This document shows positions 1 through 64,000 of a stretch of 64,000 nucleotides of DNA, in pieces (positions within the stretch are counted from its first letter, which is position 1; every line of letters begins with the position of its first letter). The stretch lies in assembly GCA_028717225.1 (NCBI GenBank), contig JAQUOF010000001.1:30322-94321 (forward strand), in the 5' to 3' direction. Under the pieces are notes generated by a model, which was not told the DNA's origin, made no database searches, and saw only the letters and a list, made by a program, of their open reading frames with translations. Made by a program: the position numbers and the translations under genes. Source of the DNA: Patescibacteria group bacterium (GTDB lineage Bacteria > Patescibacteriota > Patescibacteriia > UBA2591 > JAQUPP01).

Positions 1-2050
1 CCTTATCAATAGATTCTGTGCCGATATCCAAATATAGTTTATTAATTTCCGATTCTTTCCAGGCCTTGATTCCTTCTGATTTTTTAACCAAAGATTCTTC
101 ACCTAATAAATCTATTTTTTCTTTTATTTTTTGGACGGCTTGTTCAGAACTGCCCCAACGTCGAAAATCCTGAAGGGTAACGCCCTGTAATTCTTCAATT
201 GGACCGGAAACGCGTGGAGTAACTTTAATTTCTTCCATTTTAGACATTGCCGGTTCGCGAGGCGGCCGATGAATAAAAATTTCCGCCTGAGGTTGAGGTT
301 TAATTTCTTTCTTGATTTCTTCAATTTTAGGTTCTTTAATAATTGGTTTAGGTTCTTCTTTGGGCAATTCTTTAATCGGCAGCTTAAATTTATCTTCCGC
401 GTCTTCGTCAAGAACAAAAAGTGAATCTTCTGCCGGCAATTGATCAAGTTCTTTTAAAACACCTGTAATTTCTTCCGGACCGGAAATTTCTTCTTTCTTT
501 AAAATTTCAACGGGTAAATCTGTTTTGGGTTTTTCAACAACCGCAGTAAATAAATTTGGCGCTGTTTTCTTATCCTCCGCAGCCTTAATAAAAGAGGGTT
601 CTTCAATTTTCTTTTCAAAAACAGGCGGAAGAACCGGTTTAATTTCCGGTATAACAGGTTGATTTTCTTTAATCTGTATGTCACCTTGTCCGCGTAAGTC
701 TGTGTTCTTGTCCGCGTAAGTCTGTGTCATGGGCTGAGGTTTTTTAATAATCGGTGCCGGTTGTTCTAAAACCGGTGTTTTCAATGTTTCTTGTTCAAAT
801 TTTTCTTTTAATAATTTCTCTTTTGTTTCTTCAGGTTGAGGAAGAAATTTTTCTTCTTCCATTTTAGGCAAAGAAGAAACCGGTTTTATTTCAGGAACTG
901 TTTTTTCCGCCGGTTTTTCCATTCGGGTAAATTTTTGAATTGTTTCTTCCGGCTGTTTTAATCCTTCAGCCAATTCAATTTGAGGAATATTGCCCATTGG
1001 TTCAACTTTAATCATTGGTTTTTCTTGTTTTAATATATCCATCACTTTATCAACTGTTGTTTCGTCCAATTCCACGCCGCCGATTTTTTGCGGCCTTTTT
1101 AAAACAATTCTTGTTTCAATTTCTCCGCGCACTTCTCTTAAATAAGAAAAGACGACATTTTTAAAACGTTTTTCCAATATTTCATCGGGAAAAGTCAAGC
1201 CAACCTTGGTAATCGCAGTGTCCACGGCTTGATTAATATTAATTGGCGGTGCCATAACTTGTTGTTTTTTTAATTTTTCAATTTCGTCGTCAAAACTTTT
1301 TAAAGGAGATATTTCCTCACTGCTTGAATTGGCTGTTTTGTTAATTTTGCGAGGCATTATGTCAACTAAACGATTATTTTGGATTATCTGAAGCGTGCCT
1401 TTGTCGGTAACGAAAGTTAAATCATCCGCAAAAGCTTGGGGAGACTTGGAATCAATTTTAAAATATTCATAAATGCCGAATAATTTTTCCAAAACCGCCC
1501 TATTTTGAGGGGATAACCCGGAAAGATGCTTCATAAAATATTCCGCTTGTTTTATATTACTAATCTCTTCCGCGCCCAAAATTTGATGATAATCATTAAG
1601 ATAATTGGCGATGGTTTTTCTGTTTTTCTCTTCCATCTCTTCGGGAAATAATATTTGATTGTTAGAATTTAAAGCATTCATCAATTCTTTTTTAATTGAA
1701 TCCCGACCCCAAGGATTGAAAGAAATAAGAGACGATTTTAATTGAGATAAAACCGGCAAATCGGAAATTTTCAAAGCTGCGGCTAAATTATATTGCAAAA
1801 AATCGGCGATTTCCTGAACATTTAATCTCTGCATGGCGACGCATTTTAATCCGCTGATTAAATCTTTATATTCTTCATTTAAATCAGGATCCAACTGGCT
1901 TCGGGATAAAGCTTTTTCCAAAGCTCCGGCCAATTGTTTGGCTTTTTTATTTTCTAAATAAAAAATAATCTCTTGGACTTCTTTTTGAAGTTCTTCCTTG
2001 AATTCCGGATTATTTAATTGTTCTGAATTAATTTGATCCTGATTAATCAT
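1..2050 (-). CDS. Hypothetical protein, partial (C-terminus beyond window start); Pro/Glu/Lys-rich central and C-terminal region
   Basis: ATG at 2048-2050 with no in-frame stop down to position 2; 12 bp downstream of the 908-aa membrane protein gene on the same strand; no recognisable catalytic motif; the tracked overlapping ORFs 124..447 and 499..684 are in other frames. Confidence 0.5.
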   Translation of the reverse strand, partial: MINQDQINSEQLNNPEFKEELQKEVQEIIFYLENKKAKQLAGALEKALSRSQLDPDLNEEYKDLISGLKCVAMQRLNVQEIADFLQYNLAAALKISDLPVLSQLKSSLISFNPWGRDSIKKELMNALNSNNQILFPEEMEEKNRKTIANYLNDYHQILGAEEISNIKQAEYFMKHLSGLSPQNRAVLEKLFGIYEYFKIDSKSPQAFADDLTFVTDKGTLQIIQNNRLVDIMPRKINKTANSSSEEISPLKSFDDEIEKLKKQQVMAPPININQAVDTAITKVGLTFPDEILEKRFKNVVFSYLREVRGEIETRIVLKRPQKIGGVELDETTVDKVMDILKQEKPMIKVEPMGNIPQIELAEGLKQPEETIQKFTRMEKPAEKTVPEIKPVSSLPKMEEEKFLPQPEETKEKLLKEKFEQETLKTPVLEQPAPIIKKPQPMTQTYADKNTDLRGQGDIQIKENQPVIPEIKPVLPPVFEKKIEEPSFIKAAEDKKTAPNLFTAVVEKPKTDLPVEILKKEEISGPEEITGVLKELDQLPAEDSLFVLDEDAEDKFKLPIKELPKEEPKPIIKEPKIEEIKKEIKPQPQAEIFIHRPPREPAMSKMEEIKVTPRVSGPIEELQGVTLQDFRRWGSSEQAVQKIKEKIDLLGEESLVKKSEGIKAWKESEINKLYLDIGTESIDK
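685..728. repeat. Perfect tandem duplication of a 22-bp unit (CTTGTCCGCGTAAGTCTGTGTY) inside the partial CDS
   Basis: Units 685-706 and 707-728 differ only at the last base; locally GC-rich; the two copies are read in different frames (TQTYADK vs TDLRGQG). Confidence 0.7.
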
Positions 2051-2062
2051 GGGTTAAAATGT

Positions 2063-4789
2063 TTAAGGTTTTGGTCTTTTAATTAATCCTGCTTGTATTT
2101 TAAGCTCATCAATAAATTCCTTAATCAATTTTGCCTGATCTTTAGGTACACCCGGTATACCATTTTCTATTTCTTTAGTATAAGCTGCCATTTGTTGTAA
2201 TACACTTTCAGTGGTTAATCTTTTCAGAGTATCGGGTCTGATTCTCTGAATTTGTCTTATATCAAGTTCCTGAACAGTATCTAAATATTTTTTTCCGGCA
2301 TTATGTAAAGAGGCGCCCTTACCAAATTGATCTTCGGTTATTAAAGTATCAGCATGTAAACCCCTCATCATATTTTGCGGCTCTACCTGATTCATTTTTG
2401 CGACAGTTACTCTTGCCCATTGATCATCTATGTCTAAATTGCCCTTTGCTAATTCTTCTTTGTTTACTCCTCCAATTTTAGCCATACCTGTTACCGAATC
2501 AATTGTAGCCATACCGGCCATTTGATGCTGGCCTGCCATAGCGCCAATAGAGCCCACTCTTGATATTGCTCGGCTGGTTTCCATATCGCCAAGGCGAGCC
2601 ACGTCTTTAAATATATGTTCAAAAAAATCCTTAACAGCTACCGGATTAACAGGATTTTTTTCAAAAGACGCAACAGCGTTTTCTCCGCCATTTGATCCAT
2701 ATTCCGAAGTGCCATATTTTTTAGCCAATATCTTTTTTGTTTCCGCCTGAATATAAGGATCTAACATTAAAGTATTTGTGCCGTTAACCTTGGCTAACAT
2801 TTCTATTGCCGCAATTAATTTATCTTCATCTTTGGTTACTAAAGCTTTTTTAACTTCTTCAACCAATAATGTTTCTTCGCCGCCGGTTGTCAACTGCAAT
2901 TCTTTTTGTTTTTCCGCCTGTCTCTGTCTGGCTCCATATTCAGCCAAAGGCGTTCTTTCTTGTTCTCTGCCCAAAGATCCATAAGTATTATATCTTAAGG
3001 CAGAAATTTTTTGAGCATATTCATTACTTTCTTTTAAAAGGTCAAGTTGAGTTTTTTCTCTATCACCCAATTCTTGTTTTTTTGTGTCTATTTCTTTATT
3101 TTCTTCCGGTTCTTTATTTTGCATCCAATGTGCTAAATCCCGTCGCCCCGTGGATGTGTTAAAATCATACCTCTCGCCAGTCTCTCGTTGGCACCAATTA
3201 GCCATGGCTTCTAACTCAATTTTATCATCAGCTGTATTAGTACCATCCATAAGTTTACCAGAGAGTTCGTTTCTTCTTGCTAATGCATTTGTTAAATTCT
3301 CTATTACTATTTTTAAATTTTTCATTTCGTTATTATTTTTTGACATTTCATCATCTGCTGTTTTTTTCTTATCCGCTAATTCTTTTTGTTTACCCTTCGA
3401 TCCTGTTAATAAGTCTCCCACTTTTTTACCCCAATGGCCCGGATCCATCGCCTTGTCAATAGCTGTACCAAGCGGTCTTGATGCAAGCTCAATACTATCT
3501 TTTTCTCTCCTAATACTTTCTGCTTGACGCAATTTCCATGCCGCCACACCGGATTGAACACTTATACCCTCCCATTGTTTAGCACCAAACATTCGGCCAA
3601 CGCCTCTTGTGGTGTTTAATAATCCTTGATCAAGTTTCCTTAATCCTAATTTGCTCGCTCCGGAAGCAAAATTTTGCATTCCTTTCACTCCCTGACCAGC
3701 CAATTGCGAGCCGGCCACGCCGAGCTGTTGAGCAACCATTAAAGAGCCAACCAACATGGCAATGCCGATTATAAAATTCAAAACATATTGCGGTTGGCCG
3801 GTTTCAGAAATAGACGCCGCCAAATTTCCTTCGCCGGATGCTCCTTTTAATGCATCTTGGCCAATAGCAGTAGCTCTTTCTTCGGTAACCATTGTTTTAT
3901 ATATCGTGCCTCCCTGGTCTTGAACAACCGCCAAAGAAAGCCAAAGCATAAAAGCCATAGCCGGTCCGACGATCAATTCATTGGAAAATTTCTTCCACCA
4001 TTGATCAGCATGGCCCTTGCCCATTGGAAAAAGAGGAGCCACAAAAATCAAGGGCGAGAGAAGAATTAAAAACCAAAGCGTCACAATTCTCATTACTAAA
4101 ATTATTGTAATAATACCAATCACGAAAAGCGCCACTCCAACCATAATCAATCCCAGAATCAAAGCTCCAAAAACCTCAAAACCATTAATATCCGCACCGG
4201 TAATTGAATCTCTAAAAGACAATATTTTACTTAGTCCCAACATTTCAGCAAAATTTCCTTCTGCCGCCGTTTTGAAAGCATTAACAAAAGTCAGCATTAT
4301 AATTTGAGAAATATCAATCAAAAATCCGCAAATAAATTTTGAAAAGTTAACCAAAACCGCCGCCATTACCAATTTCCCTAAAAGTTTTTTGTAAGAATAA
4401 TTTTCAATTTTTAAAACCGTGCAAAAAGCGATTATTAAAAGAGCCAGGATAAAAGACATATTGCAGATGTCTCGGATAATAATCCATCCCTTAGAAACCG
4501 CCGGTGAATTTATAAAATCATTATATTGGGCAACCCAGACCAAAAGACGGATAATAACGATTAAAAGTTTCGCCAATACACTGATAAAGAAAAGAATCGG
4601 CCAGCTTAAAATTTGTAAAACCCCTGATCTTATATCTGACCCCGCTGATGACGCAGACATTGTTGCATCAACTTGTCCAACTTGCGCATTAACCTGATAA
4701 AAAGCGCAGAAAGACATAACTAAAACCAGCCCCAATAAAATGGGGATGATAATTTTCTTTTTTGTTGATATGCGGCGTAAAAAACGCAT
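2063..4789 (-). CDS. Large polytopic membrane protein, VirB6/TrbL-like (putative), with long hydrophilic C-terminal tail
   Basis: 908 aa; N-terminal signal-like segment, then about 6-8 hydrophobic helices in the first ~300 aa, then a ~600-aa charged coiled-coil-like tail; architecture resembles TrbL/VirB6 proteins with C-terminal extensions; assignment made by eye. Confidence 0.45.
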   Translation of the reverse strand: MRFLRRISTKKKIIIPILLGLVLVMSFCAFYQVNAQVGQVDATMSASSAGSDIRSGVLQILSWPILFFISVLAKLLIVIIRLLVWVAQYNDFINSPAVSKGWIIIRDICNMSFILALLIIAFCTVLKIENYSYKKLLGKLVMAAVLVNFSKFICGFLIDISQIIMLTFVNAFKTAAEGNFAEMLGLSKILSFRDSITGADINGFEVFGALILGLIMVGVALFVIGIITIILVMRIVTLWFLILLSPLIFVAPLFPMGKGHADQWWKKFSNELIVGPAMAFMLWLSLAVVQDQGGTIYKTMVTEERATAIGQDALKGASGEGNLAASISETGQPQYVLNFIIGIAMLVGSLMVAQQLGVAGSQLAGQGVKGMQNFASGASKLGLRKLDQGLLNTTRGVGRMFGAKQWEGISVQSGVAAWKLRQAESIRREKDSIELASRPLGTAIDKAMDPGHWGKKVGDLLTGSKGKQKELADKKKTADDEMSKNNNEMKNLKIVIENLTNALARRNELSGKLMDGTNTADDKIELEAMANWCQRETGERYDFNTSTGRRDLAHWMQNKEPEENKEIDTKKQELGDREKTQLDLLKESNEYAQKISALRYNTYGSLGREQERTPLAEYGARQRQAEKQKELQLTTGGEETLLVEEVKKALVTKDEDKLIAAIEMLAKVNGTNTLMLDPYIQAETKKILAKKYGTSEYGSNGGENAVASFEKNPVNPVAVKDFFEHIFKDVARLGDMETSRAISRVGSIGAMAGQHQMAGMATIDSVTGMAKIGGVNKEELAKGNLDIDDQWARVTVAKMNQVEPQNMMRGLHADTLITEDQFGKGASLHNAGKKYLDTVQELDIRQIQRIRPDTLKRLTTESVLQQMAAYTKEIENGIPGVPKDQAKLIKEFIDELKIQAGLIKRPKP

Positions 4790-4907
4790 AAAAATCAGCT
4801 TGTTAGAAATTAGCTTGTTAGCTTTTTAGGGTTTCCGGAGGTCTGACCTCCAACGAATTTTGCTTACCAACTTAGTTAGCTTATTTGCTTACCAGCTTAT
4901 TTGGTCT

Positions 4908-4945
4908 TGACAAAAGGCGAAAAATGTGATAAAGTATTATATAGT
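4908..4945 (+). promoter_or_regulatory. Sigma70-like promoter (TTGACA -35; extended TGnGATAAAGT -10 region) for the secreted CTD protein
   Basis: TTGACA at 4908-4913, roughly 17-bp spacer, A/T-rich -10; followed by strong SD AGGGGGAAAG before the ATG at 4979. Confidence 0.4.
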
Positions 4946-4978
4946 TGAACAATAACGTTTAACTCAATAGGGGGAAAG

Positions 4979-5866
4979 ATGAAAAGCTCTTTAAAAATTT
5001 TTTTAGTTATAGTTTCAATAGTATTTTCCAGTTCGATTTTTGGACAAACAGTTTGCGGTTGGGTTCCGATAGATTCAAGTAACGCATCTGAAGCACTGAA
5101 AAACAAATTGTCATATTATACGGGAAATTTTCGAGATCGTGGATTTACAAGAATCTCGGATGATCACAGCCCATGGAATAACAGTCAAAGTTCTATTGAA
5201 TTTGCCGACACCTCTACTTCCGGACATGGGTCAATGCTTTTTTCAAAAGCATTTAATCTGAACGTTGGCGATTCCTTCCGACTTTATCTTGACATAAAAG
5301 GTTCCCCTGCAGATTCTGTTTATATTGAATTATTTATGGTCTCAAATGGAAAATTCTATGAAGGTGGTTGTGGCTCCCATTTTTTGTCTACTGAGTGGAA
5401 ACAAGGGGTTGATTTTGGAACCTTTTTACCATCGGGGAATGGACCACGCGCAACAAGAATTGATACTGTAACCTTGGCTATCGTGTATAATTCTGATAAT
5501 CCTCAATTTCCTTTTAACGGCAAGTTTGATAATTTTACTTATAAAACTTGGAATAATGGAAATGAGGTGGTTTTGGACTCAATGGGAGAAAACCAAGCGG
5601 TGGAAGAGGAACATGGGACATTGAACATTGAACATGGAATAAAAGTTTTTCCAAATCCATTTTGCCAATCTTTACTGATTACCGGAGCATCGGATAAATC
5701 AGACATTAAAGTGTATGACAAAACCGGTAAACTGGTAAAATCAATTAATGATTTTACTTGGGATGGACGAGATGAAAAAGGAAATAAGTGTTCAAATGGA
5801 ATGTACTTCTTAAAGGTTAAGACAGAAAATAGAACTATAACTGAGAAAGTTTTGTTAATAAGATGA
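4979..5866 (+). CDS. Secreted protein with C-terminal T9SS-type sorting-domain-like (Por_Secre_tail / FlgD-Ig-like) module
   Basis: N-terminal signal peptide MKSSLKIFLVIVSIVFSSSIFGQ; C-terminal ~75 aa (VFPNPF...IKVYDKTGKLV...FTWDGRDEKGNKCSNGMYFLKVKTENRTITEKVLLIR) matches the classic T9SS CTD pattern. Confidence 0.6.
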   Translation: MKSSLKIFLVIVSIVFSSSIFGQTVCGWVPIDSSNASEALKNKLSYYTGNFRDRGFTRISDDHSPWNNSQSSIEFADTSTSGHGSMLFSKAFNLNVGDSFRLYLDIKGSPADSVYIELFMVSNGKFYEGGCGSHFLSTEWKQGVDFGTFLPSGNGPRATRIDTVTLAIVYNSDNPQFPFNGKFDNFTYKTWNNGNEVVLDSMGENQAVEEEHGTLNIEHGIKVFPNPFCQSLLITGASDKSDIKVYDKTGKLVKSINDFTWDGRDEKGNKCSNGMYFLKVKTENRTITEKVLLIR

Positions 5867-5882
5867 AAATAAGTTTCATCAC

Positions 5883-5912
5883 GGGGCAGGCCTAAAACCT
5901 GCCCTTTTTTTA
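5883..5912. terminator. Bidirectional intrinsic terminator between convergent genes
   Basis: GGGCAGG-loop-CCTGCCC hairpin followed by a T-run; sits between the stop at 5866 (+) and the stop at 5915 (-). Confidence 0.7.
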
Positions 5913-5914
5913 TT

Positions 5915-8900
5915 TTAAGGTATAATTTTAATCAATCCTTGAAATGAAACATTTGTTGTTTTTCCCCAATTGTCCGTAATTGAAACCTTTGGCTGGAAAC
6001 AACAAGCATTGGAACACCCGAATTTATTCCAACCCGAACCACCGGAGGCGCAAGAATAAATATGATTAAATTGAAAATAATTATTTGTACAAGCATTAGG
6101 AGTATCGCCAAAATTATCGCAAGTTAGATTATCAGCGCAACAAACCGGTTTATGATTTTTGGCCATTACCAAATATGGATTTGGCTGAATAACATCGCCC
6201 CAGTCAATGGTAATGTTGCGAATCGGCATTTGGTCTTTATCCGCCCAGGCATAAAATTTCAAAACCGCCAAATAAGATTGGGAACGAGTAATATCTTCAT
6301 TGTCAACATCGCCAATGGTTATTTTATCTAAATTACCGTTCTGACATTGACCTTTTTCAGTACAATTAACAGAAACAATTTGTGGACTTTTAATATCAGA
6401 TGGACTATTTAAACTTGTATTAGTTCGTTGATATGTATAATCTAAACCGGGATGTATTTCACAAATATCTCCCACATTTTTTCCAACACATGAACCCGTA
6501 GTGGAACAGGTAAGATTACCGCAAGTGTAATAAGTGGCCGGTTCTGAACAATCTTGACTGCTTAATTGGCAAGTATTATCCTTTTTTGGACCATCTTCAC
6601 AAATTCCATTTCCACATGTTCCTGCCATAAAACAATCATCGTCGGTTTTACACGAATGATTAGCCCCTGAACATATCCCAATACAATCATGAGAAATAAC
6701 AGATGTTTTCTCTCCACAATTTTCATCAGTTAAACAATTATTGTTTTGATTTAGACCGTCCTGACATTTCCTTTGACAAACACCGGGAAAAATATAATTA
6801 TAAATTGAATAAGATGTAGTAAAAAGTTTTTGTAAAGGGGTTATGGATGAATATATAGAAGATGAATCAACCATATTATCTCCGCAACCGCTGGCAGAAG
6901 TGATATAAGCTGATTGGTCCCAACTACCAAGTGCTCCCCAGGGCTGACATTGGGAATCAGTTTTATTATTTGCATCCATGGTAGTATATATTTTACTGTC
7001 TATTGGATCATTATAATAATTTTTAATATTATTTACTCTATTAGTAAAAGCTTTGGTCATATTTTGATCCTCCTCGTTAGCTATTTTTACAACTTGACCG
7101 CAACCTGTATTAAAATTTATAGTAATCCCTGCGACTCCAAATCCACCGTCATCAGCACTTCCATCACAGCTAGAAAGATTAAAACCAGTTAATTTATTAC
7201 TCTCGTCAAATAGAACCGTAATATCTACATAATCAGCGCCTTTTTTCCAGCTTGCTTTCCAATTAGGATTATTTGCCTTAATTGTTGTATTTGCATCCCA
7301 GCCGCTTCTATGCCCCAAACCACACCAGTCACTATCGCTTTTTAAATTAAAATCTATACTTGCAATATCATTTTTATAATAATTAAAAGTTTCTTCATAT
7401 GTCCATGTATCCGTACACGAAGGACAAGTCGGATTATCTCCATCATTTATATCATAACACTTGTACGCCAACCCTTCTCCCCACTGAGCACAGGAACCGC
7501 TAGCTGTTACGTCCTTGGCATTTGTAATTGGATTTGATTTTGCAGAAGGGATAATTTTTTTAGTACAATACCATTCTCTGTCATTGGCGGCTTGGTAACC
7601 GGCAGAAAGAAATTGATTATAAATATCCGGGTCGCCGGTTGGTTGTCCAGGCCACCAAGTAATACAAGCATTCACATCTGTTGGTTTTGACGGATCCGGT
7701 TCCAAACAAAAACCTCGCAAACCAATCGCGTTTGTTTTTTTAGTTAGAAGCGTCCAAGTATTCCCCGTAGCGGCGCTAGATTTGCCTTCACAACTTTCTT
7801 TGGTTGTATCTGAAGTTTCGCTGCCATTACTACCAATACAAATACTGTCTCCAGCTAAACTTTCTGAATTATAATATTTTGTCGTTCCGCCATAAACAGC
7901 CTTAGTATAGCTGCATTGGCAATCTTTTTGGTCGCCGGCCCCATTAGTAGCATCACTGCAAACATTAACATCAGAATAATAAGGCGCGCCTCCATTGGCA
8001 TTATTACCTTTGAATGGAGAATCTTTTTCCGGATAAGCTCGGCAGGTTTTGGCAATTGTAAGTTTTGCTAAATCAGTTGAACTTATAATGCTATCTGGTT
8101 GTATCGATGATTTAAGTTTGATTCCGTTAACTCCATAAACATCTCCCAGAGCATTAACATAACTTAATCTATAACCCAAATTATTATTTGCATCTACATA
8201 TTCCTTGGCTGTTAATCTTTCAATCGGATACATATTATAAATTGAGTGTCCGGCATAATCCATTCCGCTCCAAGAAACATCTCGGTCTTGATATATATTT
8301 TCAGTTAAAACCGCCGGGTTCTGTTCCCAAATTAAATGTCCGCATTGATTTGTGTTTCCGCTGCCGATTAATTTATCGCAACGTCCAACTGCTTCGCAAA
8401 TATCTTTATAAGAACCGCTGTTTGTATCCCATTCGGAACGCGAGCTGGTGCAAGTAAGCCATTCGCCGCAAGTTCTATCTTGTCGCACTTTGAGAATTAT
8501 ATTCGCGTCATTTGTGGTCTGGCCGTTTGGTAAACAATATTTTGTGTAATCTTCACTACCTTCTTTTGCGCAATTAACCGGCGAAACTAATTCATATTTT
8601 GGATTAGTCGCTTCTGATTTTTTATAAGTGGCAAAAGTATTATAAGTAGCCGAACCCTGGCTGTTATCTAATAAAAGAATACAGCCTTGTTTTTGTGAAA
8701 CATTTCCTTGGCAAGAAGATTGATCTAATTTTCCGTCATCAAGATAATAATATGGTTGAGGCGTGAATTCAATAATTTGTAAATTATCTACATTAACTTT
8801 ATCATTATTGCCTTGCGTATCATCCGCAATAACAAAAATTCTTAAATTTGTAACATTGGAATCTACTTTTTCATATCGCCAGGCCGAGAACCATTCATTT

Positions 8901-11900
8901 TTAGTATGACTATTATTAAATTGATAATTACCATTTATAGTGGTATGGCAATGAGCAATATCAGAATTTCCGCTTTCTCCGCATTTTCCATTTTCATTGG
9001 CTGTTAAGGCCTGAAAATGAAGTTGCCAGCTCCCTTTTAAAGTTCCGGGAATTTTTATATTTCCAAAAAGATAAAAATATCTTGGATATGGTTTTGGATC
9101 AATTTTAATATCTTGACTAACTAAACCAACCCAGTCGCTTCCGTTCGCGCTAATTTGCAGACCCTTCTTGCCGTCAACATAATCATCAATAGGATTTAAT
9201 ATAACGCCGTTGCATGTTTCCTGATAACCTTGACCGGGAGGACAATCATTTAACCAATAAGTTTTACCTTCTTCAAAACTTCCATTAGTAACCATATTGG
9301 TTAAAGTTCCCACGCTTTCGGTAAATTGCGTGCAACCGGTTTGATTCTGCGGACATAAACCGGCTTTTTCATAGCCAGTTTCAGTGCTTGTTTTAATTCC
9401 ATAAATGCCGTTAAGAAGATATGGAGTTTTATTAGTATTGTAATAACAGGGCTGATCGGTTCCTTTGGTGAACCAACCGGTTATATTGTCCCCGCCTGAC
9501 AAACTCACTTTTTCGCGATATTCGCAAAGATTTTCGCCCGGGTCTTTGAAATAAACCGAGCTGCCCGAACCGCTGATATTGTATTCTTCGCAGCCGGTAT
9601 TCGCGCTGTCGCAAAGAATCTTGGTGGAATAATTATCCGGATTATTTTTTAAATATAAATCAGACCAACCGGTTACCGTGTCTGTAGCAGAAAGAGTCGG
9701 CAAACCAAATCTTTGACAGCCCTTGTTTGTTTCTTGGCAAGATTTTTTGGAATCATTAATCAGATAAATCGGGCTATCGGCCGAGACGGTTATTCCGCTT
9801 TTAAATGTTTCAGCAAACGGAGAAGCAGAATTTTGAGTGTCAATTAAAGCTTCGCAACCGACTGATTTTTCGTTACAAAGACGGGCAAATGAAGCCAGAT
9901 ATTGAAGTTTATTATTTTGATCTTTATAGGCCTGGCAACCCGGGACGGTGCAATTGAGAGGTGTCATTTTTGTAACCCAAGAATTTTTAATTAAATTCAA
10001 ATCATCTTTGACTTCTTTTAAAATAATATTGTCAATATAATAATTTCGATAAGCAGTAGAGATAATTAATTTTTCATCAGAACCGACTTCTCGATCAAAA
10101 TAAACAGGTCCTAATTTTATTTCTCGCCAATTTTCATCCGGAGATAAAGTTGAGCCGATAAGAAGGGAATCTTTTCCGGCCGCTGAGAAATCAGCCCTCC
10201 AAGTTCCCCTGCCTTTAGCCCAAAAAGAAATAATATAGGATTTACCTTGGGTTACCAAACCAGAAGCCGCATATTCAATCGCTTTTACTTCAGAAATAAT
10301 TTCCATTGAATAACCATCTTTATTCACTGACTCATTAGAAGGTCTTCCGCCAATCCAACCTTGATTTCCATCTTCAAAATCACTTTTTAAAACTTGTTTA
10401 ATATTATTGGCCGCGCTGCCTTTGTATTCTCGGCAGCCGACATTGGCTTTGTTGCAAGAAATGCTTTCATTTGGAATAGCTTGATAAATACAATTTCCAT
10501 TTTCCCATGTTCCACGGCTGGCCGTACATTTGTCTGCGGTAAAATTAACCGAAGGAGTTTTCCTTAAAGAAGAACAACTATCAGAACAAGTAATTGTATT
10601 TTCATAAATACGATAACTTACTTTTCCATCTGCGTCATAGAATTCTTTGCAATGAGGATCTGTTAAATCTTCCGGTCCGTTACAATTAGCTCCTTCTAAA
10701 GCAGAATTCACTTTTTCTGGACCATCATCTTCTGATTTTAAATAATATTTTTTTAATTGATAACCATTTGTGTCTGAACCAACCCAAGTGTAATAATAAC
10801 CGCAAGCATCGCTTGGTTTTTGGCATTTTCTAATATAAGAATAATATTGTATGCCTTCGCCGCCTTTTACCACTTCATCCAAATTGGTGAATTCTTCGCA
10901 GCCAGGTGCGGAACAAGAAGTAGCCAAAGAAGGAATCAGCAGCACATCAGGCTGTTCAGTTTCAAAATTAGTCTTCATTTCTTTAAAATAATTCGCTCCA
11001 ACGCATTTTTCCGAGCAGCGATTTTTTTCAGAAACAATTCCCGGTATGATCGGATCATTATTGATCGGGGTGTATAATCCGCAACCGACATCTGCTGATG
11101 AACATTTTTTGGCAAAATTATCGCATTCCGGATTATCAGGATTAGTATTACAACCCATCCAAATTGGCGCGGTTTTTAAATAAATTTTATTGTTTGAACC
11201 GTAATCTTTATAAGGTGAAGGAGTTTTTCCAATTTCAAATTGAGTATTATCAAGCAATATTTCTCCGGAATAATCAGTGGTAATTAAATAAATTCTGGTT
11301 ACTTTGGCTTGACCGGTGGGGTCAGTATTATGGTAAGTGCAAACAGTTCGTTGCCATTGATTTTTATTAGTAGTAGGCAATGAACAGTCAAAAAGAGGAT
11401 CATGCCATTCACCTTTTCCATCCGTACCTTGCATATAAATTTTAAAACTTCCACTGGTGTAACTGTTTACTTTTGACCAAACACTGGCAGTAACATATTC
11501 ATCCGGTTGAACTATTATATTAACGCCTTGTCCTGCGCCAGATTTGCAGGCATCGCAAGGTGTTTGCGCGCAAGTACATCCCAAACTGACCTTAATAGCT
11601 TTACTGCCGGATAATTTATCAGCATCAATTAATGAATAACCCTTCCAATATGGATCCCATCCGTCAGCTCCATTGTCTTTGAGAATGCCGCTTTCAAAAC
11701 CTCCATTCGGTGCTAAATTTGTGCCTAAATCAAGGGCGGTTCTGATATATTCATGACAACCCTCTGTGCTGGCATCGCATTTTTCAACATTGCGATTAAA
11801 GAAAATAGCATTTTTGGAATTATCAGTCGTAACGTATTTTCCGTCATTATCTTTTTCATATGACACTCCCGGACTTTTGCAAGCCCAAATATCTTTGCCT

Positions 11901-14338
11901 CCGGTTGCCAATCCCTTGCCGTAATCCGCACAATACCATTTACAACCGATATCACTGGCGTTGCAATTGGCAAAATTTAAAGTATCGGCCAAATAAGAAT
12001 AACTTTTATTGTCGCTGGTTCGTTTATAAGTTTGGCAAGTATTAAATTGACCATTGCAAGAATTTCCGCCCGCTCGCCAAATATTTTTTTCTCTGGTGCA
12101 GTAACCCCAAGTATCGCATTTTCCGTTTGCGTCTTCATGAATACAATCTTTCATATCAACGCAAGTTTCTTGGCGTTGGCTGGAACCGGGCAAAGGAATG
12201 GCTGAATAAGCAATGGTTTCGCATTGAAAAGACGGAGCTTTTAAAACCCAATTCGGATCAACCAAATGACAAAAAGGCGAGGCTTTTTGCCAAGTTGATC
12301 CTGTTGCAACCTTCTTGGTTGTATTACAATCTAAATCAGAACTCACTTTATCAAACCCATCAACAATATCTTTTAAAGTAAATTGGGCATCGCCTAATTC
12401 ACCGTCATAAATTTTTTGAGCCGCGATTTCCAAACCTAATGGAAAAACTCTGATCGCGCGCAATTTTTTAATATTAGTCAAACTGTAACGATTTAAATAA
12501 TCAGTGGCTGCATCTTTTTTGCTTCGTCCGCTAATCAGCCAATCCGGATGGATTAAATTTTTATCCATTGCTTGTTTTAAGGTCAGATTTTCTTCAAGCG
12601 CTCTGACTATTCCCGAATCCATCACGCAGTTGCTTGGCAACGCATATTTTGGATCTTGCGGACAAACCGAGTATTCGTCATAAATTGATATTTCTCCGCC
12701 CTTTTTCAAAGAAGCCACGGTTAAATCGGCGAAAAAAGATTCGCCACCGGTGCTTAACGTGGTTACTCCTCCGTTTACGTTTAAAAACGGCTCTGATCTG
12801 GGCGCCCATGGAGCATAATTCCAATTAAAACCTTTTTCAAAAATTTGATTTAAAAGTTTGCTTGTTAGAGTGCTGGTAAATATGCCAATCGCGTCAGCCG
12901 CGGCCACGCCGGTATATTGCATCGGACTGGCTTCGCCTTTTTCCACCACCTGACGAGTTGCTTCGCTTACCAAAGTGGAAGGCGTTTTGGTTAAGCCGGA
13001 AATTTTAGTCGTCACATCATTCATTCTGCCCTGGAGAGATTGAAAATATTTTGAATTGGTTATCGCCGTGGTTTGCTTATTCATTAAGTTAGATTGAAGT
13101 TCTAAGGTAACTCTTAAATCATTGTCTTCCGAAAACATTCTCCCTATATCTTCCAAAGTAGCTTGTTCTTTAGCGGTTATGGCCGTAAAGTTGGTCTTTT
13201 TAATCATGTCTTCTAATGTTGTTGTCCAAACCACCAATTGTTTAACATAGAGATTGGCACGCTGAGTATATGCAAGAGCATTAACATAACCGACATATTG
13301 TCTGTCTTTTTCCTCGCAATCCTTATCCTTTAAATTCGCCGTCAATCCTTTGCATTCAAAGTATGAGCAATCCGTAGGACTGACATTGCCAATCGCCAGA
13401 CACTCCTGATTAGAACAAAAATCTTGCTGCTTTTTAGCCGCGCAAACTGACGTATTTTTTTGCCAATATTTCAAATATGCCAAATCATTTTCATTATCTG
13501 GCGTACCCCAAACTATTTTATTAATTAATTTCTGAAATCCTTCTTGGGTAGGCAGTGTCATTAAAGAATCTTTATTGTCAGTTTGAAGAGCTTCAACCGT
13601 TTTAGAAAATTCATCTTGAACTTCAACGATATTTTGAGCGATATTTTTTAATGCATCTACGCGATTCTTTCCACCTATCCATTCTTTATTTCCCTCAGAC
13701 TTATCCGGCCATTGTTTTAATACCGAATCTGCTTCAAGAATATCTCTAAAACTGGATTTATATCTGCCAACCGGGCCCTCTTTAAAATCTATAGAAAATT
13801 CAATTAAATTTTTCTGCTGCGCTTCGCTTATTCTTTGTTTTATTTTTGAAAAAGAACAATGAGTTTCCTGTTTCCAAACTTTCTTTTGATAAACCGGATC
13901 AAAAGAAATTAAAATATTTAAACGAAGAGTCGGATCAATCGGATCGCACAAACTTTGCGTAAAAAATCCGGTAGCTCTGGCCGCCGAATCAATAAATTCA
14001 CCCAACATATCATCGCCCATTGCGGTCCAATAATCAGGACTGGAAATAAATAACGGGCTTTGACCCTTGCCTCCGCCGGCCACCCATTCGGCAGTTTGCG
14101 TGGCTATTGTACTGGTATAAGAATTAATCGCGTTTCTGTAGGCAACTCCCGCGCCTTCTGCCCAAGCTTTTTTCAAATATTCCCAAACTTTATCCCAAAT
14201 AAATTTGGGCCAATCTTCAACCGGTACTGCCTGAGCTTGTTTTGGATAAAATAAAACCGGAGTCGCTATTGATAAAAACATTACCAATAAAACCGCCCCG
14301 GCCATTACTTTAAATTTAATTTGTTTTTTAAAATCCAT
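5915..14338 (-). CDS. Giant (2807 aa) secreted cysteine-rich surface protein with several CBM4/9-like (NGGFE-type) beta-sandwich modules
   Basis: Signal peptide MDFKKQIKFKVMAGAVLLVMFLSIATPVLFYPKQAQA; several hundred Cys in CxxC / Cx(n)C modules; repeated NGGFESG / NGSFEEG / DFEDGNQGW motifs typical of CBM4/9 domains; one uninterrupted ORF. Confidence 0.8.
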   Translation of the reverse strand: MDFKKQIKFKVMAGAVLLVMFLSIATPVLFYPKQAQAVPVEDWPKFIWDKVWEYLKKAWAEGAGVAYRNAINSYTSTIATQTAEWVAGGGKGQSPLFISSPDYWTAMGDDMLGEFIDSAARATGFFTQSLCDPIDPTLRLNILISFDPVYQKKVWKQETHCSFSKIKQRISEAQQKNLIEFSIDFKEGPVGRYKSSFRDILEADSVLKQWPDKSEGNKEWIGGKNRVDALKNIAQNIVEVQDEFSKTVEALQTDNKDSLMTLPTQEGFQKLINKIVWGTPDNENDLAYLKYWQKNTSVCAAKKQQDFCSNQECLAIGNVSPTDCSYFECKGLTANLKDKDCEEKDRQYVGYVNALAYTQRANLYVKQLVVWTTTLEDMIKKTNFTAITAKEQATLEDIGRMFSEDNDLRVTLELQSNLMNKQTTAITNSKYFQSLQGRMNDVTTKISGLTKTPSTLVSEATRQVVEKGEASPMQYTGVAAADAIGIFTSTLTSKLLNQIFEKGFNWNYAPWAPRSEPFLNVNGGVTTLSTGGESFFADLTVASLKKGGEISIYDEYSVCPQDPKYALPSNCVMDSGIVRALEENLTLKQAMDKNLIHPDWLISGRSKKDAATDYLNRYSLTNIKKLRAIRVFPLGLEIAAQKIYDGELGDAQFTLKDIVDGFDKVSSDLDCNTTKKVATGSTWQKASPFCHLVDPNWVLKAPSFQCETIAYSAIPLPGSSQRQETCVDMKDCIHEDANGKCDTWGYCTREKNIWRAGGNSCNGQFNTCQTYKRTSDNKSYSYLADTLNFANCNASDIGCKWYCADYGKGLATGGKDIWACKSPGVSYEKDNDGKYVTTDNSKNAIFFNRNVEKCDASTEGCHEYIRTALDLGTNLAPNGGFESGILKDNGADGWDPYWKGYSLIDADKLSGSKAIKVSLGCTCAQTPCDACKSGAGQGVNIIVQPDEYVTASVWSKVNSYTSGSFKIYMQGTDGKGEWHDPLFDCSLPTTNKNQWQRTVCTYHNTDPTGQAKVTRIYLITTDYSGEILLDNTQFEIGKTPSPYKDYGSNNKIYLKTAPIWMGCNTNPDNPECDNFAKKCSSADVGCGLYTPINNDPIIPGIVSEKNRCSEKCVGANYFKEMKTNFETEQPDVLLIPSLATSCSAPGCEEFTNLDEVVKGGEGIQYYSYIRKCQKPSDACGYYYTWVGSDTNGYQLKKYYLKSEDDGPEKVNSALEGANCNGPEDLTDPHCKEFYDADGKVSYRIYENTITCSDSCSSLRKTPSVNFTADKCTASRGTWENGNCIYQAIPNESISCNKANVGCREYKGSAANNIKQVLKSDFEDGNQGWIGGRPSNESVNKDGYSMEIISEVKAIEYAASGLVTQGKSYIISFWAKGRGTWRADFSAAGKDSLLIGSTLSPDENWREIKLGPVYFDREVGSDEKLIISTAYRNYYIDNIILKEVKDDLNLIKNSWVTKMTPLNCTVPGCQAYKDQNNKLQYLASFARLCNEKSVGCEALIDTQNSASPFAETFKSGITVSADSPIYLINDSKKSCQETNKGCQRFGLPTLSATDTVTGWSDLYLKNNPDNYSTKILCDSANTGCEEYNISGSGSSVYFKDPGENLCEYREKVSLSGGDNITGWFTKGTDQPCYYNTNKTPYLLNGIYGIKTSTETGYEKAGLCPQNQTGCTQFTESVGTLTNMVTNGSFEEGKTYWLNDCPPGQGYQETCNGVILNPIDDYVDGKKGLQISANGSDWVGLVSQDIKIDPKPYPRYFYLFGNIKIPGTLKGSWQLHFQALTANENGKCGESGNSDIAHCHTTINGNYQFNNSHTKNEWFSAWRYEKVDSNVTNLRIFVIADDTQGNNDKVNVDNLQIIEFTPQPYYYLDDGKLDQSSCQGNVSQKQGCILLLDNSQGSATYNTFATYKKSEATNPKYELVSPVNCAKEGSEDYTKYCLPNGQTTNDANIILKVRQDRTCGEWLTCTSSRSEWDTNSGSYKDICEAVGRCDKLIGSGNTNQCGHLIWEQNPAVLTENIYQDRDVSWSGMDYAGHSIYNMYPIERLTAKEYVDANNNLGYRLSYVNALGDVYGVNGIKLKSSIQPDSIISSTDLAKLTIAKTCRAYPEKDSPFKGNNANGGAPYYSDVNVCSDATNGAGDQKDCQCSYTKAVYGGTTKYYNSESLAGDSICIGSNGSETSDTTKESCEGKSSAATGNTWTLLTKKTNAIGLRGFCLEPDPSKPTDVNACITWWPGQPTGDPDIYNQFLSAGYQAANDREWYCTKKIIPSAKSNPITNAKDVTASGSCAQWGEGLAYKCYDINDGDNPTCPSCTDTWTYEETFNYYKNDIASIDFNLKSDSDWCGLGHRSGWDANTTIKANNPNWKASWKKGADYVDITVLFDESNKLTGFNLSSCDGSADDGGFGVAGITINFNTGCGQVVKIANEEDQNMTKAFTNRVNNIKNYYNDPIDSKIYTTMDANNKTDSQCQPWGALGSWDQSAYITSASGCGDNMVDSSSIYSSITPLQKLFTTSYSIYNYIFPGVCQRKCQDGLNQNNNCLTDENCGEKTSVISHDCIGICSGANHSCKTDDDCFMAGTCGNGICEDGPKKDNTCQLSSQDCSEPATYYTCGNLTCSTTGSCVGKNVGDICEIHPGLDYTYQRTNTSLNSPSDIKSPQIVSVNCTEKGQCQNGNLDKITIGDVDNEDITRSQSYLAVLKFYAWADKDQMPIRNITIDWGDVIQPNPYLVMAKNHKPVCCADNLTCDNFGDTPNACTNNYFQFNHIYSCASGGSGWNKFGCSNACCFQPKVSITDNWGKTTNVSFQGLIKIIP

Positions 14339-14457
14339 ATTTTATTTCTTAATTTTGAATTTTAAATAATTTCTATAATTCAAAATATAAATATCAACAA
14401 CTATTCAATTTTTATTTTCCTAATAAGCTAAAAAGCTACAAGCTAATAAGCTTTTAT

Positions 14458-15174
14458 TTACTGCCCTTGTTGCTGGGCTGATTGCAAAAACATCAATTTT
14501 AAAGTTTCGTCGTCTATTTTATTTAATATTTCCTGATCTGCGCCCTGAGTAATTAAAATTTGGCGCAATTGATTTATATCCAAATCAGAAAAATCGCCCG
14601 AAGTAGTATTCGGCGTTGCTATTGTTTCCAAATCTATTCCTGTTTCTGCCTTAGTTTCATTATATAACTTCTGAAGAGTTTCGCTATCAAGCTTATCCAC
14701 AACATCACGAGCCAGACCGCCTTTATCCACAAGTAAATCACGAATTTTTTGAACAGATTCATTAGTTAAGTTGGGGGCCGGATTTAAGGTGCCGGTACTG
14801 GGGCTGGAAAATGTTTTTTCCAAATTATTTTCACTGCCTGTTGCCAATTTGTTAAGCGGAGTTGAATTTAAATTTAAGGGATCGGAACCGGCGTCCACTT
14901 CTTGCTTGTCAGAATATCCGTCGCTGTCAGAATCAGTCAAATAAGCCGAAGTTCGGTATTTAAATTGTTCGTCAAAATCAGAAAGGCCGTCATGATCCGT
15001 GTCAACAACTTTTAAGCCGGTCAAAACTTCTTCTTGGGTTAATGATTTTGGTTTGGAATAACTAATAAAAGGAGCATAAATTGCCCCTTTTATTTTTAGA
15101 AAACCAAGAGTAACGGCGCCAATGCCGATTAAGATAAAAAAAACTATAATAAAAGTATTTTTATTCTGCGGCAT
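14458..15174 (-). CDS. Membrane-anchored protein with two dockerin-like / EF-hand-like Ca-binding loops and C-terminal helical repeats
   Basis: N-terminal TM helix (FIIVFFILIGIGAVTLGFL); DTDHDGLSDFDE and DSDSDGYSDKQE are 12-residue DxDxDGxxDxxE loops; C-terminal repeats xxKxDxETLxxL; 4 bp downstream of ksgA and directly upstream of the giant gene on the same strand. Confidence 0.6.
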   Translation of the reverse strand: MPQNKNTFIIVFFILIGIGAVTLGFLKIKGAIYAPFISYSKPKSLTQEEVLTGLKVVDTDHDGLSDFDEQFKYRTSAYLTDSDSDGYSDKQEVDAGSDPLNLNSTPLNKLATGSENNLEKTFSSPSTGTLNPAPNLTNESVQKIRDLLVDKGGLARDVVDKLDSETLQKLYNETKAETGIDLETIATPNTTSGDFSDLDINQLRQILITQGADQEILNKIDDETLKLMFLQSAQQQGQ

Positions 15175-15178
15175 GAAA

Positions 15179-16039
15179 TTAATTTTTAATTTTATTAGCT
15201 AACTCTATCCAATTTTCAATTGATAATTCCTGCGCTCTGGATTTTAAAGAAAGATTTGTCTGAGATAAAATATTTTCACTCTCTTCCTTGTTTACTATAC
15301 CACTTTTTACCAAATTATTCAAGAGGTATTTTCGCGGCGAAGAAAAACCCGCCCTGACGATTTGGAAAAATTTTTCTTCATCAATATTATTAGTAATTCG
15401 TATATTTGTACTTGATTCGTAATTCGTAATAGGCACAATTTGTAAAATTGCACTGTCAACTTTTGGTTTTGGCCAAAAATTTTCTTTTGAAATTTTAAAA
15501 ATCTTTTTTACTTTACTGTAAAATTGAACCGAGATCGCCAAAAGATTCATTTTGGGCGGTTTAGCTAGAATGCGCTCTCCGACTTCTTTTTGGAGGATTA
15601 GAGTTATTGATTTTGGTTTTATTTTTTGACTTAAAAATTTTCTTAAAACCGCGCTGGTAATATTAAAAGGCAAATTCGCCACAACCTTGTAATCATTGAA
15701 ACATTTTAACATTATAGCATCACAGCATTTTGAATCTAAAATATCACCGGAAATAATTTCAATATTTTTATAATCCTTTAATCTATTTTTTAAAACTTCA
15801 ACTAATTTCTTGTCAATTTCCACAGCAAAAACTTTTTTTACTTTTTTTGCTATTTCTTGGGTTAAAATTCCAAGTCCGGCACCGATTTCTATCACATAAT
15901 CTGAACTTTCCAAATTAGCCGCGTCTAATAATTTATTTATCGTTTCTTGATTAATTAAAAAATTTTGTCCTCTTCTTCTCAAAGGTTGAATTTGATATTG
16001 AGAACAAATTTCTTGTGTTTCTGTTTTAAGCGACATCAA
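15179..16039 (-). CDS. rsmA: 16S rRNA (adenine1518/1519-N6)-dimethyltransferase RsmA/KsgA
   Basis: RRGQNFLIN and IEIGAGLGILT SAM-binding motifs; start abuts the leuS stop. Confidence 0.9.
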   Translation of the reverse strand: MMSLKTETQEICSQYQIQPLRRRGQNFLINQETINKLLDAANLESSDYVIEIGAGLGILTQEIAKKVKKVFAVEIDKKLVEVLKNRLKDYKNIEIISGDILDSKCCDAIMLKCFNDYKVVANLPFNITSAVLRKFLSQKIKPKSITLILQKEVGERILAKPPKMNLLAISVQFYSKVKKIFKISKENFWPKPKVDSAILQIVPITNYESSTNIRITNNIDEEKFFQIVRAGFSSPRKYLLNNLVKSGIVNKEESENILSQTNLSLKSRAQELSIENWIELANKIKN

Positions 16040-18619
16040 TTAAACCACTAAATTAATTAATTTTCCGGCGATAAAAATTGTTTTTTTAATTTTCTGTCCG
16101 TTTAAAAATTTCTGGATTTTCGGACTGTTGAGGGCAATTTGATTTGCTTCTTCTTCGGTAATACCAACCTGGATTTTAATTGAATCTCTTATTTTGCCGT
16201 TAATTTGAACAACTAAAACAAAATCTTTTTCCTGAATTAATCGGGGATCAAATTCGGGCCATTGTTCTTGAAAAATACTCTTCTTATTATTGACGTTAAT
16301 TTTAGACCAAAGCTCGTCGCAAAGATGAGGGGTGATAGGAGACAATAATAAAAGTAAAGTTTTAATATCCAGAATATTCGGTGATTTTTCCAAAGCATTT
16401 AAATATTCCATTAAAAAAGCGACTGTAGTATTGAATTTAAAATTCTCAATATCTTCGCTTACTTTTTTTATTGTCTGATGTCTTAAACGCTCCAGATCAG
16501 GATTTGGTCCGCCAGCTGGCGGATTAGAAATTAGAAATTGAGAATTAGAAATTACAAGATTTCTGACTCTTGTCAGAAATCTTGCCACTCCTTCAATGGT
16601 TTGAGTATTCCAGGCAATTGGCTGGTCAAACGGCCCCATAAACATTTCATAAAGCCGCAAGGTGTCAGCGCCATATTTTTTAATAATTTCATCCGGATTA
16701 ATAACATTGGAAAAACTTTTACTCATTTTTCTGCCATCTTCAGCTAAAATCATTCCGTGTGATCGCCTTTTTAAATATGGCTCGTCGTTTTCCGCAATGC
16801 CGATGTCGTATAAAAATTTATACCAATAACGGGAATAAAGAAGATGCAAAGTTGTGTGTTCCATTCCGCCATTATAAATATCAACCGGCAGCCAATATTT
16901 CATTTTTTCAGGACTGGCCAAAGTTTTATCATTTTTAGAATCAAGATAACGGATAAAATACCAATTTGAACCGGCCCAATTCGGCATAGTATCGGTTTCT
17001 CTTCTTGCCCAAGCGCCGCAACGCGGACATTTTACTTTTATCCAATTCTCACATTTGCTGAGCGGCGACTCGCCGGTTCCTGATGGCTGATATTTTTTAA
17101 GATAAGGCAATTCAACCGGCAAATTTTTTTCTTCAATCGCCATCCAGCCGGGATTTAATAATTCTCCCTGATTAAATTCTTTACAATCCGCTTCTTGTTT
17201 TTTGCTTTTTATTTTGTCAGCGCATTTTTGGCAAAAAACCAATGGAATCGGTTCGCCCCAATAATGCTGGCGGGAAAAAACCCAGTCGCGCAATTTATAA
17301 TTTATTTTTAATCCGCCTGATTTTTCCAGAGTCAATCTTTCGGTGATTTTTTTTCTTGCTTCAACAGAAATTAAATTTGAAAATTCTTCAGAATTAATTA
17401 AAACCCCTTCTGATTCAAAGGCCTCTAATAATTCATTATTAGTGCCCTTTTTCGCGGCTTTATGATTTTGATCAGGTTTAATTACTTCAATAATTTCCAA
17501 TCCGTATTTTTTGGCAAAATCAAAATCTCTTTGATCATGAGCCGGAACAACCATAACCGAACCTCCGCCATAAGCGGCGATCACGTAATCGCCGAGAAAA
17601 ATCGGCACTGATTTTTTATTAATCGGATTGACAGCATAAAGTCCTTTTAATTGAACGCCTGTTTTTTCTTTTGCCAAATCGGTTCTTTCCATATCTGATT
17701 TTTCTTGAGATGCTTTAATATATTTTTCCACTTCTTCCAAATTTTTAACTTTTAATTTTAATGTCTCAATCATTTTATGTTCCGGCGCGATTACCAAGGC
17801 CGTGACGCCATAAATCGTGTCAACGCGAGTTGTAAAAACTTCAATAAATTGTTCTTCCGCTGAATCAGAATCTTTAATTAAAAATTTTAAATTCGTTCCT
17901 TCGCTCCGTCCGATCCAATTGATTTGCTGAGTTTTTATTTTTTCCAAATAATCAACTGTTTCCAATTCTTTAAGCAAGCGATCGGCATATTCGGTAATTT
18001 TAAGCATCCATTGTTTCATTTGCCGCCTTTCGGTTTGAGCGCCGCAGCGTTCGCATTTTCCTTGAACCACTTCTTCATTTGCCAAACCGATTTTGCATTT
18101 CGGACACCAATTAATCGGAATCTCTGATTGATAAGCCATGCCTCGTTTAAACAATTGGATAAAAATCCATTGGGTCCATTTATAATATTTCGGATCAGTG
18201 GTATTAATTTCTCTTGACCAATCAAAAGAAATTCCCAAAGATTTAAGTTGTTTTTTGAAAACAGCAATGTTTTGGGCCGTAATTTTCGCCGGATGAATTC
18301 CTTTTTTAATGGCGTAATTTTCGGTCGGCAGGCCAAAAGCGTCCCAACCCATGGGATAAAGGACATTTTGCCCTTGCATTCTTCTCTTTCTGGCCAAAAC
18401 ATCCAGGGCTACATAACTTCGGCAGTGACCGACATGAAGACCGTCTCCCGAAGGATAGGGAAATTCAACCAAAATATACTGTTTGGGTTTTTCCGAAGAA
18501 TCTTGGGCCTGATAAAGTTTATTTTTATCCCAAAATTTCTGCCATTTTTTTTCTATTTTGGCAAAATTATAAACTTCTTTCCTTTTGGTTAATTTTTCGA
18601 GAAAAGTTCTATTTATCAT
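16040..18619 (-). CDS. leuS: Leucyl-tRNA synthetase
   Basis: HIGH motif (HVGH), KMSKS motif, editing-domain signatures, 859 aa; carries the in-frame palindromic insertion encoding ISNSQFLISNPPAGGPNPD. Confidence 0.95.
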   Translation of the reverse strand: MINRTFLEKLTKRKEVYNFAKIEKKWQKFWDKNKLYQAQDSSEKPKQYILVEFPYPSGDGLHVGHCRSYVALDVLARKRRMQGQNVLYPMGWDAFGLPTENYAIKKGIHPAKITAQNIAVFKKQLKSLGISFDWSREINTTDPKYYKWTQWIFIQLFKRGMAYQSEIPINWCPKCKIGLANEEVVQGKCERCGAQTERRQMKQWMLKITEYADRLLKELETVDYLEKIKTQQINWIGRSEGTNLKFLIKDSDSAEEQFIEVFTTRVDTIYGVTALVIAPEHKMIETLKLKVKNLEEVEKYIKASQEKSDMERTDLAKEKTGVQLKGLYAVNPINKKSVPIFLGDYVIAAYGGGSVMVVPAHDQRDFDFAKKYGLEIIEVIKPDQNHKAAKKGTNNELLEAFESEGVLINSEEFSNLISVEARKKITERLTLEKSGGLKINYKLRDWVFSRQHYWGEPIPLVFCQKCADKIKSKKQEADCKEFNQGELLNPGWMAIEEKNLPVELPYLKKYQPSGTGESPLSKCENWIKVKCPRCGAWARRETDTMPNWAGSNWYFIRYLDSKNDKTLASPEKMKYWLPVDIYNGGMEHTTLHLLYSRYWYKFLYDIGIAENDEPYLKRRSHGMILAEDGRKMSKSFSNVINPDEIIKKYGADTLRLYEMFMGPFDQPIAWNTQTIEGVARFLTRVRNLVISNSQFLISNPPAGGPNPDLERLRHQTIKKVSEDIENFKFNTTVAFLMEYLNALEKSPNILDIKTLLLLLSPITPHLCDELWSKINVNNKKSIFQEQWPEFDPRLIQEKDFVLVVQINGKIRDSIKIQVGITEEEANQIALNSPKIQKFLNGQKIKKTIFIAGKLINLVV
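16497..16553. repeat. Palindromic element copy (core TCCGCCAGCTGGCGGA at 16508-16523) with flanking TTAGAAA heptad repeats, in-frame inside leuS
   Basis: Perfect 16-bp palindrome with GC content far above the surroundings; one of six copies in the window; translated in the leuS frame as NPPAGGP. Confidence 0.85.
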
Positions 18620-18666
18620 AAATTGATATTACTTTTATCATTTAATATTAACATAAACTTATCCTC

Positions 18667-18694
18667 TTGACAAGCGGAAAATTAGTGGTATAAT
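18667..18694 (+). promoter_or_regulatory. Consensus sigma70 promoter for the LysM/CHAP hydrolase gene
   Basis: TTGACA (18667-18672), 16-bp spacer, TATAAT (18689-18694). Confidence 0.6.
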
Positions 18695-18723
18695 AAAAAA
18701 CAACCCTGAATAAGGGCCAAATT

Positions 18724-19956
18724 ATGAAAAAACCTCTTAAAAACAATTATTTTAAGGTTTTTCTGAACAATTTACGGTCTAATGTCCAATCGGGCTTAGC
18801 CAATCTGGGAAAAGCGATTATCGGGAGAATACTTTATATCTCTCATTTTTGCCTTAGACACCGTGATAAAATAATAACGGGCGAATTTGCTTTAGTGGCT
18901 GTAATCGCCTTTTTTATTATTTTTTCATCCTTGGAAATGAAAAATCTTTATGAAAATGCCAATCATGAAAATTTAATTACTTCAATTACCAATCAAGATA
19001 AAATTATTGTTAAAGCTCAAGATACTTCTATCCCTTCTAATAATAAAGAGGATTCTGATTTTCATATTGCCGGCAATAGAATGCTGGCAGATTCTGATAT
19101 TTCTTTAACTTTGGGCGGGAGCACTTTAATCACCCCTGAAACTGAATTTAATGACTCAATGCCAAACACCAGGACAGAAGTTGAAAATTATACCGTTGAA
19201 GCAGGAGATACTATTTATACCATTGCTCAAAAATTTGGCATTAACATCACTTCCATTCTTGCGGCAAACAATTTGACGCTTCGTTCGGCCAATCTTATCA
19301 GACCCGGACAAACGCTTTCTATTTTGCCGATTGACGGTTTAACTCATAAAGTTAAATCCGGCGAGACATTGGATCAAATCGCCAAAAAATATAAAGCATC
19401 AATAAATGATATCGTGGATTTCAACGGCTTGGCCGATGCTTCTGATATTTTAGCAAATGATATTTTAATTATTCCTTATGGATCACAACCTTCCGCGCCT
19501 CCGGTGATAATCAAACCTCAGGTTGTTCAACCTCGTTTTGAAAAAACAGAATTAGTGATAACTTCACCGAATTACAATTCTTGGTTGAGAAATACAAAAT
19601 GCCACAAATTTTATAATGGCCAGTGTACTTCTTATGTAGCTTATAAATGGGCGACTGATCTCGGCAAATGCGTTGCTTGGAGCGGTAATGCCAAAAACTG
19701 GCTCGGTAATGCCAAACAACAAGGATTCAGAATTGGCGATGATCCGCAAAAAGGAGCCGTTGTTTCTTTATGTGAAGCCGGCCGCGGTTGCTGCGGAAGA
19801 AGTTCCTATTGTTGGGGACACGTCGCTTATGTTGAATCTTTTAATAATGACACTATTACTTTTACTGAAATGAATCATCCCACGCCATGGCGCGTTACTC
19901 AAAGAACAATTGATCGCGACGATGTACGTATTTTAGGTTACATTTACGCGGAATAA
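18724..19956 (+). CDS. Membrane-anchored peptidoglycan hydrolase: two LysM domains plus C-terminal CHAP amidase/peptidase domain
   Basis: LysM motifs (YTVEAGDTIYTIAQKFGI...; HKVKSGETLDQIAKKY...); CHAP signature (GQCTSYVAY...GHVAYVE) with catalytic Cys/His; N-terminal TM. Confidence 0.8.
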   Translation: MKKPLKNNYFKVFLNNLRSNVQSGLANLGKAIIGRILYISHFCLRHRDKIITGEFALVAVIAFFIIFSSLEMKNLYENANHENLITSITNQDKIIVKAQDTSIPSNNKEDSDFHIAGNRMLADSDISLTLGGSTLITPETEFNDSMPNTRTEVENYTVEAGDTIYTIAQKFGINITSILAANNLTLRSANLIRPGQTLSILPIDGLTHKVKSGETLDQIAKKYKASINDIVDFNGLADASDILANDILIIPYGSQPSAPPVIIKPQVVQPRFEKTELVITSPNYNSWLRNTKCHKFYNGQCTSYVAYKWATDLGKCVAWSGNAKNWLGNAKQQGFRIGDDPQKGAVVSLCEAGRGCCGRSSYCWGHVAYVESFNNDTITFTEMNHPTPWRVTQRTIDRDDVRILGYIYAE

Positions 19957-19989
19957 AAAATATATTTTTAAAAATTAAATTATAATCAT

Positions 19990-21810
19990 ATGAATATTAT
20001 AGAGGGTCAATATCCTTCACAAGAAGCGGAAGAAGAAGCTTCCCGCATGAAACAAAAAATTAAATCCGGTGAGGCCAAGTCATATCAGGAAGCAGATGAA
20101 CTAATTAAGAGTGAAAATCTTGCAAAAATAGAATCAGAAACTAAAAAATTAATTCAATCTAAAACATCCTATCCTATAGTAGAAAAAACTATAGATAAAA
20201 TTTCATCCGTAAAACAGAAAGTTGATTCTGGCGAAGTTCCTTTATATACTGGAGCAGAAAAATTAATTAATATTGAAAATATTAAAACAGAAACCCAAAA
20301 AGAAGCCTCTAAAAATACAGCAGAAATTTCAAATCCAGACAATAGTGGTGCAGGAGAATTAATTAAAGATGAAGGTCAGAAGACAGAAATTCCAAAGACA
20401 GAAATTCCCGGAGAAAAAAATTTATATTCTAAGGAAGAGGCTCTGGATAAAGCCTCCCGCATGAAACAAAAAGTTGATTCTGGTAAGGCCGCTGATTATA
20501 ACAGCGCACAAACAATGGTTGCTGTTGAAGATTATTGGGCAAAAAACCCGGAAGAGACTTCTAAAAAGACAGCTGCGATTTTGAGTCCAGACAATCGAAA
20601 AAAATTCAATGAAATGTCTGAGAAAGGAAAAGATATTGCCAATCAATTTTTTAAAGGACTTTATAGAATTTCCGGTATAGATAAAATAGTAGATAAACTT
20701 AAAATTACCCATAAACAATCTCAATCGGATCGTTATGAGAAAAAAGCTGTTGAATTTAAAATTCAAGCAGACGCTCTTAAGTTAGAAATTGAAGAGCTGA
20801 ATCAATCCAAAAAACCATTTGACGCTGCTATTGAAAATTTAAAAAAACAGAATCTTCCCGGATCTGAATTATTAGAATTAAAATTAAAAGATTTAGATCG
20901 TCAAACAAATTATTTATTAAATGAAAAAGATAAAATTCAAACAAAATTTGAAGCAAATGAAAGTAAAATGAAATTGTATACGAAGGAAAGGAATAAAATC
21001 GTGGGGAAATTTATTGAACGTTATGATGAAAAACTTGAACCAATGGAAAAAGAACTAGAAAATCTTCAAAAATGCGAGAAAAGAATAGATCTTGATGCCG
21101 CTATAATGGAAGAGAAACAAGCAAAACAAACAGCAGAATTCGACAATAAAGAAAAACAAAAAAAACAGATAGAGGATACTTTACGAGCAACCGGAATGTC
21201 CGAGAAAGAAATTCAAGTATTTCCAGCTATAGAAATACTTAATCAGGGTTTAAGTCAAGGTTATGAAAAGATAAAAATAGAAAAAGAAAATCTGGCTCAA
21301 AAAAAGATGGAAATAGAAAAGAAAATCGCAAAAATTGACGCGCAAGCCAATCCATATAGAGACAAACGCGATGAATTTGCGCGCATAACAGAAGACATAC
21401 CGTTGGAGATGGAGATGGAAAAAAGAAAAAGAGTGGAAGAATTTAAAGGTAAAGAAAAAATAATAGCACATACCAGACAAGAAAATTCAGAAATTATAAA
21501 TGTCGCCGACAGAAAACCGGTCAAAGAAATTAAAGCGGAAGAAACAGAAAAAAACAAAGAAGAATTTGAAGTTTCTTCTTATATTACTGGTTGGAACGCA
21601 TACCTTAAAGAAAAATACAATGAAAATGCTTCTACAGAGCTGATAAATTTAGAAAACTTTTTAAACACAACTGGGTTTCCAAAAGATTATAAATTGGATT
21701 TCTCTTTCTTCAAAAACATCCTCTTAAAATATTGTACATTTCAAGATATACCGACTGATAAATTGAATCAAAATATTGATAAATTTTTTGAAGATAAAAT
21801 AAAAATATAG
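19990..21810 (+). CDS. Lys/Glu-rich coiled-coil protein with internal repeats (hypothetical)
   Basis: 606 aa, highly charged, repeated ASRMKQK[IV][KD]SG[EK]A segments; no enzymatic motifs. Confidence 0.5.
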   Translation: MNIIEGQYPSQEAEEEASRMKQKIKSGEAKSYQEADELIKSENLAKIESETKKLIQSKTSYPIVEKTIDKISSVKQKVDSGEVPLYTGAEKLINIENIKTETQKEASKNTAEISNPDNSGAGELIKDEGQKTEIPKTEIPGEKNLYSKEEALDKASRMKQKVDSGKAADYNSAQTMVAVEDYWAKNPEETSKKTAAILSPDNRKKFNEMSEKGKDIANQFFKGLYRISGIDKIVDKLKITHKQSQSDRYEKKAVEFKIQADALKLEIEELNQSKKPFDAAIENLKKQNLPGSELLELKLKDLDRQTNYLLNEKDKIQTKFEANESKMKLYTKERNKIVGKFIERYDEKLEPMEKELENLQKCEKRIDLDAAIMEEKQAKQTAEFDNKEKQKKQIEDTLRATGMSEKEIQVFPAIEILNQGLSQGYEKIKIEKENLAQKKMEIEKKIAKIDAQANPYRDKRDEFARITEDIPLEMEMEKRKRVEEFKGKEKIIAHTRQENSEIINVADRKPVKEIKAEETEKNKEEFEVSSYITGWNAYLKEKYNENASTELINLENFLNTTGFPKDYKLDFSFFKNILLKYCTFQDIPTDKLNQNIDKFFEDKIKI

Positions 21811-21840
21811 AAATAATAAATTTAATTTTTATAAATTATT

Positions 21841-22116
21841 ATGACAATAAATCAAAATAAAATAAACGATCAAATTATCCAAAACGCGAGCAACCAGCTT
21901 AATGATTTATCAGATAAAGTGAATAAGATTAATTTAGAAATAGATAAAACAAATAAGGAAGCAAATGAAAAAATTAATAATCTTGATATGGAGATTGATA
22001 AATCTATTAATAATATAAAACAAATCTGCTCTGATTTGGATCAAATTGAAAAAGATGCCGGCGATGAACTGGATAAGCTTGCATTGCAACAAGCGGAAGA
22101 CTTGGCCAGCGAATAA
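21841..22116 (+). CDS. Small coiled-coil protein (hypothetical)
   Basis: 91 aa with heptad-like pattern; followed directly by a strong terminator. Confidence 0.4.
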   Translation: MTINQNKINDQIIQNASNQLNDLSDKVNKINLEIDKTNKEANEKINNLDMEIDKSINNIKQICSDLDQIEKDAGDELDKLALQQAEDLASE

Positions 22117-22133
22117 AAAAATATATTAAAAAA

Positions 22134-22166
22134 GTCTCTCTGGAAAATTCCAGAGAGACTTTTTTA
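22134..22166. terminator. Bidirectional intrinsic terminator
   Basis: GTCTCTCTGG-AAAATT-CCAGAGAGAC hairpin plus T-run; between the stop at 22116 (+) and the stop at 22190 (-). Confidence 0.75.
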
Positions 22167-22189
22167 ATTTTTTAAATTATATCACTGAT

Positions 22190-23080
22190 TTAAATCTTAA
22201 AAAGATTTTTAAGATAAACTGGCAGAGCGAAAATCGCCTGATGGATTTTCGGACAATACCATTTTAAATTTTTCACCTTGCGTTCTTTTAATCTTTTCTG
22301 AATAATTTCATTTTTTATTTTTGTTGCGTCAATATAATTGCTGTTGATGCTAAAAGCCATTAAAGATCCATATAAAGGAATATATGAGACAAAAACAGAA
22401 GAAAACTTGAAAACAGATTTTAAATTTTTATAAATCCATTTTGACAATTCCGGCCGAGTGGTCGCCAAATCCAAATGCGTCATAAAAATGCCGTTTTTCT
22501 CCAATTTTGAAGAAATTTTCCGGTAAAAACTTCTTGTATAGAGTGCTTTTGACGGGCCGATCGGATCGGTTAAATCGGAAATAATCAGATCAAATTTTTC
22601 TTTTGTTTCTTCCACAAATTTTTTGCCGTCACCGACAATAATTTCAACTTTGGGATTTTTAAATGAATTTTTGTGAATAAATTTTAAATATTTTTTGGAA
22701 AAATCAATTACTTCTTGGTCTATTTCCACCATTATCACTTTCTTAATTGAATAATGCGATAAAACTTGCCGCAAAATTCCGCAATCTCCGCCACCGATAA
22801 TCAAAACTTTTTTCGGGTTGGGATGCGAAAACAGAGCCGGTTGTGTCATTGCTTCGTGATAAAAAAATTCGTCTTTTTCCGAGGTCTGAAAATAGCCGTC
22901 CAGTTTCAACAATTTACCCAACCATGGCGTTTCATAAAGTTCAATTTTTTGGTACTTGGTTTTGCCTTTATAAATAAGCTTGTCATAAGCAAAACCATAA
23001 GCATAATTATAATTCGCTTTTTTGCCTTCAAGAATTTTTCCTGTTGGATGAAATTCAAATGTATATTTTTTTTCTTTCAT
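22190..23080 (-). CDS. speE: Spermidine synthase (aminopropyltransferase), stand-alone
   Basis: VLIIGGGDCG motif, proximal/distal aminopropyl-binding regions, ~296 aa. Confidence 0.85.
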   Translation of the reverse strand: MKEKKYTFEFHPTGKILEGKKANYNYAYGFAYDKLIYKGKTKYQKIELYETPWLGKLLKLDGYFQTSEKDEFFYHEAMTQPALFSHPNPKKVLIIGGGDCGILRQVLSHYSIKKVIMVEIDQEVIDFSKKYLKFIHKNSFKNPKVEIIVGDGKKFVEETKEKFDLIISDLTDPIGPSKALYTRSFYRKISSKLEKNGIFMTHLDLATTRPELSKWIYKNLKSVFKFSSVFVSYIPLYGSLMAFSINSNYIDATKIKNEIIQKRLKERKVKNLKWYCPKIHQAIFALPVYLKNLFKI

Positions 23081-23268
23081 ATAATAATTCTCTCTCTTAT
23101 AGTAAAATTTGTCTGAACGAAATCGCGGAAAAGCCTTAGAAAATTAAGGAGTTTTATTGAAAAATTCATCTGTCTGACGACCTATTCGGGAGGAGTTATG
23201 AATTTTTCAGAATAAAGCGAGTATAATTTTCAAGGATTTGGAGCGTTGAGTGAAAGTAAATTTTACTA

Positions 23269-24336
23269 TTATTTCCTCAGTTTTTCACCGAATAAAAATC
23301 TGGTCATTCCGCCGGACAAAAACCACTTGTCTTCTATCATAATATTGTCGTAAAATTTTTCCGCCGAATTTTTAATGCATTTCAATTTTTGCGTTTCCAA
23401 AATATTTCCCGCGCAAGCCGACCAAGCCGGCACTTTTATTTCATGCAGCAATTTCATCATTTCATTGTAGAATTTCTTGAATTTCACTTCTGATGCGGAA
23501 ATAATATCAACCACCGCGTAATCAATTTTTTTGTCTTTTAAATAAGGGATGGTTTCAAGCGCGTCGCCGTAAAACATTTTCAAACGCGGATCGCGCAAAA
23601 CTTTATTCGCTCCCAAATATTTTTTGGCGATTTCCACCACTTGCTGGTCTTGTTCAAACATATAAATATCTTTCAAATGTTTATTCGGAATTATTTTTTT
23701 CAAAACCGAGCAATCGCCGCCGCCGATGATTAAAACCGATTCTGCTTTGATAAGTTTCAATTTTTTCAACATTTGATCATCATAAAAATTTGAGTCAGTT
23801 GTTGCGTATTGCAAAATGCCATTTGAGAAAAGACAAGTGCCGAGCTTTTTTGTCCTGACTAATTCCAAATTTTGATACGGAGTCTGTCGCTTGTGAATAG
23901 TCCTTATCACCTCTATTTCGCGCCTAAATCCTTCGCTTTGCAAGATTGTCTTCCATTGACGCATTGTCCCTCTTTTAATAAACGTCCAACTTACATCTTT
24001 GGCGCCGATTTTTTCCTGCAAATAATCAAGGATCGGTTCCGGTTTATTCGCGCCGCAGGTAAAAATATCAATGCCGACATAGCCGATTTCCGGATAAGTA
24101 TGCACGCTGATATGACTCTCGGCCAAAATTCCGACAATCGTTATTCCGACCGGTGAAAACTTTTTGGAAACCAAATTTAACAAATGATGATTTGTTTTAT
24201 GAATCGCTTCTTGAACCAATCTTTTTAAAAGCTGCTCATCATTAATTATTCGCGCATCGCAGCCCTTTAAGTCAGCGATAATTTCTCTGCCAATACGATA
24301 ACTTCTTTTTAAATGAATCTTTTTTGATTTTGCCAT
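23269..24336 (-). CDS. Fusion protein: pyruvoyl-dependent S-adenosylmethionine decarboxylase (SpeH-type) N-domain plus spermidine-synthase-like C-domain
   Basis: N-terminal ~115 aa matches Bacillus-type AdoMetDC including LAESHISVHTYPE (self-processing Ser); C-terminal ~230 aa carries spermidine synthase motifs (VLIIGGGDCS...). Confidence 0.8.
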   Translation of the reverse strand: MAKSKKIHLKRSYRIGREIIADLKGCDARIINDEQLLKRLVQEAIHKTNHHLLNLVSKKFSPVGITIVGILAESHISVHTYPEIGYVGIDIFTCGANKPEPILDYLQEKIGAKDVSWTFIKRGTMRQWKTILQSEGFRREIEVIRTIHKRQTPYQNLELVRTKKLGTCLFSNGILQYATTDSNFYDDQMLKKLKLIKAESVLIIGGGDCSVLKKIIPNKHLKDIYMFEQDQQVVEIAKKYLGANKVLRDPRLKMFYGDALETIPYLKDKKIDYAVVDIISASEVKFKKFYNEMMKLLHEIKVPAWSACAGNILETQKLKCIKNSAEKFYDNIMIEDKWFLSGGMTRFLFGEKLRK

Positions 24337-24352
24337 AATTGTCGAAATTTAT

Positions 24353-24374
24353 TGAGTGTAGCGAAATAAATTTC
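24353..24374. promoter_or_regulatory. Perfect 22-bp palindrome GTAGCGAAATAAATTTCGCTAC in the 5' region of the AdoMetDC-SpeE fusion gene
   Basis: Lies 17 bp upstream of the start codon at 24336 (minus strand); candidate operator or 5' UTR hairpin. Confidence 0.4.
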
Positions 24375-24548
24375 GCTACAATTATGAGCACCCCGCCTCA
24401 AATCTCTAGATAAAATTAATCTAAAGATAAAATAAGCCGAAGGCGCTCCCGTGAATTAAATTAATTATTTTTTTATAAACTCCCTTTGGATTTGGGGCTG
24501 GGGGTTGCCCTTATTTACTTAATTAGTTTATTTACTTATTAACTTGCC

Positions 24549-26117
24549 TTATAATACTTCTTCTAATTTTGTTCTATATTGAATGGCTTCGGCAATGTGA
24601 TTAAAAGTAATTTCTTTGTCTCCGGCCAAGTCGGCAATAGTTCGGGAAACTTTTAAAATCCGGTGATAAGCGCGAGTAGACAAGGCAAATTGATCAATGG
24701 CTTTTTTTAATAATTCATGGCTCTTATCATCAACTTGGCAGAACTTTTTCAATTGCGGCAAAGTCATTTCGGCATTGGTCAAAACTTTTTTCTTGGACGA
24801 ATCATTTTTAAATCTTTTAGTCTGAATTTCTCTCGCTTTTTCCACTCTTTTTCTGATTTCTTTTGAACTTTCAGCCACTTTTTCATTGGTTAATTTTTCA
24901 AATTTAAGACGAGGGATTTCAAGATGCAAATCAATTCGGTCCAACAATGGCCCGGATATTTTTTTTCGATATTTCGTAATTTCGCCAATACCGCAGCGAC
25001 AGGGCTTTTCAGGGTCGCGATAATATCCACAAGGACAAGGATTTTGAGCAGCAATTAAAATAAATTTTGCCGGAAAAACCAAAGCGCCTCTGGCCCGAGA
25101 AATAGAAATTATTCCGTCTTCCAAAGGCTGACGCAAGCTTTCCAAAACATGACGGGAAAATTCCGGCACTTCATCTAAAAATAAAACTCCCCGATGAGCT
25201 AAACTGATTTCGCCCGGTTTGGGAATTTGTCCTCCGCCAACCATGGCTACGTCAGAAATAGTGTGATGAGGAGATCGAAATGGCCTTTCAAATTTTAATT
25301 CACCTTCTGTCAAAAGTCCGGCCACGCTGTAAATTTTTGTCACATCCAAAATTTCTTCTTTGGACATTTTCGGCAAAATTGAAGGTATGGTTTTTGCCAA
25401 AAGAGTTTTTCCTGAACCCGGCGCGCCGCTCATTAAAATATTATGTCCGCCGGCTGCCGCGATTTCTATTGCTCTTTTTGCCTGTTCTTGGCCTTTAACA
25501 TAGGCCATGTCAAACTCATATTCCGTTTCTTTTTCCAAAACATTAATATTTTCACCGACAAAAGGTTTAATTATTTTTTGTCCTGTCAAATGACTGATTA
25601 AAGAATTTAAAGAATCAAGCGGATAAATTTTAAAATTTTCATTTTCTATTAAAGACGCTTCTTGCGCGTTGGAAGCGGGCAGAAAAATATTTTTTATGCC
25701 TTTTTCCGCGGCTAAAATCGCCATTGGTAAAACTCCTTTAGAATGACGAAGTTCACCATTTAAAGCCAATTCGCCGACAAACAAACTTTTTTCTTTTAAA
25801 AAATCAGTTGGGAGCTGATTTGAAGCGATTAAAATTCCAACTGCCATTGGCAAATCATAAACCGAACCTTCTTTTTTTACATCAGCCGGCGCCAGATTAA
25901 TCGTTAAACGTTTTTTACGCGCATCCGGTAAAAATTTCAAGCCGGAATTAATAATGGCCGAGCGAACTCTCATTTTTGATTCTTCAATCGCCCGATCAGG
26001 CAAGCCGACAATATCAAAACAAGGAAATCCGCTTGAAATATCCACTTCAACTTCCACTAAATTTGATTCTAATCCGACATTAACTGCCGAAAAAATTTTC
26101 GCTAACATAATGGTCAT
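24549..26117 (-). CDS. yifB: YifB/ComM family Mg-chelatase-like AAA+ ATPase
   Basis: Walker A GAPGSGKT, ChlI-like domain, Lon-like N-domain; 522 aa. Confidence 0.9.
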   Translation of the reverse strand: MTIMLAKIFSAVNVGLESNLVEVEVDISSGFPCFDIVGLPDRAIEESKMRVRSAIINSGLKFLPDARKKRLTINLAPADVKKEGSVYDLPMAVGILIASNQLPTDFLKEKSLFVGELALNGELRHSKGVLPMAILAAEKGIKNIFLPASNAQEASLIENENFKIYPLDSLNSLISHLTGQKIIKPFVGENINVLEKETEYEFDMAYVKGQEQAKRAIEIAAAGGHNILMSGAPGSGKTLLAKTIPSILPKMSKEEILDVTKIYSVAGLLTEGELKFERPFRSPHHTISDVAMVGGGQIPKPGEISLAHRGVLFLDEVPEFSRHVLESLRQPLEDGIISISRARGALVFPAKFILIAAQNPCPCGYYRDPEKPCRCGIGEITKYRKKISGPLLDRIDLHLEIPRLKFEKLTNEKVAESSKEIRKRVEKAREIQTKRFKNDSSKKKVLTNAEMTLPQLKKFCQVDDKSHELLKKAIDQFALSTRAYHRILKVSRTIADLAGDKEITFNHIAEAIQYRTKLEEVL

Positions 26118-26212
26118 TGGTTATTAGTCTTCGGTTTTAGTTTGCTAGTTTTTGGTTTTAAACTGGCAACTGAATAACTATAACCATCAACTAAAAACTG
26201 CAAAACTATTTT

Positions 26213-26848
26213 TTACTTTAATAAAGACCTGGTGCCGATTCGATTTGCTCCGGCCTTAATCATTTTCAAAACCGTTTCTTTATCGCGAATATAACCCGAG
26301 GCCTTTACGCCAAAATTAGGACCGACGGTTTTGCGCATCAATTTAATATCTTCTTCTTTTGCGCCGGTTGGTCCATAACCGGTGGAAGTTTTAACAAAAA
26401 CCGCTCCGGACGACTTTACTATCTGACAAATTTTTTTAATTTCATTTTTGGTCAAATAACAAGTTTCAATAATCACTTTAACTGATTTCGGTTTTGCCGA
26501 TTTAACCACCATTTTTATTTCATTTAAAACATATTGATAATTTTTTTCTTTAAAAACGCCGATGTTCATCACCATGTCAATTTCGTTTGCTCCGTTTTTA
26601 ACCGCTTGTTTGGCCTCGGCTGCCTTAATTTGACTGGTGGTTGTGCCATGTGGAAAACCAACCACGCTGATTAATTTTATTGACGAGTTTTTCAAAAAAC
26701 TTTTTACCAATTTTACTCTTGAAGAAGTTACACAAACGGAAAAGAAGCCGTATTTCTTGGCTTCCCAACATAGTTTTTTAATATCAGAACTCTTGGCAAT
26801 CGGACTTACATTCGTATAATCAATAAATTTTGTAATGTCTGTTTTCAT
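26213..26848 (-). CDS. deoC: Deoxyribose-phosphate aldolase
   Basis: Class I aldolase DeoC motifs (VKVIIET..., FVKTSTGYG with Schiff-base Lys). Confidence 0.85.
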   Translation of the reverse strand: MKTDITKFIDYTNVSPIAKSSDIKKLCWEAKKYGFFSVCVTSSRVKLVKSFLKNSSIKLISVVGFPHGTTTSQIKAAEAKQAVKNGANEIDMVMNIGVFKEKNYQYVLNEIKMVVKSAKPKSVKVIIETCYLTKNEIKKICQIVKSSGAVFVKTSTGYGPTGAKEEDIKLMRKTVGPNFGVKASGYIRDKETVLKMIKAGANRIGTRSLLK

Positions 26849-26856
26849 TTTTTAAA

Positions 26857-27675
26857 TTAAATAAGTCTGTCTTTCCCAACAATTAATTTTAAAACCTGGG
26901 GGGCGACTTCAATTATGGCAGGAGTTTTAACGACTTTATTTTGGTCAACTTTAATAAATACCTCATCGCCTTCTTTTTTGGATTCAACTCTCAATTTTTT
27001 GACGAAAAATAAACTGTCTTTTTTGTCTTTGCCTTTTATAAAAAGAAAGTCCTTGCCCGAATTTCCCAATAAAACTTCCAAATAATTATCTTTCGGGTTA
27101 GAAACCGTTTTTTTAAAATCAGGATCTTGAGACATTTTTTTAAATTGCAAAAAATCCAAATTGATAACTTTTGTCAAATTAATTCCCGTAGGATTAATTT
27201 GATATTGCTCATCGCAAATCAATCGAGTTTGAGTTGGATTAAATTCCAGAGAAGAAAAGAAATGCTGTCCGTTAATCATACCCAAGCTTACATCTTCAAT
27301 TCGGCGGGATGAAATCACGTCGCAAGCGAATTCGTTGGTCGGCAAGCCCAAAATATGAGCCATGGCTGAATTTGACTGAGTGGGGATGAAGCCCAAAACC
27401 GCTTTTTGATTAGCCATGGGGATAGCCGCTTGAATAAAGGTTTCATCGCTCCCGACAATTACCACGGTTGGATTTTTATCCCTTAAACTTTCTTTAATAA
27501 TATCCGAGATGCTTTTTAAAATTGAAAAACGGATTTTTTTACCGGTAATACCTAAATTAGCCAATCGAATTTCTATTTCATTGACTTGTTTTTCGTACCT
27601 TTTCTCAGATAAAAAAGAATCGTAAATGTAAAAATACATACCAAAATTATTTGAAAATTTAAGCTGAAAGCGCAA
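26857..27675 (-). CDS. Diacylglycerol-kinase catalytic-domain family (YegS/BmrU-like) protein with degenerate GGDGT motif
   Basis: VIVGSDETF (where GGDGT is expected) followed by LGFIPTQSNSAMAHILGLP (LG.IP.GTgNdfAr motif region). Confidence 0.5.
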   Translation of the reverse strand: MRFQLKFSNNFGMYFYIYDSFLSEKRYEKQVNEIEIRLANLGITGKKIRFSILKSISDIIKESLRDKNPTVVIVGSDETFIQAAIPMANQKAVLGFIPTQSNSAMAHILGLPTNEFACDVISSRRIEDVSLGMINGQHFFSSLEFNPTQTRLICDEQYQINPTGINLTKVINLDFLQFKKMSQDPDFKKTVSNPKDNYLEVLLGNSGKDFLFIKGKDKKDSLFFVKKLRVESKKEGDEVFIKVDQNKVVKTPAIIEVAPQVLKLIVGKDRLI

Positions 27676-27840
27676 AATTTTTAACTATAATTTTGCGTAC
27701 CGAGCACTCAGTATAATTTACAAAATTTCTCTTAAATTACTTAAATTAAAATAATTATACTGGAATTATCTTCAATAAGTTGGGCTGAGTGCTTGGTAAA
27801 GGTTTTGTAGTTCCGACTTAACGTCCGGAGACAAAGCCCT

Positions 27841-28233
27841 TTATATCTCCTCTGCTTTTTCTCTTTTATGTCCGGAAGTTGACGAGCCCTTGCCAACGCT
27901 GCAGCGGCCGCTTAAAGTCGCGCCTTCTTCCATGGAAAGAATTTGGCAATTGATATCGCCGGCGACATTAGCCGTGGAAGCCATTTCAATTTTATTGGAC
28001 ACTTCTAAATTTCCCTTAACCACTCCGGCCACGGAAATATTTTGGGCTTTAATGTCGGCTTCAATTAAACCGCCTTGTTTTAAAATCAAATCGCTTTCGG
28101 TTTCAACCGAACCGATGATTTGTCCTTTGACCACCACGTCTCCGGCGGCCACGAAAGTTCCTTCAACTTTTACCCCGGCGCCGATGATTGTCTCGGTGTC
28201 TTCGGGTTTCATTTTTGCGTCTTTTTCAAACAT
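27841..28233 (-). CDS. Bactofilin (CcmA-like beta-helical cytoskeletal protein)
   Basis: Repeated G-[VI]-x-[VI]-x-G beta-helix pattern across ~100 aa (DUF583-like), 130 aa. Confidence 0.75.
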   Translation of the reverse strand: MFEKDAKMKPEDTETIIGAGVKVEGTFVAAGDVVVKGQIIGSVETESDLILKQGGLIEADIKAQNISVAGVVKGNLEVSNKIEMASTANVAGDINCQILSMEEGATLSGRCSVGKGSSTSGHKREKAEEI

Positions 28234-28388
28234 AATATTTTTTAGTTAATTATTAATTAAATTAAAGACATGATATTAAATTATAATAGAATAATTTTAA
28301 TAGTCAACCTTTTTATACCCTCCCAATTGACAAAAACCTTTTTATCATTTATAGTATTGAATATAAGATTTTAACTAAATATAAAAAT

Positions 28389-28595
28389 ATGGCTCAAACA
28401 ATAAAAATCTCCGACGAAACAAAATTAAAAACCGCTCCAGACACGAGCGATTACATTCGCAAAGGATTAAAAAAAGTATTTTGGACAACCACGATTTTAA
28501 TTTTGGTTTTAATTGCTTTGGAAATCATAAACAGACAAACCGGTTTTCTGACTCACCTTTCCGAATCATTGATGGGGAAATTGATCAAGCAGTAA
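28389..28595 (+). CDS. Small membrane protein (hypothetical)
   Basis: 68 aa with a single TM helix (VFWTTTILILVLIALEII). Confidence 0.35.
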   Translation: MAQTIKISDETKLKTAPDTSDYIRKGLKKVFWTTTILILVLIALEIINRQTGFLTHLSESLMGKLIKQ

Positions 28596-28597
28596 TT

Positions 28598-28717
28598 TCA
28601 AGCTGATAAGTTGGCAAGCTAATAAGTAGATAAGTAAAAAGGCAATAAAAAATTACTTATTTGCTTATCATCTTGCTTGCTTACCAGCTTATTTTATTAG
28701 CTTATCAGCTTATTTAC
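28598..28717. repeat. Long imperfect inverted repeat built from AAGCTGATAAG / GCTTACCAGCTTATT-type units, upstream of tRNA-Arg
   Basis: Left arm AAGCTGATAAGTTGGCAAGCTAATAAGTAGATAAGTAA mirrors the right arm TTACTTATTTGCTTATCA...CTTATCAGCTT; the GCTTACCAGCTTATTT unit is also present at 4885-4905. Confidence 0.6.
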
Positions 28718-28725
28718 TTCCTTCC

Positions 28726-28798
28726 GCCCTCGTAGCTCAATGGATAAGAGCAAATCCGTCCTAAGGATGAGATAGGGGTTCGATTCCTCTCGGGGGCA
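28726..28798 (+). tRNA. tRNA-Arg (anticodon CCT)
   Basis: Cloverleaf: acceptor GCCCTCG/CGGGGGC, D-arm TAGCTCAATGGATAAGAGC, anticodon loop GTCCTAA, T-arm AGGGG-TTCGATT-CCTCT; no encoded CCA. Confidence 0.8.
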
Positions 28799-28813
28799 TA
28801 TAAACCCACAAAT

Positions 28814-29080
28814 ATGCATTATTATCTGATAATTTATTACTTGGCTGGCGTTTTGCAGGATTTTTTATGCACTCTAAATTGGAGATTTATAAACAAAGAA
28901 AAGGTTATTCCTGCAGCTGTTTTTTCTTTTGCTTTGACAATTGTATCAATGCTCGTGCTTTATAATATTTTGACTCAACTTGATAAAGAAAGGAGCATAT
29001 TAGCGATTATCGTTTACGCGCTGGGCATTGGAACCGGAACAATTCTTGGTATGAAAACCAAAATCAATTCCAAAAAGTAA
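28814..29080 (+). CDS. Small two-TM membrane protein (hypothetical)
   Basis: 88 aa, two hydrophobic helices; immediately downstream of tRNA-Arg. Confidence 0.4.
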   Translation: MHYYLIIYYLAGVLQDFLCTLNWRFINKEKVIPAAVFSFALTIVSMLVLYNILTQLDKERSILAIIVYALGIGTGTILGMKTKINSKK

Positions 29081-29105
29081 TTCAAAATTTACATAAAATA
29101 AAAAA

Positions 29106-29136
29106 GGGGCTGAATTTTTTCAGACCCCTTTTTTTG
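29106..29136. terminator. Bidirectional intrinsic terminator
   Basis: GGGGCTGA-loop-TCAGACCCC hairpin plus T-run between convergent genes. Confidence 0.65.
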
Positions 29137-29631
29137 TTACTTTTTCTTTGTTCGTTCAATTTCCTTTTCCAATTCTTCCTTTCTCCGAAACAATTCAGGG
29201 AACTTACGCCGAGCCCATTTCTCTCCTAAAGATTTCTGGTGTATAAGATCATCAAGAATTAAAGCAATAATAACTAAACAAATACCTAAAGCCAATGGTA
29301 GCCCCCAAATAATACCCCTAATACAAAGTACGAGTACGAATCCTCCTATTATAAGGATTAGTGCGATGCGTAAAAGTGGACCAACAATTTTATCTAACTT
29401 TTGGGATTGAATTTCCCGCTTTACTTTTTTCAATTCCTGAACCATTTTTATATTCTCTCCAGTCGTCAAACAATATTTTAATGGACTGACATGAAATTCA
29501 CCGCAAATCGGACATTCCGTCAATAAAATTTCGCCGCACTTGCTGCACTGGATGGTATCTTGAGAAGTATTGTCATTCTCATTTTCAATTGTTACAATTT
29601 CAAATCTCTCGCTCCCGCATTTGCATTTCAT
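29137..29631 (-). CDS. Zinc-ribbon (CxxC...CxxC) membrane protein (hypothetical)
   Basis: N-terminal C-x-C...CSKC...CPIC zinc-ribbon-like Cys cluster, two TM helices, charged C-terminus; start overlaps the upstream gene stop (ATGA). Confidence 0.5.
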   Translation of the reverse strand: MKCKCGSERFEIVTIENENDNTSQDTIQCSKCGEILLTECPICGEFHVSPLKYCLTTGENIKMVQELKKVKREIQSQKLDKIVGPLLRIALILIIGGFVLVLCIRGIIWGLPLALGICLVIIALILDDLIHQKSLGEKWARRKFPELFRRKEELEKEIERTKKK

Positions 29632-29852
29632 TTTTTACCTCCCTTTGCCATTCTAACAATAAAAAACATCATTATACACCAACCCAATGTTACTATTGTT
29701 ATAGGCAGGACTACATCACCCATATGCGCAACTTCTTTTAATTTTGCTCCTTCTGCACCAGATTTTATAGCAAGGGCTTCACCAATCATCATTACCACAA
29801 AACCCAAAAATATACCTATACTTGCACCATATTTTTCAAAAAAACTTTTCAT
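29628..29852 (-). CDS. Small two-TM membrane protein (hypothetical)
   Basis: 74 aa; 4-bp start/stop overlaps with both neighbours indicate translational coupling. Confidence 0.45.
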   Translation of the reverse strand: MKSFFEKYGASIGIFLGFVVMMIGEALAIKSGAEGAKLKEVAHMGDVVLPITIVTLGWCIMMFFIVRMAKGGKK

Positions 29853-30100
29853 TCTTTGCCTCCCTTTTTATTCTCTTCTTTATATATATAATTTATCCAA
29901 TTCACATAAATGCCTAAACAGATTACTCCCAACACATCACAAATTAAAAAAACGCCGAAAGTAAGCATAAAAGGTTTATCTGTCATAATAATACATGGTA
30001 CAACAAATAATCCGCCAAATATTAATATAATTGCTAAACCCCCCATAAGACCCATAAGGACTTCATGGAAAAACTTTTGTATTTTTTTATTCTTTTTCAT
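29849..30100 (-). CDS. Small two-TM membrane protein (hypothetical)
   Basis: 83 aa; first gene of a three-gene overlapping operon of small membrane proteins. Confidence 0.45.
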   Translation of the reverse strand: MKKNKKIQKFFHEVLMGLMGGLAIILIFGGLFVVPCIIMTDKPFMLTFGVFLICDVLGVICLGIYVNWINYIYKEENKKGGKE

Positions 30101-30228
30101 TCTTCCTCCTTTTTTAATGTTCTAAAAATAGTATAGCACAATTTTTAAAATCTGTCAAGAGTTTTAGACGCCAAATAGTGGACAAACAAAATTAAATCTA
30201 TCTGTGGATAACTTATATGTCAATAATA

Positions 30229-30256
30229 TTGACAACATAAAACTATCTGCTATAAT
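30229..30256 (+). promoter_or_regulatory. Consensus sigma70 promoter giving a leaderless transcript for the TrmB-like regulator
   Basis: TTGACA (30229-30234), 16-bp spacer, TATAAT (30251-30256); ATG at 30263 is ~7 nt after the -10, and no SD is present. Confidence 0.55.
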
Positions 30257-30262
30257 TAAATT

Positions 30263-31000
30263 ATGAACAAAACTCTAAAAGAACAACTAACTAAATTCGG
30301 CCTGGCGGAAAAAGAATCGGCTGTTTATTTGGCTGTTCTTGAACTTGGCGCCGGCACGCCCATGGAAATCAGCAAAAAAAGCGGAATCAAACGACCGACC
30401 ACTTATTTAATTTTGGATTTATTGGCCGAAAAAGGATTAGTCACCCGCTCGCTCAAAGAACGAACTCAAGTTTTTATCGCCCAACCGCCAAAAAAAATTT
30501 TGAATTCTTTAAACGAGCAAGTTTTGGATTTTCAAAGCTTACTGCCCCAATTAATGGCTATTCATAATTTGGAAAAACAAAAACCGAAAATTATGATTTT
30601 TGAAGGCGAAGACGCGCCTGATCGGGCTTATCAAGATATTTTGGAATATCAGGGCGAAGTGTCATTTATGGGCATTACCAGCGAAGTTTACAAAAAATTT
30701 CCCAAAACAATGGAGCCCTTTGAAGAAAAAATAAAAAATAAAAATTTCTCAGTCAGAGAAATTTTAGTTGACGAGCCGATTGCCAAAGATTATACTGAAA
30801 GAAATCAAGGACCGTTTCACCAAATTCGTTTTTTGCCGAAAAATTTAAAACCGGTTGGCAGCGATTTCTGCATTTATGGCGATAAAATTTTGCTTACTTC
30901 CTTGCAAGACGAAATTTTTATCGTTTCCATTGAAGATAAAAAAATTGCTAATTTTGTCAAAATTTTATTTGATTTAACCTGGCAAAGTTTAAAAAAATAA
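30263..31000 (+). CDS. TrmB-family transcriptional regulator
   Basis: N-terminal winged HTH (AVYLAVLELGAGTPMEISKKSGIKRPTTYLILDLLAEKGLV) plus C-terminal TrmB-like effector domain; paralog of the gene at 52264..53013. Confidence 0.75.
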   Translation: MNKTLKEQLTKFGLAEKESAVYLAVLELGAGTPMEISKKSGIKRPTTYLILDLLAEKGLVTRSLKERTQVFIAQPPKKILNSLNEQVLDFQSLLPQLMAIHNLEKQKPKIMIFEGEDAPDRAYQDILEYQGEVSFMGITSEVYKKFPKTMEPFEEKIKNKNFSVREILVDEPIAKDYTERNQGPFHQIRFLPKNLKPVGSDFCIYGDKILLTSLQDEIFIVSIEDKKIANFVKILFDLTWQSLKK

Positions 31001-31015
31001 ATAGGGGCCTATAAC

Positions 31016-31034
31016 TTGTCCCGCCTGTAATAGG
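31016..31034. other. GC-rich hairpin CCCGCCTGTAATAGGCGGG upstream of tRNA-Ala
   Basis: 7-bp GC stem with 5-nt loop; related to the CCCGCC...GCGGGA hairpin at 31463-31480. Confidence 0.5.
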
Positions 31035-31060
31035 CGGGATGAACTTGCCCCGCCACTTTT

Positions 31061-31131
31061 GGGCCCGTAGGTAAGTGGTATACCGGTACATTCGCATTGT
31101 ACAGTCCCGAGTTCGATTCTCGGCGGGTCCA
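31061..31131 (+). tRNA. tRNA-Ala (anticodon CGC) with G3:U70, embedded in an 11-bp flanking inverted repeat
   Basis: Acceptor GGGCCCG/CGGGTCC (G3:U70 Ala identity pair), anticodon stem GTACA/TGTAC, loop TTCGCAT, T-arm CCGAG-TTCGATT-CTCGG; flanked by CCCCGCCACTT (31048-31058) and AAGTGGCGGGG (31134-31144). Confidence 0.8.
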
Positions 31132-31189
31132 TAAGTGGCGGGGTGAAGTAATACGCAATATTTTGTCCCGATTTTGTTAAAATTCAAAA

Positions 31190-31438
31190 ATGTTTAACAT
31201 TTATATTTTAAAATCATTGAAATTTGGTAAATACTATATTGGCAGTTGTGAAGATATCACAACGAGATTAAAACAGCATAACACTGGAAAGACAAAATCA
31301 ACAAAAAGATTTATGCCATGGGAGCTTGTTTATAAAGAAAGCTTTAATACTCGAAGTGAAGCTGTAAAAAGAGAGCAACAATTAAAATCATGGAAAAGTA
31401 GAAAGGCCTTAGAAAAATTAATAAAGGAATATTTTTAA
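31190..31438 (+). CDS. Stand-alone GIY-YIG nuclease-domain protein
   Basis: GKYYIGSCED...R..QHN...E..LK motifs of the GIY-YIG fold; 82 aa with no additional DNA-binding domain. Confidence 0.75.
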   Translation: MFNIYILKSLKFGKYYIGSCEDITTRLKQHNTGKTKSTKRFMPWELVYKESFNTRSEAVKREQQLKSWKSRKALEKLIKEYF

Positions 31439-31448
31439 GACGACAGTT

Positions 31449-31543
31449 CTCCCGATTTTGTTCCCGCCTTTAGCGGGATTACAAAATCGAGGATCCACGA
31501 TATCACCCTAAATTATAAATTTGAGTGATATCGGGAGATTCTG
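31449..31543 (+). ncRNA. Candidate structured RNA element: two adjacent stem-loops with nested inverted repeats between the GIY-YIG and MazG-like genes
   Basis: SL1: CGATTTTGT-[TCCCGC-CTTTA-GCGGGA]-T-ACAAAATCG; SL2: CGATATCAC-19 nt loop-GTGATATCG; outer CTCCCGAT/ATCGGGAG pairing; neither has a canonical U-tract. Confidence 0.3.
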
Positions 31544-31577
31544 CCTAGGTCCATAAAAATCATTTTAATTTGCGTTT

Positions 31578-31889
31578 ATGAAAAAATATCAAAAAGAATT
31601 GGACAAATGGTTTAAAGAAAACGACTGGAAATATTGGTCACAGCTGTCAATTTTGGCGCGGCTTTACGAAGAATGCGGCGAATTCGCGAGATTGGTTAAT
31701 CATCTTTACGGCGACAAACCGAAAAGAGATGAAGAGAAAAAGCAAGAACTGGAAGAAGAAATCGGAGATATTATTTATACCTTAATCTGTTTTGCTAATT
31801 CAAATAATGTTGATTTGGACAAAGCGATCAGAAAAAGTTTTGATAAAGTTGTCAGAAGAGACAAAAATAGATATAACAAAAAATCATGA
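31578..31889 (+). CDS. MazG-like nucleotide pyrophosphohydrolase domain protein
   Basis: EECGEFARLVNHLYG...EEEIGDIIYTLICFAN matches the all-alpha NTP-PPase (MazG) metal-binding EExxE/D motifs; 103 aa. Confidence 0.7.
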   Translation: MKKYQKELDKWFKENDWKYWSQLSILARLYEECGEFARLVNHLYGDKPKRDEEKKQELEEEIGDIIYTLICFANSNNVDLDKAIRKSFDKVVRRDKNRYNKKS

Positions 31890-32449
31890 CTAACGTAATC
31901 ATAATTCACGGCACATGTGGAAGTCCAAAAGGAAATTGGCTTCCTTGGCTAAAATCAGAATTGGAAAAAATCGGTTACCGAGTTTTTGTTCCTAAATTTC
32001 CCACGCCCAAAAATCAATCTTTAAAAAATTGGCTGAAAGTTTTCAAAAAATACAACCGATATTTGGACAAAGATTCTATTGTTATCGGCCATAGTTTGGG
32101 ACCGTCTTTTCTATTGAGCGTTTTGGAAAAATTGAATCATCCGATTAAAGCCGCGTTTTTCGTGGCTGGTTTTACCGGCTTAATAGGCCGTGGAGATTTT
32201 GACAAGCTGAATAAAACCTTTACAACTCAATCTTTCAATTGGGTTAAAATAAACAAAAATTGTAAAAAATTCTTTGTTATCAATTCAAATAATGATCCCT
32301 ACATCCCTCTTGAAAAAGGTAAAATGCTGGCAAAAAATTTGAATACCAAATTAATCATTCTCAAAAACGCGGGGCATATCAATAAAGATTCAGGATATGT
32401 TAAATTTGATTTTCTTTTGAATAAAATTAAAAAATATCTAAAAAAATGA
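31886..32449 (+). CDS. Alpha/beta-hydrolase, RBBP9/YdeN-like serine hydrolase
   Basis: IIIHGTCGSP...IVIGHSLGP (GxSxG nucleophile elbow); 187 aa; 4-bp overlap with the upstream gene. Confidence 0.7.
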   Translation: MTNVIIIHGTCGSPKGNWLPWLKSELEKIGYRVFVPKFPTPKNQSLKNWLKVFKKYNRYLDKDSIVIGHSLGPSFLLSVLEKLNHPIKAAFFVAGFTGLIGRGDFDKLNKTFTTQSFNWVKINKNCKKFFVINSNNDPYIPLEKGKMLAKNLNTKLIILKNAGHINKDSGYVKFDFLLNKIKKYLKK

Positions 32450-34749
32450 AAAAAAATATTATTACATTTTCAGTGATGGTAATTTTGGGATGCGCGGCGA
32501 TTGTGATCGGAGCCGTTAAAATCATTACACCAACCCTTACCGCCTCAATTGCTGACATTGCTTCAATTGATAATGACCCGTCAAGCTGCATTCTTTCTTT
32601 GTCAAATACCACTTTTTTAAAATCATATCGCATTTTGGTATTTACGAAAATCAACGGCGCCTGGCCTACTAAAGACGGCGGTTATATTGTTTCCGGGACC
32701 ACGGATCCGAATATTATGTTTATCCCGCCGGATGGTTTTGTGGCCAAACTTGATAAAAAAGGAGATATTCAATGGATGAAACTTTTAAAAACTAAAAATG
32801 CCGCCGGCGCCGGAAATCCTTTGGGCGACGAAGATGTTCAATCAATTATTGAATTGAAAAACGGCGGATATTTAATGGTTTCCAAAGTTTGGGGTTTTAT
32901 CACGGCTAAAGAATGGAACGCGGATAATGTGGAACTGGATAAAATAATGTTCACCAAGCTGGACAAAAACGGCAATATGGTTTGGAATAAATCATTCACC
33001 GGCTTTGTTGAAGATGCCAAAAATTCTCTATTGGAAACCGCTGATAACGGTTTTTTATTTTACGCAAATATCACGGACTTAACGCCGGATAAAATCGGAG
33101 AAGACAGTGATGTTTATTTTGATCAGCCTTATTCATCGCTTAAAGTTTTAAAATTTGATCAAAACGGAAATATCCAATGGTCAAAAAATATTAAAAATTT
33201 CATTGCCCGCAAAAATGATTCTTACTTAATTCCCACACCTGACGGCGGCTATGCTTTAGCCGGCAATTTAACTCAGCCAAATCCGGAAAAAAACGCGCCT
33301 TATGATTTTGACACTTATCCTGGGCTGGCCAAATTTGATAAAAATTTCAATTTTGAATGGGCGAAAAGCGTTGAAGGCATTCCTATGGAAATGGCCGCAG
33401 TTGTTGTTAAGCCTGAGGGCGGCCTTGAACTTGGTTGGAAAGAAATGCGTCAAGGAGCAATTGTCGTCCAAGGCCTTATTAAAACTAAAGACAGCGGTTA
33501 TATCGTTTTTGGAAATTTGTCCGGAGCTTTATCTTTAATCACGGACAGCAATGATGTAAATTCAAAACCAAAAAATTCTTTAATGGGATTTAAATTCAGT
33601 TCCTCGGGAAATTTGGAATGGGTTAAAAAAATAACTTTAAGTTTTAATGATTTCAGCGGACCAATGACAAATTATTCCATTATCTCAACAACTGACAATA
33701 AAATAATGATTGCCGGCCCCAATACTTGGGCTGATGATGATTGTGGAACTAAAATGCAAAACGTTAACGATCAGCGCAAATGGTATGTTGAAAAATACGG
33801 GGAAATGGAAATGTTAAAAGAAGGAAATCAAAAAACAAAACAATCGCAAGAAGATTGGAAAAAAGTTCAAGCGGCCATTAAAGCCGCCGCAGACGCTTCT
33901 CATGGGAGTATTTTAACAATAAAAACCGATCAAGAATTAAATATTGATTGGATAAAAGAAATTAAGCCGCCTAAATCCGGTCCTTTGACTAATTATGTCA
34001 TGAAAGCAACGCCTGACAGTGGAGCGATTATTGCCGGCGAATATACGACTGACGTAGTTCAATCGGTTTTACTTAGCAGCATCACCTATTATAAAGATGG
34101 TTTCTTGGTAAAATTGGACGCCAGCGGCAATGTCAAAAATAATGCCGGCTGGGTGGTGGATTACAATAATAAAATCATTACCGAAATAACAACCCTGTAC
34201 GCAATTGCCAATGATTTAATCGGCCAAACAGATTCTTATTCAGTCAAATTAACCAGTCGCAAACCGGAATTTTCTCTTTGTAAAAAAACAAAAACCACCA
34301 CTTATGCTCCTCCAAATAATTCCAAAAATACTCTCTGTCCCGCCCTGCCTTCAATTTTTGCTTATAACACTCCTATTCAAAATTCAAATCTTGCTTCTAC
34401 TGCGACACGAACTTGGCCGGAAATTAATTATGAAAGAGCAATTCCGTCGGAATTAATTAACGACAAAAGCCGGACTATTGATGGCGAACTTTTGCCGATT
34501 TTAAATCAACTTTATAACAATCAAGTTAAAATGGCGGATAATATGGATGGCGCGATGCTTAATTATGTTCTCCCACGCATTATTACCAAGGATGACGTCA
34601 CTGCTGTTAAAAATCATCTGGAGAGTCGTGGCTATAAAACACAAGATGAAGGACTTAATCAATTGACTATGTATAAACCCGGTTATTGGCTGATTTTGAC
34701 TTTTTCCACTGACCATCCTGACAAAGCATTTTTGGAAATTACTTTTTGA
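32446..34749 (+). CDS. Secreted or lipid-anchored repeat protein (putative beta-propeller) with recurring K[LF]DxxGNxxWxK and DGGYxxxG motifs
   Basis: N-terminal signal/anchor (MKKNIITFSVMVILGCAAIVIGA); at least 7 repeats of ~60 aa each; no catalytic motif identified. Confidence 0.6.
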   Translation: MKKNIITFSVMVILGCAAIVIGAVKIITPTLTASIADIASIDNDPSSCILSLSNTTFLKSYRILVFTKINGAWPTKDGGYIVSGTTDPNIMFIPPDGFVAKLDKKGDIQWMKLLKTKNAAGAGNPLGDEDVQSIIELKNGGYLMVSKVWGFITAKEWNADNVELDKIMFTKLDKNGNMVWNKSFTGFVEDAKNSLLETADNGFLFYANITDLTPDKIGEDSDVYFDQPYSSLKVLKFDQNGNIQWSKNIKNFIARKNDSYLIPTPDGGYALAGNLTQPNPEKNAPYDFDTYPGLAKFDKNFNFEWAKSVEGIPMEMAAVVVKPEGGLELGWKEMRQGAIVVQGLIKTKDSGYIVFGNLSGALSLITDSNDVNSKPKNSLMGFKFSSSGNLEWVKKITLSFNDFSGPMTNYSIISTTDNKIMIAGPNTWADDDCGTKMQNVNDQRKWYVEKYGEMEMLKEGNQKTKQSQEDWKKVQAAIKAAADASHGSILTIKTDQELNIDWIKEIKPPKSGPLTNYVMKATPDSGAIIAGEYTTDVVQSVLLSSITYYKDGFLVKLDASGNVKNNAGWVVDYNNKIITEITTLYAIANDLIGQTDSYSVKLTSRKPEFSLCKKTKTTTYAPPNNSKNTLCPALPSIFAYNTPIQNSNLASTATRTWPEINYERAIPSELINDKSRTIDGELLPILNQLYNNQVKMADNMDGAMLNYVLPRIITKDDVTAVKNHLESRGYKTQDEGLNQLTMYKPGYWLILTFSTDHPDKAFLEITF

Positions 34750-34805
34750 CAATTAATAAATAGTGTGCTTTAATAAAAATATAATAACAAACCTTTAAAA
34801 ATCGT

Positions 34806-35189
34806 ATGAGTAAAAAACTTTTATTTGTCATAATTATCTTATTGGTGATCGCCGGCATTGTTTTGGTCATTATCGGCAATCGATCAAACCAAAAAAATAA
34901 AAGCAATAATCCGGAAGATGGAATTGTTCTGTTTTATTCTCCAACTTGTCCGCATTGCATAAAAGTGGAGGAATTCTTAACTCAAAATAAAGTGACTGAA
35001 AAAATAAAATTTGAAAATAGGGATACCTCTATCGCTGTCAACCTTGAATTACTGAAAGAAAAAGCCGGTGAATGCGGATTAAATGAAAGCGACCTTGCTA
35101 TCCCTTTTTTATTTGACGGGTCAAGTAAAAATCCAAGCTGTTTAATCGGAGACGTTGATATTATTAAATTTTTCCAAGGTAAATTATAA
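34806..35189 (+). CDS. Membrane-anchored thioredoxin/glutaredoxin-fold thiol-disulfide oxidoreductase (CPHC active site)
   Basis: N-terminal TM helix then FYSPTCPHCIKVEEFL; CPHC is the DsbA-type redox motif; 127 aa. Confidence 0.6.
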   Translation: MSKKLLFVIIILLVIAGIVLVIIGNRSNQKNKSNNPEDGIVLFYSPTCPHCIKVEEFLTQNKVTEKIKFENRDTSIAVNLELLKEKAGECGLNESDLAIPFLFDGSSKNPSCLIGDVDIIKFFQGKL

Positions 35190-35191
35190 TC

Positions 35192-35713
35192 ATGAATTTA
35201 ATTAAAAAAAATATCTGGCTGATTTTAGCCATAACGGCGATTTTATTGCCTTATCAGGCAATGGCTGTTTGTCCTGTTTGCACCATTGCGGTTGGCGCCG
35301 GCATCGGGCTCTCGCGCTGGCTGGGCGTTGATGACGGAATTACCGGCATTTGGGTTGGCGGCTTGATTATTTCCTTAATTATTTGGTTTTTAACATGGCT
35401 GGACAAAAAAAACATTCATTTTAAATTGCGCGATTTTGTCATTTATCTTGTCTTTTATTTCTTTTTTATCGCCTCTTTCTATGGCATGGGGTTAATGGGT
35501 CATCCTTTAAATCGCCTGTGCGGAATGGATAAATTATTATTCGGCATTATTTTAGGAAGTTTGGTTTTTTTGATCAGTTTCGGCTTGAACAATTTATTGA
35601 AAAAGAAAAATCACGGCAAAGTTTTTTTTCCTTATCAAAAAGTGGTGATTCCGGTGTCTCTTTTGATAATCGCCAGTTTAGTTTATTATTGGATTACTAA
35701 ATGTTATAAATAA
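35192..35713 (+). CDS. Polytopic membrane protein with CPVC after TM1 and further Cys in predicted extracytoplasmic segments (candidate DsbB/VKOR-like redox partner)
   Basis: About 5 hydrophobic helices; Cys27/Cys30 (CPVC), Cys~118, Cys171; starts 3 bp after the thioredoxin-like gene. Confidence 0.45.
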   Translation: MNLIKKNIWLILAITAILLPYQAMAVCPVCTIAVGAGIGLSRWLGVDDGITGIWVGGLIISLIIWFLTWLDKKNIHFKLRDFVIYLVFYFFFIASFYGMGLMGHPLNRLCGMDKLLFGIILGSLVFLISFGLNNLLKKKNHGKVFFPYQKVVIPVSLLIIASLVYYWITKCYK

Positions 35714-35717
35714 TTTT

Positions 35718-36245
35718 ATGGAATTGGAACAAGAAAAAATTCAAAAACTTTTAAAAAAAGTTGAAGAAAGCAAAAGCGGCGGACTGGATCTTTCTTTGGA
35801 CGAAGACCTCTCTATCGCCATTATGAATTTAATATCCATTGAAGAGCATTTTTTCTTTACGGCCGAAAAAACCGGTAAACCCGAATATTTTGATTTGTTA
35901 AAAACCGTGCGCGAAATGCGCAAGGACTTATTAAAAAGAATTATTAAAGATTACGAAGGCGAAGTTTGGTGTATTTCCAAGCACTTGCTGGCCGGTTCAA
36001 TGAGATTAATGGAAGTCGGGACAAAACACTTGGGCCAAGGAGAAAAAGAAAAAGCCGAAGATTTATTCAAAAAATCATATGAGCTTTATTCCTTATTTTG
36101 GGCCATTAATTTAAAAATTATTGATACTTCTTCGCTGAAAAAAATTGATGACAATCAACTAAATGTCCACGACCAAGAAAAAACCGGATTTTTCGGCAAA
36201 ATGGGCGATTTATTGAAAAAGGTTTTGAATTGCTGCAAAGAGTAA
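35718..36245 (+). CDS. Hypothetical cytoplasmic protein
   Basis: 175 aa, charged, no recognised motif; starts 5 bp after the upstream gene. Confidence 0.45.
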   Translation: MELEQEKIQKLLKKVEESKSGGLDLSLDEDLSIAIMNLISIEEHFFFTAEKTGKPEYFDLLKTVREMRKDLLKRIIKDYEGEVWCISKHLLAGSMRLMEVGTKHLGQGEKEKAEDLFKKSYELYSLFWAINLKIIDTSSLKKIDDNQLNVHDQEKTGFFGKMGDLLKKVLNCCKE

Positions 36246-36389
36246 TAAAAAAATGGCATAAATTCTAAAAATATTTTTGGGGTAAATCAGTTGTGATTTG
36301 CCCCTTTTTTTAATTGAAAAATTTTGAAATTAGGATATAATATAATGACTGCAATTTAACTAAAATAACATTAAATTATTAAAAAATAT

Positions 36390-39038
36390 ATGGAAAAGAA
36401 ATTTATTTATTTTTTCAGCAAAAATGAGACCGATGGCAACGGCCAAATGAAAAATTTACTCGGCGGCAAGGGAGCCGGATTGGCGGAAATGTCTAAAAAC
36501 GGCATCCCGATCCCCCCTGGTTTTACAATCACAACCGAGGTTTGCTGCTATTTTTACGAGCACAAAGAAAAACTGCCTCCTGATTTTAAAAAACAATTTG
36601 AAAAATCTCTTAAAAAATTAGAAAAGGCAACCAATAAAAAATTCGGCGACCCGATTGAGCCCTTACTTCTTTCAGTCAGAAGCGGGGCGAAATTTTCCAT
36701 GCCCGGAATGATGGATACAATTTTAAATTTGGGACTTTCTTTAAAAACCATTCCCGGCTTGATTCAAAAAACAAAAAATCCGCGCTTTGTTTATGACGCT
36801 TATCGCCGTTTTATCCAAATGTTTGGTAATGTTGTTTTGGAAATCAATAAAGAAGAATTTGAAGATATTTTAAACAAGAAAAAAGAAGAACTCGGCGTAA
36901 AATTTGACACCGAACTCAGGGAAGAAGATCTTAAATCTTTAATCGCGAAATATAAAAAATTCATTCACGAAAAAATCGGCCGCGAATTTCCCGACGATCC
37001 GTTTAAACAATTGGAAATGGCGGAAATGGCAGTTTTTAAAAGTTGGAATAATCCGCGAGCCGCCACTTACCGCAGATTAAACAAAATTCCGGATAATTTG
37101 GGCACAGCCGTGAATATTCAGTCCATGGTTTTCGGCAACCTGGGCGAAAATTGCGGTACTGGCGTAGGTTTTACGCGTAACCCCTCAACCGGCGAGAAAA
37201 AAATTTATGGAGAATATTTGATTAATGCTCAAGGCGAAGATGTTGTAGCCGGAGTCAGAACGCCCAAACCGATTGAAGAACTTAAAAAAGAAATGCCGAA
37301 AGTTTATGATGAATTGAAAAAAATAGTTATGCGTCTTGAAAAACATTGGAAAGACGTACAGGATTTTGAATTTACGATTGAACAAGGAAAACTTTATATG
37401 CTTCAAACTCGAACCGGCAAACGAACCACTCAAGCGGCGATAAAAATCGCCGTGGATATGGTTAAAGAAAAATTAATTTCCAAAGAAGAAGCTTTGATGC
37501 GCCTTGAACCGGAACAAATTAATCAACTGCTTCACCCGATTATTGACCCGAAAGCGAAAATAGAAATAATTACTCAAGGACTTCCCGCTTCTCCTGGCGC
37601 GGCTATTGGAAAAGTTGTTTTTAACGCGGACGAAGCGGTTATTTTAAGCAAAACGGAAAAAGTGATTTTGGTTCGCGCTGAAACTTGTCCGGATGACATT
37701 CACGGAATCAATGCGGCTGAAGGAATTTTGACTTCTCGCGGCGGAATGACATCGCACGCTGCGGTTGTAGCCAGAGGAATGGGAAAATGCGCCGTGGTTG
37801 GCTGCGAAGAAATTAAAATAGACGAAAAAAATAAACAATTTTCCACCAAAAAAATAACAATTAAAGAAGGAGATTGGATTTCTCTTGACGGATCAACCGG
37901 CCGGGTAATTTTGGGCAAAATGGCGAGAATTGAACCGAAATTAAGCAAAGAATTCGCTGAATTTATGAATTGGGCTGATAAAATCCGAACATTAAAAATC
38001 AGAACCAATGCCGATATTCCTCGCGATGCCAAAGTCGCCCGCCAATTCGGCGCCGAAGGCATCGGCCTTTGCCGAACCGAACATATGTTTTTTGCCAAAG
38101 AACGTTTGCCTTTGATGCAAAAAATGATTTTAGCCGACGATTTAACCGGCCGAAATGAAGTTTTAAATAAATTGTTTGTTTTCCAAAAAGAAGATTTCAA
38201 AGGCCTTTTCAGAGAAATGAAAGGATTCCAAGTAACGATCAGATTTTTAGATCCCCCGCTTCACGAATTCTTGCCGAAAACAGAAAAAGAATCTTTTGAA
38301 CTTTCCGAAAAAATCAACGTGCCCGGAGAAAAAATTTGGCAAAAATCTTGCGAACTTCACGAAACAAATCCGATGCTGGGTCATCGCGGATGCCGCTTGG
38401 GTATTACTTACCCTGAAATAACCGAAATGCAAACACGAGCCATTATTTCCGCGGCTTGCGAATTGGCCAAAGAAAAAATAAAAATAGTTCCGGAAATAAT
38501 GATTCCTTTGGTCGGACATGTTAATGAATTGAAAGACCAAAAAAATGTCGTCATAAATACGGCGGCTGAAACAATGAAAAAATATAAAGTAAAAATTGAA
38601 TATTTGGTCGGCACGATGATTGAAGTTCCGAGAGCCGCTTTGGTGGCTGACGAAATTGCAGTTGAAGCAAAATTTTTCTCGTTCGGTACCAATGATTTGA
38701 CTCAAATGGGCATGGGATTTTCTCGAGATGATGCCGGAAAATTCATTAAAATATATTTAGATAAAAAAATACTCAAAGATGATCCGTTTAAAACTTTGGA
38801 TCAAGAAGGCATCGGACAACTGATAACAATAGCCATTAAAAAAGGAAGAAGCGTCCGACCTGATTTGAAAATCGGAATTTGCGGCGAACATGGCGGAGAC
38901 CCGGAGAGCATAAAATTTTGCCACAAAAGCGGATTTAATTATGTAAGCTGTTCCCCTTATCGAGTGCCTATTGCCAGACTTTCCGCTGCCCAAGCCGTTA
39001 TTTTGGACAAGAAACAAATTGAATATACCTCTAAATAA
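36390..39038 (+). CDS. ppdK: Pyruvate, phosphate dikinase
   Basis: ATP-grasp N-domain (GGKGAGLAEMSKNGIPIPPGFTITT), phospho-His domain (TSRGGMTSHAAVVARGMGK), PEP-utilising C-domain with catalytic Cys (GICGEHGGDP); 882 aa. Confidence 0.95.
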   Translation: MEKKFIYFFSKNETDGNGQMKNLLGGKGAGLAEMSKNGIPIPPGFTITTEVCCYFYEHKEKLPPDFKKQFEKSLKKLEKATNKKFGDPIEPLLLSVRSGAKFSMPGMMDTILNLGLSLKTIPGLIQKTKNPRFVYDAYRRFIQMFGNVVLEINKEEFEDILNKKKEELGVKFDTELREEDLKSLIAKYKKFIHEKIGREFPDDPFKQLEMAEMAVFKSWNNPRAATYRRLNKIPDNLGTAVNIQSMVFGNLGENCGTGVGFTRNPSTGEKKIYGEYLINAQGEDVVAGVRTPKPIEELKKEMPKVYDELKKIVMRLEKHWKDVQDFEFTIEQGKLYMLQTRTGKRTTQAAIKIAVDMVKEKLISKEEALMRLEPEQINQLLHPIIDPKAKIEIITQGLPASPGAAIGKVVFNADEAVILSKTEKVILVRAETCPDDIHGINAAEGILTSRGGMTSHAAVVARGMGKCAVVGCEEIKIDEKNKQFSTKKITIKEGDWISLDGSTGRVILGKMARIEPKLSKEFAEFMNWADKIRTLKIRTNADIPRDAKVARQFGAEGIGLCRTEHMFFAKERLPLMQKMILADDLTGRNEVLNKLFVFQKEDFKGLFREMKGFQVTIRFLDPPLHEFLPKTEKESFELSEKINVPGEKIWQKSCELHETNPMLGHRGCRLGITYPEITEMQTRAIISAACELAKEKIKIVPEIMIPLVGHVNELKDQKNVVINTAAETMKKYKVKIEYLVGTMIEVPRAALVADEIAVEAKFFSFGTNDLTQMGMGFSRDDAGKFIKIYLDKKILKDDPFKTLDQEGIGQLITIAIKKGRSVRPDLKIGICGEHGGDPESIKFCHKSGFNYVSCSPYRVPIARLSAAQAVILDKKQIEYTSK

Positions 39039-39046
39039 TAAAAAAT

Positions 39047-40042
39047 ATGGCAAAAAAAATTAAGGCGATCGGACTTTTTTCCGGCGGATTGGATTCTATT
39101 CTATCGGCAAAACTATTGCAAAAACAAGGCATTAAAGTAATTTGCCTTAATGTTGAAATCCCATTTATTCCCGAAGATAAAAAAAATAATCTTAAAACAA
39201 CCACTAAACGATTAAAAATCCCTTTAAAAACCATAAAAGTCGGGGCTGATTATTTAAAAATGGTTAGAAATCCGAAATATCATTACGGTTCGGCGATTAA
39301 TCCTTGCATTGATTGCCGAATTTTTATTTTAAAAAAAGCCAAGCAATTGGCTAAAAAAACAGGGGCAAAATTTATTTTTACCGGTGAAATTTTGGGCCAG
39401 CGGCCAATGTCTCAGCACCGCGAAGCCATGGAATTAGTGGAAAAACAAACCAAATTAAAAGGAAAATTATTGCGTCCCCTGTCCGCCAAATTGCTTCCTG
39501 AAACCGAAGCGGAAAAAATGGGCTGGGTCAAAAGAGATAATCTTTTGGATATTTCCGGCCGATCCCGCCAACGCCAATTATTATTGGCCAAAAAATGGGG
39601 AATTAAAAATTTCCCTACCCCGGCCGGCGGCTGCCTTTTAACTGACAAAAGTTTTGCCAAAAGACTTCAAGATTTATTCAATCAAAATAAAAAAATCAAT
39701 GACACTGACATTTCGCTTTTAAAAATCGGCAGACATTGGCGAATTGATAAAAATAAAATCATTATCGGCCGCAATTTTGAAGAAAATAAAAAAATAAAGA
39801 CCTTAAAAAGCCCCAAAGATTATTATTTTGAAACCGCCAAATATCCTGGCCCAACCGGCCTTTTAATCGGTCCGGCTGGTCAAAAAGCCATTACTTTAGC
39901 AGCTGCTTTAACTGCCGCCTTTTCCGATACCCCTGATGAAAAAGCCATAGTCAAATACGGACAAAAAAAATTATCTCAACAAATTATTATCAACCAGCCA
40001 AAAAATTATTTAGAACAATTAGCTACATCCCGTATTATTTAA
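39047..40042 (+). CDS. PP-loop superfamily ATP pyrophosphatase with Cys cluster (tRNA thiolation / QueC-like family, exact function unassigned)
   Basis: SGGLDS PP-loop motif at the N-terminus; NPCIDCR plus further Cys; 331 aa. Confidence 0.55.
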   Translation: MAKKIKAIGLFSGGLDSILSAKLLQKQGIKVICLNVEIPFIPEDKKNNLKTTTKRLKIPLKTIKVGADYLKMVRNPKYHYGSAINPCIDCRIFILKKAKQLAKKTGAKFIFTGEILGQRPMSQHREAMELVEKQTKLKGKLLRPLSAKLLPETEAEKMGWVKRDNLLDISGRSRQRQLLLAKKWGIKNFPTPAGGCLLTDKSFAKRLQDLFNQNKKINDTDISLLKIGRHWRIDKNKIIIGRNFEENKKIKTLKSPKDYYFETAKYPGPTGLLIGPAGQKAITLAAALTAAFSDTPDEKAIVKYGQKKLSQQIIINQPKNYLEQLATSRII

Positions 40043-40061
40043 TTAAAAAAATAAAAAGAAA

Positions 40062-40090
40062 ATAGGCGTATGTATAACATACGCCTATTA
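40062..40090. terminator. Bidirectional terminator hairpin
   Basis: ATAGGCGTATGT-ATAA-ACATACGCCTAT perfect 12-bp stem between convergent genes. Confidence 0.7.
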
Positions 40091-40107
40091 ATTTATCAAA
40101 AAATGTC

Positions 40108-41076
40108 TTAATTCTGATCTTCTTTAGGCTTAAGAGCTTCTGTAAGTATTTTTCTGAGAACCTCCTCTACTTTCTGCGGATCTACTACAAGATGAAGATT
40201 TTTTTGGGCATCCCCAACAAAATTACCCAAAGGTAATCGTAATGATGGGACCTTTTCTACATAAGGGTGTTCAAGGTGTCTATCAAAAACAAAATATGTT
40301 TTACTAGATCTTAAATCTGAAATCTCTTGCTCGGAAAATTTTTTAGGTAAATCCTCAATAATTTTGACCTTAGAAATTCCTACGTCATCAAAAACCTTTT
40401 TCATATTTTCGGCCAATTCTTGAATAACATTATTTCGATCGTCTCCTTCTTCCGACAAGTATTTCAGTTGCCAATAATGGTCTAATAAACTAACTTTGCC
40501 GCTTTTTCCTGTGACAAGAATAAATTTTAATTCTTTTCTTTGTTTTTCGGGAAGATTACTTAATACTTGCCTGTATTGGTTGCTCAACGCCACTGAATAT
40601 TCTTTTCTTTTTTCAAAAAATTTTTCTCTATTTATTCTTGGTAACTTCCATTCGTAGCGTTCTTCAAAATCAACTTTCATACCTTCCGCATCCATCATAT
40701 TCATATGGTACACATCGTCTTCGGTAGGGTCCCCCTCTACACTTGCTCTTACTGTGTTTCTTATTAACTCATCTAAGTTCAACTTAAACTCTTTGTTAGT
40801 ACATCCTATCCCACTTTCAAATACAGTACCGTCACATAAGACATCTTTAGATTTTAACGATTTTGAATTTTCTTGAATCCATTTTTTAATTTCTTCCTCA
40901 GGAGTTCCGGCCGGAAAAGCTTGAATTTCTACAGAATGGCCAAGTTCTTCAATAATCTTAGCAATTTTTGGTATCCATATTTCAAATAAAGAATTATTTC
41001 TATACACCAAAAATTGCGGGGTTAATTTTTCTCCCTCTTTTTTTTCTTGCGAAGGAATTTCTATTCTTCTTTCCAT
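40108..41076 (-). CDS. Hypothetical protein (322 aa), isolated between a terminator and an AT-rich promoter region
   Basis: No recognisable motifs; codon usage appears more A/T-biased (AGA/GGA-rich) than neighbouring housekeeping genes. Confidence 0.5.
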   Translation of the reverse strand: MERRIEIPSQEKKEGEKLTPQFLVYRNNSLFEIWIPKIAKIIEELGHSVEIQAFPAGTPEEEIKKWIQENSKSLKSKDVLCDGTVFESGIGCTNKEFKLNLDELIRNTVRASVEGDPTEDDVYHMNMMDAEGMKVDFEERYEWKLPRINREKFFEKRKEYSVALSNQYRQVLSNLPEKQRKELKFILVTGKSGKVSLLDHYWQLKYLSEEGDDRNNVIQELAENMKKVFDDVGISKVKIIEDLPKKFSEQEISDLRSSKTYFVFDRHLEHPYVEKVPSLRLPLGNFVGDAQKNLHLVVDPQKVEEVLRKILTEALKPKEDQN

Positions 41077-41225
41077 GATATTACCTCCTTATAAGGTTTA
41101 TATTTACGACCTTTTTATTATTACATTTTATAATCTAAATATAACATAATTTTTCAAAAATGTCAATCTCATAAAAAAATGTTTTTTGATTAGCGTTTTC
41201 TTTTTATTTATGTATAATATATTTT

Positions 41226-41621
41226 ATGCACGAGTGGTCATTAGCTCAGGCCGTTGTTTATTCGGCCATAAAATATCAAAAAAATAATAAACTGAAAAAA
41301 ATTACGGAAATTAATTTAAAAATAGGCGAACTGCAACAAATAGACAGGGATATTTTTAAGTTTTCTCTGAAACAAATCAGCCGGCTTAAAAAAATAACTG
41401 CAAAAATCAAAATTAAAACCGAAAAGGCGATTTTAAAATGCCGCATTTGCCAGCATCAATGGAGTTTTAGTAAAATCCTCAAAAAACTCAATAAAAATGA
41501 AGCCGAATATATCCATTTTATCCCCGAAATCGCCCATACTTATCTCAGGTGTCCAAAATGCAAAAGCCCGGATTTTAAAATTATCAAAGGCCGGGGCGTT
41601 TGGATAGATTCTATTAAATAA
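41226..41621 (+). CDS. hypA: HypA/HybF-like nickel-insertion metallochaperone (zinc-finger)
   Basis: N-terminal MHEWSLAQ (HypA MHE Ni-binding motif); two CxxC pairs (CRICQH...CPKCKS); ~131 aa. Confidence 0.8.
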   Translation: MHEWSLAQAVVYSAIKYQKNNKLKKITEINLKIGELQQIDRDIFKFSLKQISRLKKITAKIKIKTEKAILKCRICQHQWSFSKILKKLNKNEAEYIHFIPEIAHTYLRCPKCKSPDFKIIKGRGVWIDSIK

Positions 41622-41626
41622 AATTT

Positions 41627-42370
41627 ATGGATCCGCGACCAAATATCATTAATCAAAGATTAAAAAATATTAAAACCATTATTGCTGTTTCCGGAGGTAA
41701 AGGAGGAATCGGCAAAAGCTCAATTGCCTCGGTTTTGGCGTTAAATTTGGCTAAAAATGGCTTAAAAACAGGCCTTTTAGACCTGGACTTTTGCGGACCC
41801 TCAACTCATACCATTTTGGGAATCAATAACCTCTTTCCCAAAGAAGATAAAGGAATTATCCCGCCCGAATTTGAAGGCCTGAAATTTATGTCCATTATTT
41901 ACTATACTGGCAAAAAACCGGCGCTTTTGCGAGGAGAAGACATTTCCAATATCATTTTGGAATTACTGACTATCACCCAATGGGGCGATTTGGACTTTTT
42001 GGTTATTGATATGCCACCGGGCATTGGCGACGCGGCTCTGGATATTTTAAAACTGGTTAAAAAGACCAAGTTTTTGATTGTCGCCACCCCATCCAAGACC
42101 ACCATGGAAACGGTTAATAAAAATATAAAAATGTTAAAAGAACTGAAAGCGCCGATTTTGGGCATTATTGAAAATTACCAATCTCACCAATTTCTTAAAA
42201 CAAAAACCGAGAGTAAAATTTCCGGCGTTCCAATTTTGGGTAAAATAAATTTTGATAAAAAATTTGAATCAGCCATTGGTAATACTGATAAACTTTTGAA
42301 AACTGATTTTAGTCGAGATTTACTGAAAATTATTCAAAAAGCTATTTTACGACACAAGAATACTGCTTAA
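41627..42370 (+). CDS. Mrp/MinD-family P-loop ATPase (candidate ATPase-type HypB partner of HypA); lacks the ApbC CxxC Fe-S motif
   Basis: Deviant Walker A VSGGKGGIGKSS, DLDFCGPS, DMPPGIGD motifs; 6 bp downstream of hypA. Confidence 0.75.
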   Translation: MDPRPNIINQRLKNIKTIIAVSGGKGGIGKSSIASVLALNLAKNGLKTGLLDLDFCGPSTHTILGINNLFPKEDKGIIPPEFEGLKFMSIIYYTGKKPALLRGEDISNIILELLTITQWGDLDFLVIDMPPGIGDAALDILKLVKKTKFLIVATPSKTTMETVNKNIKMLKELKAPILGIIENYQSHQFLKTKTESKISGVPILGKINFDKKFESAIGNTDKLLKTDFSRDLLKIIQKAILRHKNTA

Positions 42371-42418
42371 ATAATAATAAAAAGTTATTTTATTAAAAAT
42401 AATAACCAATTTTAAAAC

Positions 42419-42442
42419 AAATTGTTCCACGTGGAACAATTT
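42419..42442. promoter_or_regulatory. Perfect 24-bp palindrome AAATTGTTCCACGTGGAACAATTT (core shared with 43261-43292) just upstream of the radical-SAM SPL-like gene
   Basis: Perfect dyad with a CACGTG centre; lies 16 bp before the likely ATG at 42458. Confidence 0.6.
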
Positions 42443-42457
42443 TATCATAATAAACCA

Positions 42458-43255
42458 ATGACTATTAAACTTATTCAAGCTAAATCTATTCTTAACCAGT
42501 CTAAAGCTTTTCAAAGTTATACCTTAAACCCTTATTCCGGCTGCCCTCATGGCTGCGTTTATTGCTATAACCTCCAATTCATTCAACAGTTTAAGCCTGA
42601 TCAAAAATGGGGTCAATTTATGGAGGTTAAAATTAACGCCCCGGAGGTCTTAGAGAAAGAAGTTGTGCGAAAGCCCAAAAACGAGGTATTCTTCTCAACT
42701 ATTACTGACGCCTATAATCCTTTAGAACAAAAATACCAAATTACCCAAAAATGCCTCAAAATCCTATTAGAACACCAATGGCCGGTTAATATCCTGACCA
42801 AGTCTGACCTTGTTCTGCGAGATCTTGAATTAATCAAAAGTTTTAAGCAAAAAGAGGTTGGATTTAGCCTAATTAACCTTGATCCCAAAATAGCCAAGAT
42901 TTTAGAGCCGGGTGCCAGTTTACCGGAAAAAAAACTTTTAGCCCTCCAAACTCTTCATCAAGCCGGCATTCCAACTTATACCTTTATCGGACCGATTATT
43001 CCGTATTTAACCGACTTACCGCTTATCTTTAAAAACCTGGTTGGTAAGGTAGACAAAGTCTTATTAGACACTTTCAATACCGCGCCGGCTAATTGGCAAA
43101 ACTTTAAAAATGCCCTTGAGCCGAATTTCCCTGAATTAATACCAAAATGCCAAGAGCTCTTGTTTCAAAAAAGGCGAATTTATGAAAATAATCTTCACCA
43201 AGAAATCTTAAAATTAAGCCAGCAATTTCATTTACCGATTAAAATTTGTTTTTAA
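42458..43255 (+). CDS. Radical SAM protein, spore-photoproduct-lyase / DNA-repair-photolyase (SplB, COG1533) family
   Basis: NPYSGCPHGCVYCY (CxxxCxxC embedded in the family-specific NPYxGCxHxCxYCY motif); start placed at the internal Met because the tracked start at 42422 lies inside the palindrome. Confidence 0.75.
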   Translation: MTIKLIQAKSILNQSKAFQSYTLNPYSGCPHGCVYCYNLQFIQQFKPDQKWGQFMEVKINAPEVLEKEVVRKPKNEVFFSTITDAYNPLEQKYQITQKCLKILLEHQWPVNILTKSDLVLRDLELIKSFKQKEVGFSLINLDPKIAKILEPGASLPEKKLLALQTLHQAGIPTYTFIGPIIPYLTDLPLIFKNLVGKVDKVLLDTFNTAPANWQNFKNALEPNFPELIPKCQELLFQKRRIYENNLHQEILKLSQQFHLPIKICF

Positions 43256-43260
43256 AGCCA

Positions 43261-43292
43261 AACTTAATTGTTCCACGTGGAACAATTAAGTT
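43261..43292. repeat. Perfect 32-bp palindrome AACTTAATTGTTCCACGTGGAACAATTAAGTT immediately after the SPL-like gene
   Basis: Shares the 22-bp core AATTGTTCCACGTGGAACAATT with the site at 42419-42442; the two copies bracket the gene. Confidence 0.6.
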
Positions 43293-43397
43293 AATAATTT
43301 CTAAAAATAATCTTATATCTAATAAACAAAAGCTCTTTATGTGTCGTAAAACAGAAAAGACCAGCCCTATTTAGAGTTGGTCTTTTGATTTCTTTTT

Positions 43398-43571
43398 TTA
43401 TCCTACTGCTTTCCAGAACAAAAGCATGCCAACAGAAAATAAAAAATACCCAGCTACTATCCCTATTTTTTTTAATAATTTATATTTTTTTCTTCTCCGT
43501 TGAGAATTAAAACTTGTTGCCAATATCCACATTCCTATTACTATAACAATAATAGAACGAAGAATATACAT
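43398..43571 (-). CDS. Small (57 aa) two-TM membrane protein, below the ORF-track size cutoff
   Basis: Strong SD (AGGGGGAAATAATG), upstream GGGGTTGACG-N17-TTTAAAT promoter, downstream hairpin; translated by eye. Confidence 0.35.
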   Translation of the reverse strand: MYILRSIIVIVIGMWILATSFNSQRRRKKYKLLKKIGIVAGYFLFSVGMLLFWKAVG

Positions 43572-43645
43572 TATTTCCCCCTATTTTTATTTTAAAGTTC
43601 GGTTTGTATTTGACTGTCATTATTTAAACATATTTTAAAGGTTTC

Positions 43646-43770
43646 GTCAACCCCCACACCAAACTTAGCGTTTGATTTACGTATCGCAAAAATCAGAAGG
43701 CGAAGCCGCTTCGCTTTTATCCCCTTATAAAAAAAGCCTCGCATTGAGTTGTGGTGTGGGGGTCAACCCC
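43646..43770. mobile_element. MITE-like composite inverted-repeat element (GTCAACCCCCACACC ... GGTGTGGGGGTCAACCCC) carrying an outward promoter; paralog of 61814..61963
   Basis: Terminal inverted repeats CCCCCACACC/GGTGTGGGGG with GTCAACCCC at both ends; internal GC hairpin GCGAAGC-C-GCTTCGC; sits in a divergent intergenic region. Confidence 0.45.
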
Positions 43771-43784
43771 TTTTATTTTTATTC

Positions 43785-43812
43785 TTGACAAAACCGCAAA
43801 ATTTGTTATTCT
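43785..43812 (+). promoter_or_regulatory. Sigma70-like promoter for the PQQ-repeat protein gene
   Basis: TTGACA (43785-43790), 16-bp spacer, TATTCT; lies inside the over-extended tracked ORF, supporting the downstream start. Confidence 0.5.
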
Positions 43813-43842
43813 GGTAAATAGTTATTTAAAAAATTCGCCTGC

Positions 43843-43858
43843 TCCGCCAGCTGGCGGA
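43843..43858. repeat. Palindromic element copy (TCCGCCAGCTGGCGGA) in the 5' UTR of the PQQ-repeat gene
   Basis: Same 16-mer as the other five copies; located between the promoter and the SD (AAAGGAGG) of the ATG at 43916. Confidence 0.8.
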
Positions 43859-43915
43859 TACGGCGTGACAAATCCGCCTAAGCTCAAGAAGCTACGGCGT
43901 AATAAAGGAGGAAGA

Positions 43916-45358
43916 ATGTTGAATACAGTGAAATCCGCCTTTGGCGGAAAAAATAAATTTTTTGGTTTAGTTCTGGTTGCTTGGAGTTCTTTAATTTATG
44001 CGACGAATTGGCCAATGTTCCAAGGTGATGCGAAACATACCGGCCGTTCTGATGTGATCGCAGCACAAACAAACAATCTGCTCTGGAAAATAAATTTAGG
44101 AGTAGAATGTTCTCCTCTAAGCAGCCCGATTATTGGCTCGCTTAGCGGTCAAGAAAGAATCCTTTTGGGTACAGAAAGCGGCATTTATATTGTTGATTTA
44201 AAAGGAAATTTGGTCGGATTAATTGATTCTGGCTATTCCATTAAAACTACGATTGCGGCTTTAAATGATTTTATCTATTTTGGAGCAAAAGATTCTTTTA
44301 TTGTTTGGAATGCGGATAGCACAAAATGCCGGTCATATTATTTGGGAAACGGAAGCAATATTTCACATCCAACTCTTTTTAACGGCAAAATTTATGTCCA
44401 TGCCACCAACAAACTTTGGTGCTTTAATGACAGCGCTTTGGAATGGACATCTAATGATTTGGATAATGGCAACAGCCCTTCTTCAGCCATTGCCGTGGAT
44501 GACAGCGGTAATATTTATGCCGCCACCTTGAGCAATACTCTGGCCTGGTATGATTTTCGTCTTTATGCTTTTAATCCTAATGGAACGCAGAAGTGGGTGT
44601 ATGAGGGTTTTAGTTTTGAACCGGGTGGCATTTGTATGACTCCGACTGTCGGACCATCAAACGAAATTTTCGTCGCTACTCTTTGTGATGCCGGCTGGCC
44701 TTCGAGTCTTTATTCAATAAAAAATGGCTCAAAACGTTGGCAGCAAGGGGCAAACATCTATTACTTATCTCCGGCAATTTTCCAAGACAAAATTGTCTAT
44801 GGCAGCAAAGAAGGATTAAATGCGCGATTGATTTCTAACGGCAATTCTCTTTGGCAATATCCGACTGCGAGCCCGATTACCATTTCTTCTCCGGCTATTG
44901 GTGCTGATGGAACAATCTATATTGGCACTGACGGCGGGATTGTTTTGGCAGTCAGTAAAGACGGAACTCTGAAATGGCAAAATGACACTCAAGAAGGACA
45001 ACTATGTTCTCCTGCCATCGGTGATGATAGCACGGTTTATATTAATTCTTCTACTGGAAAACTTTTCGCCTACCGCCAACCATTCGGAATTGAAGAAAAA
45101 AATGAAACGGAAAAAGAAATTTTTAAAGCCATACCAAACCCATTAAACCTGGAAACGGAAATTCGCACTTCTGATAATACAATTCTTTTAATCTATGGAC
45201 TTAACGGTCAATTGATTAGAACCTTGTCTGATTTTCAGTTCTGCCAAACTTATTATAAAACTTCTTGGAATGGCCGAGATAATCAAGGAAAACTAGTTGC
45301 TTCCGGAATTTATTTTTGTCAGCAAAACGGTAGATTAAAACTGACCGTTATCAGATAA
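43916..45358 (+). CDS. Secreted PQQ-like beta-propeller repeat protein with C-terminal T9SS-type sorting-domain-like module
   Basis: Signal peptide MLNTVKSAFGGKNKFFGLVLVAWSSLIYA then WPMFQGDAKHTGRS (PQQ-repeat family N-terminal motif); C-terminus IPNPLN...LLIYGLNGQLIRTL...SWNGRDNQGKLVASGIYFCQQNGRLKLTVIR parallels the 4979..5866 tail; start trimmed from the tracked 43751. Confidence 0.7.
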   Translation: MLNTVKSAFGGKNKFFGLVLVAWSSLIYATNWPMFQGDAKHTGRSDVIAAQTNNLLWKINLGVECSPLSSPIIGSLSGQERILLGTESGIYIVDLKGNLVGLIDSGYSIKTTIAALNDFIYFGAKDSFIVWNADSTKCRSYYLGNGSNISHPTLFNGKIYVHATNKLWCFNDSALEWTSNDLDNGNSPSSAIAVDDSGNIYAATLSNTLAWYDFRLYAFNPNGTQKWVYEGFSFEPGGICMTPTVGPSNEIFVATLCDAGWPSSLYSIKNGSKRWQQGANIYYLSPAIFQDKIVYGSKEGLNARLISNGNSLWQYPTASPITISSPAIGADGTIYIGTDGGIVLAVSKDGTLKWQNDTQEGQLCSPAIGDDSTVYINSSTGKLFAYRQPFGIEEKNETEKEIFKAIPNPLNLETEIRTSDNTILLIYGLNGQLIRTLSDFQFCQTYYKTSWNGRDNQGKLVASGIYFCQQNGRLKLTVIR

Positions 45359-45364
45359 ATAAAA

Positions 45365-45400
45365 CCCTCTGCTATAAAAAGCAGAGGGTCGTTTTTTTTA
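45365..45400 (+). terminator. Intrinsic terminator
   Basis: CCCTCTGC-TATAAAAA-GCAGAGGG hairpin plus T-run after the stop at 45358. Confidence 0.7.
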
Positions 45401-45422
45401 TAAAAATTATATTGTTTAATGG

Positions 45423-45998
45423 CTAACAGGCCAAATAAACAACTTTTATTTTTTCTGATTTTATATGGAAATTTTTAATCAAATCTTTTTTTGATTTTTC
45501 CGAATCTGTAATGATTTTTTCCGCGCGCCGCAAGGCATTTTTCAAAATTAAAATAAAAAATCCGTGTTTGAAGGAATATATAAACTTTGCCAAAGAATTT
45601 TTATGTTGAGTCGGGTATTGCAGTAAGGTCAAATCATGAATCGTCACCACAAACCGGCCGAAGTAAAACAGGGGAACATTAAAGTGAAGAAAGTGAACCA
45701 AATCAAGGCGTTGAGAGGCGAGTTGCTTGGGAAATAGAACCTGCTCTTGCCAGGAATACCAGGGGTAATCGGCTAAAACCTTGTGAAAATGAGGGTTTTG
45801 GGGCTGATATAGATTAAAGCCTTCTTGTCGGAGGAAAATAAAATAATCGTCTTTTTGATTAGACTTTTCCAAATTAGCAATTAATTCCTGAGTGTAGCGC
45901 CCAATTCCTTTGCCTGTTGGGCCAAAAAATCTGGCGTCTATTCCAATTTTCATAAAGTTTTGTAAATTTCTTCTGTTTCTTGGGCGCATTTTTCCCAA
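45423..45998 (-). pseudogene. Truncated GT4 glycosyltransferase paralog (N-terminal Rossmann half only), tandem partial duplicate of the adjacent full-length gene
   Basis: 191 aa, >90% identical to residues ~10-115 of the 45950..47080 product, then diverges and stops where the full-length gene has its inter-domain linker; overlaps the upstream gene by 49 bp. Confidence 0.45.
45625..45957. repeat. ~333-bp direct repeat (copy 1) of the GT4 N-domain coding region; copy 2 at 46725..47057
   Basis: Near-identical stretches, e.g. CACCACAAACCGGCCGAAGTAAAACAGGGGAACATTAAAGTGAAGAAAGTGAACC in both copies, offset 1100 bp. Confidence 0.75.
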
Positions 45999-47080
45999 GA
46001 ATATTTTTTAATTTGTTCGCTGCCTTTCTGAATTAATTCTTCGCGAAGATTTTTGCTTTCTATAATTTGGTTCATAGTCGCAGCCATTTCTTCTATGTTT
46101 TTAGGATTAAAATATAAAGCGGCTGAACCGTAAATTTCAGGCAGGGGTTGATGTTTTGAGGCAATTACCGGCAAACCGAATTTCATTGCTTCCAAACCGG
46201 GCAGGCCAAAACCCTCAGACAGAGAAGGGAATACATAAGCCAAACCATTTTTATAAAGCCAGGCTAATTTTTCATCAGAAGCCTGACCGGGGAAAATAAC
46301 TTTTTCTTCCAATCCTAATTCTTGGGTTAATTTTTTTAAATTGTGATAGAAATAATCCATTTTCCCGACCAAAATTAAATGAATTTCCGGGTGTTTGGAT
46401 AAAACAATTTTAAAAGCCTTGATTAAACGTTCTAAATTTTTGTGTGGATAAGCATTACCGACGTACAATAAATAGGAATTTGGTCCGCCAGCTGGCGGAT
46501 TGGAATTTGGAATTTCCACTGACGCAAGCGCCGCTTCATAAGTTACAGAGATTTTTTTCGGATTAATTTTGTATTGTTTCACAATTGAGTCTTTTATAAA
46601 GTTAGAAACCGTAATAATTTTTTCCGCCCGGTATAAAGCATTCTTAATAATCAAGTAATAAATAATTTTTTTGAAATAAAAAGTTAATTTACCGTGGGTT
46701 GAAGCTTTTGGTGTTGTTTGATTATGAGTCAAATCATGAATTGTCACCACAAACCGGCCGAAGTAAAACAGGGGAACATTAAAGTGAAGAAAGTGAACCA
46801 AATCAAGGCGTTGAGAGGCGAGTTGCTTGGGAAATAAAACCTGCTCTTGCCAGGAATACCAAGGATAATCGGCTAAAACCTTGTGAAAATGAGGGTTTTG
46901 AGGCTGATATAAATCAAAGTTATCCTTACGGAGGAAAATAAAATAATCGTCTTTTTGATTAGACTTTTCCAAGTTAGCAATTAGTTCCTGAGTGTAGCGC
47001 CCGATTCCTTTGCCTGTTGGGCCAAAAAATCTGGAGTCTATTCCAATTCTCATATTATTATAAAATTTAGGGGTTGACAA
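45950..47080 (-). CDS. GT4-family (GT-B fold) glycosyltransferase
   Basis: C-terminal EGFGLPGLEAMKFGLPVIAS (GT4 E-x7-E region); 376 aa; in-frame palindromic insertion encoding EIPNSNPPAGGPNS in the inter-domain linker. Confidence 0.85.
   Translation of the reverse strand: MSTPKFYNNMRIGIDSRFFGPTGKGIGRYTQELIANLEKSNQKDDYFIFLRKDNFDLYQPQNPHFHKVLADYPWYSWQEQVLFPKQLASQRLDLVHFLHFNVPLFYFGRFVVTIHDLTHNQTTPKASTHGKLTFYFKKIIYYLIIKNALYRAEKIITVSNFIKDSIVKQYKINPKKISVTYEAALASVEIPNSNPPAGGPNSYLLYVGNAYPHKNLERLIKAFKIVLSKHPEIHLILVGKMDYFYHNLKKLTQELGLEEKVIFPGQASDEKLAWLYKNGLAYVFPSLSEGFGLPGLEAMKFGLPVIASKHQPLPEIYGSAALYFNPKNIEEMAATMNQIIESKNLREELIQKGSEQIKKYSWEKCAQETEEIYKTL
46475..46515. repeat. Palindromic element copy (core 46484-46499) with GGAATTTGG direct repeats, in-frame inside the GT4 gene
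   Basis: GGAATTTGG-TCCGCCAGCTGGCGGA-TTGGAATTTGGAATTT; an identical arrangement occurs at 47894-47934. Confidence 0.85.
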
Positions 47081-47112
47081 AAATTAAAAAATGTGTTTAA
47101 ATAATTACTTAT
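47080..47112 (+). promoter_or_regulatory. Extended promoter GGGGTTGACA-N17(ends TGTGT)-TTAAAT
   Basis: Member of the recurring GGGGTTGAC promoter motif family (also at 43650, 55596, 56128, 61815 on the minus strand). Confidence 0.5.
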
Positions 47113-47151
47113 CCAATCATAAAATCCAGACAAAAATTAAAAGGAGGGGGA

Positions 47152-47412
47152 ATGTTAGAAATGTTAATAGAAGAAATTCTAAAAATATTAGAGAAAATTG
47201 AAACCTTTAAATGGAAAAAAGAAGTTGAGGATAAAAATTATTCTTACCAAGTAGAAGTGGATGGAATAGAATATTTCATCTTAAGGAACGCTTGTTTCGC
47301 AAATTCTATCCGTGTTATTGACGAAAGTAAGAATATACAAAATTATCCCAATATCAAGGGTGACCTTTCCAAAAGAATCAATTCTCTTGTTTTTAAAATT
47401 AACAATCAATAA
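47152..47412 (+). CDS. Hypothetical small protein (86 aa)
   Basis: Strong SD (AAAAGGAGGGGGAATG), dedicated promoter and terminator; no motif. Confidence 0.4.
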   Translation: MLEMLIEEILKILEKIETFKWKKEVEDKNYSYQVEVDGIEYFILRNACFANSIRVIDESKNIQNYPNIKGDLSKRINSLVFKINNQ

Positions 47413-47422
47413 GAACCACATA

Positions 47423-47461
47423 AAAGAGGAGTAAGAAGTATTTTACTCCCTCTTTTTTTAA
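47423..47461. terminator. Bidirectional terminator
   Basis: AAGAGGAGTAA-loop-TTACTCCCTCTT hairpin plus T-run. Confidence 0.7.
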
Positions 47462-47462
47462 T

Positions 47463-48701
47463 TTATTTTTTGCCAAGAGAAAAGATAAAAATTTCACGCC
47501 AAACTTCTTGATTGGCTCGGGCGTAAATAATTGATTGCCGCTTGGTCGATTTAATAATCGGGTAACTTGCCACAGAATCGGGCAAAATGTTAACTGTCTG
47601 CCAACCCATTTTATCAATCTCCGGCAAAATAAATTCGGAGAAAATTCCGTTATTTTGTTTTAAGTCCTGATAAATCGGGAAAATCATCACCACTTGCCCA
47701 TTTGGTTTTAAAATTTTTTGAAATTCTTTAAAAGCGCCAATGTATAAATCTGACAATTTAGACATTATGATCAGCAGTTGAGCCTTTAAGCTGGAAATTT
47801 TGGTTGGACCCAAATATGGCTCGGCAACAATTAAATCAATTGATTGAGGATCTATTTTTTTAGAAATTTCTTTAACATCAGTCTGGAAGATTTGGAATTT
47901 GGTCCGCCAGCTGGCGGATTGGAATTTGGAATTTTTTATGAGCCAGTCTAAATTTTGTTGAGTGTCTTTAATCGCCTCTGGGTTTAAATCGGCGCCAATA
48001 ATATTTTTATAACCCATCAAGGCCGCTTCTTGTAAAATTGTGCCCGCACCGCAAAAAGGGTCTAAAATCACTGCTTTTTTATCTAACTCGCCTGCCAAAT
48101 TAATCATAATTTTAGCCAATTTCGGCGGTAAAATTCCCTGTTCCATTGACCGATTTGGCCGGCCGAAATCACGAAAGCCGTATTCTTTAAAATCCTGACA
48201 AGTCAAAGTTCTGCCGAACAAAAACCCGTTTTTCTCGGCAAAAAATACAAATTCCGCGCCGGTTTCCAAAAGCTTGTTTGTTTGAACAATAACCGAAGAA
48301 AGCGCATCTTCGCGAGAAGTAACCCAGCGGGAAGAAATTCCTTTTTCTTTAAGATCTTTTTTTAAATTCAAAGCCAAATTTTTAATTAAATTTACGATTT
48401 GAGAGATTGAGGCCTGATGGTCTAAACGATAAACACTGAATCCGAATCTGACCTTGGCTGATTTTTCGGAAAACAAATCAGCCAGATTTTTTAAATCCTG
48501 GTTTGGCAAAATTTTGCCGATTTTAATCGTTCCGCCCAACCTGTTTTGCAAATACGCGAAATCAATTTCTTTATTTCCGGGTAAATCTATGATTAAAACT
48601 TCTTCTGATATTTTTTTAATCTCAAACGGGCCTGTGAGTATCTTTAAGATTTCAGCTATTGACAAAGTTGGATTATTGCCTAATATAAGAAAATATGTCA
48701 T
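47463..48701 (-). CDS. THUMP/UPF0020-type RNA (guanine-N2) methyltransferase (Trm11/RlmL-like)
   Basis: DPFCGAGT SAM motif I, IGADLNPEA, EPYLGP (motif IV variant); palindromic element inserted in-frame, encoding NSKFQSASWRTKFQIFQ between motifs III and IV. Confidence 0.7.
   Translation of the reverse strand: MTYFLILGNNPTLSIAEILKILTGPFEIKKISEEVLIIDLPGNKEIDFAYLQNRLGGTIKIGKILPNQDLKNLADLFSEKSAKVRFGFSVYRLDHQASISQIVNLIKNLALNLKKDLKEKGISSRWVTSREDALSSVIVQTNKLLETGAEFVFFAEKNGFLFGRTLTCQDFKEYGFRDFGRPNRSMEQGILPPKLAKIMINLAGELDKKAVILDPFCGAGTILQEAALMGYKNIIGADLNPEAIKDTQQNLDWLIKNSKFQSASWRTKFQIFQTDVKEISKKIDPQSIDLIVAEPYLGPTKISSLKAQLLIIMSKLSDLYIGAFKEFQKILKPNGQVVMIFPIYQDLKQNNGIFSEFILPEIDKMGWQTVNILPDSVASYPIIKSTKRQSIIYARANQEVWREIFIFSLGKK
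47894..47934. repeat. Palindromic element copy (core 47903-47918) inside the RNA methyltransferase gene, read in a different frame (SASWRT) from the leuS/GT4 copies (PPAGGP)
   Basis: GGAATTTGG-TCCGCCAGCTGGCGGA-TTGGAATTTGGAATTT. Confidence 0.85.
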
Positions 48702-48729
48702 AATAACATTATTATAGTTTAAATCATTA

Positions 48730-49155
48730 ATGTCAAATCTTATGTATGAAATTCTCTATATCATTCCCACTCCTTACACGGAGCAAGACGTACCGGTAAT
48801 TTCAAAAAAAATAAGGTCGTTGATCGAAAAAGCCGGCGGCAAGATTCTTAAAGAAGAAGAACTTGGCAACAAAAAATTGGCTTACCCGATTAAGCATATT
48901 TACCGCGGGTTCTACAACCTTTTTCGTTTTGAAATTGAAACAAAAGAAATAAAAGGAATAAACGAAGCAATCAGATTAACGCCTGAAATTTTAAGGCACA
49001 TGATTGTGACTCTTAATTCCAAGCCGATGAAAATTAGAAAACCGAGACACTCTGTGGAAAAAAAGGAAGAAGAAATTAAAGAAGTTAAAGAAGAAAAAAC
49101 AACTGTCAAAACCAGTTTAAAAGATTTAGAACAAAAAATTGACGATTTATTTTAA
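48730..49155 (+). CDS. rpsF: 30S ribosomal protein S6 with acidic/basic C-terminal extension
   Basis: MYEILYIIPTPYTEQD...YRGFYNLFRFE typical of S6; located in the rpsF-ssb-rpsR context. Confidence 0.9.
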   Translation: MSNLMYEILYIIPTPYTEQDVPVISKKIRSLIEKAGGKILKEEELGNKKLAYPIKHIYRGFYNLFRFEIETKEIKGINEAIRLTPEILRHMIVTLNSKPMKIRKPRHSVEKKEEEIKEVKEEKTTVKTSLKDLEQKIDDLF

Positions 49156-49178
49156 TCTAACCAAATAATTTTTTAATT

Positions 49179-49622
49179 ATGAATCTTAATAAAGTTTTGA
49201 TTATTGGCCGATTGACCAGAGATCCCGAAGCGCGAACCACTCCTAATGGCCAGAATGTGGCGACTTTCAGTTTAGCCACTTCAAGAAATTGGACTAGCGC
49301 TCAAGGAGAAAAAAAAGAACAAACCGATTTTCATCGAGTAGTTGTTTGGGGTAAATTAGCCGAAGTCTGCAGCCGCTATTTGGTTAAAGGGCAAGAAGCT
49401 TATGTTGAGGGCAGATTAACCACCCGTTCTTGGCAAGATGCCCAAGGAAATAAAAAATCCACCACTGAAATTATCGCTCAGGCTGTTCAATTTGGCGCCA
49501 AAGCAAGAGGAGGAGCTTCTTCAAATAATGAACCGCGCGAAGTGGAAGAAAAATCTTCACCTGACGAAGAAAAAGAAAATCTTCCCGAAGAAGAAATAGA
49601 TGTGGAAGAAATCCCGTTTTAA
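49179..49622 (+). CDS. ssb: Single-stranded DNA-binding protein
   Basis: OB-fold motifs (NKVLIIGRLTRDPE...VVWGKLAE), acidic tail ending EEIPF. Confidence 0.9.
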   Translation: MNLNKVLIIGRLTRDPEARTTPNGQNVATFSLATSRNWTSAQGEKKEQTDFHRVVVWGKLAEVCSRYLVKGQEAYVEGRLTTRSWQDAQGNKKSTTEIIAQAVQFGAKARGGASSNNEPREVEEKSSPDEEKENLPEEEIDVEEIPF

Positions 49623-49728
49623 TTAAATGCGAATCGCTACAAATATTAAATAATATTAAATACAAATTTTTACGAATATTTGTAATAATTTGTAAGCTCT
49701 AAAATTTGTAATAATTAGAATTTAAATT

Positions 49729-49938
49729 ATGGAAAATCAAAAACATTGTTATTTTTGCATCAACAGCGTTAATGAAATTGATTATAAAGACATAGAACTT
49801 TTGCGCCGATTTGTTTCCACTTATGAGAGAATTTTACCAAGCCGCAAAAGAGGAGTCTGTGCCAAACATCAAAGAAAATTAACTCACGCCATCAAAAGAG
49901 CAAGATTTATGGCTCTTTTACCTTTTGTTAAAAATTAA
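49729..49938 (+). CDS. rpsR: 30S ribosomal protein S18
   Basis: CYFC...[14 protein letters not shown]...RARFMALLP conserved S18 core. Confidence 0.9.
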
Positions 49939-49945
49939 AATTATT

Positions 49946-50506
49946 ATGTTATCTTTGAATGATTTAAAAAATATCGGAACTATTCTTGAAATTGATGGCG
50001 CGCCATATGCGATAGTCAGCTCTCTTCATACGCATGTCGCCAACAGAAGAGCATCTGTGCGCGTAAAGCTTAAAAATCTTATTACCGGCCAAGCTTTGGA
50101 AAAAACTTTTTCATCAAGCGATAAAATTGAAGAAGCTTCCACCAGCACTTCCAAGGCAAGTTTTCTTTATCCATCCGGAGAAGATTTTTATTTTATGAAT
50201 GATTCTGATTATGAGCAGTTTGCTTTAAACGAAAAAATATTGGGCACGGCCAAGAATTTTTTAAAAGAAGGATTAGAAGTGGAGGTGTTGCTTTTTAACG
50301 AAAGACCAATCAGTATAAAAATTCCTAAAAAAATAGATTTAAGGGTGATTGAATCACCGCCGAGTGTCAGAGGTGATTCTGCCACTACTCCCAGTAAAAC
50401 CGTTACTATTGAAACCGGCGCTCAACTTATTGTTCCTATTTTTATTAAAGAAGGAGATATTATTAAAATTAATACTGATACAGGCGAATACGTGTCCCGT
50501 GTATAA
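49946..50506 (+). CDS. efp: Elongation factor P (Arg-type loop)
   Basis: EF-P KOW/OB architecture (LSLNDLKNIGTILEIDGAPYAIV...VRVKLKNLITG); loop VANRRAS at the modified-Lys position; start moved to the Met after the rpsR stop. Confidence 0.85.
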   Translation: MLSLNDLKNIGTILEIDGAPYAIVSSLHTHVANRRASVRVKLKNLITGQALEKTFSSSDKIEEASTSTSKASFLYPSGEDFYFMNDSDYEQFALNEKILGTAKNFLKEGLEVEVLLFNERPISIKIPKKIDLRVIESPPSVRGDSATTPSKTVTIETGAQLIVPIFIKEGDIIKINTDTGEYVSRV

Positions 50507-50590
50507 AGTGGGTTATTAATTTTTAACTTGCGAATTTATAAATATTAATAATCTAAAAAGCTAATAAGCTAATTCCTAAAAAGCCAAATT

Positions 50591-51637
50591 ATGACTCTTG
50601 ATGAAATATTTGAAGGCGCAGTTGCGCTAAAAGCATCAGATGTTCACTTAGCTAACGGCTTGCCCGCATTTTTCCGCGTTGACGGAGTTTTAAGGCCAAT
50701 ACAAAATTGGCCTATTTTTGACCACGAAATTATTTTAAAATTAGCTGAGCCAATCATGACTCCGGCCCAAAAAGAAGTACTTTTAAAAAAGAAAAATCTG
50801 GATCTTTCTTACCAAATTAAAAATAATATCCGCTTTAGAATTAATATTTTTTGGGAAAAAGGACATCTAGCTTTGGCGGCCAGGGTTATCCAGCCAATCA
50901 TTCCAAGTATGGAAGAAATCGGTTTGCCTCCGGTAGCTCATCAATTAACTCAACTTCAAGACGGATTAGTTCTGGTGACCGGACCGACAGGCTGCGGTAA
51001 ATCCACCACCTTGGCGGCAATGATTGAAAAAATTAATACAGAACGGGCCTGCCATATTATTACTCTTGAAGATCCGATTGAATATGTTTTTACTTCCAAA
51101 AAAAGTTTAATCGCTCAGCGCGAATTAGGGCAAGACATGACCTCTTTTGACTCGGCTTTAAAACACATTGTCAGACAAAATCCTGATGTAATTTTTGTCG
51201 GAGAAATGAGAGATTTGGAAACAATCGGACTGGCCATTACTTTAGCTGAAACCGGCCATTTAATTTTAGCCACTCTTCATACTACAAATGCTCCGCAAAC
51301 CATTGATAGAATTATTGATGTTTTTCCGCCTTATCAGCAAAATCAAATAAGATTGCAAATTGCCTTGGCCTTAAGAGGTATTATTTCTCAACATTTATTG
51401 CCAAAAATTGGCGGAGGCAGAGTTGCGGCCAGAGAAGTTTTGATTAATAATCCGGCAGTTGCCAATTTAATCAGAGAAAATAAAATTGCCCAAATAAAAT
51501 CTTGTATGCAAACCAGCGGCAAAGAAGGAATGTGCACATTGGAAAATGGTTTAAAAAATCTTTATCGGGAAAAAATTATTACTTTAGATACGGCCTTGGC
51601 CCATGCAACTTATCCGGAAGAATTACTGAAAGAGTAG
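50591..51637 (+). CDS. pilT: Type IV pilus retraction ATPase PilT
   Basis: Walker A GPTGCGKST, Asp box, His box, and PilT-specific ATLHTTNAPQTIDRIIDVFP motif. Confidence 0.9.
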   Translation: MTLDEIFEGAVALKASDVHLANGLPAFFRVDGVLRPIQNWPIFDHEIILKLAEPIMTPAQKEVLLKKKNLDLSYQIKNNIRFRINIFWEKGHLALAARVIQPIIPSMEEIGLPPVAHQLTQLQDGLVLVTGPTGCGKSTTLAAMIEKINTERACHIITLEDPIEYVFTSKKSLIAQRELGQDMTSFDSALKHIVRQNPDVIFVGEMRDLETIGLAITLAETGHLILATLHTTNAPQTIDRIIDVFPPYQQNQIRLQIALALRGIISQHLLPKIGGGRVAAREVLINNPAVANLIRENKIAQIKSCMQTSGKEGMCTLENGLKNLYREKIITLDTALAHATYPEELLKE

Positions 51638-51785
51638 TTTAATGACTAATTAGTCTAATTGATCTAATTAACCTAAATAAATCCCAATGACTCAATGACC
51701 CAAAAATTTCAGACATTGGGCATTTGGTTATTAATTATTGATTAGGTTAATTAAAAATTAGGTCAATTGGTCATTTTTACATTCT

Positions 51786-51857
51786 GCCTCCGTAGCTCAA
51801 AGGATAGAGCACTGGTCTTCGGAACCAGGGATACGGGTTCGATTCCTGTCGGAGGCA
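51786..51857 (+). tRNA. tRNA-Arg (anticodon TCG)
   Basis: Acceptor GCCTCCG/CGGAGGC, anticodon stem CTGGT/ACCAG, loop CTTCGGA, T-arm with TTCGATT; no encoded CCA. Confidence 0.8.
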
Positions 51858-51958
51858 TATAAACGATTATAGACCCCTTAAAATTGTTAATTTAGCAGTA
51901 ATTTGGCTTATTCTCCTCTTTAATTTTTATTTTTGATTTTTCAATTTTAAATTTTTTC

Positions 51959-52009
51959 GCCCCCTTAGCTCAATGGTAAATCCGCCAGCTGGCGGACTCT
52001 TAAGCAATC
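51959..52009 (+). pseudogene. tRNA-Lys-like remnant: 5' acceptor/D region plus anticodon loop, with the palindrome TCCGCCAGCTGGCGGA (51981-51996) replacing the D-stem/anticodon 5' stem
   Basis: GCCCCCTTAGCTCAATGGTA matches the first 20 nt of tRNA-Lys at 52064 (1 mismatch); ...CTCTTAAGCAAT matches its anticodon loop and 3' stem; no T-arm or acceptor 3' strand. Confidence 0.45.
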
Positions 52010-52063
52010 AATTATTATAATAAAATTAGATTTCTTTAAAAACTTAATTAGCAAATAATATAA

Positions 52064-52134
52064 GCCCCCATAGCTCAATGGTAGAGCAGTTGCCTCTTAA
52101 GCAATTGATATAGGTTCGATCCCTATTGGGGGTA
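52064..52134 (+). tRNA. tRNA-Lys (anticodon CTT)
   Basis: Acceptor GCCCCCA/TGGGGGT, D-arm GCTC-AATGGTA-GAGC, anticodon stem GTTGC/GCAAT, loop CTCTTAA, T-arm ATAGG-TTCGATC-CCTAT. Confidence 0.8.
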
Positions 52135-52140
52135 TTTTAT

Positions 52141-52215
52141 ACCTTAATTTAATGGTAAATCCGCCAGCTGGCGGACTCTTAAGCAATTGACGAAGGTCTG
52201 ATTCCTTCGGGGGTA
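52141..52215 (+). pseudogene. Second tRNA-Lys-like remnant carrying the palindrome (52160-52175) with a divergent T-arm-like hairpin
   Basis: Shares the 37-nt block AATGGTAAATCCGCCAGCTGGCGGACTCTTAAGCAAT with 51969-52005; the acceptor and anticodon stems cannot pair. Confidence 0.4.
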
Positions 52216-52219
52216 TATT

Positions 52220-52256
52220 AAAAGACCGCATATCAATTTAGGATATTCGGTCTTTT
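52220..52256. terminator. Bidirectional terminator hairpin after the tRNA cluster
   Basis: AAAGACCG-19 nt loop-CGGTCTTT; adjacent to the stop at 52264 (-). Confidence 0.55.
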
Positions 52257-52263
52257 AATATAA

Positions 52264-53013
52264 TTATTTAGAAGACATTTGCCAGAAAAATTTAAATATC
52301 TGTTTCATAAATTCGCTTAATTCTTTACTCTCAACAATAAAGGCAAAATTTTCTTTTTCCGAGAGAATAATGGAAATTTTATTTTCGTATATTTGAATCA
52401 AGCTGTTGAATATTAAATTTTTAGGTAAAAATTTTACTTCGCGCATTAATCCTTTGTCTGCGGCATAAAATTCCCATTCGCTTGAATGAAATTCTTTATC
52501 TGTAAATTGACGCAAATCTTTGCGCAATATTTTTCTCTCAATTCTTCGGTCAGCGAAATGCCTTGTATATGTTTTTCCAAAAACTTGCAATATATCTTTA
52601 ATGGGAGAGAAGGTCATAACGGTTGTATTTTTATAATTCAGAATATCTTCAAATACTTTTTTTACCCCTTCTCTGCCTTCGTAAAATTTTAATTTCGGCT
52701 TGAATTTAGTCTCAGAAAATATATTTATAAAATCCGGCAAATAACTTTCGGCCAGATTTTTTTGTTTTTCAAGGCTCTCAATTAATGTTTTAGGATTTTT
52801 TGCCCTGAATGTTTTTGTGTATGATTTTGAGTCAGTTTCAACCAGCCCTTGATTATTTAACTCCTCAAGTATTTTGTAAACGGTTGTTCTAAGAACATTG
52901 GCTTTCTTGGCTATTTCGGTCGCCGTAGCCGATCCTAACTCTAAACAAGCCAAATAAACCTGAGCTTTATTTTCATTAAATCCTATTTTTTTGAGCAATT
53001 CTATAAAATTCAT
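52264..53013 (-). CDS. TrmB-family transcriptional regulator (second paralog)
   Basis: N-terminal wHTH (AQVYLACLELGSATATEIAKKANVLRTTVYKILEELNNQGLV); 249 aa. Confidence 0.7.
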   Translation of the reverse strand: MNFIELLKKIGFNENKAQVYLACLELGSATATEIAKKANVLRTTVYKILEELNNQGLVETDSKSYTKTFRAKNPKTLIESLEKQKNLAESYLPDFINIFSETKFKPKLKFYEGREGVKKVFEDILNYKNTTVMTFSPIKDILQVFGKTYTRHFADRRIERKILRKDLRQFTDKEFHSSEWEFYAADKGLMREVKFLPKNLIFNSLIQIYENKISIILSEKENFAFIVESKELSEFMKQIFKFFWQMSSK

Positions 53014-53059
53014 AAATTTTGTATATATTATTAGACAACCATAATTATATATTAATCAA

Positions 53060-53134
53060 TTATTTTGTCAAGATTTTGTATTTTTTAGACAACAATGTCT
53101 AATTTTATTGACAATTTTGAAATTTCTGCTATTA
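53060..53134. promoter_or_regulatory. Divergent control region: inverted repeat TTAGACAACAATGTCTAA (plus half-site TTAGACAACC) and TTGACA-N16-TATTAT promoter for the B12-radical-SAM gene
   Basis: 7-bp arms TTAGACA/TGTCTAA at 53085-53102; consensus promoter at 53107-53134; candidate operator for the adjacent TrmB-like regulator. Confidence 0.45.
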
Positions 53135-53186
53135 TATAAATATAAAGGTAAATAACCGTTCTTTAAAAAATAAAAAAGGAGGAAGG

Positions 53187-54491
53187 ATGAATACACAGTA
53201 TGATGCTTTTTTGGGAATTATTTCCAGTGGAGAGATGTTGTCTCTCTCCTCGGCAAAATTTGCCAGCCCTTTGGGACTGAATGTTTTAGGGACAAAAGTA
53301 AAACAATCTTTTTCAAATGTCTTTGTCAAAATCTATAATCTTGAAATTAATGATTTCCAGATTGTAAAAAAAGACATTAAAAGGGTTGTAAAAAATTATC
53401 ACCGCATTCTTGTTGGCTTAACTTTGATTGCCGGTAATGTTCTAAAATCATTTGAGTTGGCAAAGTGGCTTAAAGAATTGGGTTGTGATGTTATTGTCGG
53501 CGGACCGGAGATTAATGAATTGTCAGCTAATCATTTTTCTACCCTGCCAATAGTGGACGGAATTATAATCGGCTTTGGGGAACACATTATTGCTGAAATA
53601 GTAAGAGATGGTTTAAAGCAAAAAATCTATACCATTCCTCAATATTTTGACTTTCAAAATTCAGCCGTGGATTATAGCTTATTGTTCCGGATAGAAGATT
53701 ATGGCGGCGTTAGCATGCTATGGGGCGGGGACTGTCACCTTTGCAATAAGCGTTGTTATTTCTGTTCTCGTAAAAAACGCGGTTTCGGCTGGCGCAATCC
53801 ACGAATTGTATGGGAAGAATTAAGATATGCCTATCAGAAAGGAATTAAAAAGATTTACAATACCGCTGATACAGTAGCCGTGAGTTTAGGGCAATTAAGA
53901 CAACTTGCAGAAACCAAGCCATTAGAACTAGCAGGAATGAAGATAAAATGTTTTATCAATGCCACTCAAGTGACTGATGAAACCGCTGAATTATTAAAAC
54001 AGCTGAATGCTTGGGCTGCGGTTGGAATTGAGAGCTTGGCCCGAGTTGCGGCAGTTGGAAAAGGGGGAACAACCATGGAAGATAATTTTCGGGCAATTAA
54101 AATTTTGGCTCAGCATGGCGTTCCTATGATTTTAACTTTTGTAATGGGATTACCTAAAGAAACAAAAGAATCAATTGAAGCTGATGCAAAAGAAATTTTA
54201 CGAATTGTCCGAGAATATCGCGATTCTATTTATTGGGTCACCGTCTCGCCGCTGTTAGTAACCCTTGGTTCTCAAGCTTTTGAGGATTCGTTGACTCAAA
54301 ATCTGCCTACTCGCCACGAATGGGAATTCTATAATCCCTTCCTTCTCACCGAACAATATTTTAAAAAATTTTGTTCGGTAAAAATAGATACGGTTTATAA
54401 AACAATTGCTTATCTTAAAGATAAAATAAGTGAAATAGCTCCGGAAATTATTTTCGACTCAAAGGGGTTGGATCCAAAAAGATGGAAATAA
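53187..54491 (+). CDS. B12-binding-domain radical SAM protein (class B radical SAM family)
   Basis: N-terminal cobalamin-binding-like Rossmann segment (IAGNVLKSFELAKWLKELGCDVIVGGPE) followed by CNKRCYFC (CxxxCxxC); 434 aa. Confidence 0.75.
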   Translation: MNTQYDAFLGIISSGEMLSLSSAKFASPLGLNVLGTKVKQSFSNVFVKIYNLEINDFQIVKKDIKRVVKNYHRILVGLTLIAGNVLKSFELAKWLKELGCDVIVGGPEINELSANHFSTLPIVDGIIIGFGEHIIAEIVRDGLKQKIYTIPQYFDFQNSAVDYSLLFRIEDYGGVSMLWGGDCHLCNKRCYFCSRKKRGFGWRNPRIVWEELRYAYQKGIKKIYNTADTVAVSLGQLRQLAETKPLELAGMKIKCFINATQVTDETAELLKQLNAWAAVGIESLARVAAVGKGGTTMEDNFRAIKILAQHGVPMILTFVMGLPKETKESIEADAKEILRIVREYRDSIYWVTVSPLLVTLGSQAFEDSLTQNLPTRHEWEFYNPFLLTEQYFKKFCSVKIDTVYKTIAYLKDKISEIAPEIIFDSKGLDPKRWK

Positions 54492-54597
54492 TTTTTACAA
54501 GCAGCGGTTCAAATTTGAACCGCTGCTATTTTATTCTCTTGAAAAATATAATTTATTATGTTAAGATAAAAAAATAATAATTATAAATTTATAAATT

Positions 54598-55308
54598 ATG
54601 TCTAAATTAGTTTTTGATATTGAAACAATTGGAGAAAATTTTGACGAGATGGACGCAACAACCCAAGAAATTCTTATTAAATCAATTAAAAAAGATTCCA
54701 AAGATAATGACGAATATGAAAAATCCCTGCAAGATTTAAAGCAAGGACTTGGATTTTCGCCTTTAACCGGTGAGATTGTCGCAATTGGCGTTTTGGATTG
54801 TGAAAAAGACAAAGGAGCGGTTTGTTTTCAAGCTCCAAATGCCAATCTTAAAGAAACAGAAGAAAATGGCATTAAATTCAAGCCAATGACCGAGAAAGAA
54901 ATGCTGGAAAATTTTTGGAACGGCGCAAAAAATTATCAAGAATTCATCAGTTTTAACGGCCGAGGTTTTGACGTGCCATTTTTAATGATTAGATCGGCGA
55001 TTAATAATGTTCTACCAACAAAAGATTTAATGTCTAACCGATATCTTGGAAGCCAGAAATATGATTCCAAACATATAGATTTATTTGATCAGCTTTCTTT
55101 CTACGGCGCTGTTTGGCGAAAGGGAAGTTTACATCTTTGGAGCCGCGCCTTTAATATTAAAAGTCCCAAAGCCGACGGAGTGACAGGCGATGACGTGAGT
55201 GCTTTATTTAAAGAAAAAAAATTCTTGGATATTGCCAAATATAATGTCGGTGATTTAAGAGCAACAAAAAAACTTTACGAGTATTGGGAAAAATATTTTA
55301 AATTTTAA
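54598..55308 (+). CDS. RNase-H-like 3'-5' exonuclease of the PolB-exonuclease-domain-like family (PF10108-like)
   Basis: Exo I-like LVFDIETIG, Exo II-like ISFNGRGFDVPFL, Exo III-like YNVGDLRATKKLYEY motifs; 236 aa. Confidence 0.55.
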   Translation: MSKLVFDIETIGENFDEMDATTQEILIKSIKKDSKDNDEYEKSLQDLKQGLGFSPLTGEIVAIGVLDCEKDKGAVCFQAPNANLKETEENGIKFKPMTEKEMLENFWNGAKNYQEFISFNGRGFDVPFLMIRSAINNVLPTKDLMSNRYLGSQKYDSKHIDLFDQLSFYGAVWRKGSLHLWSRAFNIKSPKADGVTGDDVSALFKEKKFLDIAKYNVGDLRATKKLYEYWEKYFKF

Positions 55309-55346
55309 AATTAATCCCAGAGATGAATAATTTTTATAATAGTGAA

Positions 55347-55376
55347 AGGGGAGACACCCATATGGTTGTCTCCCCG
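55347..55376. terminator. Terminator hairpin GGGGAGACA...TGTCTCCCC
   Basis: 9-bp GC-rich stem; same GGGGAGAC stem family as 55641-55670. Confidence 0.6.
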
Positions 55377-55393
55377 TAGTTTTCCTCCTTTAT

Positions 55394-55531
55394 TTAGAGA
55401 ATGGCTATTTCGTCGACTCCATCTGGAGCGACATACTTTATGGCTACTGGATAGCCCGTTACTTCGTCTGTTAAAACAACTTTTTTTTCACGCAACCCTT
55501 GTTGCGCGCTTGTGTTTTGTGATGCTGACAT
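55394..55531 (-). CDS. Small protein (45 aa) with its own strong promoter, SD and terminator
   Basis: SD AGGAGGAG 7 nt before ATG; upstream GGGGTTGACA-N17-TAATAT promoter at 55570-55606 (minus); below the ORF-track cutoff; translated by eye. Confidence 0.3.
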   Translation of the reverse strand: MSASQNTSAQQGLREKKVVLTDEVTGYPVAIKYVAPDGVDEIAIL

Positions 55532-55569
55532 CTTCTCCTCCTACTTCTTTTTTTTATAGTTTATATTAT

Positions 55570-55606
55570 CTATATATTATATTAGCACAAAAAATATTTT
55601 TTGTCA
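55570..55606 (-). promoter_or_regulatory. Extended promoter GGGGTTGACAAAAAA-N-TAATAT (minus strand)
   Basis: Near-identical to the promoter at 56095-56135. Confidence 0.5.
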
Positions 55607-55640
55607 ACCCCTGTTCTGTTAATAAATATTAAATAAAAAA

Positions 55641-55670
55641 GGGGAGACGCTTTCAAGCGTCTCCCTTTAA
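55641..55670. terminator. Terminator hairpin GGGGAGACGC-TTTCAA-GCGTCTCCC
   Basis: 10-bp stem followed by TTTAAATT. Confidence 0.6.
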
Positions 55671-55690
55671 ATTAGTTTTCCTCCTTTATT

Positions 55691-56062
55691 TTATATTAAG
55701 GGCGACAAATTGCCCAAAATATGTTCATTCGCTTCCCACATAACTCCGGGCATTAATGTTACCATCCACTCGCTGCCATCTTTTGCTGCGAGTTCACTGA
55801 TCTTGCTTTGACCCTCCGGTATTGGAATTTCAAATCTTCCCTTTTTTAATATTTCGCCTATCTTACTTTGATTAAAGGGATCAAAGATCTCAAATCTTTT
55901 ATCCGAGATTTTAGGATTAAAATCTCTTGGATATAAAGTGGTAAAAATAAATTTACCATTTTTATTAACAATGGAGCATTGCCCCACAACTTCTCTCTTA
56001 CACGGAACCACCGGTACAGCACCTGGTTGTACCTTGTTTACTTCTTGTGCTACAGCTTGCAT
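55691..56062 (-). CDS. Hypothetical protein (123 aa)
   Basis: SD GGAGGGATAATG; dedicated GGGGTTGACA promoter and hairpin terminator; no motif recognised. Confidence 0.45.
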   Translation of the reverse strand: MQAVAQEVNKVQPGAVPVVPCKREVVGQCSIVNKNGKFIFTTLYPRDFNPKISDKRFEIFDPFNQSKIGEILKKGRFEIPIPEGQSKISELAAKDGSEWMVTLMPGVMWEANEHILGNLSPLI

Positions 56063-56094
56063 TATCCCTCCTCTACTTACTTTTTCTATTGATA

Positions 56095-56135
56095 GAATTA
56101 AATATTAACACTTTAAATTTTTTTGTCAACCCCGT
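56095..56135 (-). promoter_or_regulatory. Extended promoter GGGGTTGACAAAAAAA-N-TAATAT (minus strand)
   Basis: TTGACA, 17-bp spacer ending GTGT, TAATAT. Confidence 0.5.
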
Positions 56136-56149
56136 TAGAAATTTAAAAT

Positions 56150-56186
56150 AAAAGAGCTTGTTATTTTTAATATAACAAGCTCTTTT
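56150..56186. terminator. Terminator of the HU gene
   Basis: AAGAGCTTGTTAT-TTTTAAT-ATAACAAGCTCTT 13-bp stem. Confidence 0.7.
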
Positions 56187-56201
56187 AAAAAAATTTCAAA
56201 T

Positions 56202-56477
56202 TTATTTTACAGAAGTTTTGAATTCTTTACCGGCCTTAAACTTAGGAACTTTCATTGAAGGAATTTGAATTTTAACCTGAGTTTTTGGATTAATACCAGC
56301 TCTTGCTTTTCTTAATTTAACGGAAAAGGTTCCAAAACCGGCGATGGCCACTTTGTCTCCCTTCTTAAGAGCGGCAATAATGCTGTCAATAAAAGTATCA
56401 ATCATTCTGGCTGTTTCAGCTTTAGAACAATTTTTAGCTTTATTGGTTACAACTTCGATTAATTCAGCTTTATTCAT
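56202..56477 (-). CDS. hup: HU-family DNA-binding protein
   Basis: MNKAELIE...GFGTFSVKLRKARAGINPKT conserved HU arm motifs; 91 aa. Confidence 0.9.
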   Translation of the reverse strand: MNKAELIEVVTNKAKNCSKAETARMIDTFIDSIIAALKKGDKVAIAGFGTFSVKLRKARAGINPKTQVKIQIPSMKVPKFKAGKEFKTSVK

Positions 56478-56557
56478 AATTTTTTTAAAGATTTATTTAA
56501 TTGTTCGTTTTTTAAACGAATAGTGAGAATAAACGACCTTTAAAATATTTTTATGTC

Positions 56558-57679
56558 TTATTTGCTTTTAATCGGCATGATTAAATATAAATAAGATTCA
56601 TCAGAAACAGATCTAATAACAGCGGCCGTATTGTCATTTGTCACTTCAATATTCACCTCTTCGCCGCCCAAATTAATTAAACCATCGAGCAGATAACGAT
56701 AATTAAAAACAATTTCATTGTCTTCTCCTGAAATTTCTCCTTCTAAAACAGCCTTGTTTTCTCCCACTTGATTGTTCAGAGAAGAAATTTGAACCTGATT
56801 TTTCTTGGCGATTAATTTTAAGAAAATATCATTAATGCCGCTTTTTGTAAAAAAGCTGGCCGCTTTGACTGTTTTTAAAAAGTCATCTTTGTTAAGAACG
56901 GTTTTAGTTTTAAAATTCTGTGGAATAATTTGTTTATAATCAGGATAAATACCGCTGATTAAACGAGAAACCAATTCTGTGTTCTGATAAATAAATAAAA
57001 TTTGATTTTCCAATAAATAAATTTCCACATTATCTTCATTTTTAATGATTTTTAATAACTCTTGCAGGGTTTTGGCCGGAATAATAATATTTTTTATTTC
57101 TTTAACCGACAATTCTTTCAGAACAATGGATTTCTCCGCCAATCGATAACTGTCGGTTCCCACAATGGTTAAGTTTTTATCCTTGGGATAATTTAGAGTA
57201 AATAAAACTCCGCTTATTTCCATTCTTGTTTCATTGGGCGAGATGGTAAAAATAATTTTCTCCAAAGCATCTTTTAAAATCTTGCTTTCTATAATAATTT
57301 TTTCTTTTTTTTCTATTTGAGGAATAATTGGAAATTCTTCAGATGAAGATCCCTTAATTTTCGCTGTTTGATTTTTAGCTTCAATAATCAATTCGTTGTC
57401 TTTAATTTCTAAATTTAGAACCTCTCCCGGGGGCAATAAATTTATATAATTATTGAATATCTGAGAGGGAACCGTAAAAGTGCCTTCTTCTTCTATTTTA
57501 GCCCTAATTATGGTTTCTATGGCTATTTCCAGATTAGTACTGCTTAATTTTAAACCACCCTTTTCGGTTGAAATTAGAATATTATTCAAGATAGGCAGTC
57601 CTGATTTATTTATTCCGGCTAAATGACTTACAGTATTAAGACCTTGAGATAAATTTTCTTGTAAACAGGAGAATTTCAT
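56558..57679 (-). CDS. dnaN: DNA polymerase III beta sliding clamp
   Basis: Three-domain ~370-aa architecture with N-terminal MKFSCLQENLSQGLNTVSHLAG. Confidence 0.85.
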   Translation of the reverse strand: MKFSCLQENLSQGLNTVSHLAGINKSGLPILNNILISTEKGGLKLSSTNLEIAIETIIRAKIEEEGTFTVPSQIFNNYINLLPPGEVLNLEIKDNELIIEAKNQTAKIKGSSSEEFPIIPQIEKKEKIIIESKILKDALEKIIFTISPNETRMEISGVLFTLNYPKDKNLTIVGTDSYRLAEKSIVLKELSVKEIKNIIIPAKTLQELLKIIKNEDNVEIYLLENQILFIYQNTELVSRLISGIYPDYKQIIPQNFKTKTVLNKDDFLKTVKAASFFTKSGINDIFLKLIAKKNQVQISSLNNQVGENKAVLEGEISGEDNEIVFNYRYLLDGLINLGGEEVNIEVTNDNTAAVIRSVSDESYLYLIMPIKSK

Positions 57680-57925
57680 ATAATGATTAATATTATGAAT
57701 TATTTTTTAATTTATAAATATATAATAATAGTAATAAGCTATGTTGAAAAGTGGGAAAACACTAAAAATCAATAGATACTTGCTTTCTAATAAACTATAC
57801 TTGTTAAAAGGCGGTAGATAAAACAGGGATAAAGAATGGATAAATCAGGCTAAAGAAAGGAAGAAGAAAATAGTCACACTTTATTAACATTTTGTTTCTT
57901 TATTTTTCCCCTTCTTTTTCACAGC

Positions 57926-58831
57926 CTAAAAATCTTCTTCCGGATGAGATAATTTAAGAAATAAATTATTCCAGGTTAAAAATTGAAAAGCAGAGAGAAT
58001 TGAAATTAAAATTGCGAAAACAATGGTCAGAATAAGCGCCCAAAATAAGAAAATCAGCCAAAATCCAAGGGTTACGTTAAATTGTAGAAAAATATAGAAC
58101 AAAAAGAAACAAGGCCAAGAAACACCAATAGATATTAATAAAATTATTAATCCGAATAAAATAGTGGTTATAAAGAGAATTAAAGAGGTTTTAAGGGTGA
58201 CAAGCCAATTTTTTATAAAGAAAATAAATCCTTTTTTAACGGCCAAGAAAAATCTCTCTTGTTCTAAGACCAAGAAACAAACAATATAACGGGAAATAAA
58301 AGAAATAAACACTTCAATCAGAATAAAAATTATAATATAGACGAAAATAGGAATTTGGATTTTATAAAGCGGCGTTAGTCCAACCAAGCTTAAAAGCCCA
58401 TAAATAATAAAAAATGAGATAATATTTAAACCGACAACCGGCAATATAAATTTTGTGCTTTTTTGTAAGATCTCGGGAACAATAAATGTCTTGGAATGTT
58501 TTAGGTTTCGCGCGATGAATAAAAAGGCGATGTAAGTTAAAAAAGATAAATAGATAAACAACAAAGTGACTATAATTGCTAAAATAAATCTTGAAAGAGC
58601 ATCAAGATTAACCGAGGTTGGTAAGGAAATGGAAGAAAAAATTTGTCCAAACTGAGCGCGGATTACTTTAAGGGTGATTAAATTATTTATCCAATTGTTG
58701 ATTTTCTCAATATTAATAATAATCAAACTGATTTCATTCACCGCGAAAGGAATACTTAAAAAACCCAATAACCATAAAATTGGGTTTTCCCAGATGATTT
58801 TTAGGGTTTGTTTTAATGATTTAATTTCCAT
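57926..58831 (-). CDS. Polytopic membrane protein (hypothetical, ~7 TM)
   Basis: 301 aa, hydrophobic throughout; 3 bp downstream of ftsH. Confidence 0.5.
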   Translation of the reverse strand: MEIKSLKQTLKIIWENPILWLLGFLSIPFAVNEISLIIINIEKINNWINNLITLKVIRAQFGQIFSSISLPTSVNLDALSRFILAIIVTLLFIYLSFLTYIAFLFIARNLKHSKTFIVPEILQKSTKFILPVVGLNIISFFIIYGLLSLVGLTPLYKIQIPIFVYIIIFILIEVFISFISRYIVCFLVLEQERFFLAVKKGFIFFIKNWLVTLKTSLILFITTILFGLIILLISIGVSWPCFFLFYIFLQFNVTLGFWLIFLFWALILTIVFAILISILSAFQFLTWNNLFLKLSHPEEDF

Positions 58832-58834
58832 AAA

Positions 58835-60652
58835 TTAATTTTTCATGATTTTGGCAAACTCTTCTTTCTCAATAGTTTCTTTTTTAAGCAGAATTTTAGC
58901 CACTTCTTCCAGTTTTTCTTTATTTTTTTCAAGAATCTCTTGAGCTCTATTATAACAAAGATTAATGATTTTAGAAACTTCTTCATCTATGGTTTGGGCT
59001 ATTTTTTCAGAATAATCTCGTCTCTCGGAAATTTCCCGACCCAAGAAAATTAATTCTTCTTTTTCGCCAAAGGTGCGCGGACCCAAAATATCGCTCATAC
59101 CGAACTCGGTTACAAGCTTGCGGCTTAAATGGGTCACTTGCCGCAAATCATTAGAAGCGCCTGTGGTCACCTCTTTAAAGGTGAGTTTTTCGCTTATATA
59201 ACCGCCAAGATAAACAGCAATATTGTCCAAAAATTCCGGTTTGGAACGAAGATATTTTTCTTCTTCTGGCATGCGCAAAGTATAACCGGCGGCTTGTCCG
59301 CGAGAAATAATTGATACTTTATGAACCGGATCGCAGCTTGGCAAATTCCAGCTGACGATGGCGTGTCCGGCTTCATGAAAAGCGACGATATTTTTTTCTT
59401 TATCCGAGAGAATATGGCTTTTTCTTTCCGGTCCCAATAAAACCTTGTCTATGCTTTCTAAAATTTCTTCATGGCCGACTTTTTTCTTGTTATTTTTAAC
59501 AGTTAAAATAGCTGCTTCGTTTAAAAGATTTTCCAAATCTGCTCCTGAAAAACCAGGCGTTCTTTCGGCAATCTGATGTAAATTTACATTTGATGCCAAA
59601 GGTTTACCGGCGGAATGGATTTTTAAAATAAATTCGCGATCTTTAATATCAGGTATATCTAAAATAACCTTTCTATCAAATCTACCCGGTCTTAATAAGG
59701 CCGGATCTAAAATATCAGGTCGATTTGTTGCCGCCATAACCACTAATCCGCTATTGGGTTCAAAACCATCAAGTTCCACCAGAATTTGATTTAAAGTTTG
59801 TTCTCTTTCATCATGAGATCCGCCAACTCCCGATCCTCTGACACGGCCGACAGCGTCAAGTTCGTCGATAAAAATAATACAAGGAAGATTTTTTTGTGCT
59901 CTTCTAAAAAGATCTCTGACGCGCGAAGCTCCGACGCCAACAAACATTTCCACAAATTCAGAACCGGAAATATGGAAAAAAGGAACATTTGCTTCTCCGG
60001 CCACTGCTCTTGCCAAGAGGGTTTTACCAGTGCCCGGCATGCCGATTAAAAGCACTCCTTTGGGAATTTTAGCTCCCATGTTAATGAAATTTTTTGGACT
60101 TTTTAAGAATTTTACCACGTCTTGAAGGGCTTCTTTGGCTTCATGAACACCGGCCACATTTTGAAAAGTTACTTTTGTTCTTTTGTCTTTTGGGTTAACT
60201 TGTCTGGCCTTGCTTTCTCCAAATTTAAAAGCCTGCATTCCTGATCCCTTCATTTGATTGGATAAATAATAAAAAAAGCCCACCAGAAGCAGGAAGGGCA
60301 ATAAGATGGGTAAAATAACAGTTAAAAAGACATTGCGATTATTGGCGGTTTTAACTTTTATGGAAAGCTTGGAAAGTTTATCAGAGCCAACTCCATAATT
60401 GGCTAAAAGCTCAGTCAAAGGTTGATTGTCTTCTTTTAAGGTAAGTTGTTTCTCTTGATTAACTAATAAAATATTCAAAGAATTGTCAGTAACGACAATT
60501 TCTTTTACTTTATCTTCTTGAATCTCTTGAACCAACTGGCTGATGCTTATTTCTTGAGGTTTTTTATTATCAGAACTTGTTAAACTGAAAACTCCGGCAA
60601 TAACTAAAAAAATAATCAAAAAAATGAGAAAATTCTTTAATAAATTTTTCAT
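58835..60652 (-). CDS. ftsH: ATP-dependent zinc metalloprotease FtsH
   Basis: AAA+ Walker A GPPGTGKT-like ([10 protein letters not shown]), second region of homology, HEAGHA zinc motif. Confidence 0.95.
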
Positions 60653-60657
60653 AGTGT

Positions 60658-61782
60658 TTATTTCTCGTCGCCAGATTGTTGATCTTGAGGCTTATCTTCT
60701 TTATTATTTCTCAAAGAAAGTCCTAAACGATGGTTCTCCGGTTCTACGGAGACAACTCTAAATTTTATTTGATCGCCGATTTTAGCAATTTTGGACATAT
60801 CCGTCACCGGTTGGTCAGAAAGCTCGGAAATATGTGCTAATCCGTGAATATCAGGATCTAGTTCCACAAATAAACCGAAAGGATTTACTTTTAAAACAGT
60901 TCCCATAACCTCTTGCCCCACTTTATATTTTTCAGATACTTTAACCCATGGATCTTCCATTAATCTTCGGGTGGATAAAGAAATTTTGCCGTCTTCGGTA
61001 ATACCGATAATTTTAGCTTTTACTTTATCCCCAACGTTGATTACATTTTTGGGATGATCTATTCTTTGCCAAGCCAATTCGGAAATATGAATCAAGCCCT
61101 CTTGGCTTTTATCAAAAGTGACAAAGGCGCCAAAATCAACTATGCCGCTGATTTTTCCTTCAACCACATCGCCGACTTTGTAATTTGACAAAATAGATTC
61201 TCCGGTTGGTGCTGAAATATTTTTTTCCGAAACAATAAATTTTTCATTTTCCTCATCAACATTGATAATTCGAACAGAAAAATCCTGTCCAATATATGTT
61301 TTGAGTTTTTCCAAAATTCTGGTTTTATTGCCGCCGTCAACTCTGGGATAGTGTTCGCCACTCAAATGAGAAACGGGTAAAAATCCGGCTACTTTTCCAA
61401 AACGAATAAGAAGCCCGCCTTTATTGGCTTCTAGGGCTTTCACTTTTATCGGTTCGCCCTTTTCCATCAGTTCTATTAACTGATCCCATGCTTTTTTATG
61501 GCTGGCAAAACGAAAAGACAATTCCATTAAACCTCTTTCATTCTCCAGATCAATAACGGTTGCCGAAGTTGTATCGCCAATTTTTAAATTGGAAAATTCT
61601 CCGGATTCGTCAAAAAGTTCCGGACCACGGATAATACCGGTGGTGACTCCGTCGATGTCTAAATAAATTTCATTTCGGCCAATTTCTAAAATTTGGCCCT
61701 CAACCAAATCGCCCATCTTGGGAAGCGCTTTGGCAGATTGAAGATACTCTTTTTTAATTAATTTTGTTGTGTCGCTAATCAT
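60658..61782 (-). CDS. rpsA: Ribosomal protein S1-like (four S1 domains)
   Basis: Repeated S1 OB-fold motifs (GxVxGxV...GLxHxSE) x4; short form typical of reduced genomes. Confidence 0.8.
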   Translation of the reverse strand: MISDTTKLIKKEYLQSAKALPKMGDLVEGQILEIGRNEIYLDIDGVTTGIIRGPELFDESGEFSNLKIGDTTSATVIDLENERGLMELSFRFASHKKAWDQLIELMEKGEPIKVKALEANKGGLLIRFGKVAGFLPVSHLSGEHYPRVDGGNKTRILEKLKTYIGQDFSVRIINVDEENEKFIVSEKNISAPTGESILSNYKVGDVVEGKISGIVDFGAFVTFDKSQEGLIHISELAWQRIDHPKNVINVGDKVKAKIIGITEDGKISLSTRRLMEDPWVKVSEKYKVGQEVMGTVLKVNPFGLFVELDPDIHGLAHISELSDQPVTDMSKIAKIGDQIKFRVVSVEPENHRLGLSLRNNKEDKPQDQQSGDEK

Positions 61783-61813
61783 ATAGGATTATTATAAACA
61801 TCTTTAAAAATCA

Positions 61814-61963
61814 GTCAACCCCCTCACCTGAACGCTGATAAGCGCTTAATATCCTATTATGTTTTAATTTTTTTTACACAATAAATTAAAAATATTTTGA
61901 ATATAAACAAATAAAATTTTATATTTTAAAAATACATCAGCGTTTGGTGAGGGGGTCAACCCC
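61814..61963. mobile_element. MITE-like composite inverted-repeat element (GTCAACCCCCTCACC ... GGTGAGGGGGTCAACCCC), paralog of 43646..43770, supplying the rpsA promoter
   Basis: Terminal inverted repeats CCCCCTCACC/GGTGAGGGGG; inner inverted repeat AACGCTGAT/ATCAGCGTT around an AT-rich core; RC of the left end gives GGGGGTTGACT-N17-ATAATA upstream of rpsA. Confidence 0.45.
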
Positions 61964-61986
61964 TGCCTTATTGAATAATAGCCCGA

Positions 61987-62014
61987 TTGACATCTCTGTT
62001 TTAAAAGCTAAAAT
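61987..62014 (+). promoter_or_regulatory. Sigma70-like promoter for the 62053 gene
   Basis: TTGACA, 16-bp spacer, TAAAAT. Confidence 0.5.
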
Positions 62015-62052
62015 AAAGAACAAATAAGGGGCTTCTCAATTTTAAATTAAAA

Positions 62053-63468
62053 ATGTTTAAAAATTTTCATAAAAAATATCTTTTTTTAACACTGGCAGTT
62101 TTAATACTGGTTATTTTTATTGTTTTAATTTCCTTTTTTTATTATAAACCGGATAATCTGATAAATTACGCGCCTTCCAACACGCTTTTTTATCTGCATT
62201 TTGATTTAAATAAATTTCACCAAGGCGGTTATTTGGGAAATAAGTGGTTGAAAGAACACTGGCCGGAGAAAACAATGAATTCTTTTTTAACCAGCCAATC
62301 AGATTTAGCTATTGTTGGCGCCAATTTTCGCCAAGCGGATATTTCTTTATTCAGAGAGGCCGGTTGCTTTGTTTTTTTTGAAAATAATTATTCTCAAAAC
62401 CCTTCTCTGGTTTTTATTTTTAAAACCAGAGCCCGTGGCGCTGATTTTCCTTTAATTGTTTCCAACGCCGGTTCGGAAACTTTTCATTACAAAAGATTAA
62501 CTTCTGATATTTGGGCAATAGCCTCTCGGCCGGAAATTTTAGACAGTATTCAATTGAATTCGGGGGGTTTTAGAAAACAAGTTAAAGATTTTCATTTTTC
62601 TTCAGAATTGGCTTGGGGAAAGGGATATTTTAATTTAAAAGAATTTATTAATTCACCTTTATTTAAAGCGGATATTTTAGGGTTAAACCCCGAGATTGTT
62701 GATAAAATCAAGAATTTTAAGAGCGTATTTTTGAAAATTAATTTTATTCCATACCAAAATTCTTTAGTCCTAGATATAGATTTTGACAATTCTTTAAAAC
62801 CATTTTTAAATTCAAATAATCAAGGGTTTGGTTGGGAACAAGGAAAAAGTTTTATTATTTCTTCTCTTCAAGATGATTTTAGAACTACTGCTCTTCTATG
62901 GGGCGGTTCGGATTTATTTTTCCCGGATATTAAAAATTTTTCTCCGAGTTTGATTTCTTTAAATCAAATAAAGCAAGAATCAACCTCAATTGATGAATTA
63001 AATATGACGATTATTTCTTCTAATCTCAAGACTATGGATAACTTAGAGGAAAAGATTAAAGAAAATTGGGCTTTTAAAAATCCGGTTGAAAAAAAAGTAA
63101 TTTTACCGGACAAAACTTCTTTTATTGAATTGGTGGCCGATCCGAGTATTTTTAATTTTGACGAAAAGTTTATTAACAATTTAAAACTATCTTATTTTTC
63201 AGACAATGAAACCGAAATAGCCCTGGCCCAAAACGACCAATATGCATTTATTTCAAACAGCATTCCGTCTTTAGAAAAAATACTGATTAATTATCAGCCA
63301 ACTTCTCAAATAAATAATAATTTAAATATTTCCAATTATTTCTCTCCGGATATTTTAAGAAAAAATTTCTCTCCGGTCTTATATTGGAGAATTAAACAGT
63401 TTGGAGTAGAGGATATGGTGATTATTAATCAAAACCAAAAAATCAAAGGTTGTCTAAGATTATTTTAG
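62053..63468 (+). CDS. N-terminally membrane-anchored hypothetical protein (471 aa)
   Basis: Single N-terminal TM (LFLTLAVLILVIFIVLISFFYY) with a large extracytoplasmic domain; no motifs. Confidence 0.5.
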   Translation: MFKNFHKKYLFLTLAVLILVIFIVLISFFYYKPDNLINYAPSNTLFYLHFDLNKFHQGGYLGNKWLKEHWPEKTMNSFLTSQSDLAIVGANFRQADISLFREAGCFVFFENNYSQNPSLVFIFKTRARGADFPLIVSNAGSETFHYKRLTSDIWAIASRPEILDSIQLNSGGFRKQVKDFHFSSELAWGKGYFNLKEFINSPLFKADILGLNPEIVDKIKNFKSVFLKINFIPYQNSLVLDIDFDNSLKPFLNSNNQGFGWEQGKSFIISSLQDDFRTTALLWGGSDLFFPDIKNFSPSLISLNQIKQESTSIDELNMTIISSNLKTMDNLEEKIKENWAFKNPVEKKVILPDKTSFIELVADPSIFNFDEKFINNLKLSYFSDNETEIALAQNDQYAFISNSIPSLEKILINYQPTSQINNNLNISNYFSPDILRKNFSPVLYWRIKQFGVEDMVIINQNQKIKGCLRLF

Positions 63469-63575
63469 ATGTGGATAACTTACCTTGAAAAAGATATGTT
63501 ATGCCCTAATATAAGAGCATCAAAATAAAGGGATTATCAAGAGAGAGCTTTTAATAACTTTAATTTTTCAAAATT

Positions 63576-63929
63576 ATGTTAAAAAACTTTTTAGCTTCAA
63601 TCAAAGAAGACCTTCTAAAACAAAGACAGGAATTAAAAAAACAATTGGAAGAAATTGCCAACAAAAGCGCTCGCAACCAAAATGGTTATGAAGCTAAATT
63701 TCCGGAATATGGCGACTCTGAAGATGAAAATGCCGACGAAGTGGCGACTTTTATTGATACTCTTTCTTTAGAAGACAATCTTGAAACTTCTCTAAATAAT
63801 GTTGAGGCCGCTTTAAAGAAACTTGAGAAAGGCAAATACGGGCTTTGTGAAAAATGCGGACAGCCGATTAATCCAAAAAGACTTCAAGCTTTGCCACAAG
63901 CCAAGCATTGTCTTGATTGTCATAAATAA
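63576..63929 (+). CDS. DksA/TraR-family C4 zinc-finger protein
   Basis: C-terminal CEKCGQPINPKRLQALPQAKHCLDCH (CxxC-N17-CxxC); coiled-coil N-terminus. Confidence 0.7.
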   Translation: MLKNFLASIKEDLLKQRQELKKQLEEIANKSARNQNGYEAKFPEYGDSEDENADEVATFIDTLSLEDNLETSLNNVEAALKKLEKGKYGLCEKCGQPINPKRLQALPQAKHCLDCHK

Positions 63930-64000
63930 CATTTTAAAATGAAAAATAAATTAATATTGATTAATATATTGGTTTTATTTTTTTTTATTTTAGACAGATT

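Follow-up and report, generated by a model that had tools for sequence, protein, structure and literature searches.

Why should one short, G-rich string crowd around a handful of promoters within less than a third of a contig segment? The window analysed here, that is, the whole stretch of 64,000 nucleotides from a Patescibacteria group bacterium, contains GTCAACCCC seven times against 0.17 expected, always between 43.6 and 62 kb, and the 18-mer GGTGWGGGGGTCAACCCC twice against 0.00 expected. Two inverted-repeat elements lie there, at 43646-43770 and 61814-61963, upstream of a small membrane-protein gene and of rpsA, respectively. In these, a first-pass annotation of the letters had seen either a small mobile or duplicative element that seeds strong promoters, or a bipartite regulatory module recognised by a specific factor. 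The explanation which in our view best joins the evidence, with a probability of roughly 0.78, is that both copies are insertions of a transposable family into the TTGA of a -35 box; we infer that they were mobilised in trans by a GIY-YIG nuclease and persisted because they were nearly neutral.

The inverted-repeat architecture itself stands. Both elements are bounded by perfect 10-bp terminal inverted repeats (TIRs), CCCCC[A/T]CACC and GGTG[T/A]GGGGG, prolonged by an imperfect extension, and in element 2 the A/T change at TIR position 6 has its complement on the opposite arm (Table 1). Within its interval of the window, element 1 reads GTCAACCCCCACACC at one end and GGTGTGGGGGTCAACCCC at the other, while element 2 reads GTCAACCCCCTCACC and GGTGAGGGGGTCAACCCC. 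Both fold into long hairpins. For element 1, with an imperfect extended stem and an internal GC hairpin (GCGAAGC-C-GCTTCGC) in its loop, the minimum free energy as DNA is -26.3 kcal/mol, where shuffles give -12.2 +/- 2.7 (z = -5.3); for element 2, in which AACGCTGAT/ATCAGCGTT make up a second stem and the loop is AT-rich, it is -29.6 kcal/mol, where shuffles give -10.9 +/- 2.6 (z = -7.3). The two had been called paralogous, which goes too far: their interiors are unrelated (best local alignment score 10, against 9.5 +/- 1.3 for shuffles), and only the 10-bp ends and the duplicated target are common to both. The failure to align beyond the short termini, which the first-pass annotation had itself named as counting against its proposal, is exactly what was found. 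As for the apparent direct repeat of GTCAACCCC, it decomposes into a 4-bp target site duplication (TSD; TCAA, the TTGA of a -35 TTGAC), the C/G-rich tips and a CCCC flank; on the right side of element 1 the last G of the TIR, TCAA and CCCC together spell the second GTCAACCCC.

Table 1. Position in the window of the two elements, of the promoters and of the genes discussed in the text.
Feature	Coordinates	Strand	Remarks
Stand-alone 82-aa GIY-YIG gene	31190..31438	+	41% identical to the TIR-flanked ones
57-aa predicted membrane protein	43398..43571	-	downstream of the element 1 promoter
Putative promoter of the 57-aa gene	43622..43650	-	TTGACG (43650-43645)-N17-TTAAAT (43627-43622); TG before the -10
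Element 1, left TSD copy	43647..43650		TCAA; minus-strand TTGA of -35 TTGACG
Element 1 proper	43651..43762	.	112 bp; no credible ORF
Element 1, left TIR	43651-43660		CCCCCACACC
Element 1, right TIR	43753-43762		GGTGTGGGGG
Element 1, right TSD copy and host flank	43763..43770		TCAA (43763-43766), then CCCC (43767-43770)
Solo promoter	47070..47078	+	GGGGTTGAC(A), without hairpin; upstream of an 86-aa ORF
Solo promoter	55603..55611	-	GGGGTTGAC(A)-N17-TAATAT; upstream of a 45-aa ORF (55531..55397)
Solo promoter	56125..56140	-	TTCTAACGGGGTTGAC(A); GGGGTTGACA at 56125-56133
rpsA	60658..61782	-	four S1 domains
rpsA promoter (predicted)	61791..61818	-	TTGACT (61818-61813)-N16-TATAAT (61796-61791); ATG at 61782
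Element 2, left TSD copy	61815..61818		TCAA; minus-strand TTGA of -35 TTGACT
Element 2 proper	61819..61955	.	137 bp; no credible ORF
Element 2, left TIR	61819-61828		CCCCCTCACC
Element 2, right TIR	61946-61955		GGTGAGGGGG
Element 2, right TSD copy and host flank	61956..61963		TCAA (61956-61959), then CCCC (61960-61963)

Beyond the window, a genome scan queried with the right-end 18-mer of the first-pass annotation, which required TCAACCCC, detected 38 paired elements, distributed over 35 low-GC loci. The majority of these are labelled as Patescibacteria lineages (Saccharibacteria, Paceibacterota and Parcubacteria among them, and further Moran-, Nomura-, Wolfe-, Lipton-, Nealson- and Wildermuthbacteria), and no paired element came from any high-GC match. 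As the query imposed TCAACCCC, the 9-bp repeat seemed universal at first. This was corrected by an unbiased scan of a metagenome sample with a TIR-only pattern (CCCCCACACC-N35-65-GGTGTGGGGG), where the TCAACCCC flank accompanies only one element in 124. In that sample 54 of 108 elements have the same 4 bp on either side, where shuffling of the partners yields 7.0 on average (maximum 13), and no such peak appears at 3 bp, nor at 6 bp or more. The TSD measures 4 bp, rarely 5 bp; its sequence varies (TTTA, TTCA, TATA, CTTG and others), and the logo of the target gives the consensus RG-TWWA-CY. A specific preference for TTGA was considered and rejected: TTGA/TCAA make up about 10% of the flanks, which by our own estimate is roughly the base-composition expectation among TNNA sites. 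Members of the family have in common a conserved 10-bp tip, CCCCC[A/T]CACC, followed by 3-18 complementary bases that differ by subfamily, with covariation at TIR positions 11 and 13, an unpaired position 12 and a free loop whose length runs from 6-7 to about 300 nt; the two GGGGTTGAC copies may be as close as 21 nt or more than 300 nt apart. Of the 12 GGGGTTGAC sites counted in 646 kb of unbiased CPR DNA, 8 are TIR ends.

That the element is mobile or duplicative, as had been suspected, is borne out by the family-wide 4-bp TSDs, by the presence of one subfamily at three loci of a single genome (JBAZEI; L017, L066 and L070) and by near-identical copies at unrelated loci elsewhere. Element 1 has a counterpart of 86% identity (L082) and element 2 one of 80% identity (L013), each at an unrelated locus; both counterparts belong to contig JBAZMD010000001, where neither the flanks nor the genes downstream correspond to those of the window. 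Relative to the flanks, interiors may point either way (L076 versus L078; the two copies of L206), and in tandem arrays neighbouring elements have a single 4-bp spacer in common. The check for empty sites in relatives gave a divided answer. The more distant syntenic rpsA loci are indeed empty, being too diverged for a base-by-base view of the junction, whereas the close relatives are occupied: L219 carries element 1 at the same locus with 94% identity, and L083 carries element 2 at the same site with a mutated right junction, so that neither window insertion has an exact empty site among them. A search for carriers in IMG/VR returned four matches, all of them unrelated high-GC or giant-virus sequences. 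By their size, lack of coding capacity, TIRs, fixed-length TSD and occurrence at multiple unrelated sites, the elements agree with MITEs; judged from their sequences, they form a foldback, MITE-like transposable family with a wide distribution among Patescibacteria (CPR bacteria).

What moves them? Eight elements of 292-320 bp have the same ends, and each holds one intact 85-86-aa ORF of the GIY-YIG type (UPF0213/Slx1-like). L010, L048 and L079 were found via the DNA pattern, while L212, L214, L215, L218 and L222 were fetched blind via protein homologues, full TIRs and TSDs being present in five of the six homologues obtained in this way. The ORF fills the space between the TIRs, with its stop codon inside the right TIR in most cases, and the TSDs vary here too (TTTA, CTTG, TCAA, CTTGA). 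Three inner-TIR classes comprise both long and short members, the ORF-bearing partners sharing the same 17-20-nt TIRs with the short elements and encoding nothing else than the GIY-YIG nuclease; in L048 the same pairing recurs around another TIR, CCCCCACCT. In Pfam the 86-aa ORF matches GIY-YIG with E-values of 1e-16 to 1e-18, and residues Y5, Y16, R26, H30 and E50 of the protein are invariant. In a structure model (pLDDT 94) its fold comes nearest to UPF0213 and the Slx1/HIGLE nuclease domains (TM 0.65-0.71), I-TevI (TM 0.47) and UvrC being more distant. It is under purifying selection (pN 0.14-0.24 versus pS 0.67-0.96; dN/dS about 0.1), and, as synonymous sites are saturated, ORF and TIRs must have travelled together for long. 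Since this is the only ORF between identical ends in the 292-320-bp relatives, the nuclease is likely to be the enzyme that mobilises the short elements in trans, probably by acting on their hairpin or cruciform form. That the longer elements would be autonomous transposons, with a structure-specific GIY-YIG nuclease recognising the extruded hairpin or cruciform as their sole enzyme, is a more tentative proposal, to which we grant slightly less than even odds. To our knowledge no GIY-YIG nuclease has ever been shown to make TIR/TSD insertions, and the known GIY-YIG cuts leave 1-2-nt 3' overhangs, not a 4-nt stagger. The window lacks a cognate GIY-YIG copy for elements 1 and 2: the stand-alone gene at 31190 has other flanking repeats and is not their partner.

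It might be argued instead that the short hairpins are ordinary MITEs of a conventional transposase that escaped notice, the GIY-YIG versions representing a captured or invading selfish gene devoid of any role in transposition. TIRs combined with a short TSD are the classical signature of DDE transposition, the inspection covered only about 1.5 Mb around the matches, and GIY-YIG ORFs of the family do exist with other inverted repeats or none (the window gene at 31190, L030, L143, L155 and L193). We nevertheless hold this to be unlikely, though the best placed of the alternatives, because a passenger gene accounts poorly for eight independent elements with exactly one ORF filling the inter-TIR space, for purifying selection with saturated synonymous sites, and for the recurrent pairing of ORF-bearing and short forms in three inner-TIR classes and L048. 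Furthermore, no larger element turned up in those 1.5 Mb, where no transposase-like gene lies between TIRs paired at a distance of 250-4000 bp. A 1505-bp TIR pair in L206, considered as a candidate, consists of two separate short copies flanking ordinary genes.

With the elements seen as insertions, the association with promoters takes a simple form. Each window element would have landed in the TTGA of a -35 hexamer, within the target G-TTGA-C. Because TTGA is duplicated on insertion, the promoter would survive: the gene-proximal copy, together with untouched host bases, would still read TTGACN-N16/17-(-10), now abutted by the G5 tip of the element, while the distal copy, next to a host GGGG, would yield the second GGGGTTGAC. 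With a -35 made of duplicated TTGA and host bases, the promoter would therefore be regenerated host DNA and not a promoter carried by the element, and both the "extended -35" and the "9-bp direct repeat" would be by-products of transposition, neither a carried promoter nor a factor site. Insertions of this kind may persist since they would be nearly neutral.

The rpsA locus is instructive in this respect. Its predicted promoter, which matches the consensus at 11 of 12 positions in a consensus scan, has syntenic counterparts in L084/85 and L088/89 (S1 identity 67-70%, intergenic regions of 54-64 bp) that possess neither element nor GGGG and read TTGTCA-N16-TATAAT, so that the distance to TATAAT is 16 nt with element 2 as in its element-free relatives. 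The notion of carried or seeded promoters finds no support in this comparison, the -10 box being host DNA and the element giving only the adjacent G-run. At element 1 the putative promoter is absent from the output of the consensus scan, because its second hexamer has no A at position 2; its -10 region, TGTTTAAATAA, recurs at the 47074 promoter and in L083. The 57-aa protein that it would serve found no match in a Pfam search, and its gene is also called in L219. A promoter role for the distal GGGGTTGACC copy was rejected by inspection of the sequence, as neither window element has a -10 box at the right distance from it.

Among the elements of the genome scan, 24 of 40 have a left end that fits GTTGAC-N-(-10) under a strict pattern, and for 24 of 30 the neighbouring gene is directed away from the element. 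In the unbiased sample the enrichment is only modest: promoter geometry is present in 25 of 105 elements, compared with 14.6% of positions chosen at random. Three further promoters with GGGGTTGACA had been announced at 47080, 55570 and 56095; they do exist, those coordinates being approximate only (47070-47078, 55603-55611 and 56125-56133). In the last of these, the 11 nt upstream of TTGAC match CTCTAACGGGG, the right arm of a second hairpin class (CCCCGTTAGAG/CTCTAACGGGG), which is why this promoter may possibly be a remnant of an element of that class; its GGGGTTGACA is kept in L083. The second class yielded no clean TSD, two of about eight being perfect. The distal CCCC flank and the GGGG of the three solo promoters fall outside what the target logo explains.

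Could hairpin and repeated GGGGTTGAC then form a host module kept by selection, be it a factor site, a promoter-upstream structure or a terminator/insulator? In the window lineage the hairpin always abuts a -35 box (both window copies, L013, L082 and L083), element 1 is well conserved in L219 (94%), and the far-side neighbour gene is co-directional with the promoter in 28 of 39 cases of the genome-scan set, so that the hairpin could block read-through from the upstream gene. A module recognised by a factor would, however, hardly tolerate flanks which in the unbiased sample are variable 4-bp duplications, with TCAACCCC all but missing (1/124), nor a GGGGTTGAC spacing and loop length as elastic as those given above, nor loops unrelated between copies; elements also sit in frame inside genes, and the syntenic rpsA promoters do without the hairpin. 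There is no U-tract after the stem and no Rfam family at the gathering score, which in the window is reached by tRNAs only (Rfam 15), the matches at the E-value threshold being weak ones to long-hairpin plant miRNA precursors and CrcZ. This explanation is accordingly very improbable. Still less credible is the idea that the elements are of the REP/BIME or IS200/IS605 type and owe their movement to an HUH (Y1) transposase cleaving beside a conserved TTGA/TCAA: GC-rich hairpins with a conserved base and a variable top, tandem arrays, an unpaired base at a fixed position of the stem, probable recognition of the folded form, and TCAA, a cleavage tetranucleotide of IS608, do recall REP/BIME with RAYT and IS200/IS605, but HUH elements have no TSD whereas variable-sequence 4-bp duplication is the rule here, TTGA/TCAA stand in only about 10% of flanks, and no Y1/RAYT gene lies inside or beside the copies inspected.

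Other known systems offer partial likenesses. Correia elements (CREE) of Neisseria combine a TA duplication, 26-bp TIRs, -35/-10-like boxes of their own and an IHF site. Like them, the Patescibacteria elements are non-coding, about 100-150 bp long, multi-copy, bounded by TIRs and a short TSD, and mostly intergenic hairpins near promoters. They have, however, neither TA duplication nor 26-bp TIR: the TSD is 4 bp (TWWA), the TIR tip is CCCCCACACC, the stem covaries beyond the 10-bp tip, the -35 would be the duplicated target itself, and the only coding relatives carry a GIY-YIG gene in place of a transposase of a known IS family. Integron attC sites, which act as folded single strands, also display imperfect inverted repeats of variable length, fixed unpaired bases and arrays, but their core (RYYYAAC / GTTRRRY) does not accommodate GTCAAC/GTTGAC, and here there are no integrase or cassette ORFs while variable TSDs are present.

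On the protein side, the best sequence and fold matches of the 86-aa ORF lie in UPF0213 (YhbQ, COG2827), with BH0048 (1zg2), and in the Slx1/HIGLE nuclease domains. Slx1, according to the titles of PDB entries, cuts branched DNA such as junctions and stem-loops; the ORF lacks both a RING/PHD domain and an Slx4 partner, and neither mobility nor flanking TIRs and TSDs are known for UPF0213/Slx1 proteins. A precedent for a selfish GIY-YIG nuclease gene spreading in genomes is provided by the homing endonuclease genes of this type (I-TevI, Seg proteins). Yet homing enzymes have a long specific target and a separate C-terminal DNA-binding domain, with no TIRs or TSD, whereas the 85-86-aa protein is a catalytic domain only, associated with degenerate 8-mer targets, TIRs and variable TSDs. 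According to PMC11270868, CPR rRNA genes contain non-intron insertions that carry GIY-YIG ORFs and occupy poorly conserved sites; were the proposed mechanism true, it would account for these insertions.

We found no prior description of the elements. A full-text search for the motif returned primer noise only; the literature on GIY-YIG with Patescibacteria, inverted repeats, MITE, TSD, UPF0213 or YhbQ contained no description of them; and a large MITE survey (PMC11602168, in which Siddique et al., 2011, is cited with regard to Correia elements) mentions neither Patescibacteria nor GIY. No novel regulator or sigma factor is needed to explain the striking motif of the window, the "GGGG-extended -35" being largely the footprint of a transposon tip. 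Tiny, streamlined Patescibacteria genomes nevertheless host an abundant hairpin element. If the GIY-YIG nuclease does move it, this would be an unusual kind of transposon and a new catalytic class for prokaryotic transposition, with elements among the smallest autonomous transposons. Their ORF-less derivatives, both window copies included, would have colonised promoters and reading frames across Patescibacteria, and a function would be assigned to part of the widespread UPF0213/YhbQ-type proteins.

Survival of the element would rest on landing where little harm is done, either in a -35 box, which is regenerated, or in frame inside genes. The sum of element length and TSD is divisible by 3 in 66 of 110 elements, and long open frames run through 14 elements, all but one of them in frame (13/14), contributing "..PHT...GVGV.." peptides to the products. 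Rickettsia palindromic elements (RPE), palindromic repeats of 100-150 bp without a known transposase, are likewise inserted in frame into genes, and the 60% of lengths divisible by 3 and the 13 of 14 in-frame copies seen here recall them. Host phylum, sequence and ends differ, however, and RPEs have no comparable TSD/TIR system or linked nuclease gene. Gene callers, for their part, extend ORFs into such elements: a public gene model for a 535-aa PQQ protein begins within element 1.

The account best supported by the data is that of a family of foldback, MITE-like elements with 4-bp target-site duplications (TSDs), two of which struck -35 boxes in the window, a low-GC stretch (about 35%) that the public names of its proteins assign to a "Patescibacteria group bacterium". 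The positions given for both elements in the first-pass annotation were borne out when the sequence was read, and the pattern it described is real and far from chance: the 18-mer of the right end occurs twice, with 0.00 expected, and GTCAACCCC seven times, with 0.17 expected. Folded as DNA, both elements give long hairpins that are far more stable than shuffled sequences (z = -5.3 and -7.3). At five of the seven sites, 43650(-), 47074(+), 55607(-), 56129(-) and 61818(-), GTCAACCCC is the -35 of promoter-like sequences laid out as GGGG-TTGACN, 16-17 nt, TG-extended -10; the remaining two sites belong to the right ends of elements 1 and 2. The G-run is absent from most other good promoters of the window. 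At 43751-43915, the public 535-aa model of a PQQ beta-propeller protein (P0241) begins at GTG 43751, within the right arm of element 1; an alternative start, ATG 43916, has AGGAGG upstream and is the one used for the 477-aa homologue of comparison locus L219.

Coordinates of the repeat elements and the stand-alone GIY-YIG gene (L-numbers, loci from other genomes or metagenomes; other positions, window)
Feature	Position	Strand	Sequence or context
Element 1	43646-43770		GTCAACCCCCACACC ... GGTGTGGGGGTCAACCCC
Element 2	61814-61963		GTCAACCCCCTCACC ... GGTGAGGGGGTCAACCCC
Second hairpin class	L005 7231-7303; L048 5440-5541; L133 4110-4191; also L044, L057, L161, L172		arms CCCCGTTAGAG / CTCTAACGGGG
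Stand-alone 82-aa GIY-YIG gene	31190-31438	+	directly after tRNA-Ala
Perfect palindrome, 16 nt each	16508, 43843, 46484, 47903, 51981, 52160		TCCGCCAGCTGGCGGA

In a first census, one genome per species was scanned with GGTGWGGGGGTCAACCCC, which returned 82 stretches. High-GC matches were due to chance, lying within genes and having no partner end, while 38 elements at 35 low-GC loci, almost all labelled as Patescibacteria lineages, had the matching left end 20-320 nt upstream. Because this query demanded TCAACCCC and was hence biased, metagenomes were scanned with the terminal inverted repeats (TIRs) alone (CCCCCACACC-N35-65-GGTGTGGGGG). In this unbiased second census, 54 of 108 unique low-GC elements had identical 4-bp flanks, against 7.0 (maximum 13) with shuffled partners; identical flanks of 5 bp were seen in five cases (0.5 expected), and these 108 elements displayed neither a peak at 3 bp nor identity over 6 bp or more. 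The statistics exclude eight high-GC soil metagenome contigs (L106, L117, L128, L145, L153, L156, L196, L202) with the same 10-mer inverted pair, where GGGAGGGGGCGGGAGA-type repeats on both flanks mark a different repeat family of another organism. The duplicated sequences vary, TTTA/TAAA being commonest, followed by TCAA, CAAG, TAGA, TGAA, TATA and others, and the symmetrised target logo is R-G/T-W-W-A/C-Y (slashes bound the duplication). The window elements parse as G/TCAA/[CCCCC...GGGGG]/TCAA/C: on the left, GTCAACCCC is made up of the flanking G, the TSD and the TIR's first four C; on the right, of the TIR's final G, the TSD and the flanking CCCC. This 9-bp direct repeat is thus a 4-bp target-site duplication plus element tips or flank. 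Typical elements also occur in bins with other labels (L021, on a contig labelled Nanoarchaeota; L010 and L025, in a MAG labelled Gammaproteobacteria, GC 0.31-0.35), reflecting either mis-binning or mislabelling, or real spread beyond the phylum; the flanks of L021 are inverted (TTGA ... TCAA), not direct.

The suggestion of a mobile element was right, as witnessed by these duplications, by the presence of the same subfamily at three loci of the JBAZEI genome and by copies at non-homologous loci. For element 2 there is a copy in L013 with 80% identity over 157 nt, and for element 1 one in L082 with 86% over 132 nt; both copies belong to contig JBAZMD010000001, with flanks non-homologous to those of the window and different downstream genes (a 69-aa ORF and an AbrB-like gene). 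Movement is further indicated by interiors whose orientation to the flanks differs between copies (L076 versus L078; the two L206 copies) and by the single 4-bp spacer common to members of tandem arrays. Element 2 is kept in L083 (S1 protein 97% identical), its right junction mutated to GGGGGCTAACCCCC, and element 1 in L219 (PQQ protein 85% identical) at 94% identity.

In the stem, Watson-Crick pairs join the arms at position 11 in 95% of elements and at position 13 in 93% (52% and 43% when shuffled), with AT, TA and CG as variants; position 12 is usually unpaired. There, 45 of 151 elements have a bulge of one base, mostly T, and many others a mismatch, A.A or T.T. The T/A variant at TIR position 6 of element 2 is compensated on the opposite arm. 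Paired arms, tip counted, have a median length of 15 and reach 28, and loops span from 6-7 nt (L020, L061) to about 300 nt. This pairing pattern would fit recognition of a folded form better than that of two independent protein-binding ends.

The initial proposal that the elements carry outward promoters was not borne out. Under a strict pattern, 24 of 40 elements of the first census show GTTGAC-N-(-10) reading outward from the left end, and the neighbouring gene is directed away from that end in 24 of 30. More distant relatives (S1 67-70% identical) share the gene order hypothetical gene <-> rpsA-ftsH. At the rpsA promoters of L084/85 and L088/89 there is no hairpin or G-run, the intergenic region being only 54-64 bp long with cc-TTGTCA-N16-TATAAT; L086/87 and L090/91, with the same order, have other, unrelated inserts. 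Because the spacer and -10 of the window's rpsA can be aligned with those of L088, the promoter is older than element 2, and the insertion entered its -35. TTGA is duplicated, the proximal copy restoring TTGAC(T) at the original distance from TATAAT, and this rebuilt -35 probably accounts for the tolerance of such insertions. The proposal of a module recognised by a specific factor fares no better, since flanks vary and TCAACCCC is present in only 1 of 124 elements of the second census. The two elements are not paralogues either, their interiors being unrelated (best local alignment score 10 versus 9.5 +/- 1.3 shuffled). The rpsA -10 (TATAAT) ends 8 nt ahead of the ATG (61782-61796), which would leave the S1 mRNA with little or no leader; the distance is the same in L088 (2990-3003).

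In general, the family is not promoter-specific, because promoter-like geometry at the element end is only modestly enriched in the unbiased set (25/105 versus 14.6% of random positions); the -35 boxes of promoters, which match the G/TTGA/C target, form one class among the sites where an insertion does no harm. Coding sequences are another kind of site: element length plus 4 is divisible by three in 66 of 110 unbiased copies, and fourteen copies are traversed by frames that stay open for 60 codons or more to either side. Of these, 13 are in frame, and the added peptides read ..PHT...GVGV... Element ends make up most "GGGG-extended -35" boxes, since 8 of the 12 occurrences of GGGGTTGAC in 646 kb of unbiased loci are TIR tips abutting TTGAC, with one distal flank and three or four solo promoters. 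The solo promoter at 56125-56140 (TTCTAACGGGGTTGACA) matches the right arm of a second hairpin class (L005, L048, L133), and degenerate tandem copies are present in L015 and L075. Two readings may account for the G-runs of the three solo promoters and for the CCCC distal to either window copy: the runs may be left over from older neighbouring elements, or the element may favour targets that mimic an element junction. The second hairpin class often adjoins TTGAC promoters, with perfect target duplications in 2 of about 8. Downstream of the HU gene, window 55316-56084, with two small genes under GGGGTTGACA promoters, is a variable islet: L083, otherwise 86-91% identical to the window, has there (16062-16947) a different 886-bp segment with a 179-aa ORF and a small ORF.

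The DNA-pattern scan yielded three long members (L010, L048, L079; 305-320 bp), each with a single ORF of roughly 85 aa that has a GIY-YIG domain (E 1e-16 to 1e-18). Six homologues (58-77% identity) were fetched blind, through the protein only, and five (L212, L214, L215, L218, L222) are flanked by the same TIRs, with duplications CTTGA, TCAAG, CTTG, TTTA and TTTA. In L221, the remaining one, the ends are only partial. The stop codon lies within the right TIR (..GATTAG/GTGTGGGGG) in most TIR-flanked homologues. ORF-bearing and short elements occur together in three inner-TIR classes, including the largest short class (ATAACGAGC/AAACGAGC), and the pairing recurs in L048 with a different TIR (CCCCCACCT). 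The ORFs are under purifying selection (pN 0.14-0.24 versus pS 0.67-0.96), with 13 invariant residues, including Y5, Y16, G18, R26, H30 and E50. The protein, whose structure model has pLDDT 94, is closest in sequence and fold to UPF0213 BH0048 and to the Slx1 and At-HIGLE nuclease domains (TM 0.65-0.71), and is more distant from I-TevI (0.47) and UvrC (0.52). In the loci inspected, about 1.5 Mb, TIR pairs no more than 4 kb apart enclosed no transposase-like gene. We give roughly even odds that the GIY-YIG nuclease mobilises the family, probably via a hairpin or cruciform form. Known GIY-YIG cuts have staggers of 1-2 nt, and we know of no GIY-YIG enzyme generating TIR/TSD insertions. Real novelty could lie in the tie to a stand-alone GIY-YIG gene; that the ORF-bearing elements are autonomous transposons with the nuclease as sole enzyme, a categorically new reading, we hold tentatively, at slightly under an even chance.

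The window's own GIY-YIG gene is 41% identical to the TIR-flanked ones and has other flanks, and may be a further member, with different ends, of the inverted-repeat-flanked GIY-YIG group. Around it (31167-31493) lie three CCCGATTTTGT copies, two direct and one inverted, with a small hairpin past the stop codon. Elsewhere, two GIY-YIG ORFs are enclosed by duplicated gene starts: the one in L030 (880-1320) has a copy of a tRNA 5' part on either side, and the TIR-flanked element of L218 (1390-1900) is bracketed by two copies of the stretch coding for the N-terminal part of a prepilin peptidase.

Among known systems, bacterial MITEs are functionally closest: the family has their size, TIRs, TSDs and copy distribution, sharing promoter association with Correia elements and in-frame insertions with Rickettsia palindromic elements, and its candidate autonomous partners are the members that encode only the GIY-YIG nuclease. 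Each of the REP/RAYT, IS200/IS605, attC and homing-endonuclease models is at odds with the family in a defining feature. Rfam has no family that matches, and no prior description was found in the searchable literature. CPR rRNA genes have been reported to contain non-intron insertions with GIY-YIG ORFs, located at sites of poor conservation (PMC11270868), which fits this hairpin-element family.

A second, even smaller palindromic repeat family seems to be represented by TCCGCCAGCTGGCGGA, with six occurrences in the window against 0.08 expected. Three copies are within long ORFs, with GGAATTTGG / TTGGAATTTGGAATT repeats on either side, the one at 46484 falling between the two domains of a GT4 glycosyltransferase; another, in the 5'UTR of the PQQ gene, is conserved in L219. 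The tRNA-Lys gene (52064-52134) has tRNA-Lys(CTT)-like fragments on both sides (51962-52010 and 52140-52215), each with TCCGCCAGCTGGCGGA in place of the D-stem 3' strand and the anticodon-stem 5' strand; these may be pseudo-tRNAs that were disrupted, or tRNA genes with an insertion that tRNA finders miss. Finally, a 20-nt inverted repeat, CCCCGCCACTTTTGGGCCCG / CGGGTCCATAAGTGGCGGGG (31048-31067 / 31124-31143), brackets tRNA-Ala (31060-31132) and adds about 12 bp to either side of its acceptor stem.

Follow-up and report, generated by a model that had tools for sequence, protein, structure and literature searches.

Palindrome-bearing remnants of tRNA-Lys(CTT) on both sides of the live gene in a Patescibacteria genome

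We describe a locus of a Patescibacteria group bacterium in which a live tRNA-Lys(CTT) gene lies between two incomplete tRNA-Lys pieces, R1 upstream and R2 downstream, each carrying the same palindrome. Sequence comparison indicates that both pieces are remnants of a second, once-working tRNA-Lys(CTT) allele. We think it probable that these leftovers were colonised by hairpins and shuffled by gene conversion, and that they are scars left by mobile cassettes that replaced a tRNA gene. The anatomy of the cluster is directly observed; that a cassette or homing produced it, and in which order the steps took place, is inferred. The window, i.e. the whole stretch of DNA that was analysed, comprises 64,000 nt (contig JAQUOF010000001.1 of assembly GCA_028717225.1, positions 30,322-94,321, forward).

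Anatomy of the tRNA-Lys cluster

The live gene belongs to a PilT - tRNA-Arg - tRNA-Lys arrangement that is also present in relatives L006-L010, L013, L014, L018 and L020, and its sequence is invariant across the sister strains (L001, L147, L144). The locus contains the following features:

51785-51858, plus strand: tRNA-Arg(TCG), called by ARAGORN (Rfam 69.1 bits), first gene of the PilT - tRNA-Arg - tRNA-Lys arrangement
51959-52012, plus strand: R1, 5' pseudo-fragment of tRNA-Lys(CTT), gene positions 1-22 and 31-46
51981-51996, no strand: palindrome TCCGCCAGCTGGCGGA in R1, replacing GCAGTTGC
52013-52063, plus strand: AT-rich spacer between R1 and the live gene, 51 nt, ORF-free
52064-52134, plus strand: live tRNA-Lys(CTT), called by ARAGORN (Rfam tRNA 73.1 bits), 71 nt, no encoded CCA
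52142-52215, plus strand: R2, 3' pseudo-fragment of the old tRNA-Lys(CTT) allele, positions 5-22 and 31-71
52160-52175, no strand: palindrome TCCGCCAGCTGGCGGA in R2, replacing GCAGTTGC
52214-52262, no strand: hairpin with 21-nt arms (AAAAGACCG...CGGTCTTTT), between R2 and the convergent TrmB-like gene

R1 consists of positions 1-22 (51959-51980), the palindrome and positions 31-46 (51997-52012), and is without the T-arm and the 3' acceptor strand. Its two tRNA-derived parts match the live gene at 20/22 and 14/16 positions, respectively, and in sister strain L001 both are 100% identical to it. R2 starts with positions 5-22 (52142-52159; 13/18 matches) and continues behind the palindrome, at 52176-52215, with the anticodon loop, the 3' strand of the anticodon stem, the variable region, a decayed T-arm and the 3' acceptor strand (15/16 matches over positions 31-46). 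A preliminary description had already taken both pieces to be tRNA-Lys-derived, which these position-wise matches confirm. It recognised R2 by a T-arm-like hairpin and a GGGGGTA end; both are present (GAAGG TCTGATT CCTTC, then GGGGGTA), but positions 5-22 are retained as well.

The palindrome takes the place of 8 nt, which comprise the final 2 nt of the D-stem 3' strand, one linker base and all 5 nt of the anticodon-stem 5' strand. Its placement at the D-stem 3' strand and the anticodon 5' stem was hence described correctly, except that the first two D-stem 3' bases remain in both R1 and R2; the idea of disruption by simple insertion has to be replaced by that of a substitution. The sequence overlap of the two pieces results in a direct repeat, which reaches 46 nt at 93% identity (51963-52008 and 52142-52187). 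The 37-nt block AATGGTAAATCCGCCAGCTGGCGGACTCTTAAGCAAT, the first sign that the pieces are related, indeed occurs exactly twice (51972-52008 and 52151-52187; 0 expected from shuffles). Between the repeats lies a segment of 133 nt, mostly live tRNA-Lys, and the spacer from the live gene to R2 measures 7 nt.

As judged from their sequences, R1 and R2 are non-functional as tRNAs. The D-stem and the anticodon stem cannot form in either of them, and ARAGORN calls only the live gene at the cluster (neither R2 nor a chimera of R1 head and R2 tail). The tRNA covariance model, which has a gathering score of 29, does not match R1 and gives R2 only 13.7 bits (E=9.4) in the window and 22.9 bits in L001. 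The earlier statement that neither piece folds as a tRNA is therefore upheld, and the covariance-model check that had been suggested for functional non-canonical tRNAs reveals none.

Three other identities were considered and rejected. An intron-containing or non-canonical functional tRNA is at odds with the lack of 8 nt, the covariance-model scores under the threshold and the decay of the T-loop. Against a CRISPR-like array stand the number of copies (only 2, at a distance of 179 nt) and the tRNA homology to either side of them. Split tRNA genes of the Nanoarchaeum type have complementary GC-rich extensions, and the palindromes could likewise pair mutually in the predicted fold; however, such genes consist of non-overlapping 5' and 3' halves that jointly give a complete tRNA, whereas the pieces described here overlap by ~40 nt, lack 8 nt and are not recognised as a tRNA when joined.

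An ORF search of 51859-52263 gave none, hence no GIY-YIG ORF at the tRNA-Lys locus, and neither an integrase nor a transposase was found there: the neighbours are PilT, TrmB-like and radical SAM genes (an exact look-up of the TrmB-like protein returned no match). This gene content bears on the suggestion, also made initially, that R1 and R2 are att-like partial duplications of the tRNA; in its full form, they would be attL/attR remnants of an integrase element that entered tRNA-Lys and was almost wholly deleted. Such duplications come closer to the observed geometry: tRNA genes are classical integration sites, tRNA-derived direct repeats do flank a segment, and rearrangement breakpoints in strain L144 lie exactly at both cluster edges. 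Yet the neighbourhood offers no integrase, the inter-repeat segment is essentially the live tRNA with only 7 nt before R2, the intact gene is not built from either repeat (unlike in tRNA-targeting islands), and the disabling palindrome is present in both repeats. We regard this as the least likely of the readings considered.

The hairpin at 52214-52262 was found as an inverted repeat and is also folded in the minimum free energy (MFE) structure. It was not called by a simple terminator scan, and a consensus promoter and terminator scan of the tRNA-Lys locus yielded nothing exceeding background. It is nonetheless a probable bidirectional terminator, in which case R1 and R2 would fall inside the tRNA-Arg/tRNA-Lys transcript. 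In this precursor the two palindromes might pair with one another and the 5' strand of R1 with the 3' strand of R2, to form a functional scaffold whose stem would enclose tRNA-Lys and guide or stabilise its processing, comparable to the GC-rich palindromes flanking Neurospora mitochondrial tRNA genes or to rRNA processing stems. In the MFE fold of 51950-52265 (-104.7 kcal/mol, z = -6.5) the palindromes indeed form 16 bp with each other, GCCCCC pairs with GGGGGU, and the tRNA-Lys cloverleaf lies inside this structure; the tRNA-Ala genes in the window and in L271 are likewise bracketed by 18-20-nt inverted repeats, and the palindrome and the adjoining anticodon segment are invariant across strains. 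On the other hand, such a fold arises by default when the two halves of one old tRNA are joined by a palindrome in each, and each palindrome is able to fold on itself. Strain L144 is without R1, thus without the pair, and L267 (see below) has only one palindrome; moreover, the acceptor and T-arm of R2 are decaying, and the palindrome never varies, so that covariation gives no support. Overall, a scaffold function seems very unlikely to us.

The second allele and its decay between strains

Sister species carry a third piece, R0, which is another 5' fragment. When the 5' part of R0 is combined with R2 and GCAGTTGC is restored for the palindrome, ARAGORN finds a perfect tRNA-Lys(CTT) cloverleaf. 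This reconstructed old allele differs from the live one at acceptor pair 7-66 (T-A against A-T), in the D-stem (GCTT/AA(GC) against GCTC/GAGC) and in the T-stem (GAAGG/CCTTC against ATAGG/CCTAT). It is the cloverleaf, together with these paired stem differences, that argues for the origin of R1 and R2 from a second allele.

All relatives with a PilT identity of <=75% (L007-L010, L141, L143 and others) possess one tRNA-Arg and one tRNA-Lys, and both remnants and palindrome are absent from the locus in these genomes. Given this distribution, a single tRNA-Lys gene is the ancestral state according to the sequences compared. The preliminary description had pointed to sister genomes as a place to look for a tandem array without palindrome; the more distant relatives instead have a single tRNA-Lys, also without palindrome. 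Both alleles differ from the consensus of the relatives by a similar number of characters, so that the newcomer allele cannot be named. A vertically inherited R2 with the live gene as a clear newcomer was rejected, since either allele agrees with the relatives in some characters and departs from them in others.

Comparison of the strains further shows decay and mosaicism of the pieces. The R2 T-loop reads TTCGATT, TCTGATT, TCCAATT or TTTGATT depending on the strain (four variants in five sequences), and in the window R2 has a 1-nt deletion in its acceptor strand. The diagnostic bases of R1 form a mosaic, with A7/GCTC/GA in L001, A7/GCTC/AA in L147 and T7/GCTC/AA in the window; this strain-variable pattern suggests gene conversion rather than two independent hits. 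Strain L144 has kept R0 and R2 and has no R1, and its R2 also bears a double hairpin. The palindrome and the adjoining anticodon segment are unchanged in every strain, whereas the T-loop varies; this invariance could reflect selection rather than gene conversion.

These observations also bear on a simple tandem amplification, in which tRNA-Lys was triplicated, the outer copies were each inactivated by a palindrome and then trimmed by deletion, all without a cassette. Tandem tRNA-Lys copies had been the initial interpretation, and there is something to be said for it: all copies lie close together in the same orientation, R2 is almost full length (positions 5-71) and follows the live gene after 7 nt, a normal spacing for tandem tRNAs, and the paired allele differences imply that two functional copies once coexisted. 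Nevertheless, the cluster is not a simple array: R1 is a 5' piece of two thirds that misses its 3' third, R2 is a 3' piece without positions 1-4, the R0 of the sister species is yet another 5' fragment, and the spacers are unequal (51 nt against 7 nt). That exactly the same 8 nt were replaced twice independently is improbable, except by site-specific insertion or by spread through conversion. Furthermore, the relatives have a single gene, and the succession of pseudo-5' piece, live gene and pseudo-3' piece is found again at other tRNAs, there with an intervening nuclease gene. Tandem amplification is consequently an unlikely explanation, though the nested reading is not cleanly separated from one of a tandem paralogue plus extra partial copies.

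Palindrome copies and GIY-YIG genes at other loci

TCCGCCAGCTGGCGGA is a perfect, GC-rich palindrome of 16 nt with 6 copies in the window, against 0.01 expected: three in frame in genes, one in a leader and the two in the tRNA fragments. The copies outside the tRNA-Lys locus are:

16508-16523: in frame in the leucyl-tRNA synthetase (LeuRS) gene (16040-18619, minus strand), ..ISNPPAGGPNPD.., with heptamer-repeat flanks
43843-43858, no strand: leader of a secreted-protein gene, amid other GC-rich hairpins
46484-46499: in frame in a GT4/GT1-type glycosyltransferase gene (45950-47080, minus strand), ..NSNPPAGGPNS..
47903-47918: in frame in a UPF0020 methyltransferase gene (47463-48701, minus strand), ..QSASWRTKF..

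The copy in the glycosyltransferase gene is situated at a junction where relatives have two overlapping ORFs. In strain L001, whose PilT is identical, the methyltransferase gene is without the palindrome and has 10 nt of heptamer repeat instead. Such comparisons indicate that the presence of the palindrome varies between strains and that short repeats at its flanks mediate its gain or loss. Filled sites have lost bases relative to empty ones (8 nt in tRNA-Lys, 10 nt in the methyltransferase gene and in the tRNA-Gly of L162, 3 nt in L207), and no target-site duplication was seen between filled and empty sites.

In a metagenome scan at least 120 low-GC stretches carry the palindrome; the sample was chosen by the palindrome, with a pattern favouring anticodon-loop-like right flanks, and enrichment figures are accordingly rough. 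The palindrome is a widespread mini-hairpin family in low-GC, Patescibacteria-like (CPR) contigs. A scan of viral contigs gave 55 matches, mostly chance occurrences in high-GC coding sequence and a few terminator-like phage hairpins, which shed no light on the tRNA question. The anticodon stem of tRNA-Asn is commonly GGCGGA/TCCGCC, and among 52 tRNA-Lys genes the stem GCGGA/TCCGT occurs in L007 only; a derivation of the palindrome from a tRNA anticodon stem was discarded and the resemblance treated as coincidence, the 16-mer being present in coding sequences without tRNA context as well. A literature search for a palindromic element or a tRNA-fragment phenomenon of this kind in Patescibacteria/CPR found no description in the library searched. 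A paper on tRNA group I introns makes no mention of palindromes, pseudogenes or tRNA-Lys (PMC13011429).

Palindrome-bearing pseudo-copies adjoin the tRNA that they copy in four other metagenome contigs. In L267, positions 1-24 of tRNA-Lys(TTT) are followed by a single palindrome (in place of 8 nt), 13 nt, a GIY-YIG ORF and the intact gene. In L162 the intact tRNA-Gly(CCC) gene precedes a palindrome-bearing 3' pseudo-copy and then a GIY-YIG ORF. L169 shows two swaps of 8 nt for 16 nt at tRNA-Asn(GTT), and L207 has the palindrome in the T-loop of a 3' pseudo-copy of one more tRNA. Weaker tRNA-flank matches in L155 and L258 were set aside, as inspection showed no tRNA relation. All tRNA-context copies of the palindrome that were found lie in pseudo-copies beside the intact or partly assembled tRNA that was copied. 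The earlier statement that the element enters RNA genes as well as coding sequences can thus be kept for three coding sequences (in frame) and for dead tRNA copies, while there is no evidence for live RNA genes.

A comparable layout exists without palindrome at the tRNA-Ala(TGC) genes of L270 and L271: a pseudo-5' piece with hairpin inserts, a GIY-YIG ORF and the intact gene, to which L271 adds a pseudo-3' piece downstream. The L271 pieces are identical to the intact gene over 24/24 and 34/34 nt. In L267, L270 and L271 the GIY-YIG ORF occupies the position of the spacer between R1 and the live gene. On these sequences, the layout is recurrent at other tRNA genes.

The window has its own GIY-YIG ORF at the tRNA-Ala locus (31190-31438); an exact look-up of its 82-aa protein returned no match. 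Pfam confirms four of the ORFs (window, L267, L162 and L203; E ~1e-15 to 1e-17). Those of the window, L271 and L274 lie between inverted repeats, and the tRNA-Ala gene is bracketed by inverted repeats of 18-20 nt in both the window and L271. Among the GIY-YIG ORFs in palindrome loci, 4/6 lie within ~400 nt of a palindrome. The proteins measure 80-96 aa and comprise the catalytic domain only; their genes occur in places without tRNAs too, namely between atpA and atpG.

Proposed origin and known systems

The recurring order of pseudo-5' piece, hairpin-bounded GIY-YIG gene, live tRNA and pseudo-3' piece makes a mobile cassette the most likely origin of the cluster. For tRNA-Lys this origin rests on analogy with the other loci, as the locus itself is without GIY-YIG ORF, integrase and transposase. 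A cassette would have broken or displaced the old tRNA-Lys gene while a replacement copy was supplied, leaving one or more 5' pieces upstream and a 3' piece 7 nt downstream of the live gene. The dead pieces would later have been colonised by short GC-rich hairpin elements, here the 16-nt TCCGCCAGCTGGCGGA in place of 8 nt and in the sister species also a double hairpin in the D-loop. The pieces may still be reshuffled by gene conversion that involves R1, R2 and the live gene, and the nuclease gene would since have been deleted from the locus. To our knowledge, no single known mechanism accounts for an overlap of ~46 nt.

A broader view, which we put forward tentatively and consider rather doubtful, is that of an undescribed family of hairpin-bounded elements in Patescibacteria. 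Its autonomous members would encode the 80-96-aa GIY-YIG proteins, ORF-less derivatives would range down to the 16-nt palindrome, and the family would preferentially target tRNA genes in a form of homing, a 'tRNA-swap': it would persist through the replacement tRNA copy installed alongside, and the old gene would be left as overlapping 5' and 3' fragments. The tRNA-Lys cluster of the window would then be an eroded example, with palindromes as repaired break sites.

Patescibacteria have tiny genomes with, as a rule, few redundant tRNA genes, so that damage to one of them should be costly. The locus and its parallels suggest that tRNA genes in this group are recurrent sites of breakage, duplication and replacement, and that GC-rich mini-hairpins, which also sit in frame in essential genes, soon settle in dead copies. 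Pseudo-copies of this kind confuse tRNA annotation and pseudogene calls, the short repeats that they create drive rearrangements (as at the cluster edges in L144), and they mark variation at the strain level. If the link to the inverted-repeat-bounded GIY-YIG genes is true, these would represent a new kind of selfish element with a testable nuclease specificity.

Several known systems show partial similarity. Rickettsia palindromic elements (RPEs) are repeated palindromic families of 100-150 bp that are found in frame within protein genes (PMC1779305). The comparison with RPEs made in the preliminary description holds, the palindrome being in frame in three protein genes of the window: in both cases a palindromic repeat of a reduced, AT-rich genome is intergenic as well as in frame in essential genes, where it is tolerated as a short peptide. 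However, the element described here is set apart by its length (a core of 16 nt, flanked by no more than a few heptamer repeats), takes the place of 3-10 nt instead of being a plain insertion, and recurs in tRNA pseudo-copies and near GIY-YIG genes. REP/BIME sequences with their RAYTs, and MITEs, are alike in being short GC-rich hairpins in many dispersed copies, sometimes nested, with possible roles in transcript stability or termination. The 16-nt element is shorter than typical REPs or MITEs. The conserved GTAG/CGTC tag of REPs is absent from the flanks of the six window copies (GTAG adjoins the palindrome solely in R1 of L001, where the tRNA D-loop supplies it), and half of the copies are intragenic; unlike with MITEs, target bases are lost instead of duplicated.

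GC-rich palindromes are also known from fungal mitochondria: the PstI palindromes of Neurospora, which flank tRNA genes, the GC clusters of yeast and the double-hairpin elements of Allomyces. These share the AT-rich compact genome, the position beside tRNA genes, the insertion into genes and the association with recombination. They belong, however, to another domain of life, the palindromes described here lie inside tRNA-derived fragments, and we know of no sequence relationship between them. Genomic islands with attL/attR sites resemble the cluster in that tRNA-derived direct repeats (here 46 nt, 93%) flank an insert and a working gene is kept, but here there is no integrase, the insert is approximately the tRNA itself and both repeats are disabled.

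[quoted passage not shown] The small GIY-YIG ORFs among or beside tRNA genes, present or absent depending on the strain (L267, L270, L271, L162 and the tRNA-Ala locus of the window), are similar in this respect. In contrast, the tRNA-Lys locus is ORF-free, the predicted nucleases of 80-96 aa are bounded by inverted repeats, and homing by SegB is not known to leave overlapping tRNA fragments. The differences between the two tRNA-Lys alleles (D-stem, T-stem and the 7-66 pair) are nevertheless compatible with allele-specific cleavage of the SegB kind.

Fragments of tRNA-Lys around an intact gene

Analysis of the tRNA-Lys locus shows that R1 and R2, the two tRNA-Lys-derived pieces, are dead overlapping fragments of a once-functional allele around the live gene, which have been colonised by mini-hairpins and reshuffled by conversion.

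Features of the tRNA-Lys locus
51785-51858: tRNA-Arg(TCG), intact gene
51959-52012: R1, 5' fragment of tRNA-Lys plus palindrome
52013-52063: spacer between R1 and the live gene, 51 nt, AT-rich
52064-52134: tRNA-Lys(CTT), intact live gene (Rfam 73.1 bits)
52135-52141: spacer between the live gene and R2 (TTTTATA)
52142-52215: R2, 3' fragment of tRNA-Lys plus palindrome
52214-52262: long hairpin, which the locus shares with the convergent TrmB-like gene

In R1, gene positions 1-22 (matching the live gene at 20/22) are followed by TCCGCCAGCTGGCGGA and then by positions 31-46 (14/16), while R2 runs from positions 5-22 (13/18) through the TCCGCCAGCTGGCGGA palindrome to positions 31-46 (15/16), a T-arm-like hairpin and GGGGGTA. 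The same 8 nt (GCAGTTGC) are swapped for the palindrome in both. The 37-nt block recognized in the preliminary description indeed occurs exactly twice (none expected by chance), and the direct repeat reaches beyond it to 46 nt at 93% identity. The palindrome itself has 6 copies in the window against 0.01 expected.

The earlier claim that neither piece can fold as a tRNA holds: R1 and R2 are not recognized by ARAGORN, for which the live gene is the sole call at the cluster, and both stay below the Rfam tRNA gathering score. At permissive thresholds R2 reaches 13.7 bits (E=9.4) in the window and, in a sister strain, 22.9 bits, where the gathering score is 29; R1 has no match to the Rfam tRNA model, and a chimera of R1 head and R2 tail is not recognized as a tRNA either. 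The pieces might still be functional through a predicted RNA fold in which palindrome pairs with palindrome, the outer acceptor strands pair and tRNA-Lys is nested within, and inverted repeats also bracket other tRNAs. We give this reading low weight, since the fold is a consequence of the pieces' history and is absent in L144 and L267 (a sister genome and a tRNA-Lys(TTT) locus).

An older tRNA-Lys allele in sister genomes

The order PilT, tRNA-Arg(TCG), tRNA-Lys(CTT) is widely kept among relatives, and PilT, directly upstream in the window, places it in a Patescibacteria (CPR) lineage. Relatives with a PilT identity of at most 75% (L007-L010, L141 and L143) have a single tRNA-Lys gene, and in these loci there is no palindrome and no palindrome-bearing remnant. 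This confines the cluster to the group with at least 90% PilT identity, which comprises 4 PilT protein variants. One of the single-gene relatives (L008:7126-7240) carries a 13-nt 5' repeat of tRNA-Lys (GCCCCCATAGCTT) 9 nt past tRNA-Arg, followed by a different hairpin, a 36-nt imperfect palindrome, and, about 100 nt further, the intact gene; tRNA-Lys 5' remnants with hairpins thus arose more than once.

Remnants are less decayed in L001-L003 (PilT identical to the window): on both sides of the palindrome, the tRNA parts of R1 match the live gene at 100%, and the T-arm of R2 is canonical (GAAGG TTCGATT CCTTC), with AGGGGGTA after it. L147 and L006 (96% PilT) have an extra upstream fragment, R0, composed of GCCCCCTTAGCTTAA, the hairpins CTCCGAC..GTCGGAG and TCCCGAC..GTCGGGA, and TGGATAAA. 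On the 640-kb contig L144 only tRNA-Arg and a terminator follow PilT, and the tRNA-Lys cluster is found elsewhere in the order R0, live gene, TTTTATAC, R2, with R1 absent and R2 bearing a double hairpin in the D-loop plus the palindrome. The breakpoints lie directly after tRNA-Arg and directly after R2, exactly at the cluster edges (L144:11048-11330 and L144:17500-18060), so the entire cluster occupies a different neighbourhood.

R0 and R2 have in common a T7-A66 pair, GCTT/AA(GC) in the D-stem and GAAGG/CCTTC in the T-stem, against A7-T66, GCTC/GAGC and ATAGG/CCTAT in the live gene. Since these differences are paired and preserve the stems, both alleles must have been functional for some time. 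When the 5' part of R0 is joined to R2 and GCAGTTGC is restored (the 8 nt found here in the live gene of the window and in the majority of relatives, namely L008-L010, L141 and L143), a perfect tRNA-Lys(CTT) cloverleaf results. The pieces thus derive from an older, formerly functional allele; each allele has some characters in common with outgroup genes and differs in others, so that either could be the newcomer.

Decay is visible in the window's R2, which has lost 1 acceptor base. The R2 T-loop (52197-52203; also L001, L006, L147 and L144) is altered differently in almost every strain (4 variants in 5 sequences: TTCGATT, TCTGATT, TCCAATT and TTTGATT), with the adjoining T-stem mostly kept. 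Because the T4 nuclease SegB recognizes the T-stem-loop motif of tRNA genes (PMC2330249), these changes, in a small sample, could reflect nuclease escape rather than plain decay.

R1 is a mosaic of both alleles, in a pattern that depends on the strain. In L147 the 5' part of R2 resembles the live gene (GCTC), and elsewhere it resembles the old allele; the window's spacer between R1 and the gene is of the L147 type, not L001, yet its PilT is of the L001 type. The palindrome and adjoining CTCTTAAGCAATTGAC do not vary across R2 copies, which fits homogenisation by conversion; selection is a possible cause of the same invariance.

Pseudo-copies at other tRNA genes

The key extension of the finding is that palindrome-bearing pseudo-copies recur at other tRNA genes.

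Pseudo-copies at other tRNA loci
L267, Lys(TTT): GCGCCTATAGCTCAGCCTTGTAGA, palindrome, CTTTTAAGCTGAT, unrelated DNA, 90-aa GIY-YIG ORF, intact gene
L162, Gly(CCC): intact gene, 3' pseudo-copy with palindrome, GIY-YIG ORF
L169, Asn(GTT): pseudo-copy upstream of the intact gene, 8 nt replaced by 16 nt twice (TCCGCCGGTCGGCGGA and palindrome)
L207: CAGGTTCGA, palindrome, CTGCTGCGCCCACC, 3' of a tRNA cut by the contig end and repeating its sequence
L271, 5' side: pseudo-5' tRNA-Ala(TGC) (24/24 nt), hairpin inserts, positions 25-35, then an inverted-repeat-bounded GIY-YIG ORF
L271, 3' side: intact tRNA-Ala inside an 18-nt inverted repeat, then pseudo-3' piece (34/34 nt)
L270: 5' side like L271 (pseudo-5' piece, GIY-YIG ORF, intact gene)

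In L267 the identical 8-nt slot is replaced as in R1 and homology stops at the matching place; in L162 the palindrome stands for 10 nt that would link GGTAG to the anticodon loop. Overall, the replaced stretch measures 3-10 nt. One hairpin of L270 closely resembles R0's second hairpin.

Among the matches listed (at least 120 palindrome loci, 730 kb) we found 6 GIY-YIG ORFs, 4 of which lie within about 400 nt of a palindrome. The domain is confirmed by Pfam in 4 ORFs (window, L267, L162 and L203); the loci L270-L277 are contexts of homologues of the GIY-YIG protein that the window itself encodes at 31190-31438, next to tRNA-Ala, and these homologues have precomputed PF01541 matches. The same small ORF also occurs where there is no tRNA nearby, between the genes atpA and atpG (L274:1485-1749 and L277:1480-1745), in L274 with perfect 18-nt inverted repeats overlapping the start and stop codons, which suggests an inverted-repeat-bounded mobile unit not confined to tRNA loci.

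In the window, tRNA-Ala(CGC) (31060-31132) lies inside a 20-nt inverted repeat (31048-31067 / 31124-31143), and the 82-aa GIY-YIG ORF is flanked by a direct repeat (TCCCGATTTTGTT) and 24-nt inverted repeats; 3' of it follow a hairpin (TCCCGCCTTTAGCGGGA) and a probable tRNA-Ala 3' remnant (31537-31556, 15/20 nt). The region 31048-31556 looks like a less eroded case, in the same genome, of the process behind the tRNA-Lys cluster.

By analogy with these GIY-YIG cassettes, the tRNA-Lys layout is probably what erosion has left of a tRNA-gene replacement event, for which SegB, a free-standing GIY-YIG nuclease recognizing tRNA genes, offers a precedent (PMC2330249). The 46-nt overlap could have arisen by single-crossover integration of a small circle, by one-ended repair, or from a tandem paralogue with extra partial copies.

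The palindrome elsewhere and known systems

Further copies of the palindrome in the window
16508: in frame in LeuRS
43843: in a 5' leader
46484: in frame in a glycosyltransferase
47903: in frame in a methyltransferase

The coding-sequence copies sit within heptamer repeats. In LeuRS, an essential gene, the palindrome and 4 AATTTCT-type heptamers are in frame (16440-16580; ..NSQFLISNPPAGGPNPD..). At the methyltransferase site (window 47860-47960), L001:295-509 has (AAATTCC)5 and no palindrome, so that the window's 16-nt palindrome takes the place of 10 nt in L001, in frame; L006:2213-2421 has neither repeats nor palindrome. Gain or loss here probably proceeded by recombination between heptamer tracts shared with the glycosyltransferase copy. 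The glycosyltransferase (45950-47080, minus strand) is a single ORF in the window and L006, against 2 overlapping ORFs in different frames in L007, L008 and L009; the palindrome-plus-heptamer insert sits exactly where these two ORFs meet and brings them back into one frame. At this spot L007 carries another nested hairpin element instead. An adjacent 191-aa ORF (45423-45998, minus strand; also in L144 and L147) duplicates the N-terminal domain of the glycosyltransferase.

GC-rich hairpins crowd the leader and start of a secreted-protein gene (43700-43950). Besides GCGAAGCCGCTTCGC and the palindrome, which here has CGCC/GGCG as outer arms, they include a related palindrome of 15 nt, TCCGCCTTTGGCGGA, that falls in frame within the signal-peptide region (43934-43948). 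In metagenomes the palindrome followed by YTNNNR is found in at least 120 stretches, among the matches listed mostly on low-GC contigs in many contexts. Matches on viral contigs are mostly chance hits in high-GC DNA; on the mid-GC phage contigs L095, L098, L103, L105, L113, L133 and L139 the identical 16-mer is flanked by AAAT/ATTT and adjoins conserved 'ctactttagtag' motifs, and there it looks like a terminator-like hairpin that these contigs have in common, not a chance match.

The parallel with RPEs (PMC1779305) drawn in the preliminary description stands for behaviour in coding sequences, which is alike; the palindrome is far shorter, however, and the likeness is one of behaviour, not of demonstrated kinship. 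It differs from REPs and MITEs in their defining features. The tRNA-Lys locus likewise lacks the characteristics of a split tRNA and of an integrase island, the latter speaking against the att-site-like alternative suggested before. No description of this palindrome or of the tRNA-fragment pattern in Patescibacteria was found in the searchable literature. A family of GIY-YIG hairpin elements targeting tRNA genes would be more novel and is less certain; what we rate as new is the combination of mini-palindromic selfish DNA with tRNA-gene remnants, each kind being already known.
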